This document shows positions 1 to 64,000 of a DNA stretch of 64,000 bases, piece by piece. A program made the translations under genes and the position numbers. The DNA is from Escherichia coli (lineage in GTDB: Bacteria > Pseudomonadota > Gammaproteobacteria > Enterobacterales > Enterobacteriaceae). The notes under the pieces are model-generated. The model had not been told where the DNA came from. It did not search any database and was given only the letters and a program-made list of their open reading frames with translations. Position 1 is the first letter of the stretch, and each line of letters begins with the position of its first letter. The stretch is taken from assembly GCF_009931435.1 (NCBI RefSeq), contig NZ_CP043414.1, one strand, 5' to 3'.

Positions 1-2858
<2,858 letters not shown>

Positions 2859-2865
2859 CTCTCAA

Positions 2866-2985
2866 TTACCGGATGCGATCCGGGCAACAAGTCGGAAACG
2901 ATTTGTAGGCCTGATAAGACGCGACAGCGTCGCATCAGGCATTGATTGCCGGATGCGGCGTATAACGCCTTATCCAGCCTACATT
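2866..2985. repeat. REP/BIME cluster (repetitive extragenic palindromes) downstream of acs
   Basis: gccggatgcggcg...cgccttatccggcctac and gtaggcctgataagacgcg...gcgtcgcatcaggc motifs in inverted copies. Confidence 0.7.
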
Positions 2986-3070
2986 CGGCGAGGGTTACCT
3001 GGGCGTTAACCCGCTCCCATAAGGGCGCGGGAATTAAAACAATCCCTACATTACCTCTGGAGAATCTGTG

Positions 3071-5031
<1,961 letters not shown>

Positions 5032-5209
5032 TCTCTCCCCTTCCCCGGTCGTCTGACCGGGGAATACTCTTCCTCTCCAATATGCATCATCTTTTCCCAT
5101 AATATTAAACAAATAAACTCATTAAAAAAATGAGCGATTTTTGACAGTCGTAGAAAATGATAATGCAGAGAATATGCCTTTTCTTTCTTGTTAATTATAA
5201 GGATATTTT

Positions 5210-6502
5210 ATGCGCTATAATGGTTTAAATAATATGTTTTTCCCTCTTTGCCTGATTAACGATAACCACCCTGTCACAAGTCCATCACATACAAAGAAAA
5301 CAGAATCAGATAATTATAGCAAACATCATAAAGACACGTTAATTGACAATAAAGCCCTCTCTCTTTTCAAAATGGATGATCATGAAAAAGTGATAGGCTT
5401 GATTCAGAAAATGAAAAGAACTTATGATACTTTACCATCAGGAAAAATCACTAAAGAAACGGACAGGAAAATTCATAAATATTTTATAGATATAGCTTTA
5501 TACGCAAGTAATAAATATGACGATAGAATTACGAGAAGAGTTTACCTTAATAAAGATAAGGAAGTGTCAATTAAGGTAGTGTATTTTATAAATAATGTCA
5601 CTGTCCATAATAATACTATCGAAATCCCACAGACAGTAAATGGTGGTTACGATTTTTCACACCTTAGCCTGAAAGGTATCAGGATTAAAGATGAAGATTT
5701 ATCCAATTCGGATTTTGCAGGTTGCAGACTACAAAATGCTATTTTCCAGGGCTGTAATATGTATCAAACGAATTTTAATTTTGCCATAATGGAAAAAATA
5801 ATTTTTGATAATTGTATTCTCGATGACTCAAATTTCGCTCAGATAAAAATGACTGACGGAACTCTAAATGCATGCTCCGCTATGCATGTTGAATTCTTCA
5901 ATGCAACAATGATTAGAGCTAAAATTAAAAATACCTTCCTTGACTATTCAAATTTTTATATGGCGTACATGGCTGAGGTGAATCTTTATAAAGTAATAGC
6001 GCCATATGTTAATTTATTTAGAGCCGACCTTAGTTTCTCTAAACTCGATTTAATTAACTTTGAACATGCTAATCTTTCTCGCGTCAACCTGAACAAAGCA
6101 ACCCTCCAGAATATAAACTTAATTAATAGCAAACTCTTTTTTACGCGGCTGACAAATACGTTCCTCGAAATGGTTATATGTACCGATTCTAATATGGCTA
6201 ATGCTAATTTTAATAATGCCAATTTAAGCAATTGCCATTTCAACTGTTCTATTTTAACAAAAGCCTGGATGTTTAATACCCGTTTCTATCGGGTTAATTT
6301 CGATGAGGCTATCGTCCAGGGAATGGGCATATCCATTCTCCGTGGGGAGGATAATATTCCCATTAATAGTGATATCCTGATAACACTACAGCAACTCTTT
6401 GAAGAGGATTGTGCCACTCATACTGGCATGTCACAAACTGAGCATAATATTCAGGAAGTGTCTATGAATACCACTGAAGATACTATGCAATACGCAGATT
6501 GA
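5210..6502 (+). CDS. yjcF: Pentapeptide-repeat protein, 430 aa, AT-rich gene
   Basis: 430 aa; long run of pentapeptide-like repeats (…SNSDFAGCRLQNAIFQGCNMYQTNFNFAIMEKIIFDNCILDDSNFAQ…); position and size match K-12 yjcF; markedly lower GC than neighbours. Confidence 0.8.
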   Translation: MRYNGLNNMFFPLCLINDNHPVTSPSHTKKTESDNYSKHHKDTLIDNKALSLFKMDDHEKVIGLIQKMKRTYDTLPSGKITKETDRKIHKYFIDIALYASNKYDDRITRRVYLNKDKEVSIKVVYFINNVTVHNNTIEIPQTVNGGYDFSHLSLKGIRIKDEDLSNSDFAGCRLQNAIFQGCNMYQTNFNFAIMEKIIFDNCILDDSNFAQIKMTDGTLNACSAMHVEFFNATMIRAKIKNTFLDYSNFYMAYMAEVNLYKVIAPYVNLFRADLSFSKLDLINFEHANLSRVNLNKATLQNINLINSKLFFTRLTNTFLEMVICTDSNMANANFNNANLSNCHFNCSILTKAWMFNTRFYRVNFDEAIVQGMGISILRGEDNIPINSDILITLQQLFEEDCATHTGMSQTEHNIQEVSMNTTEDTMQYAD

Positions 6503-6592
6503 GATTAAGCCGAAGAATAGCCAATGAATTGACTTTAAAAGAGAGATACTCACGGACTTCTGACTTATTTATTTTAGAATCATGAATGTTAG

Positions 6593-6648
6593 CCCGAGGT
6601 AATCTGAAAAAGGTGCAAAAGATTGCACCTTTTTCAGATTACCTCGGG
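6593..6648. terminator. Perfect 26-bp stem hairpin between convergent yjcF and yjcE
   Basis: cccgaggtaatctgaaaaaggtgcaa / aaga loop / ttgcacctttttcagattacctcggg; arms exactly complementary. Confidence 0.6.
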
Positions 6649-6669
6649 CCTGGTTACGTCGCTTTCGGC

Positions 6670-8319
6670 TTACTGATTTTCCTCAATCAGCAATGCTTCA
6701 AGCAAATCGAGATCGTGCAGTAATTTTTGCAGCGTTTCATTGCTGATCTCCCGCGTGGCGCGCAGGTGGTACAGTTCAGCACGTTCAGAACGCAATGCCG
6801 CCAGACGGAAGCGACGCTCAAGGTTCTCTTCCTGCACGGAACTTTCAACGTCGTTACGTCCATCGGCGCGACGACGCAGGTTACCAATGACGCGAGAACT
6901 GACCTCCGTGAGCAGCTGGTTATCGATATTCTCTTCGGTATCCGCCGCCAGACGCTCCTCCATTTTCTGGATTGCCACAATCGCCACTTCTGCCGTTGCC
7001 GCTCGCGCAATACGCTCCTCTTTCAACTGCTGCGAATGGTCTGCGACTTCAATGTGTTGCAGCAGAATGGGCAACATCACCACGCCGACAAACAGCGAAA
7101 AGAGAATGACGCCAGCCGCCAGGAACACCAACTCATAGCGCGCCGGGAAGACGTTGCCATCCGGCAAGAGTAGCGGGATAGAGAGCACACCGGCTAGTGT
7201 GATCGCCCCACGCACCCCGGCAAAAGACGCAATCAGGATTTCTCGTGTGGTCCACGAACCAAACTCCATCGGCTTCTTCTTCAGGAAACGGTTGCTGAAC
7301 TTTTTCATCGTCCACAGCCAGCCAAAACGGACCAGCATCAGCGCCGCATAAATCAGAATGATATCGGTAAACAGCATCCAGATTTCGACGTTAGGGTCGA
7401 TTTCTGCCGCCATCAGCGACGTCTCCAGAATACCCGGCAGCTGCAGACCTAACAGCAGGAACACCATGCCGTTAAAGACAAATTCCAGCATCGCCCAGGT
7501 GCTGTTTGCGCGCAGGCGCATTGCCAGCGGCGCACGGCGCATCACACCGGAGCGGGTGATGGTCATCCCGGCGGCAACCGCAGCGAGGATGCCGGAAACG
7601 CCAATATGTTCGGCAATCAGATAAGAAGCGAATGGCAGCAAGAACAGCAGAACAATCTGCGTCGCGGGTTCATCACCGCCCCAGCGGCTGAGGAATCGCA
7701 GCGAACGACCATACAGCCAGCTCACCACAAAACCGGCGAGAATACCGCCTATTGCCACTTTCATAAATTCCACCGTTGCACCGCCGACGGTGAAGATCAT
7801 CGTCCCCATCGCCACTGCCACAGCAAACTTTAATGACACCAGGCCGGAGGCGTCATTCATCAACGCTTCGCCCTGCAAAATACCCATGATTTTTTTCGGG
7901 ATGCGCCCTTCGCCAACAATACCGGAAAGCGCCACAGCATCGGTCGGAGAAAGCACCGCCGCCAGCGCAAAGGCGGGAATCAGCGGAATGCCCGGCACCA
8001 CCCAGTAAATAAGGAAGCCAATGCCAACCACGGTGACCACCACCAGCGCCAGCGCGAGGCCGAAAATCTCCCGACCATGTTCGAGAAATTCACGGGTCGG
8101 CGTTTTCCAGCCATCTGCGAACAGCAACGGCGGGATAAACAAGACTAAAAAGAGTTCAGGATCAAACTCCACATGCAAACCAAACGTCGGCCACGCCAGT
8201 AGCGCACCGATGGCGATTTGCATAAGCGGAAGCGGGATCTGAAAGGGCATGACACGAGTGACCACCCCGGACAGCGAGACCACGAGGGTCATTATCAGTA
8301 TGGTGAAGAAGATTTCCAT
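6670..8319 (-). CDS. yjcE: Na+/H+ (cation/proton) exchanger, CPA1 family, 549 aa
   Basis: 549-aa polytopic membrane protein with hydrophilic C-terminal tail; synteny with K-12 yjcE. Confidence 0.9.
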   Translation of the reverse strand: MEIFFTILIMTLVVSLSGVVTRVMPFQIPLPLMQIAIGALLAWPTFGLHVEFDPELFLVLFIPPLLFADGWKTPTREFLEHGREIFGLALALVVVTVVGIGFLIYWVVPGIPLIPAFALAAVLSPTDAVALSGIVGEGRIPKKIMGILQGEALMNDASGLVSLKFAVAVAMGTMIFTVGGATVEFMKVAIGGILAGFVVSWLYGRSLRFLSRWGGDEPATQIVLLFLLPFASYLIAEHIGVSGILAAVAAGMTITRSGVMRRAPLAMRLRANSTWAMLEFVFNGMVFLLLGLQLPGILETSLMAAEIDPNVEIWMLFTDIILIYAALMLVRFGWLWTMKKFSNRFLKKKPMEFGSWTTREILIASFAGVRGAITLAGVLSIPLLLPDGNVFPARYELVFLAAGVILFSLFVGVVMLPILLQHIEVADHSQQLKEERIARAATAEVAIVAIQKMEERLAADTEENIDNQLLTEVSSRVIGNLRRRADGRNDVESSVQEENLERRFRLAALRSERAELYHLRATREISNETLQKLLHDLDLLEALLIEENQ

Positions 8320-8470
8320 GCGTTCCCTGTTTGCGATGTTTTTTTATGATCTGAGAAAGGCGTTATGCCTGAATTCTCATTTTTTCAGAATATCGCAAAA
8401 GCTCACACAATGTGCGGAGAAAATAAAAACGGGCAGCCATTGCCACCCGTTTTCAGAATCTTATTAAAGC

Positions 8471-9820
8471 TTAGATAGCCCAGCCGCCCGCATAGAAGGT
8501 CACCAGCGCCACGGCGATAACGACCGTACCGATGTTCAACTTGCGCCATTCGCCGGAAACCAGACGACCAATCACCAGAGTCGCGAAGCCGATCATGATG
8601 CCTGTTACGATGTTACAGGTCAGCACGATGAATACCGCCGTAACCAGACCCGCCATCGCATCAACAAAATCAGCAAAGTCGATTTTCGCCACGTTGCTCA
8701 GCATCAGCAGGCCAACGTACATCAGCGCTGGAGCCGTTGCGTACCCAGGAACGAGGTAAGAGAGTGGAGAGAGGAACAGAATCAGCAGGAACAACACGCC
8801 AACGGTGATAGCCGTCAGACCGGTTTTTCCGCCCGCCGCTGTACCCGCCGCAGACTCGATGTATACCGCTGCCGGTGCTGCCCCCACCAGACCAGAGAAA
8901 ACACTGCTCATGGAGTCGGTGGTCAGTGCTTTCCCGCCGTCGATAATTTGCCCGTCTTTATCCAGCAGGTTTGCCTGGCCCGCGACGGCCCGGATGGTTC
9001 CGGTGGCATCGAAAACAGCAGTCATCACCAGTGCCAGCACGCTCGGCAGAACCACAGGGTTCAGCGCGCCCATAATGTCCAGGCTGCCAATCAGTGAATT
9101 GCCGTTTTCATCGCTCAATGAAGGCATGGCGAAAACGCCAGAGAAGTGGACGTTAGGATCGAAGATCAAACCGACAATTGAGATACCGATAATGGTCAGC
9201 AGAATGCCACCAGGGACTTTCAGTTTTTCCAGGCCGATGATCACCGCCAGACCTACCAGTGACATAATCACCGGGAAGGTCGCGAAATCACCCAGCGCAA
9301 CGGGCAGACCATCAAGCGGGTTTTTAATCACCAGACCGACACCATTAGCGGCAATGAGCAGCAGGAAAAGACCGATACCGATCCCCGTGCCGTGCGCCAC
9401 ACCGTGCGGCAAGTTGCGCAAAATCCAGCTACGAATACCCGTGGCAGAAATTATCGTAAACAGCACACCCATCAGGAACACGGCACCCAGCGCGACAGGT
9501 ACGCTAATATGTTGCCCCAGCACCAGACTGAATGCGGTAAACGCCGTCAGGGAGATGGCGCAACCAATCGCCAACGGCAGATTAGCCCACAGACCCATCA
9601 CGATAGAACCGAGTCCGGCAACCAGACAGGTCGCAACGAAAACTGCCGCAGGCGGGAAGCCCGCTTTACCCAACATGCCTGGAACGACGATAACCGAGTA
9701 GACCATCGCCAGAAACGTTGTTAACCCGGCAACCACTTCCTGACGGACAGTGCTTCCACGTTGTGAAATTTTAAACCAGGCGTCGAGTGAACCGCCGGTA
9801 CGCGCTGATGGCGTAGACAT
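8471..9820 (-). CDS. ghxP: Guanine/hypoxanthine permease (NCS2/AzgA-like), 449 aa
   Basis: 449-aa membrane protein [50 protein letters not shown]...; synteny (K-12 yjcD/ghxP). Confidence 0.9.
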
Positions 9821-10234
9821 AAGAAAACATCCCCTGAGAGTTTAATTTTCGTCAAGATGCGTGGCGGACAATCCCCTGCCAGCGAAACGTTATCTTCCTG
9901 CTCCAGGTTTGCGACAAATTGGTGCGTCGCAAAAACGCAAACGTTTAGCTCCGCGCATACAAAACGGGTGGTAAAAAAAGCAAACGATTATCCGGCGATC
10001 ATAGCGGCTTTTTCAACCGAAGTTTGCTGCTTTTTTCTCTTTTATTGTCTTGACGATGAAAAACCAGGCAATTGATGCGCAAACGTTATCGTCGATGCGC
10101 AAGATTGCAGCGTTATCGAACCGTATACCGTTCAGGATTGCGATAAAAAATCGTCTGAGATGACAAAAATATTGCGGCTAAAAAGTGTACTTTTACACTG
10201 GCGAAGAAACGCCGGTAACATACAATTAAAGCAT

Positions 10235-10375
10235 CAACACCAACCGGAACCTCCACCACGTGCTCGAATGAGGTGTGTTGACGTCGGGGGAAACCCTCCT
10301 GTGTACCAGCGGGATAGAGAGAAAGACAAAGACCGGAAAACAAACTAAAGCGCCCTTGTGGCGCTTTAGTTTTGT
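10235..10375 (+). ncRNA. ryjA: Candidate small RNA at the K-12 ryjA position (placement by synteny only)
   Basis: K-12 carries a ~140-nt sRNA between soxR and ghxP, convergent with soxR. Here a hairpin plus T-run at 10347-10375 could end a plus-strand transcript. Sequence not verified against ryjA. Confidence 0.25.
10347..10367. terminator. Hairpin at soxR 3' end (bidirectional terminator candidate)
   Basis: aaagcgcc-cttgt-ggcgcttt with T-rich flanks on both strands, overlapping the soxR stop codon. Confidence 0.5.
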
Positions 10376-10830
10376 TCATCTTCCAGCAAGCGTGCGCCGG
10401 TACCTTCTTCTCCTAATCGGTCGCCCGGGTTACGCAACGGGCAATCACTGCGCGAAAGGCAGCCACAACCAATACATCCATCCAGTTCGTCACGCAGCGC
10501 CACTAAGGTATGAATGCGCCGATCCAACTCTTCTCGCCATTGGGACGAAAGCTGTTTCCACTCTTTCGCACTTAACGTATGCCCTTCGGGCAACACGCCA
10601 AATGCTTCACGAATGGTCGCCAGCGGAATGCCAATACGCTGAGCAATTTTGATGATTGCGACATATCGCAACACATCACGTTTATATCGCCGCTGATTGC
10701 CACTATTACGGATACTGCTAATCAACCCTTTGCTTTCATAGAAATGCAGCGCCGATACCGCCACACCGCTGCGTTTTGCCACTTCGCCGGGGGTTAGCAG
10801 CGCTTTAATGCGGGGTAATTTCTTTTCCAT
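10366..10830 (-). CDS. soxR: Redox-sensitive transcriptional activator SoxR (MerR family, [2Fe-2S]), 154 aa
   Basis: [37 protein letters not shown]...; C-terminal cysteine cluster [17 protein letters not shown]. Confidence 0.95.
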
Positions 10831-10841
10831 AAATCGCTTTA

Positions 10842-10859
10842 CCTCAAGTTAACTTGAGG
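10842..10859. promoter_or_regulatory. SoxR-binding palindrome in the soxS promoter
   Basis: Perfect 18-bp palindrome cctcaagttaacttgagg in the 85-bp soxR/soxS divergent spacer, at the position of the SoxR box in K-12. Confidence 0.85.
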
Positions 10860-10915
10860 AATTATACTCCCCAACAGATGAATTAACGAACTGAACACTG
10901 AAAAGAGGCAGATTT

Positions 10916-11239
10916 ATGTCCCATCAGAAAATTATTCAGGATCTTATCGCATGGATTGACGAGCATATTGACCAGCCGCTTAACATTGATGTCGTCGCAA
11001 AAAAATCAGGCTATTCAAAGTGGTACTTACAGCGGATGTTCCGCACGGTGACGCATCAGACACTTGGTGATTACATTCGCCAACGCCGCCTGTTACTGGC
11101 CGCCGTTGAGTTGCGCACCACCGAGCGTCCGATTTTTGATATCGCAATGGACCTTGGTTATGTCTCGCAGCAGACTTTTTCCCGCGTTTTCCGTCGGCAG
11201 TTTGATCGCACTCCCAGCGATTATCGCCACCGCCTGTAG
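10916..11239 (+). CDS. soxS: Superoxide-response regulator SoxS (AraC/XylS family), 107 aa
   Basis: MSHQKIIQDLIAWIDEHIDQPLNIDVVAKKSGYSKWYLQRMFRTVTHQTLGDYIRQRRLLLAAVELRTTERPIFDIAMDLGYVSQQTFSRVFRRQFDRTPSDYRHRL. Confidence 0.95.
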   Translation: MSHQKIIQDLIAWIDEHIDQPLNIDVVAKKSGYSKWYLQRMFRTVTHQTLGDYIRQRRLLLAAVELRTTERPIFDIAMDLGYVSQQTFSRVFRRQFDRTPSDYRHRL

Positions 11240-11241
11240 TT

Positions 11242-12828
11242 TTATTGCCTGCGCGTTAACCCCCGCGCGGGTAATTGCTCCATCCATTGCATAAACACCT
11301 GCGGCGGCATCGCCTTCGCAAAGAACCATCCCTGGCAATAACGCACGCCGCGTTTACGCAACCAGTTAACCTGATCCTCAGTTTCTACCCCTTCTGCGAT
11401 CGTTTTTAACCCCAGACTGTGCGCCAGCTCGATGATGTGTTCCGCAATCAAATGACTGGTTTTATGGGTGGTCAGCGTCTCAACAAACGATTTATCGATT
11501 TTCAAAATATCGACATTCAATGATTTAAGGTTATGCAAGTTAGAGTAGCCAATACCAAAATCATCAATTGCCACTTCGTAACCAGCCTGGCGGAAAGCCA
11601 GAATAATTGGTGTCATTTTGTCGACATCAAGAAATGCATGTTCAGTCACTTCAAATTTAATTTGCTGTGGACGCACCGCGTATTGCTCTGTTTTCTGATT
11701 GGTTCGCGCTATCAACCGTGACGTATGAAAATCGGAGGCCGACAGGTTAATAGAAACATAGCGATCGGCATGTGTTGCCAGGTACGCGCCCAGATCGCGG
11801 AAGACATTATCAATAACATAATCAGTTACCTGTCCGATCATTCCCTCCTTTTCTGCCAGCGGAATAAACTCTGCCGGATTCATTACTTGCCCCTGCTCAC
11901 CAGGCCAACGTAACAATGCTTCAGCGCCGATACATTTTTCTGTTTTGATATCGATTATTGGCTGGTAATAAAGGCAAAGTTGATGTTTTTCGAGGGCGCG
12001 TTGCAATTTGCGTTTGGGAGACAAATAGTTTTGTCGAATACGTAGCCAGAGTAATAACAGAACAAGACTCCCCAAAATACCGGCGGGTAACGCAAAAATA
12101 AGATGATTATAAAAATGCGCTATAAGACGTTGATATGAAGTCGCAACAATGGCTGCAATTGGGCGTTTTGTCGAATAAACTGTCGCATATAAATAGCCAT
12201 TTCTTTGTACGGTTAAATCATTCAAATGAATCAGTGGAGAAAACGTTGCTGCCGAGGCCTCGTTGCTTAACGAGAAAAAGGTTTTCGTTACCGTATCATA
12301 CACACCCCATTGCAATGTCGGATCATCAGACATCACTTCACTCCAGAAGAGAGGGTTGATGACCACCACATAATTTCCCCGCTGCATATAGGTCATTTTA
12401 TAGCCAGAGAAAAAAGGCGTATCGCGGTAATAATAGATAGAAACCTTAGGTTCACGCTTATAATCGGCCGGTGCAATCGTATAGCCGTTTACAGGCGCTA
12501 TCAGCGATGAGCATAAAAAATGGTTATCACGGGCATAGATCAATTCATTAATATAAAGATAGCCACGAATAATATTCAACATTCGCTTTTGATGGGCTGG
12601 AGTGCAAACTTGCCCCTGATAGCGTTCTGCTGCATCGCTCACTAAATCTGCCTGGCGAATGACCAGCTCGGATTTATCCAGCGCCAGCTGAGCAAAAGTT
12701 TGGAGCTGACTATTCACTTCTGATTTTGCCCAAAGGAAGGCAATCCATAGCGACAGTATGATGGGAAAGAGAACTAAAAAGATAATGCCCGGCAACGCCA
12801 GTAATTGGTGTCGTGCACGATGACTCAT
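11242..12828 (-). CDS. pdeC: c-di-GMP phosphodiesterase (CSS sensor domain plus EAL domain), about 528 aa
   Basis: Two TM segments flanking a periplasmic domain, then EAL domain (…EALLRWP…, …[27 protein letters not shown]…). Start set at [10 protein letters not shown] (track ORF starts 3 codons upstream). Stop lies 2 nt from soxS stop (convergent). Confidence 0.9.
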
Positions 12829-13257
12829 TGCTATCAATTTCCTGCCTGTTTATACCCGGTCATTGCAAGGCGAGAACCCTGGTTATCGACGTCTTTAGAT
12901 AAATCTTACGGTATAAATAGCACTTTTGCCTGATTTGAAATTGATACCTTTTTAATCGTCACCTGAATAAAAATAATTCATTGATATTCAAAATTAATTT
13001 TCTACAGGAATACAGAGGCGGCGGGAAGATATACCCTTAATGCCCCTGAAAAACCACATAATCTGTACAGCAATAAAAGTCACGTCCTAATATGGCTAAC
13101 AAACAATCAATTGTGATATAGTTCACAAAATTAATGAAACAAAAAGAGTGTTTCATTTTTGTGTTCTGCAAGCCCCGCGATAGCCAGAGTGTACCACGCC
13201 TCCCGTGAACAACGCCGCGCTGTCCAGGGCATCGGCTCTTTTCAGAGGAATTGTTTG

Positions 13258-13539
13258 ATGGCTACCCTCACCACTGGCGTGGTTCTTCTTCGCTGGCAAC
13301 TTCTTAGTGCCGTAATGATGTTTCTGGCCAGCACACTCAACATCCGTTTTCGCAAATCAGATTATATTGGTCTTGCGGTGATTAGCAGCGGCCTGGGCGT
13401 TGTTTCTGCCTGCTGGTTCGCTACCGGATTGCTCGGTATTACCATGATGGATATTACCGCTATCTGGCACAACATTGAGTCGGTGATGGTGGAAGCCATA
13501 AATCAGGCGCCACCTGAATGGCCAATGATTATGACCTGA
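13258..13539 (+). CDS. yjcB: Small inner-membrane protein YjcB, 93 aa
   Basis: MATLTTGVVLLRWQLLSAVMMFLASTLNIRF... preceded by gaggaa ribosome-binding site; track ORF begins 33 codons upstream. Confidence 0.7.
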   Translation: MATLTTGVVLLRWQLLSAVMMFLASTLNIRFRKSDYIGLAVISSGLGVVSACWFATGLLGITMMDITAIWHNIESVMVEAINQAPPEWPMIMT

Positions 13540-13548
13540 TGGCGGGAG

Positions 13549-13580
13549 TTTGTGCAGGATCCCCGGTGATTCTGCACAAA
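13549..13580. terminator. Inverted repeat between convergent yjcB and island porin gene
   Basis: tttgtgcag ... ctgcacaaa (9-bp arms, 14-nt loop); weak terminator candidate at the left island junction. Confidence 0.4.
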
Positions 13581-13594
13581 CAAATGATTAAGAC

Positions 13595-14956
13595 CTACAG
13601 TTTGATTGTAATCTGAGTTCCCACAACCCAGGCGTCGTCGATTTCACTCACCCCACCGGGATCAATCAGCAACTGCACATTGGGTCGCAATGTTAACCAC
13701 GGCGTCACCACAAAACTGTAATGCAATTCTGCCGCATACTCAGCGTCTCTTACTGGCGTCCAGGCGGGATTATCATAATCATCAAGACCCTTTTTATCAT
13801 TGAGCAATTGCGCCCGTCTGGCTACTTTACTGTTTTCGTGCATTTTGCTGACGCCAAAGCCAATGTAATCCTGCCCCCGACCGGAAAATGGCCCTTTATA
13901 AATAGCGCCAATTTGCGTCTGGTAATCCATTGTCGCAGTATCCCGATCATTCATCGCCAGATGCCAGAACAGAGAAAGGCCACCACGAGGAGAACGGGGA
14001 TCAGCAGTCACTTGCTGGAGTAAGTAGATCCAGCCACCGTAACGCCCATCGTGAGTCGCCGGGGGACGTTGGCTCGTAACGTAGTCATCGCCTTCTGCAT
14101 CCTTCAGGACGTCACTGGCTTTTGCTGTGTTATACCAGGCTCCTACTTTCCAGGCACCCGGAAGTTTATTCGCACCCAGCGTTGGTGTATACCCAAATTC
14201 CATAAGGTACATATTTCCTAATCTTCCAGTATTATCCAACTGGAAACTGCCGCTTCGCGTCGCATAATTTGGGTTATACATAAACGCGCCGGTCTGCAAA
14301 TAAACTTGCGGTGTAAAATTATAACGTAACCTGGCCCCCCACTGACCAATCGGTGTGTTATACCAGACTCCCGCACCATGACCTGCCAACGAACCACAGA
14401 GGGAAAGGTTCTGGAAATAACAACCATTGTTATCGAAGTCTTCGCCAACCGGCATTAATCCTAACTTTAAATCAATCGTTTTTGCATACCATGATTGACG
14501 ATACCAGAATTGCGCGGCATGCCAGGTTTGACCCCGGCCATAGTTACTGTTTACCGTCGAGCCAATCACTGGGGCTCGAGGATCCTGAATTCTGTCGCTG
14601 GTAAGATCGCGGCCGTTACGATCGATAACAGAGACTTTAAACTCTCCATCCGTGATACCCGCAATTTTTTGCAGATCAAAATCGGCACCGATAATATACT
14701 GGTCGCTATATCGCGCCGTCCGATCCTTGTTATAACCGCCTGAAATATTCGATGTCACCATCGAGCCATATTCCAGAGTAAAATCATATCCTTTGTTTTT
14801 TAACTCACTACGCACTCCATTCCAATCTCCAGCCATATATTTTCCGGTTGAGGAAAAAGGTAACTCATTGGCTAACGAACCAAATGGGAACATCAGTATC
14901 ATCAGGAAAATATAATTTTCCCGTATAGAATGATCCATATTATTTATCCTTTGCAA
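13595..14956 (-). CDS. Accessory island gene 1: outer-membrane porin-like protein (OprB/carbohydrate-selective or OprD-like; family uncertain), 453 aa or shorter
   Basis: Signal-peptide-like N-terminus (…FLMILMFPFGSLA|NELP…); mature part rich in Gly/Tyr/Asn/aromatic residues with alternating hydrophobicity typical of beta-barrel porins; N-terminal GDWNGVRSELKNKGYDF…NISGG resembles the OprB-family start as I recall it. True start may be the internal MDHS. Confidence 0.6.
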   Translation of the reverse strand: MQRINNMDHSIRENYIFLMILMFPFGSLANELPFSSTGKYMAGDWNGVRSELKNKGYDFTLEYGSMVTSNISGGYNKDRTARYSDQYIIGADFDLQKIAGITDGEFKVSVIDRNGRDLTSDRIQDPRAPVIGSTVNSNYGRGQTWHAAQFWYRQSWYAKTIDLKLGLMPVGEDFDNNGCYFQNLSLCGSLAGHGAGVWYNTPIGQWGARLRYNFTPQVYLQTGAFMYNPNYATRSGSFQLDNTGRLGNMYLMEFGYTPTLGANKLPGAWKVGAWYNTAKASDVLKDAEGDDYVTSQRPPATHDGRYGGWIYLLQQVTADPRSPRGGLSLFWHLAMNDRDTATMDYQTQIGAIYKGPFSGRGQDYIGFGVSKMHENSKVARRAQLLNDKKGLDDYDNPAWTPVRDAEYAAELHYSFVVTPWLTLRPNVQLLIDPGGVSEIDDAWVVGTQITIKL

Positions 14957-15060
14957 TCCGAATATAACATTCAGAGAAGCGCTACTGGCAAATATTTCTT
15001 AATGCTGGTGAAACACAGAAATTCTCTGGCAGGCCGATCCTTTCTTCCCGGTCAGTACGG

Positions 15061-16527
15061 CTACGGCGAAAGCTCTTCCAGTGATTTTCCCTTCGTTTCA
15101 ATAGCGAACAAATAGGTAACCAGGCCGCCTATTAACGCGATGACTGCGAACACAATAAAAACAAAGCGGATCCCAAAACCAGAAACAATGAATCCCACCA
15201 GCAACGGTCCAACGGAAGAGCCAGCCCGCAACCAGGCACTGGAAAATGCCGTTCCAATCGCTCTCAGGCGAGTGGGGTATAGCTCTGCAGAGTAGAGATA
15301 AAGAGAGAAGGCAATGGTCTGGAGAATGGCATACGTCATACTACCGAAAATAAGGATTTCAATGGCAGATTTGGCTCCGAAAATACAAAGAGTCACTAAC
15401 GGGATAATGGCCAGTAAATAAGCCCAGGTATACCAGCATTTTCTTCCAATACGATCGATAAGCAGTGCACAAATTACCGACGCAAAAACTCCACAGGAGG
15501 AAGTAATCCAACCATAAGCCAGACTGGTTTCCAGTGGTAAGTGAAAAAGCGTTTTATACATGGTAGGAAACCAGGTGATCATACCATTGTTCACCGTATA
15601 AACGGTCAGCCATAGTCCCCATAACATAAACGTGCGTGATTTATAGATGCCGGAAAATAGTTCTTTTACGCCACCTGCAGGTTCCTTTTGCACAACTGCA
15701 GGATTAATCACCGGCTCAGGTAATTCCATTCCTCGCTGCAGCGCTTCTTTCTCAAACGCCGCAACGACTTTCTCAGCCTGAACATGGCGACCTTTCGCTG
15801 TTAACCAGCGTGGAGACTCAGGCATTAACCAGCGTAACGGAACCGTCAATGCCGAAGGGATAAGACCTATCAAAAACATCACTTTCCAGCCGTAAAGCGG
15901 AACAAGAAAATAGCCTACAAGACCAGCAAACATCATACCGATCGGAAAAATCACCTCGTAGAGTAAAAAAAAGCGGCCACGTTTTTTTGCTCCGATAAAT
16001 TCATTGATATAAGCGCTGGCAACCGGAACTTCTGCCCCTATTCCTAATCCTTGCAGGAAACGGATAACCAGAATCGACCATCCATTCCAGGCAAACAGGC
16101 AAGCGGCATCCATCGCGACGAACATCACAATGGTGATACGCAACACGCCAATGCGGCCAATTTTTTCTGCCAGAGAGCCAAAAAAGAGTGCGCCGCAGAG
16201 CTGCCCAACATAGCTTGCGGCAATGATCAGCCCGATGAAGGTTGGTGTTAATCCCCATTCCTGAGTGAGTTGCGGTAGCGCAAAAGCTATCGCGATAATG
16301 GTGTAAGCATCAAAGAATGTCGATAAACCCACCACTACACGAATAGCTAAAAGACGCCTGGTGACAGGGAGTCGTTCGAGCCTGGCAAGCAGCGTTGCGG
16401 GATCGCCTTCCCGCGGACTGGCAATAATACTTTCAGAAGTAATAACCTGAGTTGACATAGCGATATCCTGTTGATTGATTCGCAAGACAACGAACTGCGC
16501 CAAACCCAGCGGCTGGCAGCTATTCAC
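15061..16527 (-). CDS. Accessory island gene 2: MFS transporter (sugar-porter / aromatic-acid:H+ symporter-like), about 465-488 aa
   Basis: 12-TM profile; MFS signature motifs (…GRIGVLRITI…, …LMPESPRWL…). Track start is GTG at 16527; MSTQVITSES at about 16458 is an alternative start. Confidence 0.8.
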   Translation of the reverse strand: MNSCQPLGLAQFVVLRINQQDIAMSTQVITSESIIASPREGDPATLLARLERLPVTRRLLAIRVVVGLSTFFDAYTIIAIAFALPQLTQEWGLTPTFIGLIIAASYVGQLCGALFFGSLAEKIGRIGVLRITIVMFVAMDAACLFAWNGWSILVIRFLQGLGIGAEVPVASAYINEFIGAKKRGRFFLLYEVIFPIGMMFAGLVGYFLVPLYGWKVMFLIGLIPSALTVPLRWLMPESPRWLTAKGRHVQAEKVVAAFEKEALQRGMELPEPVINPAVVQKEPAGGVKELFSGIYKSRTFMLWGLWLTVYTVNNGMITWFPTMYKTLFHLPLETSLAYGWITSSCGVFASVICALLIDRIGRKCWYTWAYLLAIIPLVTLCIFGAKSAIEILIFGSMTYAILQTIAFSLYLYSAELYPTRLRAIGTAFSSAWLRAGSSVGPLLVGFIVSGFGIRFVFIVFAVIALIGGLVTYLFAIETKGKSLEELSP

Positions 16528-16565
16528 TTGCAGTTATTTGAGAATCTATCTGCATAAAAACCATA

Positions 16566-16593
16566 ATGAAAACGTTTCTGCAATCGTTTTCAT
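16566..16593. promoter_or_regulatory. Operator-like inverted repeat atgaaaacg-N10-cgttttcat in the divergent MFS / regulator promoter region
   Basis: Perfect 9-bp arms with 10-bp spacer; embedded tgcaatcgttttca fits the LacI/cre-type pattern TGnAAnCGnTTnCA; followed by tataat at 16595-16600. Second copy at 18068-18093. Confidence 0.45.
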
Positions 16594-16885
16594 GTATAAT
16601 TATCGTCATTAGTTTCCCGGGGGATGTCAATTCGACTCAGCGAATATTTGTTAATCAGTTCACATTCCGGATATCTGCTTAGAGAAAAAATGTGATGTTG
16701 TTCTTAAAGCCATCAAGAAAGCTCGCGACAAAGATCGGATACGTACACGCTCAGGACGTAGTAAACATCCAACATTTCTTTGTACATACAAAAAATTGCC
16801 GTACCATTTTACAAGGCCAATCATTACGCACTGGCCTTTTGAATGACGGGACCTTTCAGGTAATTAATACATACGGGAGTCAGCT

Positions 16886-17914
16886 ATGAGCCTGGAAAGC
16901 GAAGAAAAAGACCAAACAGAAAAAAAGCTGATCACCATGCGTGACGTGGCGAATGCTGCCGGGGTGAGTATTTCTACCGTTTCGCGTATCCTGGATGAAA
17001 GATTACCGCCATCTAAAAGCGCTTCTGCCGAAAAAGTACGCCAGGTCGCACGCGAATTGGGCTATCGTCGGGATTATGTTGCCTCCAGTCTCCGTCGCGG
17101 CGGCACCGGGACACTTGGTGTATTAGTTCCACGCCTGACTGATGCAGTTACTGCAATGTTGTTTGAAGAAATCGCTAAAGCAGCGTCGCATCGTGGTTAC
17201 TTCGCAGTGGTCGCGACTTGTGGAGACGATCCCCAGCAAGAGCGAGAATCTGTAGAATCACTTCTCGACAGGCGGGTCGACGGCTTGATTATGTCAACCT
17301 GTCGCCTCGGCGATCCCCTACCGCAAACTTTGCGTGAAAGGGATATTCCCCATGTGCTCGCCCTGCGTACTGATGGTGTTAGCCCATCATCCATCGGCGA
17401 TGATGAACTGGGTGGTTACCTTGCTACTCGCCATCTTATTGATTTAGGACATAAAAACATCGGTTTGATAGGTGGCCCGGATTTTGCCTCAAATGCGCTT
17501 AATCGCCGTAAAGGTTTTGAAAAGGCAATGCGCGAAGCCGGACTAACTATACAGCCGCAATGGTGCTGTTCATCAGACTTTAACATCCAGTCGGGAGAAG
17601 AAGCAGGGATGAAACTCCTCAGAACGACTCCTGCTCCAACCGCTATTTTTGCGGTAAATGACGAAATAGCGATTGGTGTGGTTGCTGCCGCTCACCATTT
17701 GGGGATAACAATCGGCCAAGAGTTGTCGTTAGTGGGTTATAACGACATTCCTCTGGTCAGCCGACTTCCTGTGGCGCTCACTTCCGTAAGAACGCCGCTA
17801 GAGCATATCGCCAGTAATGCTGTGGACATGTTGATTAATGCCGACAGTGGCCGCTCTTTGCGTACAACCATACCGACTTTAATACCAAGAAAATCAACGA
17901 GTTCACCCAAGTAA
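16886..17914 (+). CDS. Accessory island gene 3: LacI-family transcriptional regulator, about 325-342 aa
   Basis: N-terminal HTH (…ITMRDVANAAGVSISTVSRILDE…) followed by a periplasmic-binding-protein-like sugar-binding domain; alternative start at MRDVA (about 16937). Confidence 0.85.
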   Translation: MSLESEEKDQTEKKLITMRDVANAAGVSISTVSRILDERLPPSKSASAEKVRQVARELGYRRDYVASSLRRGGTGTLGVLVPRLTDAVTAMLFEEIAKAASHRGYFAVVATCGDDPQQERESVESLLDRRVDGLIMSTCRLGDPLPQTLRERDIPHVLALRTDGVSPSSIGDDELGGYLATRHLIDLGHKNIGLIGGPDFASNALNRRKGFEKAMREAGLTIQPQWCCSSDFNIQSGEEAGMKLLRTTPAPTAIFAVNDEIAIGVVAAAHHLGITIGQELSLVGYNDIPLVSRLPVALTSVRTPLEHIASNAVDMLINADSGRSLRTTIPTLIPRKSTSSPK

Positions 17915-17923
17915 AGCCTGTCT

Positions 17924-17962
17924 TTCATTTGCTGCAAAACCCGGGGTTTTGCAGCAAATGAA
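17924..17962. other. 39-bp near-perfect palindrome just downstream of the regulator gene
   Basis: ttcatttgctgcaaaaccc-g-gggttttgcagcaaatgaa (19-bp arms); no U-tract follows, so either an unusual terminator or a protein-binding site. Confidence 0.4.
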
Positions 17963-18067
17963 GAACATTAAAATTCTTATATTCCTTCCCTGATTTTGTG
18001 ATCCCTGCTGCATTTTTCAACAACTGTTGATTGACAACCTCATTCATCAGGTTCAAATTCAATCTTG

Positions 18068-18093
18068 TGAAAACGATTGCAAGAACGTTTTCA
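18068..18093. promoter_or_regulatory. Operator-like inverted repeat tgaaaacg-N10-cgttttca upstream of the DapA-like/FAH/Dcu genes
   Basis: Perfect 8-bp arms, 10-bp spacer, about 60-80 bp upstream of the ATG at 18151; first arm plus spacer (tgaaaacgattgca) matches TGnAAnCGnTTnCA exactly. Same architecture as 16566-16593. Confidence 0.45.
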
Positions 18094-18150
18094 TTTCGTT
18101 TCTTGCATTGTCCACATAATAAAAAAGACTAAATTATTAAGGAGATAGTC

Positions 18151-19080
18151 ATGATCAATATAGATCTCAGAGGTTTGACCCCGGCACCGGTTACCCCTTT
18201 CAATCGTGATGGTAGTATTGATTTTGATGCTATCCAGCGTCTGGGAAGCTGGCTGGGTAGTATTGACGGCGTTAAAGGGTTAGTTGTACTTGGTCATGCT
18301 GGTGAAGGTACTTTCCTGACACAAGATGAACAGGCCGCTGTGATCCGTGCTTTCGTAAAATCCGTAGATGGCAAGCTGCCTATCATTGCCGGTATCACCG
18401 GTGAAGGGACTGACGTCGCTGCTAAAGAAGCCAAACGTGCCGTGGAAGCTGGTGCTTCAGCAGGCCTGTTATATCCTTCTCATGGATGGTTGCGTTTCGG
18501 CTACCAGGACGGCGCACCACAAGATCGCTACCGCGTTGTCTATGAAGAAAGCGGCCTGCCCTTGATCCTGTTTCAGTATCCTGATGTGACTAAAGCAACC
18601 TATAATCTGCAAACACTGCTGGATATTTCCGCACAACCCGGTGTTTTTGCTATGAAAAATGGTGTACGCAATATGCGTCGTTGGGATACAGAGATCCCGG
18701 TTATCCGCCGCGAGCGTCCGGAATTACAGATCCTCAGTTGCCATGATGAATATCTGGTACACACTGCTTTTGACGTAGATGGTTTCCTTGTCGGCTATGG
18801 CAATATTGCGCCAGAACCGCTCATCGAGATGATCAAAGCAGGTAAAGCTGGCGATTATAAAAAAGCACGCGCGATACATGACCGTCTGCTGCCAGTAACG
18901 AAGTGCGTATATCATCGCGGTTCCCATATGGAAGGAACCGTCGCCCTGAAACACGCGCTGGTTGCTCGCGGTATTCTCGAACATGCTACTGTTCGTTCAC
19001 CGCTATTACCGCTGGAGCATGGTGCCGAAGAAGAAATTCATGCTGCTATGCGTGCAGCTGACCTGCCGCGCGTTAAATAA
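18151..19080 (+). CDS. Accessory island gene 4: DapA/NAL-family class I aldolase or dehydratase (dihydrodipicolinate synthase-like), 309 aa
   Basis: Family-typical layout: …TPAPVTPFNRDGSIDFDAIQRLGSWL…GLVVLGHAGEGTFLTQDEQ…, Tyr in …LFQYPDVT…, candidate Schiff-base Lys in …VFAMKNGV…. Good ribosome-binding site (aaggag) upstream. Confidence 0.8.
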   Translation: MINIDLRGLTPAPVTPFNRDGSIDFDAIQRLGSWLGSIDGVKGLVVLGHAGEGTFLTQDEQAAVIRAFVKSVDGKLPIIAGITGEGTDVAAKEAKRAVEAGASAGLLYPSHGWLRFGYQDGAPQDRYRVVYEESGLPLILFQYPDVTKATYNLQTLLDISAQPGVFAMKNGVRNMRRWDTEIPVIRRERPELQILSCHDEYLVHTAFDVDGFLVGYGNIAPEPLIEMIKAGKAGDYKKARAIHDRLLPVTKCVYHRGSHMEGTVALKHALVARGILEHATVRSPLLPLEHGAEEEIHAAMRAADLPRVK

Positions 19081-19351
19081 CTCCGGCAACAGAAAAGAAA
19101 GCAGTATTCTAAATCACTACTCCTGATGGTTATTGCTTTCTTTCACTTAATGCCACATTAACGACGACAGCCACCTTTACATACAATCATAAGGTGGCTC
19201 ATTCTCTTCATCAGCCTATTGTCGCGCCGGGCTATTTTGAATAACTCAGATGTAATAATGATGAGATTGTTAGAATCCAGGCCATAGTACAACGTCTCAG
19301 AAGCCAGAAGGTAAGTAATGCCCTGATCATGGCATGAATTGAAGGAACATC

Positions 19352-20233
19352 ATGAAACTGCTCAGTTTTTCTGTAGATAACGAAGAAAAGTATGGTGCCA
19401 TCGTATCCGATGGAATTATTGACTTGCATAAATTATTTCCCGAACTTCCCGACCTGAAATCATACGTTGCCAGTCAACATTCATTAGACATCGCTTTGTT
19501 TGCAGGTAAAAAAGCCGATTACCATCAGGGCGAAGTGACTTTTCTGCCCGTAATTACTCGACCAAATAAAATCATCTGCGCAGGTATGAACTACCGGGAA
19601 AAATGTGCAGAATTTAATGAAAAAGGTGGCGATCCGACGCTATTTATCCGTTTTGCTGATACTCAGACGGGCCACCGTTGTGGGTTAATAAAACCGACCC
19701 TGAGTAATGAATTTGATTATGAAGGCGAACTGGCGGTAATTATAGGTCGCCAGGGTTCTCACATTCCTGCTGATGAAGCATTTAACTATATTGCCGGGTA
19801 TAGCTGTTATATGGATGGTTCCGTTCGTGACTGGCAGCACAGCTGGTTTACTGCCGGTAAAAATTGGCCTGCAACAGGTGGATTCGGGCCATGGATGGTT
19901 ACGCCAGATGAAATTCCTGACCCTCAAAATCTGAATATTATCACCCGTCTTAACGGCAAGGAAGTGCAGAATGATAATACACATAGCATGCTGCACTCTA
20001 TTAAGGATTTGATTGCCTATATCAGTACTTTCACCACCTTATCGCCCGGTGACGTGATATTAACAGGCTCTCCGGGTGGGGTCGGTAAAAAACGCTCTCC
20101 ACCGCTCTTCTTGTGGCCTGGTGATATTGTTGAAGTTGAGATTTCAAGAATTGGTTGCCTGATAAATCACATTATAAGCGACAACGAAGAGTATCCGGTC
20201 ACTTTACAATCAGAACTCGATAACGCCTGCTGA
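19352..20233 (+). CDS. Accessory island gene 5: fumarylacetoacetate hydrolase (FAH) family protein (hydratase/decarboxylase/hydrolase type), 293 aa
   Basis: FAH-fold core …FDYEGELAVIIGRQGSHIPADEAFNYIAGYSCYMDGSVRDWQ… and …GDVILTGSPGGVG…. Confidence 0.8.
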   Translation: MKLLSFSVDNEEKYGAIVSDGIIDLHKLFPELPDLKSYVASQHSLDIALFAGKKADYHQGEVTFLPVITRPNKIICAGMNYREKCAEFNEKGGDPTLFIRFADTQTGHRCGLIKPTLSNEFDYEGELAVIIGRQGSHIPADEAFNYIAGYSCYMDGSVRDWQHSWFTAGKNWPATGGFGPWMVTPDEIPDPQNLNIITRLNGKEVQNDNTHSMLHSIKDLIAYISTFTTLSPGDVILTGSPGGVGKKRSPPLFLWPGDIVEVEISRIGCLINHIISDNEEYPVTLQSELDNAC

Positions 20234-20320
20234 TTATAAAGTTAACGAAAAATTCGGATAGATAGCCTGGCACTTTAGAAATTAACATTAAGTGGTAGGC
20301 AATCCTTTCAAGGAGTATGC

Positions 20321-21610
20321 GTGATGATCATGCTGCAATTTATTATCGTTTTATTTTTCCTGTTTTTAGGAATGCGTATTGGCGGCATTGGTGTCGGATT
20401 TGCTGGTGGGGCAGGTGTCATCGCCTTGTGCGCCCTTGGTGCAACACCCGGCGATTTACCGATGCTGGTGATCGTTTTTATTATGGTTGTCATCATTGCA
20501 ATTGCTGCAATGCAAGAAGCGGGTGGGATTGACTATCTGGTTGGTTTAACCGAAAAAATGCTTCGCCGCTACCCTCGCCTGCTGGTAATAACTGCACCTC
20601 TGTCTACATGGCTATTAACCATGATGGCCAGTACCGGTCAGGTGTCATTTGCCTGTATGCCGGTTATTGTGGGTGTCGCGAAGGAAAATCAACTTCGTCC
20701 CACCCGGGCGTTGGCGCTTTCGGTTACCGCTTCATTGTTAGGTATTGTTGCCTCGCCTATCTCTGCCGCCGTTATTTTCTTTTCAGGCATCCTGGAAAAA
20801 AATCACCAGGGATGGGGATATTTGCAACTCATTGCCGTTTCTATACCGGCTACTTTATTAGCGTTGATTTGTACTTCGCTTTTTTACCTGTTCTGGGACA
20901 AACTTCGCCAGAATGATCAATTACCCGTACATATGGCTGTAACGAAAAAATCTCTGTCTGCGCCTGTGGTACAGGGAGCTCGTCGCTCAGTACTAATATT
21001 TATTTTTGGCCTAGTTGTAGTACTTTTTTACGCCCTCATTGCCAGTCCGAAAACAGGCGTTATCATACATCCCGTTTTAAATAGTGGACAGGTCCGTATT
21101 TCAGTAATGATGGCTGTAGCACTCGCCATTGTTATGTTTTGCCGGGTAAATGTGAATAACATTCCTGCGACATCAGTTTTTAAAACAGGGATGACGTCAT
21201 GCATCTGTATTTTAGGTGTCGCCTGGCTCGGTTCTACATTCATGGATAGTAACCAGGTGTGGTTTCAAAGCATGATTTCCGGATATTTATTAGATTCACC
21301 ATTGTTGCTGGCAATTATTATTATGCTGGCGTCATGTTTTCTATATTCTCAGGCGGCCTCCACCAAAATACTTTTTCCTATTGCATTAAGTATGGGTATC
21401 GCCCCTGCCACTCTGGTCGCCTGCTTTCCAGCAACGGCTTCTCTTTTTATTTTACCTAACTACCCCACATTATTAGCCGCCGTGACTCTTGATGATACGG
21501 GGTCAACGAAATTAGGAAATCGAATAATCGATCATCCGTTTATTGTTCCTGGTTTAATGGCAACCGTGTTATCGATACTCTTCGCCGCGGGATTCGCATT
21601 GTTTATTTAA
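20321..21610 (+). CDS. Accessory island gene 6: Dcu-family (DcuA/DcuB-like) C4-dicarboxylate transporter, about 429 aa
   Basis: Close resemblance along the whole length to E. coli DcuA as recalled (…LGMRIGGIGVGFAGGAGV…, …AMQEAGGIDYLV…, …TKLGNRIIDHPFIVPG…); about 10-12 TM segments. Confidence 0.85.
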   Translation: MMIMLQFIIVLFFLFLGMRIGGIGVGFAGGAGVIALCALGATPGDLPMLVIVFIMVVIIAIAAMQEAGGIDYLVGLTEKMLRRYPRLLVITAPLSTWLLTMMASTGQVSFACMPVIVGVAKENQLRPTRALALSVTASLLGIVASPISAAVIFFSGILEKNHQGWGYLQLIAVSIPATLLALICTSLFYLFWDKLRQNDQLPVHMAVTKKSLSAPVVQGARRSVLIFIFGLVVVLFYALIASPKTGVIIHPVLNSGQVRISVMMAVALAIVMFCRVNVNNIPATSVFKTGMTSCICILGVAWLGSTFMDSNQVWFQSMISGYLLDSPLLLAIIIMLASCFLYSQAASTKILFPIALSMGIAPATLVACFPATASLFILPNYPTLLAAVTLDDTGSTKLGNRIIDHPFIVPGLMATVLSILFAAGFALFI

Positions 21611-21698
21611 AATGTATATGGCAGGAGTCAATATCATCAGACTCATAGTTCACATAAAACAAACTGCAGCATCATCAACATCACTCAGGTATTAAAAA

Positions 21699-21720
21699 TC
21701 CCCAACCAGCCTGTTGGGGA
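21699..21720. terminator. Hairpin between island and ssb (likely ssb terminator, bidirectional)
   Basis: tccccaac-cagcct-gttgggga; A-run upstream (a T-run on the ssb strand) and T-rich sequence downstream. Confidence 0.55.
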
Positions 21721-21822
21721 TAAATATGTATTTTTCAATGTCCCGAGTAGCTACCGGGCAGATATCAATCTGAGGCTGTGGCTAACGCACACTGGCGGTA
21801 ACCACCTGAACCAAAAGAAATC

Positions 21823-22359
21823 TTAGAACGGAATGTCGTCATCAAAATCCATCGGCGGCTCATTAGACGGTGCTGCCGGAGCAGACTGCTGCGGGCGAGA
21901 CTGCGCGCCGCCGCTGAACTGATTGCCGCCCTGCGGCTGCTGAGGCTGACCCCAACCGCCCTGCGGCTGACCACCACCGATATTGCCACCTGCAGGAGCG
22001 CCACCACCCTGACGACCACCCAGCATCTGCATGGTGCCGCCAACGTTTACCACAACTTCAGTGGTGTAGCGATCTTGACCGGATTGATCGGTCCATTTGC
22101 GGGTACGCAGCTGACCTTCGATATAAACCTGAGAACCTTTACGCAGATATTCGCTGGCCACTTCTGCCAGTTTGCCGAACAGCACAACGCGGTGCCATTC
22201 AGTCTGCTCTTTCATCTCGCCGGTCGCTTTATCACGCCAGGATTCGGAAGTAGCCAGCGTAATGTTGGCAACTGCGCCACCATTTGGCATGTAGCGTACT
22301 TCCGGGTCCTGACCCAGATTACCAACGAGAATAACCTTGTTTACGCCTCTGCTGGCCAT
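21823..22359 (-). CDS. ssb: Single-stranded DNA-binding protein, 178 aa
   Basis: [44 protein letters not shown]…, Gly/Gln-rich tail ending DFDDDIPF. Confidence 0.97.
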
Positions 22360-22512
22360 GTTCGTGTCTCCTGAAAAAAAATCGTTCTGAATAAGTGTAA
22401 ACGCGCGATTGTACCATTACCAATAGCGCTTTTACTATGTTGTGACCTCGGTTCAGGGAAACAAACCTGGCCAGACATTGTTACACAACACTCCGGGTAA
22501 TGCATTCCAATA

Positions 22513-22528
22513 CTGTATATTCATTCAG
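22513..22528. promoter_or_regulatory. LexA box shared by divergent ssb / uvrA promoters
   Basis: ctgtatattcattcag (CTGT-N8-CAG) within tactgtatattcattcaggtca, about 90 bp upstream of uvrA. Confidence 0.8.
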
Positions 22529-22613
22529 GTCAATTTGTGTCATAATTAACCGTTTGTGATCGCCGGTAGCACCATGCCACCGGGCAAAAAAGCGTTTAAT
22601 CCGGGAAAGGTGA

Positions 22614-50654: not shown

Positions 50655-52199
50655 ATGGATGTCATTAAAAAGAAACATTGGTGGCAAAGCGACGCGCTGA
50701 AATGGTCAGTGTTAGGTCTGCTCGGCCTGCTGGTGGGTTACCTTGTTGTTTTAATGTACGCACAAGGGGAATACCTGTTCGCCATTACCACGCTGATATT
50801 GAGTTCAGCGGGGCTCTATATTTTCGCCAATCGTAAAGCCTACGCCTGGCGCTATGTCTATCCGGGAATGGCTGGGATGGGGCTATTCGTCCTTTTCCCT
50901 CTGGTCTGCACCATCGCCATTGCCTTCACCAACTACAGCAGCACTAACCAGCTGACTTTTGAACGTGCGCAGGAAGTGTTGTTAGATCGCTCCTGGCAAG
51001 CAGGCAAAACCTATAACTTTGGTCTTTACCCGGCGGGCGATGAGTGGCAACTGGCGCTCAGCGACGGCGAAACTGGCAAAAATTACCTCTCCGACGCGTT
51101 TAAATTTGGCGGCGAGCAAAAACTGCAACTAAAAGAAACAGCCGCCCAGCCTGAAGGCGAGCGCGCGAATCTGCGTGTGATTACCCAGAATCGTCAGGCG
51201 CTGAGTGACATTACTGCCATTCTGCCGGATGGTAACAAAGTGATGATGAGCTCCTTGCGCCAGTTTTCTGGCACGCAGCCGCTCTACACACTCGACGGTG
51301 ACGGCACGCTGACGAATAACCAGAGCGGTGTGAAATATCGGCCGAATAACCAAATTGGTTTTTACCAGTCCATTACCGCCGACGGCAACTGGGGCGATGA
51401 AAAGTTAAGCCCCGGTTACACCGTGACCACCGGCTGGAAAAACTTTACCCGCGTCTTCACCGACGAAGGCATTCAGAAACCGTTCCTCGCCATTTTCGTC
51501 TGGACCGTGGTGTTCTCGCTAATCACCGTCTTTTTAACAGTGGCGGTCGGCATGGTTCTGGCGTGTCTGGTGCAGTGGGAAGCGTTGCGCGGCAAAGCGG
51601 TCTATCGTGTCCTGCTGATTCTGCCCTACGCGGTGCCATCGTTTATTTCAATCTTGATTTTCAAAGGGTTGTTTAACCAGAGCTTCGGTGAAATCAACAT
51701 GATGTTGAGCGCGCTATTTGGCGTGAAGCCTGCCTGGTTTAGCGATCCGACCACTGCCCGCACGATGCTGATTATCGTCAACACCTGGCTGGGTTATCCG
51801 TACATGATGATCCTCTGCATGGGCTTGTTGAAAGCGATTCCGGACGATCTGTATGAAGCCTCAGCAATGGATGGCGCAGGTCCATTCCAGAACTTCTTTA
51901 AAATTACGCTGCCGCTGCTGATTAAGCCGCTCACACCGCTAATGATCGCCAGCTTCGCCTTTAACTTTAACAACTTCGTGCTGATTCAACTGTTAACTAA
52001 CGGCGGCCCGGATCGTCTTGGCACTACCACGCCAGCCGGTTATACCGACCTGCTCGTTAACTACACCTACCGCATCGCCTTTGAAGGCGGCGGTGGTCAG
52101 GACTTCGGTCTGGCGGCGGCAATTGCCACGCTGATCTTCCTGCTGGTGGGTGCGCTGGCGATCGTCAACCTGAAAGCCACGCGAATGAAGTTTGATTAA
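50655..52199 (+). CDS. malF: Maltose ABC transporter permease MalF, 514 aa
   Basis: [40 protein letters not shown]…; track ORF starts 5 codons upstream. Confidence 0.95.
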
Positions 52200-52213
52200 G
52201 GGAGATAACAAAA

Positions 52214-53104
52214 ATGGCAATGGTCCAACCGAAATCGCAAAAAGCACGTTTGTTTATTACTCATCTGCTACTGCTACTTTTTATCGCGGCGATTATGTTC
52301 CCGCTGCTGATGGTCGTCGCTATCTCTCTGCGTCAGGGGAACTTCGCGACTGGTAGCCTGATCCCGGAACAAATCTCCTGGGATCACTGGAAACTGGCGT
52401 TAGGTTTTAGCGTTGAACAGGCTGATGGGCGCATTACGCCACCGCCGTTCCCGGTACTGCTGTGGCTGTGGAACTCAGTAAAGGTCGCCGGAATTTCCGC
52501 GATTGGCATTGTTGCGCTCTCCACCACCTGCGCCTACGCTTTCGCCCGTATGCGCTTTCCTGGTAAAGCGACACTGCTGAAAGGCATGCTGATTTTCCAG
52601 ATGTTCCCGGCGGTGCTTTCACTGGTAGCGTTGTATGCGTTATTTGATCGTTTGGGTGAGTACATTCCATTCATCGGCCTGAATACTCACGGCGGCGTAA
52701 TCTTCGCGTACCTGGGGGGGATTGCGCTGCATGTCTGGACCATCAAAGGCTATTTCGAAACCATCGACAGTTCGCTGGAAGAAGCGGCGGCGCTGGATGG
52801 TGCAACACCGTGGCAGGCCTTCCGCCTTGTCCTGTTGCCGCTGTCAGTGCCGATTCTGGCGGTGGTGTTCATCCTGTCGTTTATCGCTGCCATTACTGAA
52901 GTTCCGGTCGCGTCGTTGTTACTGCGTGACGTAAACAGCTACACCCTGGCCGTGGGAATGCAGCAATACCTCAACCCGCAAAACTACCTGTGGGGTGACT
53001 TTGCCGCCGCTGCCGTGATGTCTGCATTACCGATCACCATCGTCTTCTTGCTGGCTCAACGCTGGCTGGTCAACGGACTGACGGCAGGTGGTGTGAAAGG
53101 TTAA
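52214..53104 (+). CDS. malG: Maltose ABC transporter permease MalG, 296 aa
   Basis: [44 protein letters not shown]…; EAA-loop permease. Confidence 0.95.
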
Positions 53105-53174
53105 AGATGTTGTTCTGCCAATGTTATGCCGCTACACCCTCAACTTACGTTATCCCAACTTGTGACTGTTATTC

Positions 53175-53199
53175 GGCGCTCTATGGAGCGCCTTTTTTT
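53175..53199 (+). terminator. Intrinsic terminator downstream of malG
   Basis: ggcgctc-tatg-gagcgcc followed by ttttttt; the T-run overlaps the psiE stop codon on the other strand. Confidence 0.7.
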
Positions 53200-53608
53200 A
53201 CTCCCGCTTCAGCCGTTTCGAATTACACAGCCATAAGGTGATCACCAGTAGCAGGATCGCTGCCGAGTAGATCAACACATCCAGTGGTGATTTATGATCG
53301 ACGATGATCAAGCGCACAATGGCGGTGATCCCGATATAGACAAAGTAACGCAAGGGAAAGTGAAAACCGGACTGAAAGTACTTCACAATCAGCGCGATAA
53401 ATTCGAAATAGAGAAAGTAAACCACCAGCCCTTCCACCAGCTCATATTTGCTGGCTTGTTCTGGCGCGAACAGCACATCAGCCAGATGCACCGTTTCTTT
53501 GCCGAGGAAGACAACCAAAATCAGGCCGAGACACAACAGGCCAAGATTGAGAACGGTCTGCAAAATGGTGGAGATAAACTCCACGCGCGGACGAGAGAGT
53601 GACGTCAT
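53198..53608 (-). CDS. psiE: Phosphate-starvation-inducible inner-membrane protein PsiE, 136 aa
   Basis: [47 protein letters not shown]…. Confidence 0.9.
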
Positions 53609-53728
53609 AGCAGTACCTCCTTCACAATGGCGAGCTTCCTGTATAACGCAAAAATGTGACGGAGATCTATATTTTTTGTGTATGTTTTGTTCAACGCCGA
53701 ATACGATTCCTGTATTCGGCGCTGCTTG

Positions 53729-55825
53729 TTAGCGGAAATTGACGCTTCGGTCGCTGGTCATGTCGTACAACTGGAACTTACGCCCAAGTTGCTGACCACC
53801 GTCACGCGTCAGCGGCGTCCAGCCAATCGCCGCACGGCTGCGTGTCGGGCCAGACGAGAAGAGATCCAACGGTACAGAGACATACACGCCTTTGGTGAAG
53901 TCCCCTTCGCCGTACTCCTCTTTCGAAACATTCGTGATCGTGGCATACCCACCCACTACCACGCCGCTGTCAAAGCGTTTGGCGATTTCCAGCGTGCCGC
54001 CTTTATCCCCTGCCAGATACTGCCCGACGCTGGCTTTCACTAACACATCCTGAGCGAAAGATGGCGTCCAGTAGGCGGTCAAATGACCAGTTTTCACGCT
54101 GTAATCGGTGAATTTCATCATATCTTTCGCACTACGCCAGTCGCGCTGTTTAACGTAGTTAGCATCCAGACCAAACGCCCAGTTGCTATCCAGCGGGCGA
54201 TACAATACTTCTGCCCCCGCGCCGCCAAACATGGTTTCGAGATAACCACCGTAGACCTGACCGTAGAAGCCGTTGCCCAGATGCTGGAAATAGTTGGCTT
54301 GCAGGTTATTCACATAGACATCATTCTGCACATACTCACGCACATGGGTACGCACGCGCGGTAAGTGCGAGTCCTGCGGCGGATTGGTGTAGTTAAACTT
54401 GTCGTAGTTGTTGGCAAGGTTAGCAAACAGGCTGCCGGTGGTCAGCAGATGGTCCGTCAGCCACAAATCTGCCGTTCCCATCACGCCCAGCTGATACATG
54501 TAAAAGTTTTCCGGGCCACCGACCGACTGGTTTAGCACCGGATCGATATGAAAATCAAAGCGTGATTTGTCGATATACCAGCCCTGCTCGGTGGACTTCG
54601 GAACCACTGGCTCGACGCGTTTTTGCGCCAGCTTCGTTTCGTGGCCCAACGGCTCTCCGGCAAGATGATTTTTCAGGCTGGCGACATCGGTTTCCGTCGT
54701 CACCTGCGGCATGTTAAGGCGATTTTCTGTAACGCGGATCGTCTTGATCCCATCCGGCAGATCGTTCATCACGATCCGATTAGCACGGATGATCCCTTCG
54801 CGCGAATCACGATATTTCACCTGCTCACCGGTGACGTACAGCGTATCGCCTTTCGTCTGGATCTGCGGATCGGCCAGTCCGGCGTTGTATTTCAACAGCG
54901 TTAACTGATTCGCCACCACCGAATGCTGCAAAATGGCATCCTGCGGCTGCGGTTGATATTGCGGACGGGCGTTATCGTTGTAGGACGGGCGTAGATCGTT
55001 AAAGTTGGTACGCAGCGTGACGCCAAACATAAAGGTGTTACCGCGTTCATAGCTAAGGTTAACGTCGGCCCAATCGGTAACGCGATAAATCGCCCCGACG
55101 TTAAACTTACTTTTTTGCTCCAGCTTCCCGGCAAAATCCTGCTGATAATTATTACCTTCATACTCCAGTTTCAGACGCAGCGGCTGCCAGGGCGTCTGGT
55201 ATTCCACGCCGCCAAACAGTGAGGCCGGACCGTGGAACATCTGGCTGCCGTCGATAGATCCCGCTTGTTTGTAGCTGTTATCGCGATAGCAATATTTGTC
55301 ACTGGCCGAACAGAGCGGATTTTTCACGTTACCGCTGGTGCCCAGATATCCCCAGCCCAGGCCGAGCGTAAAATCGAATGGCCCCCAGGCTTTGCTGGCG
55401 ACAAGATATTCCGCATCGAACAGCCCCGTACCGCCGATATCCCGCGCACCAACCGCCACCTGTGGCAGCCAGTAACTCTCTTCCCATAAACGCAGTTTGA
55501 GATCGAAGGCTTTATCTTTATACGTTTGATCACCAGAGAACGCTTCGACGCTGCTGTACTGCCGAGTGCGCACGTCGGTGTAGCGTAGCGTTGTTTCCAA
55601 CCACGGGAAGAGTTGCACTGAAGCTGAGTAATAACGGTACTGATCGTTATCGCGATAGTTCAGACTCAACTCCCCTTCCCGCGCCATGCGCGCAGTAGGT
55701 GTTTGTAATAATCCTACGCCACCGAAATCCGATTGCGACGGACCAATGGGCGCAGGATATGTTTCGCCGTAGCAAGCCGTGCTAATGCCCAGCGCCAGTA
55801 AACTAAGCAGATGTCTTTTTTTCAT
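53729..55825 (-). CDS. yjbH: YjbH (GfcD/YmcA-like outer-membrane beta-barrel lipoprotein of the yjbEFGH polysaccharide locus), 698 aa
   Basis: Signal peptide [20 protein letters not shown]; beta-rich 698-aa protein ending …NFR; synteny with K-12 yjbEFGH. Confidence 0.85.
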
Positions 55826-56562
55826 TATTGCGGTATCCGCTGCGTCAGAGTCTGAAGAATGTCAGCGTTAAGGGCATCAGGCGTCTCACTCCAGACGGAG
55901 TCCGCGAGGCCAACATAAATAATGCTGCCGGGCATCGGCTCTACGTGACGCTTGTTCCAGTAAGCCACCGGAGTTTTTTGCGTGCGTCCATCCGGATAAA
56001 CGACCCACGCGTAGCTGCGATCCGCACCGCTGAGCAGGCTCTGGTCAGAGAGATAGCTCGCCACGTCGCGACCGGGAGTGAATGGCTGATTGCCAGGACG
56101 GCTGATAAGCCCGAACAACGTGACCGTGGACGGTGGTGGTCCGACCCACAGCGTGTAGTTGCCCTGCAACGGCGGGTTACCGCGTTCGGCAACGCGCACG
56201 ATATCAGGATCAAGATTGATTTTTTGTCTGCCCGTCACCTTCAACGCCTGAATTTGCTGGCGTAAGGCGTTAATGGCGGCGGCATCGTCGGTGCTGGATT
56301 CTGAGGCCAGTTCTGCCAGCCTTGTCAGCAACGCCTGCTGCTGCCGTAATGCCGCCGCCGTTGCCAGCTCTTCGCTAATCACCGCTCCGGGCCACCAACT
56401 GTTTGCCAGCCGCGGTTGGCCTACCAGATCGATTAAATGCTCTGCGCCCGTTAGCGTTTTGGCCTCATTGCTGCCATTACTGAACACTTTGACGGTGCCT
56501 GCCGCAAAGACCGATGACGCTCCCACGCTCATAATCAACGCAGCAATAGTTTGTTTAATCAT
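55825..56562 (-). CDS. yjbG: YjbG (GfcC-like periplasmic protein), about 245 aa
   Basis: Signal peptide [20 protein letters not shown]; start set at MIKQT (track ORF extends to 56658); stop overlaps yjbH start. Confidence 0.8.
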
Positions 56563-57197
56563 TGTTTTGCCGCCTTGATGAGAGTGGTTTTCACCGGGAA
56601 ATAATCCGCGCCGAGATACTGTTCCGACTGGCGAATTTGCCCTTCGCTGTCGATCCAATAGCGGTTATGCCAGCGAGCCTGGTCGGTGGAGACTTCTTCG
56701 TCCAGCACACGAACCGGAGTTTCATCGCTACCGACTTTGACAGTATCGGTGCCATCCCATTTGAAAACCGAGCGTGCGGTGGCGTAGCGCACCTGCTGGT
56801 ACTCGGTCCAGCCCATCGTGCGCGTCCAGGTTGCGCCATCAACAATTTGTGCGGGTTTTATCAGCGGGTCGGCGGCAAGGTTATTCACTTCAATCAGGTT
56901 GTCGCCGCCAAGCAAAGTCTTCACCAGACGACCATGTTGTGTGACGAGAGTGGCTTGATCCTGAGTAACCCATTTTTGTTGTCCGTCTTCAGCGAAGGCC
57001 AGCACCACAAACAACTGCGGCCCGCCATTAAGCTGCATGTACTGGCTGGCGTAGGGCATATTTTGAATATCATCGTCCGTCAGCTGTACGCCTGGCGTAC
57101 CGAACAGACTGTCCCACAGTGAATTGCCCAGCTCTTTAGTCGTGGCTGAACAAGCCTGTAATAGCAGGCAGATAAGAATGAGTGCAGGTCGCTTCAC
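56559..57197 (-). CDS. yjbF: YjbF (GfcB-like lipoprotein), about 212 aa
   Basis: Lipoprotein signal (V)KRPALILICLLLQACS; GTG start assumed; 4-bp overlap with yjbG start. Confidence 0.8.
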   Translation of the reverse strand: MKRPALILICLLLQACSATTKELGNSLWDSLFGTPGVQLTDDDIQNMPYASQYMQLNGGPQLFVVLAFAEDGQQKWVTQDQATLVTQHGRLVKTLLGGDNLIEVNNLAADPLIKPAQIVDGATWTRTMGWTEYQQVRYATARSVFKWDGTDTVKVGSDETPVRVLDEEVSTDQARWHNRYWIDSEGQIRQSEQYLGADYFPVKTTLIKAAKQ

Positions 57198-57311
57198 GAC
57201 TCTTCTCCAGAGGGGCAGAATAACCACACCGGAGTGTGGTTATGGTTAATCCCCGTCATACTTCAAGCCACAGATGCGATGACTCGAATTATTTTAGGGA
57301 TACATACTTTA

Positions 57312-57554
57312 TTACTGAGTACTGGTGGTCGTGGTTGTGGTGGTCCCGGTATTAGAACCATCACCGCCACCGGTTGCCGCGAGCGCGACACCCACCGCCG
57401 AGCTTACGGTGCTAACGCTGGTTGCGGAGGAGCTACCCGCCGAAACCGACGTTGCTGCCGCCCCTGCCGCTTCGCCCACCTGTACAGGTGCAGCCCACGC
57501 AGAAGTCGCCGCAAGCGCAGATATGGCAAAAATGCCATACAGAACTTTTTTCAT
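57312..57554 (-). CDS. yjbE: YjbE (small secreted Thr/Ala/Ser-rich protein), 80 aa
   Basis: Signal peptide [21 protein letters not shown]; low-complexity mature part ending …[19 protein letters not shown]. Confidence 0.8.
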
Positions 57555-57961
57555 AACAATTTCCCTTCATTGAATGAATGGAGATTTACCCAAAAACATT
57601 TCGGGCGGGATCGAGTATACACAACTAAAGCATGCGAATTACGGCGTGGGGAATTAGTGATGGGGTTTTAAGATAATTGGAATGAATATCAAATATAAGT
57701 TTCAACTTATATATAAATAATATTTAAAATCAAAAATTTAAAACAAAATCAAAAATAATTAACCTACGTATTTTCCGAAATCAATCATGATTAAAAATCT
57801 ATTTTAGGATTAACCTCACGGTATGATTTTCGTTAAATCACAGACAAGGGGATTTATCTGATAAAACAATGCCGACTTATAGTCGGCATTGTTATTAAGG
57901 TTATTTAATCAATCCTGCTATGTATTAATTGCCGAATATGATGTACATATCGGCATCGACC

Positions 57962-58040
<79 letters not shown>

Positions 58041-58069
58041 ATATCATCGGCATCAGGCTCGCTCGATGA

Positions 58070-59719
58070 TTAACCGCGCCACGCTTTATAGCGGTTAATC
58101 AGACCATTGGTCGAGCTATCGTGGCTGCTGATTTCTTTATCATCTTTCAGCTCTGGCAGAATACGGTTCGCCAGCTGTTTACCCAGCTCCACGCCCCACT
58201 GGTCGAAGGTGAAGATGTTCAGGATCACGCCCTGAGTAAAGATTTTGTGCTCATACAGCGCAATCAACGCCCCCAGGCTGAACGGAGTGATTTCACGCAG
58301 CAGGATGGAGTTGGTTGGGCGATTACCTTCGAACACTTTGAACGGTACCACGTAGTCAAGCGTTGCCGGATCTTTACCCTGATCGCGATATTCCTGCTCA
58401 ACCACTTCGCGGGATTTACCAAACGCCAGCGCTTCGGTCTGAGCGAAGAAGTTAGACAGCAGTTTCTGGTGATGATCAGAGAGCGGGTTATGGGTGATAG
58501 CCGGGGCGATGAAATCGCATGGCACCATCTTCGTACCCTGGTGGATCAGCTGGTAGAACGCGTGCTGACCGTTAGTGCCTGGTTCACCCCAGATAATCGG
58601 GCCAGTCTGGTAATCCACAACGTTACCGTTACGGTCTACATACTTACCATTGGACTCCATATTGCCCTGCTGGAAGTACGCTGCGAAACGGTGCATATAC
58701 TGGTCGTACGGCAGAATCGCTTCAGTTTCCGCGCCAAAGAAATTGTTGTACCAGATGCCGATCAGCGCCAGCAGTACAGGCAGGTTTTTCTCTGCAGGTG
58801 TGGTGGAGAAATGCTTGTCCATCGCGTGTGCGCCGGAAAGCAGTTCAACGAAGTTATCAAAGCCGATGGAGAGAACAATCGACAGGCCAATCGCTGACCA
58901 CAAAGAGTAACGACCGCCGACCCAGTCCCAAAACTCGAACATGTTAGCGGTATCAATACCAAACTCACCAACGGCTTTGGCATTGGTTGAGAGCGCAGCA
59001 AAGTGTTTCGCAACGTGTTGTTCATCACCTGCCGCTTTCAGGAACCAGTCACGCGCGCTATGGGCGTTGGTCATGGTTTCCTGAGTGGTGAAGGTTTTAG
59101 ATGCTACCAGGAACAGCGTGGTTTCCGGGTTCACTTTTTTCAGCACTTCCGCGATGTGAGTTCCATCGACGTTAGAAACAAAGTGCATGTTCAGGTGATT
59201 TTTGTACGGACGCAGTGCTTCGGTCACCATGTACGGGCCGAGGTCAGAACCGCCGATACCGATGTTCACCACGTCGGTGATTGCTTTGCCGGTATAACCC
59301 TTCCACTCACCGGAAATAATCGCTTCCGAGAAGGTTTTCATCTTCTCCAGCACGGCGTTAACATCCGGCATGACATCTTTGCCATCAACCAGAATCGGGG
59401 TATTGCTACGGTTACGCAACGCTACGTGCAGTACGGCGCGGTTTTCAGTGCGGTTGATCTTCTCGCCAGAGAACATCGACTTAATCGCGCCCGCCAGATC
59501 GCACTCTTTCGCCAGATCTTGTAATTTCGCCAGCGTCTCTTCAGTGATGCGGTTTTTGGAGTAATCCACCAGCATCTGATCGTCGAAGGTTGCAGAGAAC
59601 TTAGAAAAACGATCGCCGTCTTTAGCAAAAAGATCGGCGATCGTAACGTCTTTCATTTCATCGAAGTGTTTCTGTAGTGCCTGCCAGGCCGCGGTCTGCG
59701 TTGGATTGATGTTTTTCAT
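58070..59719 (-). CDS. pgi: Glucose-6-phosphate isomerase, 549 aa
   Basis: [58 protein letters not shown]…; track ORF starts 2 codons upstream. Confidence 0.97.
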
Positions 59720-59902
59720 TAGCAATACTCTTCTGATTTTGAGAATTGTGACTTTGGAAGATTGTAGCGCCAGTCACAGAAAAATGTGATGGTTTTAGTG
59801 CCGTTAGCGTAATGTTGAGTGTAAACCCTTAGCGCAGTGAAGCATTTATTAGCTGAACTACTGACCGCCAGGAGTGGATGAAAAATCCGCATGACCCCAT
59901 CG

Positions 59903-59936
59903 TTGACAACCGCCCCGCTCACCCTTTATTTATAAA
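59903..59936 (+). promoter_or_regulatory. lysC promoter candidate
   Basis: ttgaca at 59903-59908 with AT-rich -10 region (tttatttataaat) 17-22 bp downstream, about 310 bp upstream of the lysC ATG. Confidence 0.5.
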
Positions 59937-59944
59937 TGTACTAC

Positions 59945-60235
59945 CTGCGCTAGCGCAGGCCAGAAGAGGCGCGTTGCCCAAGTAACGGTGTTGGAGGAGC
60001 CAGTCCTGTGATAACACCTGAGGGGGTGCATCGCCGAGGTGATTGAACGGCTGGCCACGTTCATCATCGGCTACAGGGGCTGAATCCCCTGGGTTGTCAC
60101 CAGAAGCGTTCGCAGTCGGGCGTTTCGCAAGTGGTGGAGCACTTCTGGGTGAAAATAGTAGCGAAGTATCGCTCTGCGCCCACCCGTCTTCCGCTCTTCC
60201 CTTGTGCCAAGGCTGAAAATGGATCCCCTGACACG
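59945..60235 (+). promoter_or_regulatory. Lysine riboswitch (LYS element / L box) in the lysC leader
   Basis: About 300-nt structured leader with conserved segments as I recall them for the lysC riboswitch (…ccagaagaggcgcgttgcccaagtaacggtgttggaggagccag…ggtgcatcgccgaggtgattgaacggctgg…); immediately upstream of lysC. Confidence 0.8.
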
Positions 60236-60243
60236 AGGTAGTT

Positions 60244-61593
60244 ATGTCTGAAATTGTTGTCTCCAAATTTGGCGGTACCAGCGTAGCTGATTTTGACGCG
60301 ATGAACCGCAGTGCTGATATTGTGCTTTCTGATGCCAACGTACGTTTAGTTGTCCTCTCGGCTTCTGCTGGTATCACTAATCTGCTGGTCGCTTTAGCTG
60401 AAGGACTGGAACCTGGCGAGCGATTCGAAAAACTCGACGCAATCCGCAATATCCAGTTTGCCATTCTGGAACGTCTGCGTTACCCGAACGTTATCCGTGA
60501 AGAGATTGAACGTCTGCTGGAGAACATTACTGTTCTGGCAGAAGCGGCGGCGCTGGCAACGTCTCCGGCGCTGACAGATGAACTGGTCAGCCACGGCGAG
60601 CTGATGTCGACCCTGCTGTTTGTTGAGATCCTGCGCGAACGCGATATTCAGGCACAGTGGTTTGATGTACGTAAAGTGATGCGTACTAATGACCGATTTG
60701 GTCGTGCAGAGCCAGACGTAGCCGCGCTGGCGGAACTGGCTGCGCTGCAGCTGCTCCCGCGCCTCAATGAAGGCTTAGTGATCACCCAAGGATTTATCGG
60801 CAGCGAAAGTAAAGGTCGTACAACGACGCTTGGCCGTGGAGGCAGCGATTATACGGCAGCCTTGCTGGCGGAGGCCTTACACGCATCTCGTGTTGATATC
60901 TGGACCGACGTCCCGGGCATCTACACCACCGATCCACGCGTGGTTTCCGCAGCAAAACGCATTGATGAAATCGCGTTTGCCGAAGCGGCAGAGATGGCAA
61001 CTTTTGGTGCAAAAGTACTGCATCCGGCAACATTGCTACCCGCAGTACGCAGCGATATTCCGGTGTTTGTCGGCTCCAGCAAAGCCCCACGCGCAGGTGG
61101 TACGCTGGTGTGCAATAAAACTGAAAATCCGCCGCTGTTCCGTGCCCTGGCGCTTCGTCGTAATCAGACTCTGCTCACTTTGCACAGCCTGAATATGCTG
61201 CATTCTCGCGGTTTCCTCGCGGAAGTTTTCGGCATTCTCGCGCGGCATAATATCTCGGTGGATTTAATCACCACATCAGAAGTGAGCGTGGCATTAACCC
61301 TTGATACCACCGGTTCCACCTCCACTGGCGATACATTGCTGACGCAATCTCTGCTGATGGAGCTTTCCGCACTGTGCCGGGTAGAAGTGGAAGAAGGCCT
61401 GGCGCTGGTCGCGTTGATTGGCAATGACCTGTCAAAAGCCTGCGGCGTAGGCAAAGAGGTATTCGGCGTACTGGAACCGTTCAACATTCGCATGATTTGT
61501 TACGGCGCATCCAGCCATAACCTGTGCTTCCTGGTGCCCGGCGAAGATGCCGAGCAGGTGGTGCAGAAGCTGCATTTTAATTTGTTTGAGTAA
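60244..61593 (+). CDS. lysC: Lysine-sensitive aspartokinase III, 449 aa
   Basis: MSEIVVSKFGGTSVADFDAMNRSADIVLSDANVRLVVLSASAGITNLLVALAEG…; C-terminal ACT domains. Confidence 0.97.
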   Translation: MSEIVVSKFGGTSVADFDAMNRSADIVLSDANVRLVVLSASAGITNLLVALAEGLEPGERFEKLDAIRNIQFAILERLRYPNVIREEIERLLENITVLAEAAALATSPALTDELVSHGELMSTLLFVEILRERDIQAQWFDVRKVMRTNDRFGRAEPDVAALAELAALQLLPRLNEGLVITQGFIGSESKGRTTTLGRGGSDYTAALLAEALHASRVDIWTDVPGIYTTDPRVVSAAKRIDEIAFAEAAEMATFGAKVLHPATLLPAVRSDIPVFVGSSKAPRAGGTLVCNKTENPPLFRALALRRNQTLLTLHSLNMLHSRGFLAEVFGILARHNISVDLITTSEVSVALTLDTTGSTSTGDTLLTQSLLMELSALCRVEVEEGLALVALIGNDLSKACGVGKEVFGVLEPFNIRMICYGASSHNLCFLVPGEDAEQVVQKLHFNLFE

Positions 61594-61844
61594 ACACAGT
61601 ATGGTCCGAAAGACATTATTTCGGGCCGTATGTTTTTCTTGTCATTATGCCCATCAATAAACGAGTCTATTCCCTGTTAACCAGCATCTTTATCTAAGAA
61701 TAATTACCTTTAATTTTTTATCTGCATCTCTAGCTAATTATCGAGAGAGATAAATATTTAAGAGAAGGCAAAATGAATATTATCAGTTCTGCTCGCAAAG
61801 GAATTCCCGTACACTGAACTCTCCGGCTCACTGAGGGCACCATC

Positions 61845-62117
61845 ATGGCACTCCCCCGTATTACCCAAAAAGAGATGACTGAACGCGAGCAGCGTGAACT
61901 TAAAACACTGCTGGATCGGGCGCGTATTGCGCATGGTCGCGTGCTGACCAACTCCGAAACCAACAGCATCAAGAAAGAGTACATCGATAAATTAATGGTT
62001 GAGCGTGAGGCTGAAGCAAAAAAAGCCCGCCAGTTGAAGAAAAAGCAGGCTTATAAACCAGATCCTGAAGCGTCGTTTAGCTGGTCGGCAAATACGTCGA
62101 CGCGTGGTAGGCGCTGA
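61845..62117 (+). CDS. yjbD: DUF3811 protein YjbD, 90 aa
   Basis: MALPRITQKEMTEREQRELKTLLDRARIAHGRVLTNSETNSIKKEYIDKLMVEREAEAKKARQLKKKQ…; synteny. Confidence 0.8.
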   Translation: MALPRITQKEMTEREQRELKTLLDRARIAHGRVLTNSETNSIKKEYIDKLMVEREAEAKKARQLKKKQAYKPDPEASFSWSANTSTRGRR

Positions 62118-62990
62118 TTAGCGCCCCTTCTTTTTGCGCCCCGGCGAGGTGAAACGTTTACCGTTGGACGCCGGGCGACCACCTTTTTCCGCCGTTTTTT
62201 CCATCTTAACGACCGGGCGTTTGATGCCCGCCATTTTCGGTTTGGCCTTCGCTTTAGGTTTTACCTCAGAAGTGGAATTCTCAATTAATTTAAAGAGATC
62301 AATTAGCTCATCGTCGGTTAAATCGCGCCACTCACCCAGCGGAATGCCGCTTAAACTGACGTTCATAATGCGCGTACGCTCCAGCTTTTTCACTTCGTAA
62401 CCAAAGTGCTCGCACATGCGACGGATCTGACGGTTCAGTCCCTGCACCAGGGTAATGCGAAAAACAAACGGCGCTTCTTTTTTGACTTTGCACTTTTTCG
62501 TCACCGTCCCGAGGATCGGCACCCCCGCCCCCATACCACGAATAAATTCATCGGTAATCGGTTTATCGACCGTAACCAGATACTCTTTCTCATGATCGTT
62601 ACCCGCACGGAGGATCTTATTCACCAGGTCGCCGTGATTGGTGAGGAAAATCAGCCCCTGGGAATCTTTATCCAGGCGGCCAATCGGGAACACGCGTTTG
62701 CTGTGGTTAACAAAATCGACAATGTTATCGCGCTCGCCATCTTCGGTGGTGCTGACAATACCGACGGGCTTGTTCAGGGCGATAAGTACCAAATCTTCGG
62801 CTTCCCGAGGCTCAATCAACTGACCATTTACTTTCACAACGTCGCCGGGTTTCACCTGATCGCCAATGGTGGCTCGCTTGCCATTAAGGAACACATTGCC
62901 TTGCTCGATATAGCGATCCGCTTCGCGGCGTGAGCAAATTCCGCTTTCGCTGATGTATTTATTTAAACGGACTGATGAGTCGGGCAGCAT
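62118..62990 (-). CDS. rluF: 23S rRNA pseudouridine synthase F (RsuA/RluF family), 290 aa
   Basis: S4 domain then catalytic …[24 protein letters not shown]…; Lys/Arg-rich C-tail; stop adjacent to yjbD stop. Confidence 0.9.

Positions 62991-64000: not shown

Follow-up and report, generated by a model that had tools for sequence, protein, structure and literature searches.

The divergent spacer between ssb and uvrA in this stretch of Escherichia coli DNA contains a palindrome that resembles a LexA operator, and two more such palindromes lie upstream of lexA in the same window (the whole 64,000 nucleotides analysed). The question is whether these palindromes are LexA operators, which of the adjoining genes they can control, and whether an 8.3-kb island located beside ssb has altered that control. 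The window is a segment of the E. coli chromosome that corresponds to the region near 92 min of K-12 in reverse orientation. The three palindromes are almost certainly canonical E. coli LexA operators, an assignment that is based here on identity to K-12, rank in a position weight matrix (PWM) scan, conservation, and the identities of the genes. From the literature, in which LexA binding and RecA/LexA-dependent induction are experimentally established for identical K-12 sequences (PMC9505508, PMC6590174), we infer LexA binding, the promoter positions and co-transcription in this strain.

The stretch from 22360 to 22613 is exactly the spacer of 254 bp between the ATG of ssb (22359, minus strand) and the ATG of uvrA (22614, plus strand). 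The 178-aa product of ssb (21823-22359, minus strand) matches NCBIfam NF006533 over its full length (residues 1-178, 360 bits), and the 940-aa product of uvrA (22614-25436, plus strand) matches NCBIfam NF001503 over its full length (residues 1-940, 1628 bits). The preliminary description located the 16-mer ctgtatattcattcag at 22513-22528 in this spacer, where it is indeed found, within the 20-mer TACTGTATATTCATTCAGGT (22511-22530), a LexA box (SOS box) common to uvrA and ssb that agrees with the consensus TACTG(TA)5CAGTA at 15 of 20 positions. On the uvrA side, the sequence can be read to include a putative extended -10 element, TGTCATAAT (22538-22546, plus strand), which would put the start of uvrA transcription near 22553; the box would then extend from about -42 to -23 and cover the -35 region. 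Overlap of the box with the -35 element of uvrA is also reported in the literature, together with a heterology index (HI) of 6.98 (PMC9505508), a value cited for the K-12 uvrA/ssb site that is identical to the site in the window (compilations of Lewis 1994 and Fernandez de Henestrosa 2000, cited in PMC9505508). The predicted uvrA leader (22553-22625) has no significant structure when folded (z = -0.26), and a CCGGT...ACCGG hairpin within it is unsupported as a feature by that fold.

On the ssb side, the box is 152-171 nt from the ATG. The hexamer TTGACC (22528-22533, read from 22533 to 22528 on the minus strand), which abuts or overlaps the box, is a candidate -35 element of a distal, LexA-controlled ssb promoter, from which transcription is predicted to start just below 22504 on the minus strand. 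An extended -10-like element much closer to ssb, TGGTACAAT (22408-22416, read from 22416 to 22408 on the minus strand), plausibly belongs to a proximal, LexA-independent promoter and is kept in most Enterobacterales spacers (identity 0.82). This arrangement is consistent with the published finding that ssb has three promoters, of which only the most distal is open to repression by LexA (PMC9505508). The designation of the box as shared therefore holds for its common position and its overlap with the uvrA -35 region, but the sharing is asymmetric, as control of ssb is confined to one promoter of three.

The asymmetry lends some force to the view that 22511-22530 is the operator of uvrA only, that ssb is effectively constitutive, and that calling the box shared is an overstatement. 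The distance of the box from the ssb ATG, the restriction of repression to the most distal promoter, and the position of the conserved proximal -10-like element well outside the box would all fit such an arrangement, as would the LexA-independent heterogeneity of ssb expression in Salmonella under non-inducing conditions (PMC8072944). SOS control of ssb has long been disputed, and several studies saw no induction, among them radioimmunoassays and three microarray studies (PMC9505508). Against these stand RT-qPCR measurements in which UV and gamma irradiation raised ssb expression modestly and in a LexA-dependent manner, and in which ssb was overexpressed under constitutive induction of the SOS response; with a single promoter of three under LexA control, ssb is only weakly SOS-inducible (PMC9505508). 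On the ssb strand, the box is adjoined by the -35-like TTGACC, and its flank on the ssb side, TGCATTCCAAT, is conserved in Enterobacteriaceae. Exclusive control of uvrA is thus unlikely, and a LexA operator that acts on uvrA and, to a lesser extent, on ssb is the preferred reading.

The second locus conforms to the same preliminary description, in which two boxes (38625-38661) precede lexA and dinF follows lexA in the same direction. The lexA gene (38008-38616, minus strand, ATG at 38616) encodes 202 aa that match TIGR00498 with 289.5 bits. Box 1, the distal one (38644-38663), reads TGCTGTATATACTCACAGCA on the minus strand from 38663 to 38644 and is 27 nt upstream of the ATG; box 2, the proximal one (38623-38642), reads AACTGTATATACACCCAGGG on the minus strand from 38642 to 38623 and is 6 nt upstream. 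Their CTG-N10-CAG cores are 38646-38661 and 38625-38640, respectively, and their centers are 21 bp apart, approximately two helical turns. The -10 element of lexA can be read from the sequence as TATACT (38656 to 38651, minus strand), and the -35-like hexamer TTCCAA (38674-38679, read from 38679 to 38674 on the minus strand) is found 17 nt upstream of it; TTCCAA is taken to be the lexA -35 element on the basis of the classical lexA promoter literature. With these elements, transcription of lexA is predicted to start near 38644, so that box 1 would cover the -10 element and the transcription start, and box 2 would be located in the early transcribed region.

The dinF gene (36610-37989, minus strand) encodes a MATE transporter of 459 aa (NF007690, full length, 903 bits) and begins 18 nt downstream of lexA. 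The two genes have the layout of an operon: they are co-directional, and the 18-nt gap contains no operator and leaves no room for a terminator. The PWM scan of the 64-kb window found no match near dinF and thus no LexA box of its own. In the literature, dinF lacks its own operator and is co-transcribed with lexA, and ssb, uvrA and lexA are listed among the genes with known SOS boxes (PMC6590174); co-transcription of dinF with lexA in this strain is expected on the strength of that report.

That these are known sites is borne out by comparison with K-12, to which all three boxes are identical base for base. K-12 has the same divergent order of uvrA and ssb, the same distances to both ATGs, the same 20-mer, and an identical 139-bp stretch around it that runs from 22476 to the uvrA ATG. 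The whole spacer differs from that of MG1655 at 2 of 254 positions, both outside the box on the ssb-proximal side: a run of eight A residues beside the ssb ribosome-binding site, compared to seven in K-12, and a substitution at 22455 (A in the window, C in K-12). The dgkA-lexA intergenic region is identical at 109 of 109 positions, and the 18-nt lexA-dinF gap is identical as well. The coding sequences have diverged much more. Third codon positions differ from K-12 at 14 of 179 codons in ssb and at 26 of 290 in uvrA (8-9%), lexA has 24 synonymous differences, and the dgkA-lexA-dinF segment (36610-39094) differs at 135 of 2485 positions. SSB, LexA, DgkA and UvrA residues 1-290 nevertheless have 100% amino-acid identity to K-12, and DinF differs from K-12 DinF by 12 amino-acid substitutions. 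Both control regions evolve far more slowly than synonymous sites, and because the boxes are unchanged amid this divergence at third codon positions, their identity to K-12 is not trivial. At both 36610-39094 and 21823-23485, divergence of the strain from K-12 is unusually high.

The same sequences bear on the earlier statement that the boxes confirm the assigned strands and starts. The boxes are consistent with those assignments but do not by themselves confirm them; independent confirmation of the strands and starts of the genes comes from the full-length NCBIfam matches and from protein identity to K-12 (SSB, LexA, and UvrA residues 1-290).

Among 5426 complete E. coli genomes, the ssb/uvrA spacer is found in 5425, with at least 99% identity in 4901 records, and the region upstream of lexA is likewise found in 5425. 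The most divergent allele of the spacer in E. coli (90.9% identity) retains an invariant block of 59 bp, TTGCATTCCAATACTGTATATTCATTCAGGTCAATTTGTGTCATAATTAACCGTTTGTGA, that contains the box and the -10 element, and it is the flanks that vary. An alignment of the spacer from eight Enterobacterales (the window, E. albertii, Citrobacter, two Enterobacter, Superficieibacter, Photorhabdus, and one uncultured member) places the most conserved 20-nt stretch at 22509, coinciding with the box. In this alignment, mean identity to the window is 0.94 in the box and 0.95 in 22537-22546, which contains the predicted uvrA -10 element, compared to 0.64 in the spacer outside 22511-22546.

Conservation beyond the genus was surveyed by scanning species-representative genomes with a back-translated motif from the N-terminus of UvrA, which identified 120 loci, mostly in Gammaproteobacteria and Betaproteobacteria. 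SSB is encoded within 1.5 kb upstream of uvrA at 29 of these loci, in the divergent orientation in every case (29 of 29), and the spacer is shorter than 500 bp at 20 of the 29. Of these 20 short spacers, 12 contain a LexA-type box that scores 16 bits or more: all seven from Enterobacterales, that of Haemophilus haemolyticus, and four from Oxalobacteraceae. The four Oxalobacteraceae loci (L010, L020, L076, L110) have divergent ssb-uvrA with the box TACTGGTATTATATACAGTR (21-23 bits), and the Haemophilus locus (L009) has the same gene arrangement with a LexA-type box of 16.6 bits. In many other Proteobacteria with divergent ssb-uvrA the box is absent. In Salmonella enterica Typhimurium, the ssb/uvrA box is likewise common to both divergent genes, with an HI of 6.99, and the lexA boxes have the spacing seen in the window, 6 and 27 nt before the start codon; the HI values of the latter, 14.48 and 7.94, imply a sequence difference in at least one of the two boxes (PMC8072944).

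Conservation of 22501-22559 could instead be attributed to overlap between the divergent core promoters, or to a different regulator (ArcA, for example), and not to LexA, since the invariant block extends past the box into the -10 element and the flanks, and since an ArcA site is drawn in the ssb/uvrA spacer in Fig. 1 of a published study (PMC9505508). However, the half-sites CTG and CAG are invariant in eight of eight Enterobacterales, and a LexA-type score is kept despite diverged flanks in Photorhabdus, Haemophilus and Oxalobacteraceae, which makes it highly improbable that the conservation has nothing to do with LexA. Promoter conservation and a LexA operator are compatible, since operator and promoters overlap by design.

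The remaining evidence for LexA operators is statistical. The PWM scan of the window that the preliminary description proposed was carried out with a symmetric matrix of 20 positions, constructed from 23 other E. coli LexA boxes with the three tested sites held out; the training boxes are those of published compilations rather than of a curated file, and they score 13.3-26.5 bits (median 19.0). The three highest-scoring sites in the 64-kb window are lexA box 1 (19.57 bits), the ssb/uvrA box (19.16 bits) and lexA box 2 (18.53 bits), in that order. According to the exact score distribution for the base composition of the window, 0.02 sites of at least 18.5 bits are expected by chance per 64 kb, and therefore the three sites are highly significant. 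The fourth match, TATTGTTTTTCACGACAGTA at 551-570 in the acs-nrfA spacer, scores 11.09 bits, below every training box and at the level of chance (1.5 sites with at least this score expected per 64 kb), and is rejected as a LexA box. All three top-ranked sites have the CTG-N10-CAG core, a score in the range of validated boxes, and conservation above the neutral background, and they are situated in the correct intergenic regions beside -10-like elements, with their overlap of promoters taken from the literature. The bare CTG-N10-CAG pattern is unspecific, with 21 matches in the window, most of them in coding sequence and plainly non-functional, but the idea that the three palindromes are likewise chance occurrences without regulatory function in AT-rich intergenic DNA, to which these matches and the fourth PWM site might lend credence, is refuted by the statistics and by conservation and has practically no probability, since all three are in promoter regions of classical SOS genes, remain identical to K-12 amid 8-9% synonymous divergence, and are kept across genera.

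A scan for sigma-70 consensus promoters found none in either spacer (ssb/uvrA or lexA) at the thresholds of the tool, because the weak -35 hexamers of the known promoters fall below those thresholds; the promoter positions given above therefore rest on the literature and on manual reading of weaker hexamer matches. A search of the whole window at Rfam gathering level gave no match to an RNA family in the two regulatory regions. Its matches elsewhere in the window are the sraL sRNA (10233-10373), three naRNA4 elements of REP type (2908-2979, 46336-46406, 57966-58037), STnc430 (57751-57900), and a lysine riboswitch upstream of lysC (59956-60152).

If the three palindromes function in this strain as their identical counterparts do in K-12, LexA dimers would occupy the 20-bp palindrome at 22511-22530 in undamaged cells, where they would repress uvrA about 4-fold and ssb only at the distal one of its three promoters. 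Two LexA dimers would occupy 38644-38663 and 38623-38642, covering lexA from its -10 element through the transcription start into the early transcribed region, and the lexA-dinF transcript would thereby be autoregulated. Upon DNA damage, RecA bound to single-stranded DNA would stimulate self-cleavage of LexA, the operators would be vacated, and uvrA and lexA-dinF would be induced, with ssb induced modestly. The strain-specific island of 8.3 kb on the 3' side of ssb would leave the control region unchanged.

The island (13541-21824) is located between yjcB (13258-13539) and the stop codon of ssb, has a GC content of about 0.45-0.48, and encodes a porin of the OprB family, an MFS sugar transporter, a LacI-family regulator, a DHDPS-family enzyme, an FAA-hydrolase-family enzyme, and a DcuA/B-type transporter. 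No integrase or transposase is found among these six ORFs, all of which have metabolic, transport or regulatory functions; there is no tRNA in the window, and there are no flanking direct repeats at the ends of the island. Among 5426 complete E. coli genomes, only 12 carry the island (99.8-99.9% identity), whereas 5425 have its flanks. The island is absent from K-12, in which the gap between yjcB and ssb is 98 bp: the sequence can be aligned to K-12 as far as 13540 and again from 21825, and therefore the intergenic region of K-12, including a bidirectional terminator, has been replaced. The preliminary description had the island inserted on the far side of ssb from its SOS-regulated promoter, which is correct as to the side, 3' of ssb, but the island stands in place of the 98-bp region and its terminator and was not simply added to them. 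As the island is 3' of ssb, the SOS promoter region is untouched. The island itself contains no LexA box, its highest PWM score being 7.75 bits (18006-18025). Two related imperfect palindromes of 26 nt, TGAAAACGTTTCTGCAATCGTTTTCA (16567-16592) and TGAAAACGATTGCAAGAACGTTTTCA (18068-18093), occur in the island, one in the divergent spacer between the MFS and LacI-family genes and the other upstream of the DHDPS-family gene; they look like operators for the LacI-family regulator of the island.

The island does supply a terminator-like hairpin and T-run downstream of ssb (21698-21721, read from 21721 to 21698 on the minus strand). Transcripts of ssb, including those induced by the SOS response, may now end at this hairpin, facing the convergent gene of the DcuA/B-type transporter, and damage-induced read-through into 20321-21610 could then produce antisense RNA on the transporter gene or the changed 3' end could affect the stability of ssb mRNA. 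Such coupling of SOS-induced ssb transcription to the island through the altered 3' end is very unlikely; if true, it would connect a rare metabolic island with the SOS response.

Three other differences or features of the window are recorded here. The xylE gene, which in K-12 is located between malG and psiE, is absent between malG (52214-53104) and psiE (53198-53608); of the 5426 complete E. coli genomes, 1786 share this malG-psiE junction (53105-53197), and the absence of xylE is thus a common polymorphism. Between ubiC and malM, an ORF of low GC content (about 0.36) at 43447-45027 (minus strand) encodes a protein of 526 aa that is SopA-like in its central domain and contains pentapeptide repeats, in the position of yjbI, a pseudogene in K-12. 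Another ORF of low GC content (about 0.36) at 34407-35411 (minus strand) encodes a DUF2713 protein of 334 aa in the yjbL/yjbM position.

The LexA sites of this window are textbook sites that were already known, and the value of their analysis is mainly that of quality control: the window represents normal E. coli core chromosome in which the SOS circuitry is intact and strands and starts are correctly assigned. It provides a clean positive control for LexA-box scanning, with three true sites of at least 18.5 bits and all other matches at the level of chance. For the biology of this strain, the result means that acquisition of a rare island beside ssb has left the control region of ssb and uvrA undisturbed.

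What the first reader, a model, noticed from the sequence alone, without database searches (positions are those of the whole stretch)
53105..53197. xylE appears to be absent: malG and psiE are directly convergent
In K-12 as I recall it, the xylose:H+ symporter gene xylE lies between psiE and malG. Here malG ends at 53104 and psiE ends at 53198, separated by 93 bp containing a single hairpin terminator, so about 1.5 kb expected in K-12 is missing. This is a second point, besides the island, where this chromosome differs from K-12 in transporter content.
Basis: partly seen in the sequence, partly recalled or inferred. Interest (0 to 1): 0.4.

Follow-up and report, generated by a model that had tools for sequence, protein, structure and literature searches.

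The report
xylE-less malG–psiE junction, ancestral and common
This chromosome lacks the xylose/proton symporter gene xylE that K-12 carries between malG and psiE, but so does a third of complete E. coli genomes and most related species, so it is an ordinary, already known gene-content difference.

Summary
malG (52214-53104, +) and psiE (53198-53608, -) converge across a 93-bp spacer, and no xylE is in the window. K-12 has 1,792 extra bp at this point: the xylE promoter region, xylE and its terminator. The breakpoint is a shared run of T's at 53195-53199.

The spacer is not empty. It is the malG 3'UTR and encodes the published sRNA MalH (100 of 103 nt identical to K-12). The T-tract of its Rho-independent terminator runs into the psiE stop codon.

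The difference is common:
- 1,786 of 5,426 complete E. coli genomes have the same contiguous junction.
- 3,638 genomes have xylE, and every xylE+ genome listed in a spread sample splits at the same point.
- xylFGH is nearly universal (at least 5,405 genomes).

The compact junction, with hairpin, T-run and psiE stop in the same order, is also found in E. albertii, E. whittamii, two other Escherichia species and about 55 further Enterobacteriaceae species. xylE occupies the site only in some Citrobacter and in K. oxytoca, which carries an insertion scar. C. braakii shows what a secondary loss looks like, with cassette remnants; the window has none.

The window is closest to a cryptic clade I strain. 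It most likely keeps the ancestral state, and the K-12 lineage gained xylE. Known biology, low interest.

The parts
52214..53104 (+). malG, the maltose ABC transporter permease and last gene of malEFG
   Evidence: ORF. It is 100% identical in amino acids to K-12 MalG and scores 609.9 bits against NCBIfam NF008231, cut-off 261.
53097..53199 (+). Homologue of the MalH sRNA, derived from the malG 3'UTR. It spans the last malG codons, the stop codon, the 3'UTR and the terminator.
   Evidence: K-12 annotates malH (b4807) at the equivalent position. The alignment shows 100 of 103 identical bases, with two of the three differences in the terminator loop, and conserved blocks across genera. MalH is described in PMC8081044. 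Expression in this organism was not tested.
53175..53199 (+). Rho-independent terminator of malEFG/MalH: GGCGCTC-TATG-GAGCGCC followed by T7
   Evidence: Terminator scan and RNA fold. The stem is conserved from Escherichia to Enterobacter, Citrobacter and Klebsiella, while the loop varies.
53195..53199 (.). The point where K-12 and 67% of complete E. coli genomes carry the 1,792-bp xylE cassette. The 5-bp TTTTT is shared by both flanks.
   Evidence: blastn of K-12 against the window, junction alignment. All xylE+ genomes listed in the spread sample split at the same query positions, 200 and 196.
53198..53608 (-). psiE, the phosphate-starvation-inducible inner-membrane protein. Its TAA stop codon (53198-53200) overlaps the T-tract of the malG terminator.
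   Evidence: ORF. It is 99.3% identical to K-12 PsiE and scores 288.5 bits against NCBIfam NF002767, cut-off 222.
53696..53728 (-). A 33-bp hairpin between yjbH and the psiE promoter. It replaces the 507 bp that hold yjbT and REP-like repeats in K-12. This is a second, neighbouring difference and is not part of the xylE finding.
   Evidence: blastn and sequence comparison. No complete E. coli genome has this junction. There is a weak match to the SdsR/RyeB terminator hairpin (Rfam RF00111, 24.6 bits, E=0.075, below the gathering score).
53729..55825 (-). yjbH, the last gene of yjbEFGH
   Evidence: ORF. It is 99.4% identical to K-12 YjbH.

Best explanation
The window carries the xylE-less form of the malG/psiE junction. 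malEFG transcription ends at a conserved Rho-independent terminator. The roughly 100 nt between the last malG codons and the terminator's T-tract correspond to the 3'UTR-derived sRNA MalH. The T-tract runs directly into the stop codon of the convergent gene psiE. This compact layout is most likely the ancestral one for Escherichia and for most Enterobacteriaceae. K-12, together with E. coli phylogroups A and E (strains identified here), B1 (B1A per PMC6896753) and C (inferred), carries a self-contained 1.8-kb insertion at the T-tract, made of the xylE promoter region, xylE and a terminator. The source organism is closest to a cryptic clade I Escherichia strain, so it probably never had xylE at this site. 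It would take up xylose through the XylFGH ABC transporter, which is nearly universal in E. coli. Shown here: the anatomy, the exact breakpoint, the population frequencies and the outgroup states. Inferred: the direction of change (gain in the K-12 lineage), MalH expression in this organism, and xylose uptake through XylFGH, which is not in the window.
For: Anatomy and breakpoint. Frequency: 1,786 of 5,426 complete E. coli genomes have the contiguous junction and 3,638 have xylE. The two sets add up to 5,424, so xylE-less genomes do not hold the gene elsewhere. All 17 closest genomes (at least 99% identity) are xylE-less. Outgroups: 59 of 80 Enterobacteriaceae species loci have psiE and malG no more than 250 bp apart, including E. 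albertii, E. whittamii and two further Escherichia species. The order hairpin, T-run, psiE stop is the same across genera. xylE lies between the two genes only in 8 Citrobacter loci and in K. oxytoca. K. oxytoca keeps a 16-bp duplicate of the native psiE 3' end beside the malG terminator, which is an insertion scar. C. braakii, which lost xylE secondarily, retains cassette ends and ORF fragments, whereas the window has no remnant. K-12 xylE has a lower GC3 (0.54) than its flanking genes (0.63-0.67). The nearest relative, strain 2013C-4282 (99.3% over 21 kb), is a cryptic clade I strain (PMC10100065). PMC6896753 lists xylE among genes enriched in the B1A sublineage. xylFGH is present in 5,405-5,419 of 5,426 genomes. 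MalH.
Against: Divergence at four-fold degenerate sites between K-12 and Citrobacter is the same for xylE (identity 0.49-0.50) as for flanking core genes (0.47-0.60), and likewise between Citrobacter and K. oxytoca. This is what vertical descent from a xylE-bearing common ancestor would give, so it allows an old presence followed by repeated loss. The cassette is bounded by two T-runs, so a deletion between them would recreate exactly the observed junction without a scar. The junction sequence alone therefore cannot tell gain from loss. E. fergusonii, E. marmotae, E. ruysiae (by name), Salmonella and Shigella were not among the 80 loci returned. Phylogroups of the E. coli genomes were not typed here.
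Confidence: 0.78

Rival explanations
1. Secondary loss. An ancestor of the window's lineage had xylE between malG and psiE, and the gene was removed cleanly by recombination or slippage between the two terminator T-runs that flank the cassette.
For: The cassette in K-12 is flanked by TTTTTTT and TTTTT, and deleting between them gives exactly the window's sequence. xylE is as diverged between genera as its flanking core genes, which is compatible with ancient vertical presence. Loss does occur, as in C. braakii.
Against: It would need many independent scar-free deletions, or spread of one deletion allele, across clade I, the non-coli Escherichia and about 55 other species. The one documented loss, in C. 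braakii, left obvious remnants. K. oxytoca shows an insertion scar. xylE has a lower GC3 than its neighbours.
Confidence: 0.18
2. xylE has moved to another place in this genome, so transporter content is unchanged.
For: Only 64 kb of the genome can be inspected, so this cannot be excluded directly.
Against: Among complete E. coli genomes the xylE-positive set (3,638) and the contiguous-junction set (1,786) add up to 5,424 of 5,426, which leaves essentially no genome with a compact junction and xylE elsewhere. The window has no XylE.
Confidence: 0.02
3. An assembly or sequence artefact collapsed the region.
For: None.
Against: The identical junction is present in 1,786 independently finished genomes and in other species.
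Confidence: 0.01

Closest known systems
xylE-negative E. coli, such as cryptic clade I strain 2013C-4282, an O1:K1:H7 APEC strain and PCN033
   Same: The same contiguous malG-MalH-terminator-psiE junction. Strain 2013C-4282 is 99.8% identical over the 1-kb junction query and 99.3% over 21 kb.
   Different: The window also lacks yjbT on the other side of psiE, a junction that none of the 5,426 complete genomes has.
E. coli K-12 psiE-xylE-malG locus (b4030-b4032)
   Same: The flanking genes, the MalH sequence and the terminator are conserved. MalG is 100% and PsiE 99.3% identical in amino acids, and MalH matches at 100 of 103 nt.
   Different: K-12 has a 1,792-bp cassette at the T-tract, containing the xylE promoter region, the xylE ORF and a terminator hairpin that abuts psiE.
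MalH, the 3'UTR-derived Hfq-dependent sRNA of malG (Iosub et al. 2020, PMC8081044)
   Same: Same position (it overlaps the malG stop codon and ends at the terminator), about the same length, and 97% identity to the K-12 sequence.
   Different: In K-12 the sequence downstream of MalH is the xylE upstream region. Here it is the end of psiE on the opposite strand. Processing and function in this organism are untested.
psiE-malG junction of other Enterobacteriaceae (E. albertii, E. whittamii, Enterobacter, C. koseri, Klebsiella and others)
   Same: The architecture is malG stop, 3'UTR, GC hairpin, T-run, psiE stop. The spacer is 81-221 bp in 59 of 80 species.
   Different: The 5' part of the 3'UTR varies between genera, and Klebsiella has about 100 extra bp.

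Membership tests
XylE D-xylose:H+ symporter (NCBIfam NF007484) | An ORF in the window that reaches the equivalog cut-off of 608 bits, or is highly identical to K-12 XylE | tested here: not met
   The best tblastn hit is 22% identical, at 15067-16011. That ORF scores 63.4 bits against NF007484 and matches aromatic-acid/H+ symporter models better.
MalH sRNA (malG 3'UTR-derived) | It lies at the 3' end of malG, includes the stop codon, and ends at the Rho-independent terminator | tested here: met
   Window 53097-53199 aligns end to end with the K-12 malH annotation. The terminator is confirmed.
MalH sRNA (malG 3'UTR-derived) | Sequence conservation with the characterised K-12 MalH | tested here: met
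   100 of 103 bases are identical and two of the three differences are in the terminator loop. Internal blocks are conserved across genera.
MalH sRNA (malG 3'UTR-derived) | Production by RNase cleavage of the malEFG mRNA, Hfq binding, and regulation of ompC and ompA | not testable with these tools
   Experimental properties reported for K-12 in PMC8081044. Rfam release 15 gave no match to any sRNA family here above threshold.
Secondary deletion of the xylE cassette | Remnants of the cassette (promoter block, ORF fragments, xylE terminator) at the junction, as seen in C. braakii | tested here: not met
   The window spacer is colinear with the xylE-less outgroups and has no extra sequence. C. 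braakii retains four cassette fragments.
Secondary deletion of the xylE cassette | Sister and outgroup lineages carry xylE at the site | tested here: not met
   E. albertii, E. whittamii, two other Escherichia species and all 17 closest E. coli genomes lack it. E. fergusonii, E. marmotae and Salmonella were not sampled.
PsiE and MalG (NCBIfam equivalogs NF002767 and NF008231) | Full-length match above the curated cut-off | tested here: met
   PsiE scores 288.5 bits against a cut-off of 222. MalG scores 609.9 bits against a cut-off of 261.

The most novel reading that the evidence does not exclude
The xylE cassette (promoter, ORF and terminator) behaves as a transferable unit. It has entered, or been exchanged into, the same terminator/stop-codon junction between malG and psiE in three separate lineages: the E. 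coli phylogroups that carry xylE (A and E identified here), the Citrobacter freundii complex and K. oxytoca. Transfer would be carried by recombination in the highly conserved flanks. The K. oxytoca psiE 3' duplication would be the footprint of one such event and C. braakii an example of later decay. This junction would then be a recurrent gain-and-loss site for a single transporter gene across Enterobacteriaceae.
Probability: 0.35. Interest if true: 0.25.

Novelty: already known. Interest (0 to 1): 0.1.

Why it matters
It matters little. xylE is a known accessory gene of E. coli, the ABC transporter XylFGH remains the general route for xylose, and the compact malG-psiE junction is annotated in well over a thousand finished genomes. 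There are two practical lessons. First, K-12 is the derived state at this locus, so 'missing relative to K-12' is not evidence of loss. Second, the short spacer holds a characterised sRNA (MalH) whose downstream neighbour differs between xylE+ and xylE- strains. The absence also fits the assignment of the window to a lineage outside the xylE-carrying phylogroups, most likely cryptic clade I.

Tried and rejected
- Degenerate psiE 3' remnant in K-12. I looked for one beside the MalH terminator, like the remnant in K. oxytoca. The local alignment scored no better than shuffles (995 of 1,000 shuffles scored at least as high), so there is no insertion scar in E. coli.
- Recent inter-genus transfer of xylE. 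xylE is not less diverged than its flanks at four-fold degenerate sites, so this is rejected.
- Rfam scan of 52800-53900. No family was found for the spacer, and the only hit was a sub-threshold SdsR-like match at the yjbH hairpin.
- The 33-bp yjbH-psiE hairpin. It was not found in any of the 80 outgroup loci or as a whole in any complete E. coli genome. A fuzzy regex search for it timed out.
- The MFS ORF at 15064-16527 as a substitute XylE. It is far below the XylE cut-off, so this is rejected.
- Identifying the source genome through the exact PsiE protein. The protein is too widespread to be diagnostic (13,334 blocks). All ten contexts returned had the long yjbH-psiE spacer, eight without xylE and two with it.
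- Phylogroup typing of the 1,786 xylE-less genomes. This could not be done with the listing limits, so I relied on a few recognisable strains and on PMC6896753.

Full report
**Observation**

The ORF list places malG at 52214-53104 (+) and psiE at 53198-53608 (-). MalG is 100% and PsiE 99.3% identical to the K-12 proteins, and both pass their NCBIfam equivalog cut-offs. The 93-bp spacer holds one hairpin, GGCGCTC-TATG-GAGCGCC at 53175-53192, followed by seven T's at 53193-53199. The last two T's and the next A are the complement of the psiE TAA stop codon.

That segment is NC_000913.3 4240739-4242530, 1,792 bp. It comprises the 276-bp xylE upstream region, the 1,476-bp ORF and the 40-bp hairpin region between xylE and psiE. 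The two flanks overlap by five T's at window 53195-53199.

No XylE is encoded elsewhere in the window. The best tblastn hit is a 22%-identical MFS protein that scores 63 bits against the XylE model, whose cut-off is 608.

**What the spacer is**

K-12 annotates the sRNA gene malH (b4807) from 8 nt inside malG to the end of the terminator. Iosub et al. describe MalH as a 104-nt, 3'UTR-derived, Hfq-associated sRNA. [quoted passage not shown]

Window 53097-53199 aligns with it at 100 of 103 positions. Two of the three differences lie in the terminator loop. Blocks such as ATGCCRCTRCAACCCTCAAC and CCCAACYTGTGACTGT, and the terminator stem, are conserved from Escherichia to Enterobacter and Citrobacter. 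The spacer is therefore the malEFG 3'UTR with its sRNA, not leftover DNA. Rfam has no matching family.

On the psiE strand the same hairpin is preceded by an A-run but followed by GAAUAAC, so it is not a canonical terminator for psiE. The hairpin downstream of psiE in K-12 has the same weakness.

**How common it is**

A 1-kb query across the junction finds a contiguous match in 1,786 of 5,426 complete E. coli genomes. The rest match in two separate places, and a 401-bp query gives the same count. K-12 xylE is found in 3,638 genomes. The two sets sum to 5,424, so they are complementary and xylE-less genomes do not carry the gene elsewhere. Every xylE+ genome listed in a spread sample splits at the same query positions, 200 and 196, which is the T-run. 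One indel allele therefore accounts for the polymorphism. xylFGH is present in 5,405-5,419 of the 5,426 genomes, so the high-affinity ABC route for xylose is effectively core while xylE is accessory.

**Who the window is**

- Only 17 genomes are at least 99% identical at the junction, and all 17 lack xylE.
- The best of them, strain 2013C-4282, is 99.3% identical over 21 kb. Okuno et al. list it as a completely sequenced cryptic clade I strain (PMC10100065).
- The first 25 kb of the window is at most 97.8-97.9% identical to any complete E. coli genome, and K-12 is 96-97% identical around the junction.
- The source is therefore most likely a clade I, or similarly divergent, Escherichia. This is an inference.

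**Gain or loss**

A PsiE-seeded scan of one genome per GTDB species returned 80 loci. In 59 of them psiE and malG lie no more than 250 bp apart. These include E. whittamii, E. albertii, Escherichia sp. E1V33 and Escherichia sp. MOD1-EC7003. The order hairpin, T-run, psiE stop is the same across genera.

xylE lies between the two genes only in eight Citrobacter freundii-complex loci and in K. oxytoca. C. sedlakii has it further away.

Two loci show what a change of state leaves behind:
- K. oxytoca keeps a 16-bp copy of the native Klebsiella psiE 3' end (TTATTCGCGTTTCAGG) stuck to the malG terminator, while its working psiE ends next to the xylE terminator. This is an insertion scar.
- C. braakii has no xylE ORF but retains the promoter-proximal 115 bp, two internal ORF fragments and the last 114 bp with the terminator. 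This is a decay scar.

The window has no such remnant. K-12 xylE also has a lower GC3 (0.54) than malG, malF, psiE and yjbH (0.63-0.67). González-Alba et al. list xylE among the transporters enriched in the B1A sublineage (PMC6896753). In my listings the xylE+ strains include K-12 derivatives, ETEC H10407 and O157:H7. The xylE- strains include an O1:K1:H7 APEC strain and PCN033. Phylogroup assignments for these strains rest on my own knowledge.

Together these results favour an ancestral xylE-less junction and a gain on the line to the xylE-carrying phylogroups (A and E identified here, B1 and C inferred).

**Caveats**

- xylE is as diverged between K-12, Citrobacter and K. oxytoca as the flanking core genes. 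Four-fold-site identity is 0.44-0.56 for xylE and 0.47-0.60 for malG and malF. There is thus no sign of recent inter-genus transfer, and an old vertical presence with repeated loss cannot be excluded.
- The cassette sits between two T-runs, so a deletion between them would regenerate the observed junction exactly. I found no psiE remnant in K-12.
- I put the loss scenario at about 0.2.
- E. fergusonii, E. marmotae, Salmonella and Shigella were not among the loci returned.

**Verdict**

However, the feature is a common, annotated and published presence/absence polymorphism of an accessory transporter gene, and the window most likely shows the ancestral state. Interest is low.

The neighbouring absence of yjbT is rarer. 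In the window, 507 bp of K-12 sequence are replaced by a 33-bp hairpin at 53696-53728, a junction seen in none of the 5,426 complete genomes. It involves a small gene of unknown function and was not pursued further.

Noticed in passing
window 53609-53728 (hairpin at 53696-53728): yjbT is absent. K-12, clade I strain 2013C-4282, E. albertii and E. whittamii have about 507 bp here, containing yjbT and REP-like repeats, between yjbH and the psiE promoter. The window has only a 33-bp hairpin (CAAGCAGCGCCGAATACAGGAATCGTATTCGGCG). None of the 5,426 complete E. coli genomes, the 80 outgroup loci or the 10 contexts carrying the identical PsiE has this junction.
   Followed up: partly
window 53694-53724 (-): The yjbH-proximal hairpin matches the 3' terminator stem-loop of the sRNA SdsR/RyeB almost base for base (Rfam RF00111 positions 64-94, 24.6 bits, E=0.075, below the gathering score of 38). 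Matches of 23-27 nt to it occur at one other chromosomal site in 268 E. coli genomes. It may be chance or a copied terminator module.
   Followed up: partly
L068 (Klebsiella oxytoca NBRC 105695), about 8425-8440: A 16-bp duplicate of the psiE 3' end lies beside the malG terminator, upstream of an inserted xylE cassette. This is a footprint of xylE acquisition in K. oxytoca. K. michiganensis, K. grimontii and K. pneumoniae lack xylE at the site.
   Followed up: yes
L022 (Citrobacter braakii ATCC 51113), 6408-6797: A decayed xylE cassette. The promoter-proximal block, two short ORF fragments and the 3' end with its terminator remain in a 382-bp spacer.
   Followed up: yes
window 13595-16527 (-): Two adjacent ORFs. 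One is a 488-aa MFS transporter closest to aromatic-acid/H+ symporter models but below every curated cut-off. The other is a 453-aa ORF with no NCBIfam match.
   Followed up: no
window 1-25000: The uvrA, acs, actP, yjcE and pdeC region is at most 97.8-97.9% identical to any complete E. coli genome, and only 12 genomes cover at least 80% of it in one place. About 6% of it is unmatched in the best hits, and some relatives carry an Avs4 defence island here.
   Followed up: no
yjbH-psiE intergenic region in L006-L071: The spacer between yjbH and the psiE promoter is highly variable between genera, filled with different REP-like or other palindromic repeats. The psiE promoter block from TTGAACAAAACATA onward is conserved.
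   Followed up: no

Follow-up and report, generated by a model that had tools for sequence, protein, structure and literature searches.

Conservation of a seven-threonine C-terminal tail in YjbE, a predicted exported and disordered protein encoded by the head gene of the yjbEFGH operon

The threonine run at the C-terminus of YjbE does not behave as a variable spacer: it keeps a length of seven residues across many genera and in homologs with only 45-60% sequence identity. The gene under study, located in a 64,000-nucleotide stretch of Escherichia coli DNA (the whole of which is hereinafter referred to as the window), is yjbE, the head gene of the Rcs-induced yjbEFGH operon. The gene, the protein family and the operon are already annotated and published, so this identification is not itself new. 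Within a widespread export system, YjbE and its counterpart GfcA are the components about which least is understood. We favor, with moderate confidence in the explanation as a whole, a scenario in which YjbE is a constrained, exported, disordered protein that would be produced in hairpin-driven excess and act as a cargo or partner of YjbF, YjbG and YjbH, with a tail that would be either recognized by this machinery or joined to a polysaccharide.

The yjbE gene and its product

The open reading frame at 57312..57554 in the ORF list lies on the minus strand and comprises 80 codons and a stop codon. The following features of the gene and its product are referred to below:

57312..57554, minus strand: yjbE coding sequence (ORF list, Pfam PF11106 and RefSeq annotation)
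57492..57554, minus strand: predicted Sec-type signal peptide, residues 1-21 (two Lys, hydrophobic core and A-x-A site, read from the sequence)
57369..57425, minus strand: Gly/Ala/Val-rich central segment, residues 44-62 (19-residue hydropathy mean 1.24)
57315..57365, minus strand: C-terminal motif G64-Q80, GDGSNTG-T7-STQ (from tail conservation among species and family representatives)
57324..57344, minus strand: seven-Thr run, T71-T77 (ACC ACC ACA ACC ACG ACC ACC, codon table)

Residues 1-79 of YjbE match positions 1-79 of the Pfam profile PF11106 (YjbE family) with a score of 113.7 bits (cut-off 27.9, E = 5e-33), and the matching stretch is annotated as yjbE in 5,420 of the 5,426 complete E. 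coli genomes. The K-12 protein (b4026; 'exopolysaccharide production protein YjbE' in Pfam) resembles the window copy in position (pgi-yjbEFGH-psiE) and length; 79 of the 80 residues are identical, the single replacement being S32 in K-12 to A32 in the window, and there are seven DNA differences. The window allele is uncommon: a single one of the 5,420 E. coli genomes exceeds 97.5% DNA identity to it. The YjbE protein of Escherichia whittamii is identical to that of the window. The 20-kb surroundings of yjbE are at best 98.8% identical to E. coli genomes, and the segment 53729-62115 shows ~96% identity to K-12, ~94% to E. whittamii and 98.9% to the goat isolate R32_14_1F. An uncommon Escherichia lineage is the apparent source of the window.

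A sequence-only reading of the window had described YjbE as a secreted protein that, once mature, consists almost entirely of Ala, Thr, Ser, Gly and Val, and both descriptions are borne out; the minus-strand orientation was no part of that reading. The predicted Sec signal peptide, with its A-x-A site, is conserved across the family; its core has a 12-residue Kyte-Doolittle mean of 2.2, the predicted cleavage falls between AWA and AP, and the AAP junction is kept throughout the 22-member family alignment. Cleavage at this site would release a mature protein of 59 amino acids (~5.2 kDa, pI ~4) with the composition T13 A12 S11 G9 V7, in which the five residues named above account for 52 of 59 positions (88%) and Ser or Thr for 24 of 59. 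Toward the C-terminus, a Gly-rich linker leads into the poly-Thr tail. The Thr run, which had been put at about eight residues, consists of seven consecutive Thr (T71-T77), and Thr makes up nine of the last 12 residues; runs of at least seven Thr arose in 234 of 1,000,000 composition shuffles of mature YjbE. At the DNA level, the Thr-codon repeat is imperfect, the longest perfect stretch being (ACC)2 or two hexamer units.

Two other readings of this locus were rejected. A non-coding or leader element is ruled out by the dN/dS of 0.055 (see below) and the Pfam match, and an antisense ORF at 57325-57573 on the plus strand is taken as a by-product of GC-rich codons on the coding strand.

Operon neighbors and the gfc cluster

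The three genes that follow yjbE in the operon are:

56559..57197, minus strand: yjbF, predicted lipoprotein (lipobox LLQAC), GfcB paralog (PF11102, E = 7e-64)
55825..56562, minus strand: yjbG, periplasmic GfcC-family protein (PF20616 and PF06251, the GfcC N and C domains)
53729..55825, minus strand: yjbH, outer-membrane protein with two beta-barrels, GfcD paralog (PF06082, E = 3e-270)

These Pfam matches support the earlier placement of yjbE at the head of yjbEFGH, followed by genes for a lipoprotein, a periplasmic protein and an outer-membrane barrel. The RefSeq names in matching E. coli genomes agree (yjbE, yjbF, yjbG, yjbH), and the start of yjbF is given as in the 212-aa RefSeq annotation. 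The operon is preceded by pgi, with lysC beyond it, and followed by psiE; the gene order E-F-G-H is kept in 54 species.

The paralogy with the gfc cluster, also proposed from the sequence alone, is supported for three of the four genes, namely, yjbF/gfcB, yjbG/gfcC and yjbH/gfcD. YjbF matches PDB entry 2IN5 (YmcC/GfcB) with E = 3e-43, YjbG matches 3P42 (GfcC) with E = 6e-55, and YjbH is 65% identical to K-12 GfcD; for YjbE and YjbH, the PDB holds no sequence relative. A double-barrel model of YjbH/GfcD has been published (PMC8346858, PMC9603273), in which the N-terminal barrel is FapF-like and the C-terminal one PgaA-like (PMC9603273, PMC8346858), and GfcB, GfcC and GfcD have been reported to interact (PMC8592465). 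The polysaccharide associated with yjbEFGH has never been chemically defined (PMC11494523).

The fourth pair consists of YjbE and GfcA (YmcD). Like YjbE, GfcA leads its operon (gfcABCDE-etp-etk, group 4 capsule), ahead of the paralogs GfcB, GfcC and GfcD, and is made up of a signal peptide ending in AAP, a Gly/Ala/Val-rich core and then a tail. The tail of GfcA, ...GDGGSHNTSTTTSTTR, resembles that of YjbE, the shared pattern being ...GDG(G)S.NT.TTT..ST(T)R/Q. Unlike YjbE, GfcA is 101 aa long, contains an additional Thr-rich N-terminal stretch, has a truly hydrophobic core (2.16 vs 1.24) and carries just three consecutive Thr in the tail. A BLASTP comparison of the two proteins gave E = 65, and hhalign with a 22-sequence YjbE-family profile aligned the signal peptide only (residues 1-26); GfcA has no Pfam match. 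A collinear local alignment of YjbE and GfcA reached z values of 2.2-4.0 over composition-preserving shuffles. GfcA appears to be the positional counterpart and is a possible remote homolog of YjbE. In the literature, GfcA and YjbE are described as natively unstructured or uncharacterized (PMC8346858, PMC11494523).

Conservation of the tail across species and distant homologs

Syntenic loci were fetched with YjbF, one genome per species, which yielded 54 Enterobacteriaceae loci, with a readable YjbE in 53. They were used instead of a word-indexed protein search with YjbE, which gave almost only frameshifted or truncated variants. The clustered protein collection contains aberrant variants only, without an exact match to the K-12, window or 82-aa YjbE, and because the canonical protein is absent from it, word-indexed searches miss the YjbE family.

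Of the 53 species for which yjbE could be read, 46 have exactly seven Thr, and the Kluyvera group (seven loci) carries T5-S-T3 in place of the seven-Thr run. The 17-residue tail, tabulated for 47 species, is encoded by 40 DNA versions, and the peptide is identical in 31 species and differs at the last residue only (Q to R) in five more; among the Thr codons of the tail in these 47 species, the third positions alone are shuffled. Relative to the window, the median dN/dS of mature YjbE is 0.055, compared with 0.069 for YjbF, 0.122 for YjbG and 0.049 for YjbH. Purifying selection on the tail motif and on several regularly spaced Gly/Ala positions is as strong as on the YjbH barrel. The median dS is 0.66-0.81 for yjbE vs 1.3-1.75 for yjbF, yjbG and yjbH, that is, about half, which suggests a codon-usage or RNA-level constraint on yjbE and could reflect codon bias resulting from high expression.

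Thirty members of the YjbE family were detected when 1.84 billion cluster representatives were searched exhaustively with HMMER. Among these are 12 full-length representatives with identity of 45-62%. The signal peptide, the AAP..G[ED]AAG motif, a G[DN]G-type tail and glycines at regular spacing are common to all of them, and a run of exactly seven Thr is found in seven, with tails of the form G[DN]G-x-x-T-G-T7. Given that tract length and peptide are held across genera and in distant homologs, the Thr run, one of the best conserved portions of the locus across genera, is a constrained functional motif and not a hypervariable tract. That a low-complexity tail is as constrained as a folded domain argues against a contingency locus and in favor of a specific role.

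A conserved hairpin between yjbE and yjbF

The spacer downstream of yjbE contains one additional feature:

57220..57243, minus strand: hairpin in the yjbE-yjbF spacer, AUAACCACAC-UCCG-GUGUGGUUAU (predicted 10-bp stem, 4-nt loop)

Twenty other Enterobacteriaceae species share the core of this hairpin, UAACCACAC-loop-GUGUGGUUAU, with both arms unchanged; the loop is UUCG in 18 of them and UCCG or UACG in the remaining two. The surrounding spacer varies in length (58-117 nt) and diverges in sequence. Because the stem never varies, the hairpin draws no support from covariation. The U-rich tail on its 3' side is mostly UUAUUUUG or UUAUUUC in other genera, and the tail in the window, UUAUUCUG, is weak; a consensus terminator scan of 57150-58100 did not call the hairpin. 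In the same interval, a sigma-70 promoter scan found none, and no RcsAB box (TAAGAATATTCCTA, at most 3 mismatches) was found upstream of yjbE.

The level of yjbE mRNA exceeds that of yjbFGH mRNA according to a passage in PMC8208086 that cites Ferrieres 2007, and yjbE serves widely as a reporter of Rcs activity with strong induction (PMC6941253). A conserved hairpin in this position is in keeping with the published excess of yjbE mRNA. We infer that it may act as an attenuator or a 3' stabilizer that would provide for an excess of YjbE over the machinery. The papA and fimA operons encode the major subunit first, with a hairpin after the first gene and a higher level of the first-gene mRNA. In the yjb operon, too, the first gene encodes a small exported protein, which would be abundant, and a conserved stem-loop separates this gene from those of the machinery; unlike PapA and FimA, YjbE is not a pilin.

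Two Rfam matches were detected in the upstream region. The pgi-yjbE spacer contains a match to the enterobacterial sRNA STnc430 (57751-57900, plus strand; 72.6 bits, gathering score 47), oriented divergently from yjbE, and a match to naRNA4, a REP-derived nucleoid-associated RNA, lies just downstream of pgi (57966-58037, minus strand; 80 bits, gathering score 59.5).

Structure models and the proposed role of YjbE

Mature YjbE was modeled with AlphaFold2 joined by flexible linkers to YjbF and YjbG, and to YjbH, using paired alignments of the syntenic loci and gfc paralogs (21 and 32 rows, mostly at 70% identity or more). A search for YjbH homologs deepened the alignment little, the relatives all being at least 72% identical among the 120 matches listed. 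The partners are folded in the models, with pLDDT of 85-97 for YjbF and YjbG and 70-90 for YjbH, which forms two strand-rich barrel regions. YjbE has pLDDT of 22-30 and no secondary structure in both fused models. Docking of YjbE onto YjbF and YjbG or onto YjbH was observed in neither fusion model and, given the shallow alignments, this absence is weak negative evidence that neither supports nor excludes a complex. Mature YjbE is predicted to be a low-complexity, disordered protein, in agreement with the published description of GfcA (PMC8346858).

Under the explanation that we favor, the hairpin directly after yjbE would keep yjbE mRNA above yjbFGH mRNA, and YjbE would be made in excess. YjbE would then be an abundant peptide partner or cargo of YjbF (a LolA-like lipoprotein), YjbG (GfcC-like) and YjbH, in which the FapF-like N-terminal barrel would be of the amyloid or peptide exporter type and the PgaA-like C-terminal barrel of the polysaccharide porin type. 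YjbE would leave the cell as an unfolded chain and reach the cell surface, with the Thr tail serving either as the element that the machinery recognizes or as the point of attachment to the exported polysaccharide. Two ideas in the literature are relevant here: passage of an amyloid-like polypeptide through the first barrel was raised as a speculation in PMC9603273, and Larson et al. (PMC8592465) speculated that GfcA is an O-antigen carrier exported by GfcD. YjbE fits both.

The Fap amyloid system, in which FapC and FapB pass via the FapF barrel, is similar to yjb in that a small unfolded exported polypeptide is encoded together with an outer-membrane barrel. This likeness, for which the barrel assignment is taken from the literature, points to a possible way of working and not to membership in the Fap system: Fap repeats are absent from YjbE, which shares no sequence similarity with them and is not known to form fibers. 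A more specific version of the favored explanation, which we consider unlikely, is that the YjbE family and, by analogy, GfcA provide the YjbH/GfcD double barrel with its missing protein substrate. The protein, abundant and disordered, would be exported unfolded via the FapF-like barrel, the invariant GDGSNTG-T7 tail would be a site of recognition or of covalent attachment for the polysaccharide that exits the adjacent PgaA-like barrel, and the hairpin would set a high peptide-to-machine ratio. If this is true, YjbE and GfcA would be the anchor that has long been sought for group 4-type capsules at the cell surface. The conserved and easily mutated 17-residue tail offers an experimental handle on group 4 capsule anchoring and on the yjbEFGH polymer.

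A rather unlikely alternative, which overlaps with the cargo model and is not mutually exclusive with it, is that the Thr tail is an O-glycosylation acceptor, as the sequence-only reading had also suggested. Sugars linked to Und-PP (O-antigen or another polymer) would be transferred onto Thr and Ser of periplasmic YjbE, and the resulting glycopeptide would be exported or anchored via YjbH. The abundance of Ser and Thr in the mature protein, the conservation of a tail that is predicted to be disordered and exported, and the connection of yjbEFGH with exopolysaccharide production are all compatible with such a modification. The idea is not new, having been put forward in print by Larson et al. 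for the paralog GfcA (PMC8592465). However, neither the operon nor the adjacent genes (pgi, psiE) include a glycosyltransferase or oligosaccharyltransferase gene, and no account of glycosylated YjbE or GfcA was found in the literature searched. Moreover, the strict count of seven Thr exceeds the needs of a generic acceptor patch, and some family members are orphans in unrelated contexts, as described next.

Divergent members of the YjbE family

A close relative at 77% identity is embedded in an ordinary yjbEFGH operon. Six divergent members (at most 62% identity) are stand-alone genes in unrelated neighborhoods, with no yjbFGH within the DNA examined (flanks of 6 kb in the longer contigs and of smaller size in the short contigs). 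These orphans imply that the YjbE family can exist without an adjacent export machine.

The divergent members also bear on another interpretation, that the YjbE family consists of small single-pass membrane or glycine-zipper-like peptides. In such peptides, the core would reside in the membrane with the Thr tail on its far side, their action on the envelope would be their own, and the linkage with yjbFGH would be secondary. We consider this unlikely. The hydropathy of the 19-residue core is 1.9-2.2, in the transmembrane range, in the distant members and GfcA; GfcA carries the RefSeq name 'threonine-rich inner membrane protein'; many family members end in Arg or Lys; and the orphans have no yjbFGH neighbors. 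But the cores of the window YjbE and all operon-linked YjbE of the Enterobacteriaceae are far less hydrophobic (1.1-1.24, under the usual transmembrane threshold), the AlphaFold models of YjbE contain no helix, and the E-F-G-H synteny is maintained across the 54 species.

Tract length among E. coli genomes

To count tract lengths, short tract-centered queries and synthetic length variants were compared with the 5,426 complete E. coli genomes, instead of whole-gene identity bands, which are unable to tell SNPs from indels. Seven Thr are encoded in ~5,315 genomes (~98% of the 5,420). The 9-Thr allele (82 aa, WP_021575443.1) occurs in 85 genomes (1.6%). Its DNA comes in two versions: in 30 genomes, it is the K-12 tract after a tandem duplication of ACCACA, and in 55 genomes, several of which are named ST361 or '361', one tract base and one flanking base differ from that version. 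The 5-Thr allele (78 aa), with 6 nt lost, is found in ~18 genomes, and the 12-Thr allele (85 aa), with a 15-nt tandem duplication, in one, an O100:H21 pig isolate. No genome matched a version of the K-12 tract with one codon added or removed at 99% identity or more among the 5,426. All length alleles differ by multiples of 3 nt, in steps of 6 or 15 nt, and the in-frame nature of these changes precludes on/off switching. Related assemblies among those listed, such as ST361/'361', share the same tract allele; the length alleles appear to be lineage-linked.

The sequence-only reading had raised the Thr tract as a site of length variation to be examined by comparing strains. The part that stands is that alleles of 5, 9 and 12 Thr exist, so the length is not identical in all strains; but these alleles combined make up only ~2% of the 5,420 genomes, with ~98% sharing seven Thr. 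The view of the tract as a slipped-strand contingency locus, in which frequent length change would vary a surface structure, is largely refuted and highly improbable: although the 5-, 9- and 12-Thr alleles differ by whole 6- or 15-nt repeat units, the repeat is imperfect, with no unit perfectly repeated more than twice, one length is common to nearly all genomes, related assemblies share an allele, and the seven-Thr run recurs in 46 species and in distant homologs. The natural 5-, 9- and 12-Thr alleles are ready-made test variants.

Several disrupted or tail-less copies of yjbE were encountered. The gene is frameshifted and annotated as a pseudogene in one genome, is interrupted by IS1 in E. 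coli EC25 (2165-3184 of its locus), and encodes a 74-aa variant with an altered C-terminus and without the Thr tail in a Shigella dysenteriae record. In view of these copies, occasional loss of the gene seems to be tolerated. One of the 5,420 tract-region matches is on a record labeled as a plasmid.

What the first reader, a model, noticed from the sequence alone, without database searches (positions are those of the whole stretch)
59903..60243. Lysine riboswitch in the lysC leader
The approximately 300-nt untranslated leader between a sigma-70-like promoter and the lysC start codon carries the long structured region characteristic of the lysine riboswitch that controls aspartokinase III. It is a known element, reported because it is the one clear cis-regulatory RNA in the window.
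Basis: partly seen in the sequence, partly recalled or inferred. Interest (0 to 1): 0.2.

Follow-up and report, generated by a model that had tools for sequence, protein, structure and literature searches.

The report
Known E. coli lysC lysine riboswitch
This is the well-studied lysine-sensing RNA switch in the leader of the E. coli aspartokinase III (lysC) mRNA, base-for-base identical to the laboratory-strain copy on which the published experiments were done, so it is real but ordinary.

Summary
Confirmed, and already known. Rfam's Lysine model (RF00168) matches window 59956-60152 (+) full length at 99.5 bits (gathering score 30, E 3e-25). The next gene, 60244-61593, is lysine-sensitive aspartokinase 3 (lysC). 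The whole pgi-lysC intergenic region (59717-60299) is identical to E. coli K-12 MG1655. RefSeq annotates "riboswitch" at these coordinates, and the leader is at least 99% identical in 5420 of 5426 complete E. coli genomes. Published numbering (G309 = G of the AUG) puts the transcription start at 59938, giving a 306-nt leader. Only 59956-60152 is the aptamer; 60153-60243 is the expression platform. There is no intrinsic terminator. Instead there are three mutually exclusive helices: P1 (59960-66/60142-48), an anti-P1 helix (60127-51/60181-205) and a Shine-Dalgarno sequester (60200-06/60232-38). A C-rich stretch with two UCUUCC repeats lies between them. Published work identifies that stretch as the RNase E site and Rho loading site exposed when lysine binds. 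In 36 Enterobacterales lysC leaders the aptamer helices co-vary and the platform helices stay 96-97% paired. New but minor: a conserved hairpin abutting P1 and a conserved promoter. Interest is low.

The parts
59903..59908 (+). -35 hexamer TTGACA of the lysC promoter
   Evidence: Read from the sequence. At least 90% conserved in 36 Enterobacterales lysC upstream regions. Not called by the consensus scan, because its partner -10 is weak.
59927..59932 (+). Probable -10 hexamer TATTTA (18-nt spacer, 3 of 6 matches to TATAAT)
   Evidence: A conserved 'TAttt' lies 17-18 nt after TTGACA in the footprint alignment. Its position fits a TSS at 59938. The assignment is an inference.
59938..59938 (+). 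Transcription start (+1), derived from published numbering
   Evidence: Ghosh et al. 2024 number from the TSS and place G309 at the AUG. AUG = 60244-60246, so +1 = 59938. The mapping is consistent: published Site1 (nt 250-253) lands on UCUU at 60187-60190.
59944..59959 (+). 5' hairpin (CCUGCG/CGCAGG, 6 bp) directly abutting P1
   Evidence: Predicted in every fold. A hairpin of at least 5 bp occupies the same place in 35 of 36 orthologous leaders, with different sequences.
59956..60152 (+). Lysine riboswitch aptamer (Rfam RF00168). P1 59960-66/60142-48; P2 59971-79/60026-34; P2b 59986-93/60012-19; P3 60038-49/60058-68; P4 60069-79/60086-95; P5 60097-103/60131-37
   Evidence: cmscan 99.5 bits, E 3e-25, full length. 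Helix coordinates parsed from that alignment. Pair counts on 36 leaders: 85.3% of cells paired against 41-47% for slid controls, with compensatory changes in P2, P2b, P3 and P4. RefSeq annotates 'riboswitch' at the equivalent coordinates.
59999..60003 (+). L2 loop word GCCAG, kissing partner of L3
   Evidence: Complementary to CUGGC in L3. The words co-vary among genera (GCCG:CGGC, ACCG:CGGU, UCCG:CGGA); 2 of 2000 permutations reach the observed complementarity.
60051..60055 (+). L3 loop word CUGGC, kissing partner of L2
60127..60151 (+). 5' strand of the anti-P1 (antisequester) helix; overlaps the 3' strands of P5 and P1
   Evidence: Present in the unconstrained minimum-free-energy fold of the leader. 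96-97% of cells paired in 36 leaders, against 42-59% for slid controls. Anti-P1 stem described in the literature.
60156..60176 (+). Small hairpin at the tip of the anti-P1 helix (UAG.AGCGA/UCGCU.CUG)
   Evidence: Predicted in all folds. Only 62-63% paired in the MAFFT alignment, in a region with insertions and deletions, so it is weakly supported.
60170..60208 (+). C-rich, G-poor stretch (about 50% C, 17% G) holding two UCUUCC repeats (60187-92 and 60195-200). Published RNase E cleavage region (Site1 = 60187-90) and Rho loading (rut) site
   Evidence: Composition. Site1 = nt 250-253 and rut at about nt 240 in Ghosh et al. 2024. Part of this stretch (60181-60205) is the 3' strand of the anti-P1 helix.
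60200..60206 (+). Anti-SD strand CCUUGUG of the sequester helix; shared with the anti-P1 helix (60201-05)
   Evidence: The local fold of the platform gives this hairpin at -11.0 kcal/mol. 97.2% of cells paired in 36 leaders, and most changes are to wobble pairs.
60232..60238 (+). CACGAGG: 3' strand of the sequester helix, containing the Shine-Dalgarno GAGG (60235-38)
   Evidence: ACACGAGG is nearly invariant in the alignment.
60244..61593 (+). lysC, lysine-sensitive aspartokinase 3. The G of the AUG (60246 = G309) is the published pause and Rho/NusG termination site
   Evidence: ORF. NF006570 at 765 bits. G309.

Best explanation
The 306-nt lysC leader (59938-60243) is a lysine-sensing OFF riboswitch with a composite expression platform. 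Without lysine, the 3' strands of P5 and P1 (60127-51) pair with 60181-60205 to form the anti-P1 helix. That helix buries the C-rich UCUUCC region and ties up the anti-SD strand, so the Shine-Dalgarno sequence is free and lysC is translated. When lysine binds the five-helix junction, P1 (59960-66/60142-48) and P5 are locked and 60181-60205 is released. CCUUGUG (60200-06) then pairs with CACGAGG (60232-38) and blocks ribosome binding. The now single-stranded C-rich stretch serves both as an RNase E cleavage site and as a Rho loading site, and transcription terminates at the start codon (G of AUG, 60246). Shown here: the aptamer match, the helices, their mutual exclusivity and their conservation. 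Taken from the literature on the identical sequence: lysine dependence, RNase E cleavage and Rho termination. Inferred: the exact helix boundaries.
For: RF00168 hit at 99.5 bits, E 3e-25, full length. lysC lies directly downstream. 59717-60299 is identical to MG1655, the template of the published experiments, and RefSeq annotates a riboswitch there. Ghosh et al. 2024 (PMC10946432) describe the ON/OFF model, the anti-P1 stem, RNase E Site1 at nt 250-253, the rut site near nt 240, and lysine-stimulated Rho/NusG termination at G309 (56% with lysine against 31% without). [quoted passage not shown] These positions map onto UCUU at 60187-90 and a 50% C stretch. No intrinsic terminator on the + strand. 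The anti-P1 helix is in the unconstrained MFE fold, and the SD-sequester hairpin is the local MFE at -11 kcal/mol. In 36 Enterobacterales leaders, 85.3% of cells are paired against 41-47% for slid controls, the covariation score is 0.208 against at most 0.085, 31 pairs have changes on both sides, the sequester is 97.2% paired and the anti-P1 helix 96-97% paired. L2-L3 kissing words co-vary. In vivo ensemble mapping detects several conformations of this riboswitch (PMC13271884). The 527-nt intergenic region has 0 differences from MG1655 against 3.2-7.9% in the flanks.
Against: P1, the base of P5, the sequester and most of the anti-P1 helix are nearly invariant, so conservation supports them but true compensatory changes are few. 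A simple equilibrium calculation on the full leader barely separates the two states for SD accessibility: mean unpaired probability is 0.33 with P1 and P5 enforced and 0.44 with anti-P1 enforced. In the predicted anti-P1 helix, Site1 sits in an internal loop rather than in a duplex. The loci were found with a pattern that fixed three aptamer core motifs, so invariance of those motifs is by construction. I could not read Caron et al. 2012, so my helix boundaries may differ from the published drawing. Lysine binding was not tested here.
Confidence: 0.95

Rival explanations
1. A purely translational riboswitch. Lysine only occludes the Shine-Dalgarno sequence, and the fall in mRNA (RNase E decay, Rho termination) is a passive consequence of an untranslated message, not a direct output of the RNA switch.
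For: The SD sequester is the best conserved platform helix (97.2% paired). Ghosh et al. also find indirect, translation-dependent Rho termination inside the ORF, with regulation growing with ORF length. Mutating or inhibiting Rho did not change lysine repression of the endogenous lysC mRNA.
Against: A transcriptional fusion with only one lysC codon is still repressed about 2-fold, and this drops to about 1.4-fold in rne-131 and in rho-R66S. Rho/NusG termination at G309 is stimulated by lysine in vitro without ribosomes. Deleting Site1 raises RNA polymerase occupancy early in the ORF. The C-rich region is part of the anti-P1 helix, so the switch itself controls its exposure.
Confidence: 0.08
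2. A Bacillus-type transcriptional riboswitch. Lysine binding lets an intrinsic terminator hairpin form in the leader and stops RNA polymerase without any protein factor.
For: This is how the lysine riboswitch of B. subtilis lysC works, according to the background given in the papers read. The aptamer class is the same.
Against: No G+C-rich hairpin followed by a T run on the + strand between 59700 and 60320. In vitro transcription gives mostly full-length product with or without lysine unless Rho is added. The platform ends in an SD-sequestering helix.
Confidence: 0.01
3. Not an RNA sensor. The leader is regulated by a leader peptide or only by DNA-binding proteins at the promoter, and the Rfam match is incidental.
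For: A mechanical 57-aa ORF lies in the leader (60043-60216). Promoter-level regulation of lysC exists in addition to the riboswitch. A conserved upstream motif lies at 59878-59892.
Against: E = 3e-25 for a full-length structured match. The helices co-vary. The leader ORFs match no Pfam family and are interrupted by insertions and deletions in other genera. A control construct lacking the riboswitch shows no lysine-dependent repression in reporter assays.
Confidence: 0.01

Closest known systems
E. coli K-12 MG1655 lysC lysine riboswitch (Caron et al. 2012 PNAS; Ghosh et al. 2024 RNA, PMC10946432)
   Same: Same locus and the same sequence: 59717-60299 has no difference from MG1655. Same aptamer, anti-P1 stem, SD sequester, RNase E Site1 and rut region, and G309 site.
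   Different: Nothing in the regulatory region. The host strain is a different E. coli lineage: lysC differs at 43 nucleotides and 5 amino acids, and pgi by 3.8%.
Bacillus subtilis lysC lysine riboswitch (L box / LYS element)
   Same: Same aptamer class (RF00168), same regulated enzyme (aspartokinase), and the same logic of lysine turning expression off.
   Different: The B. subtilis platform is an intrinsic terminator. This one has none and uses SD sequestration plus RNase E and Rho. The aptamer-platform overlap is larger in the E. coli type (PMC13273304).
E. coli thiC and ribB riboswitches (TPP, FMN), which directly modulate Rho loading
   Same: A rut site inside the expression platform is exposed by ligand binding, termination occurs at or near the start codon, and there is also a translational layer.
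   Different: Different ligands and aptamer folds. At lysC the pause at G309 is not lengthened by ligand, and the same region is also an RNase E target.
Orthologous lysC leaders of other Enterobacterales (Serratia, Pantoea, Erwinia, Rahnella, Cedecea and others; loci L007-L122)
   Same: Same promoter -35, 5' hairpin, aptamer, anti-P1 helix, CUCUUCCCUUGUGCC element and ACACGAGG SD.
   Different: The first UCUUCC (Site1) is not conserved. Several genera carry 30-140-nt insertions in the P5 loop. The LysC N-terminus varies in length.

Membership tests
Lysine riboswitch (Rfam RF00168) | Sequence-plus-structure match to the family covariance model above its gathering score | tested here: met
   99.5 bits against a gathering score of 30, E 3.1e-25, model positions 1-182 of 182, not truncated. 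It is the only family found in the region at E up to 1.
Lysine riboswitch (Rfam RF00168) | Five helices (P1-P5) around one junction, supported by base-pair conservation and covariation | tested here: met
   All helices are placed by cmscan. On a MAFFT alignment of 36 leaders (not fitted to the structure), P2 is 87% paired, P2b 88%, P3 72%, P4 100%, and P1 and P5 99.5-100%. P2, P2b, P3 and P4 have pairs changed on both sides. P1 and the base of P5 are invariant, so they are uninformative for covariation.
Lysine riboswitch (Rfam RF00168) | Conserved junction nucleotides (AGAGG, GCCGA, UGUCA, GGAG) | tested here: met
   All are present in the window and aligned to the model consensus. Their invariance among my 36 orthologues is partly by construction, because AGAGGCGC, CGCCGAGG and TGTCAC were the search pattern. 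GGUGGRGC was not in the pattern and is conserved.
Lysine riboswitch (Rfam RF00168) | L2-L3 loop-loop (kissing) tertiary contact | tested here: met
   GCCAG (59999-60003) is complementary to CUGGC (60051-55). The words co-vary across genera, and 2 of 2000 permutations of L3 among species do as well. The outermost pair is mismatched in about 7 of 36 leaders, so support is good but not perfect.
Lysine riboswitch (Rfam RF00168) | Lies in the 5' leader, on the same strand, of a lysine biosynthesis or transport gene | tested here: met
   The aptamer ends 91 nt before the AUG of lysC (NF006570, 765 bits). The same arrangement holds in 35 other Enterobacterales loci.
Lysine riboswitch (Rfam RF00168) | Direct, specific binding of L-lysine that changes the RNA fold and gene expression | not testable with these tools
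   Published for the identical MG1655 sequence: lysine-dependent repression, lysine-stimulated termination in vitro, and no repression in a control construct lacking the riboswitch. Sequence identity is shown.
Translational / dual-acting (RNase E and Rho) expression platform of the E. coli lysC type | Mutually exclusive P1, anti-P1 and SD-sequester helices, and no intrinsic terminator | tested here: met
   The helices share nucleotides: anti-P1 shares 60142-48 with P1 and 60201-05 with the sequester. No terminator. The helices are 96-97% paired in 36 leaders.
Translational / dual-acting (RNase E and Rho) expression platform of the E. coli lysC type | C-rich, G-poor rut and RNase E region inside the switching strand | tested here: met
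   About 50% C and 17% G around nt 245-255 (60177-60200). The UCUUCC repeats are at 60187-92 and 60195-200. Published Site1 (nt 250-253) maps to 60187-90. Cleavage and Rho loading themselves were not testable here.

The most novel reading that the evidence does not exclude
The stem-loop at 59944-59959, which directly abuts P1 and is kept in 35 of 36 Enterobacterales lysC leaders despite unrelated sequences, may be a functional and so far uncharacterised module of this riboswitch. It could be a 5'-terminal hairpin that limits 5'-end-dependent RNase E entry, so that decay depends on the lysine-gated internal site. Or it could be a helix that stacks on P1 and tunes the P1 versus anti-P1 competition. 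I could not read Caron et al. 2012, so it may already have been described.
Probability: 0.3. Interest if true: 0.25.

Novelty: already known. Interest (0 to 1): 0.08.

Why it matters
It matters little as a discovery. This is a benchmark riboswitch, annotated automatically in RefSeq and dissected experimentally on this very sequence. The comparative work adds small points. The whole three-helix platform, the second UCUUCC element and the promoter are conserved across Enterobacterales, which suggests the translation / RNase E / Rho arrangement is ancestral to the order rather than peculiar to E. coli. A conserved hairpin next to P1 deserves a simple mutational test.

Tried and rejected
1. The unconstrained MFE fold of the full leader pairs the extreme 5' end (ACUACCU, 59940-46) with the SD region (AGGUAGU, 60236-42). 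The duplex is strong only in E. coli (-11.2 kcal/mol) and one Pantoea, and weak elsewhere, so I rejected it as a conserved element.
2. Equilibrium unpaired probabilities with P1 or anti-P1 enforced did not cleanly separate SD accessibility (0.33 against 0.44). I did not use them as evidence.
3. The consensus sigma-70 scan did not call the + strand promoter. Phylogenetic footprinting was used instead.
4. Caron et al. 2012 and Rodionov et al. 2003 are not held in the library. Positions were taken from Ghosh et al. 2024.
5. The leader ORFs (57 aa on +; 181 aa and 67 aa on -) have no meaningful Pfam match and were dismissed.
6. The 5' hairpin scores only 56% paired on the MAFFT alignment because loop lengths differ. 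Folding each sequence separately resolved this.
7. The small hairpin at 60156-76 is only 62-63% paired in an indel-rich part of the alignment and is left as weakly supported.

Full report
**Observation.** RF00168 (Lysine riboswitch aptamer) matches window 59956-60152 on the + strand at 99.5 bits (gathering score 30), E = 3.1e-25, covering model positions 1-182 of 182. A permissive rescan of 59717-60320 on both strands returns only this family. The ORF that follows, 60244-61593, matches NCBIfam NF006570 'lysine-sensitive aspartokinase 3' at 765 bits. The divergent gene upstream (58070-59716, - strand) is pgi.

**Identity of the locus.** The 575 bases around the leader are found in 5425 of 5426 complete E. 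coli genomes, at 99% identity or more in 5420, and RefSeq annotates 'riboswitch | lysC' under the match. In a record identical over this query, the riboswitch feature has the same extent as the Rfam hit. Against K-12 MG1655, the whole intergenic region and leader (59717-60299) show no difference. By contrast pgi differs by 3.8%, lysC by 3.2% (43 nucleotides, 5 amino acids) and the downstream region by 7.9%. Under the flanking coding rate about 18 differences would be expected in 527 nt (Poisson P about 1e-8). The published MG1655 experiments therefore apply directly to this sequence.

**Coordinates from the literature.**
- Ghosh et al. 2024 (PMC10946432) number from the transcription start and place G309 at the AUG. 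AUG = 60244-60246, so +1 = 59938 and the leader is 306 nt.
- Their RNase E Site1 (nt 250-253) then falls on UCUU at 60187-60190, the start of the first of two UCUUCC repeats (60187-92, 60195-200).
- Their rut site at about nt 240 falls in a stretch that reaches about 50% C and 17% G. This agreement supports the mapping.

**Promoter.** The consensus scan did not call a + strand promoter. In an alignment of 36 Enterobacterales lysC upstream regions, however, TTGACA (59903-08) is at least 90% conserved. It is followed at 17-18 nt by a conserved TAttt motif (E. coli TATTTA, 59927-32), which fits a start at 59938.

**Anatomy.** Helices taken from the cmscan alignment are P1 59960-66/60142-48, P2 59971-79/60026-34, P2b 59986-93/60012-19, P3 60038-49/60058-68, P4 60069-79/60086-95 and P5 60097-103/60131-37. 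A 6-bp hairpin (59944-59) abuts P1. Downstream of the aptamer there is no intrinsic terminator. Folded alone, the platform forms a hairpin that pairs CCUUGUG (60200-06) with CACGAGG (60232-38) at -11.0 kcal/mol; the latter contains the Shine-Dalgarno GAGG. The unconstrained fold of the whole leader instead contains a long helix between 60127-51 and 60181-205. That helix uses the 3' strands of P5 and P1 on one side and the UCUUCC region plus the anti-SD strand on the other. P1, anti-P1 and the sequester are therefore mutually exclusive, matching the ON/OFF scheme in the literature.

**Comparative test.** A DNA-pattern scan of one genome per species with three aptamer core motifs gave 120 loci. 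In 35 of them, all Enterobacterales, a lysC orthologue with at least 72% amino-acid identity lies directly downstream. The results below come from a plain MAFFT alignment (A1):
- **Lysine-bound (OFF) structure:** 85.3% of cells form standard pairs against 41-47% when partners are slid by 1-3 columns. The covariation score is 0.208 against at most 0.085. 31 pairs have changes on both sides, and 0 of 500 shuffles reach any of the measures.
- **Where the compensatory changes are:** P2, P2b, P3 and P4. P1 and the base of P5 are invariant and 99.5-100% paired.
- **SD sequester:** 97.2% paired, with most changes to wobble pairs.
- **Anti-P1 helices:** 96-97% paired, against 42-59% for slid controls, with mostly one-sided changes.
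- **L2 and L3 loop words:** they co-vary (GCCAG:CUGGC, GCCG:CGGC, ACCG:CGGU, UCCG:CGGA), and 2 of 2000 permutations do as well.
- **5' hairpin:** present in 35 of 36 leaders with unrelated sequences.
- **Caveat:** the three motifs used as the search pattern are invariant by construction.

**Mechanism.** Without lysine, the anti-P1 helix forms, the Shine-Dalgarno sequence is free and the UCUUCC/C-rich region is buried. With lysine, P1 and P5 are stabilised, 60181-205 is released, the anti-SD strand closes on the SD, and the exposed C-rich strand is cut by RNase E and loads Rho. Transcription then terminates at G309 (60246). The RNA architecture is shown here. The following steps come from Ghosh et al. 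2024 and the work they cite:
- Lysine raises Rho/NusG termination in vitro from 31% to 56%.
- A one-codon fusion is repressed about 2-fold, falling to about 1.4-fold in rne-131 and in rho-R66S.
- Deleting Site1 raises polymerase occupancy early in the ORF.

In vivo structure-ensemble mapping also detects several conformations of this riboswitch (PMC13271884). A 2026 covariation study notes that the wide aptamer-platform overlap matches the E. coli lysC variant (PMC13273304).

**Weak points.**
- The platform helices are conserved rather than covarying.
- Equilibrium folding does not separate SD accessibility between the two states (0.33 against 0.44).
- In my anti-P1 model, Site1 sits in an internal loop.
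- Caron et al. 2012 could not be read, so the helix boundaries are mine.
- The 5'-end/SD pairing seen in the MFE fold is not conserved and was rejected.
- ORFs overlapping the leader on either strand have no meaningful family match.

**Verdict.** The element is already known, and its interest lies only in small comparative details.

Noticed in passing
window 59878-59892: ATGAAAAATCCGCAT lies about 46-60 nt upstream of the TSS. It is a dyad with T-N11-A spacing and is conserved (at least 60% per column) in the lysC upstream regions of 36 Enterobacterales. It could be a LysR-type regulator box such as ArgP (name from memory, not tested). It would fit the promoter-level regulation mentioned in the literature.
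   Followed up: partly
window 59717-60243: The whole 527-nt pgi-lysC intergenic region, including the 220 nt upstream of the lysC start site, has no difference from MG1655. The flanks differ by 3.2-7.9% (Poisson P about 1e-8). The constraint therefore extends beyond the riboswitch, presumably to the two divergent promoters.
   Followed up: partly
L002 (E. coli WB61, NZ_CP020025.1) 3512-5354; equivalent to window 60236/60128: A 1843-bp ISEcp1 unit (transposase plus a DUF4942 fragment) is inserted inside the Shine-Dalgarno sequence. The sequence then resumes at the equivalent of 60128, a 109-bp duplication with an N at the junction, so an assembly problem is possible. The lysC copy downstream keeps the platform but lacks the 5' half of the aptamer, so it should escape lysine control.
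   Followed up: partly
A1 columns 201-342 (P5 loop); L056 1270-1733, L010 3544-3996, also L076, L028, L084, L075, L008: Several genera carry insertions of 30-140 nt in the P5 loop of the aptamer. A 92-nt piece of the Cedecea insert matches an unannotated dispersed repeat (median 6 copies per E. coli genome, about 80% identity). It looks like an ERIC/IRU element (name from memory). The aptamer evidently tolerates a mobile repeat in this loop.
   Followed up: partly
A1 columns 414-435; window 60187-60200: Of the two UCUUCC repeats, the first (published RNase E Site1, 60187-92) varies among genera (GUAUACC, GUUUACC, UUUCUG). The second, within CUCUUCCCUUGUGCC (60195-200), is nearly invariant. That second copy is also part of both the anti-P1 and sequester helices.
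   Followed up: no
L033 7045-7090 and other loci in A1 columns 540-600: In many genera LysC has an N-terminal extension of variable length. For example, in L033 MINAVSPLGVTKPIVAKFGG stands where E. coli has MSEIVVSKFGG. The ATG stays a few nt after the conserved ACACGAGG while the conserved KFGG core begins later. The start codon seems anchored by the riboswitch platform rather than by the protein.
   Followed up: no
window 10233-10373 (+): Full-length match to the sraL Hfq-binding sRNA (RF01408, 153 bits).
   Followed up: no
window 2908-2979, 46336-46406, 57966-58037 (all -) and 57751-57900 (+): Three matches to naRNA4 (RF02564), a REP-type repeat family. The last lies just beyond the 3' end of pgi. 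There is also one match to STnc430 (RF02053) between yjbE and pgi.
   Followed up: no
E. coli genome search: One of the 5426 places matching the leader lies on a plasmid, and one of 5426 complete genomes has no match at all. Neither was examined.
   Followed up: no
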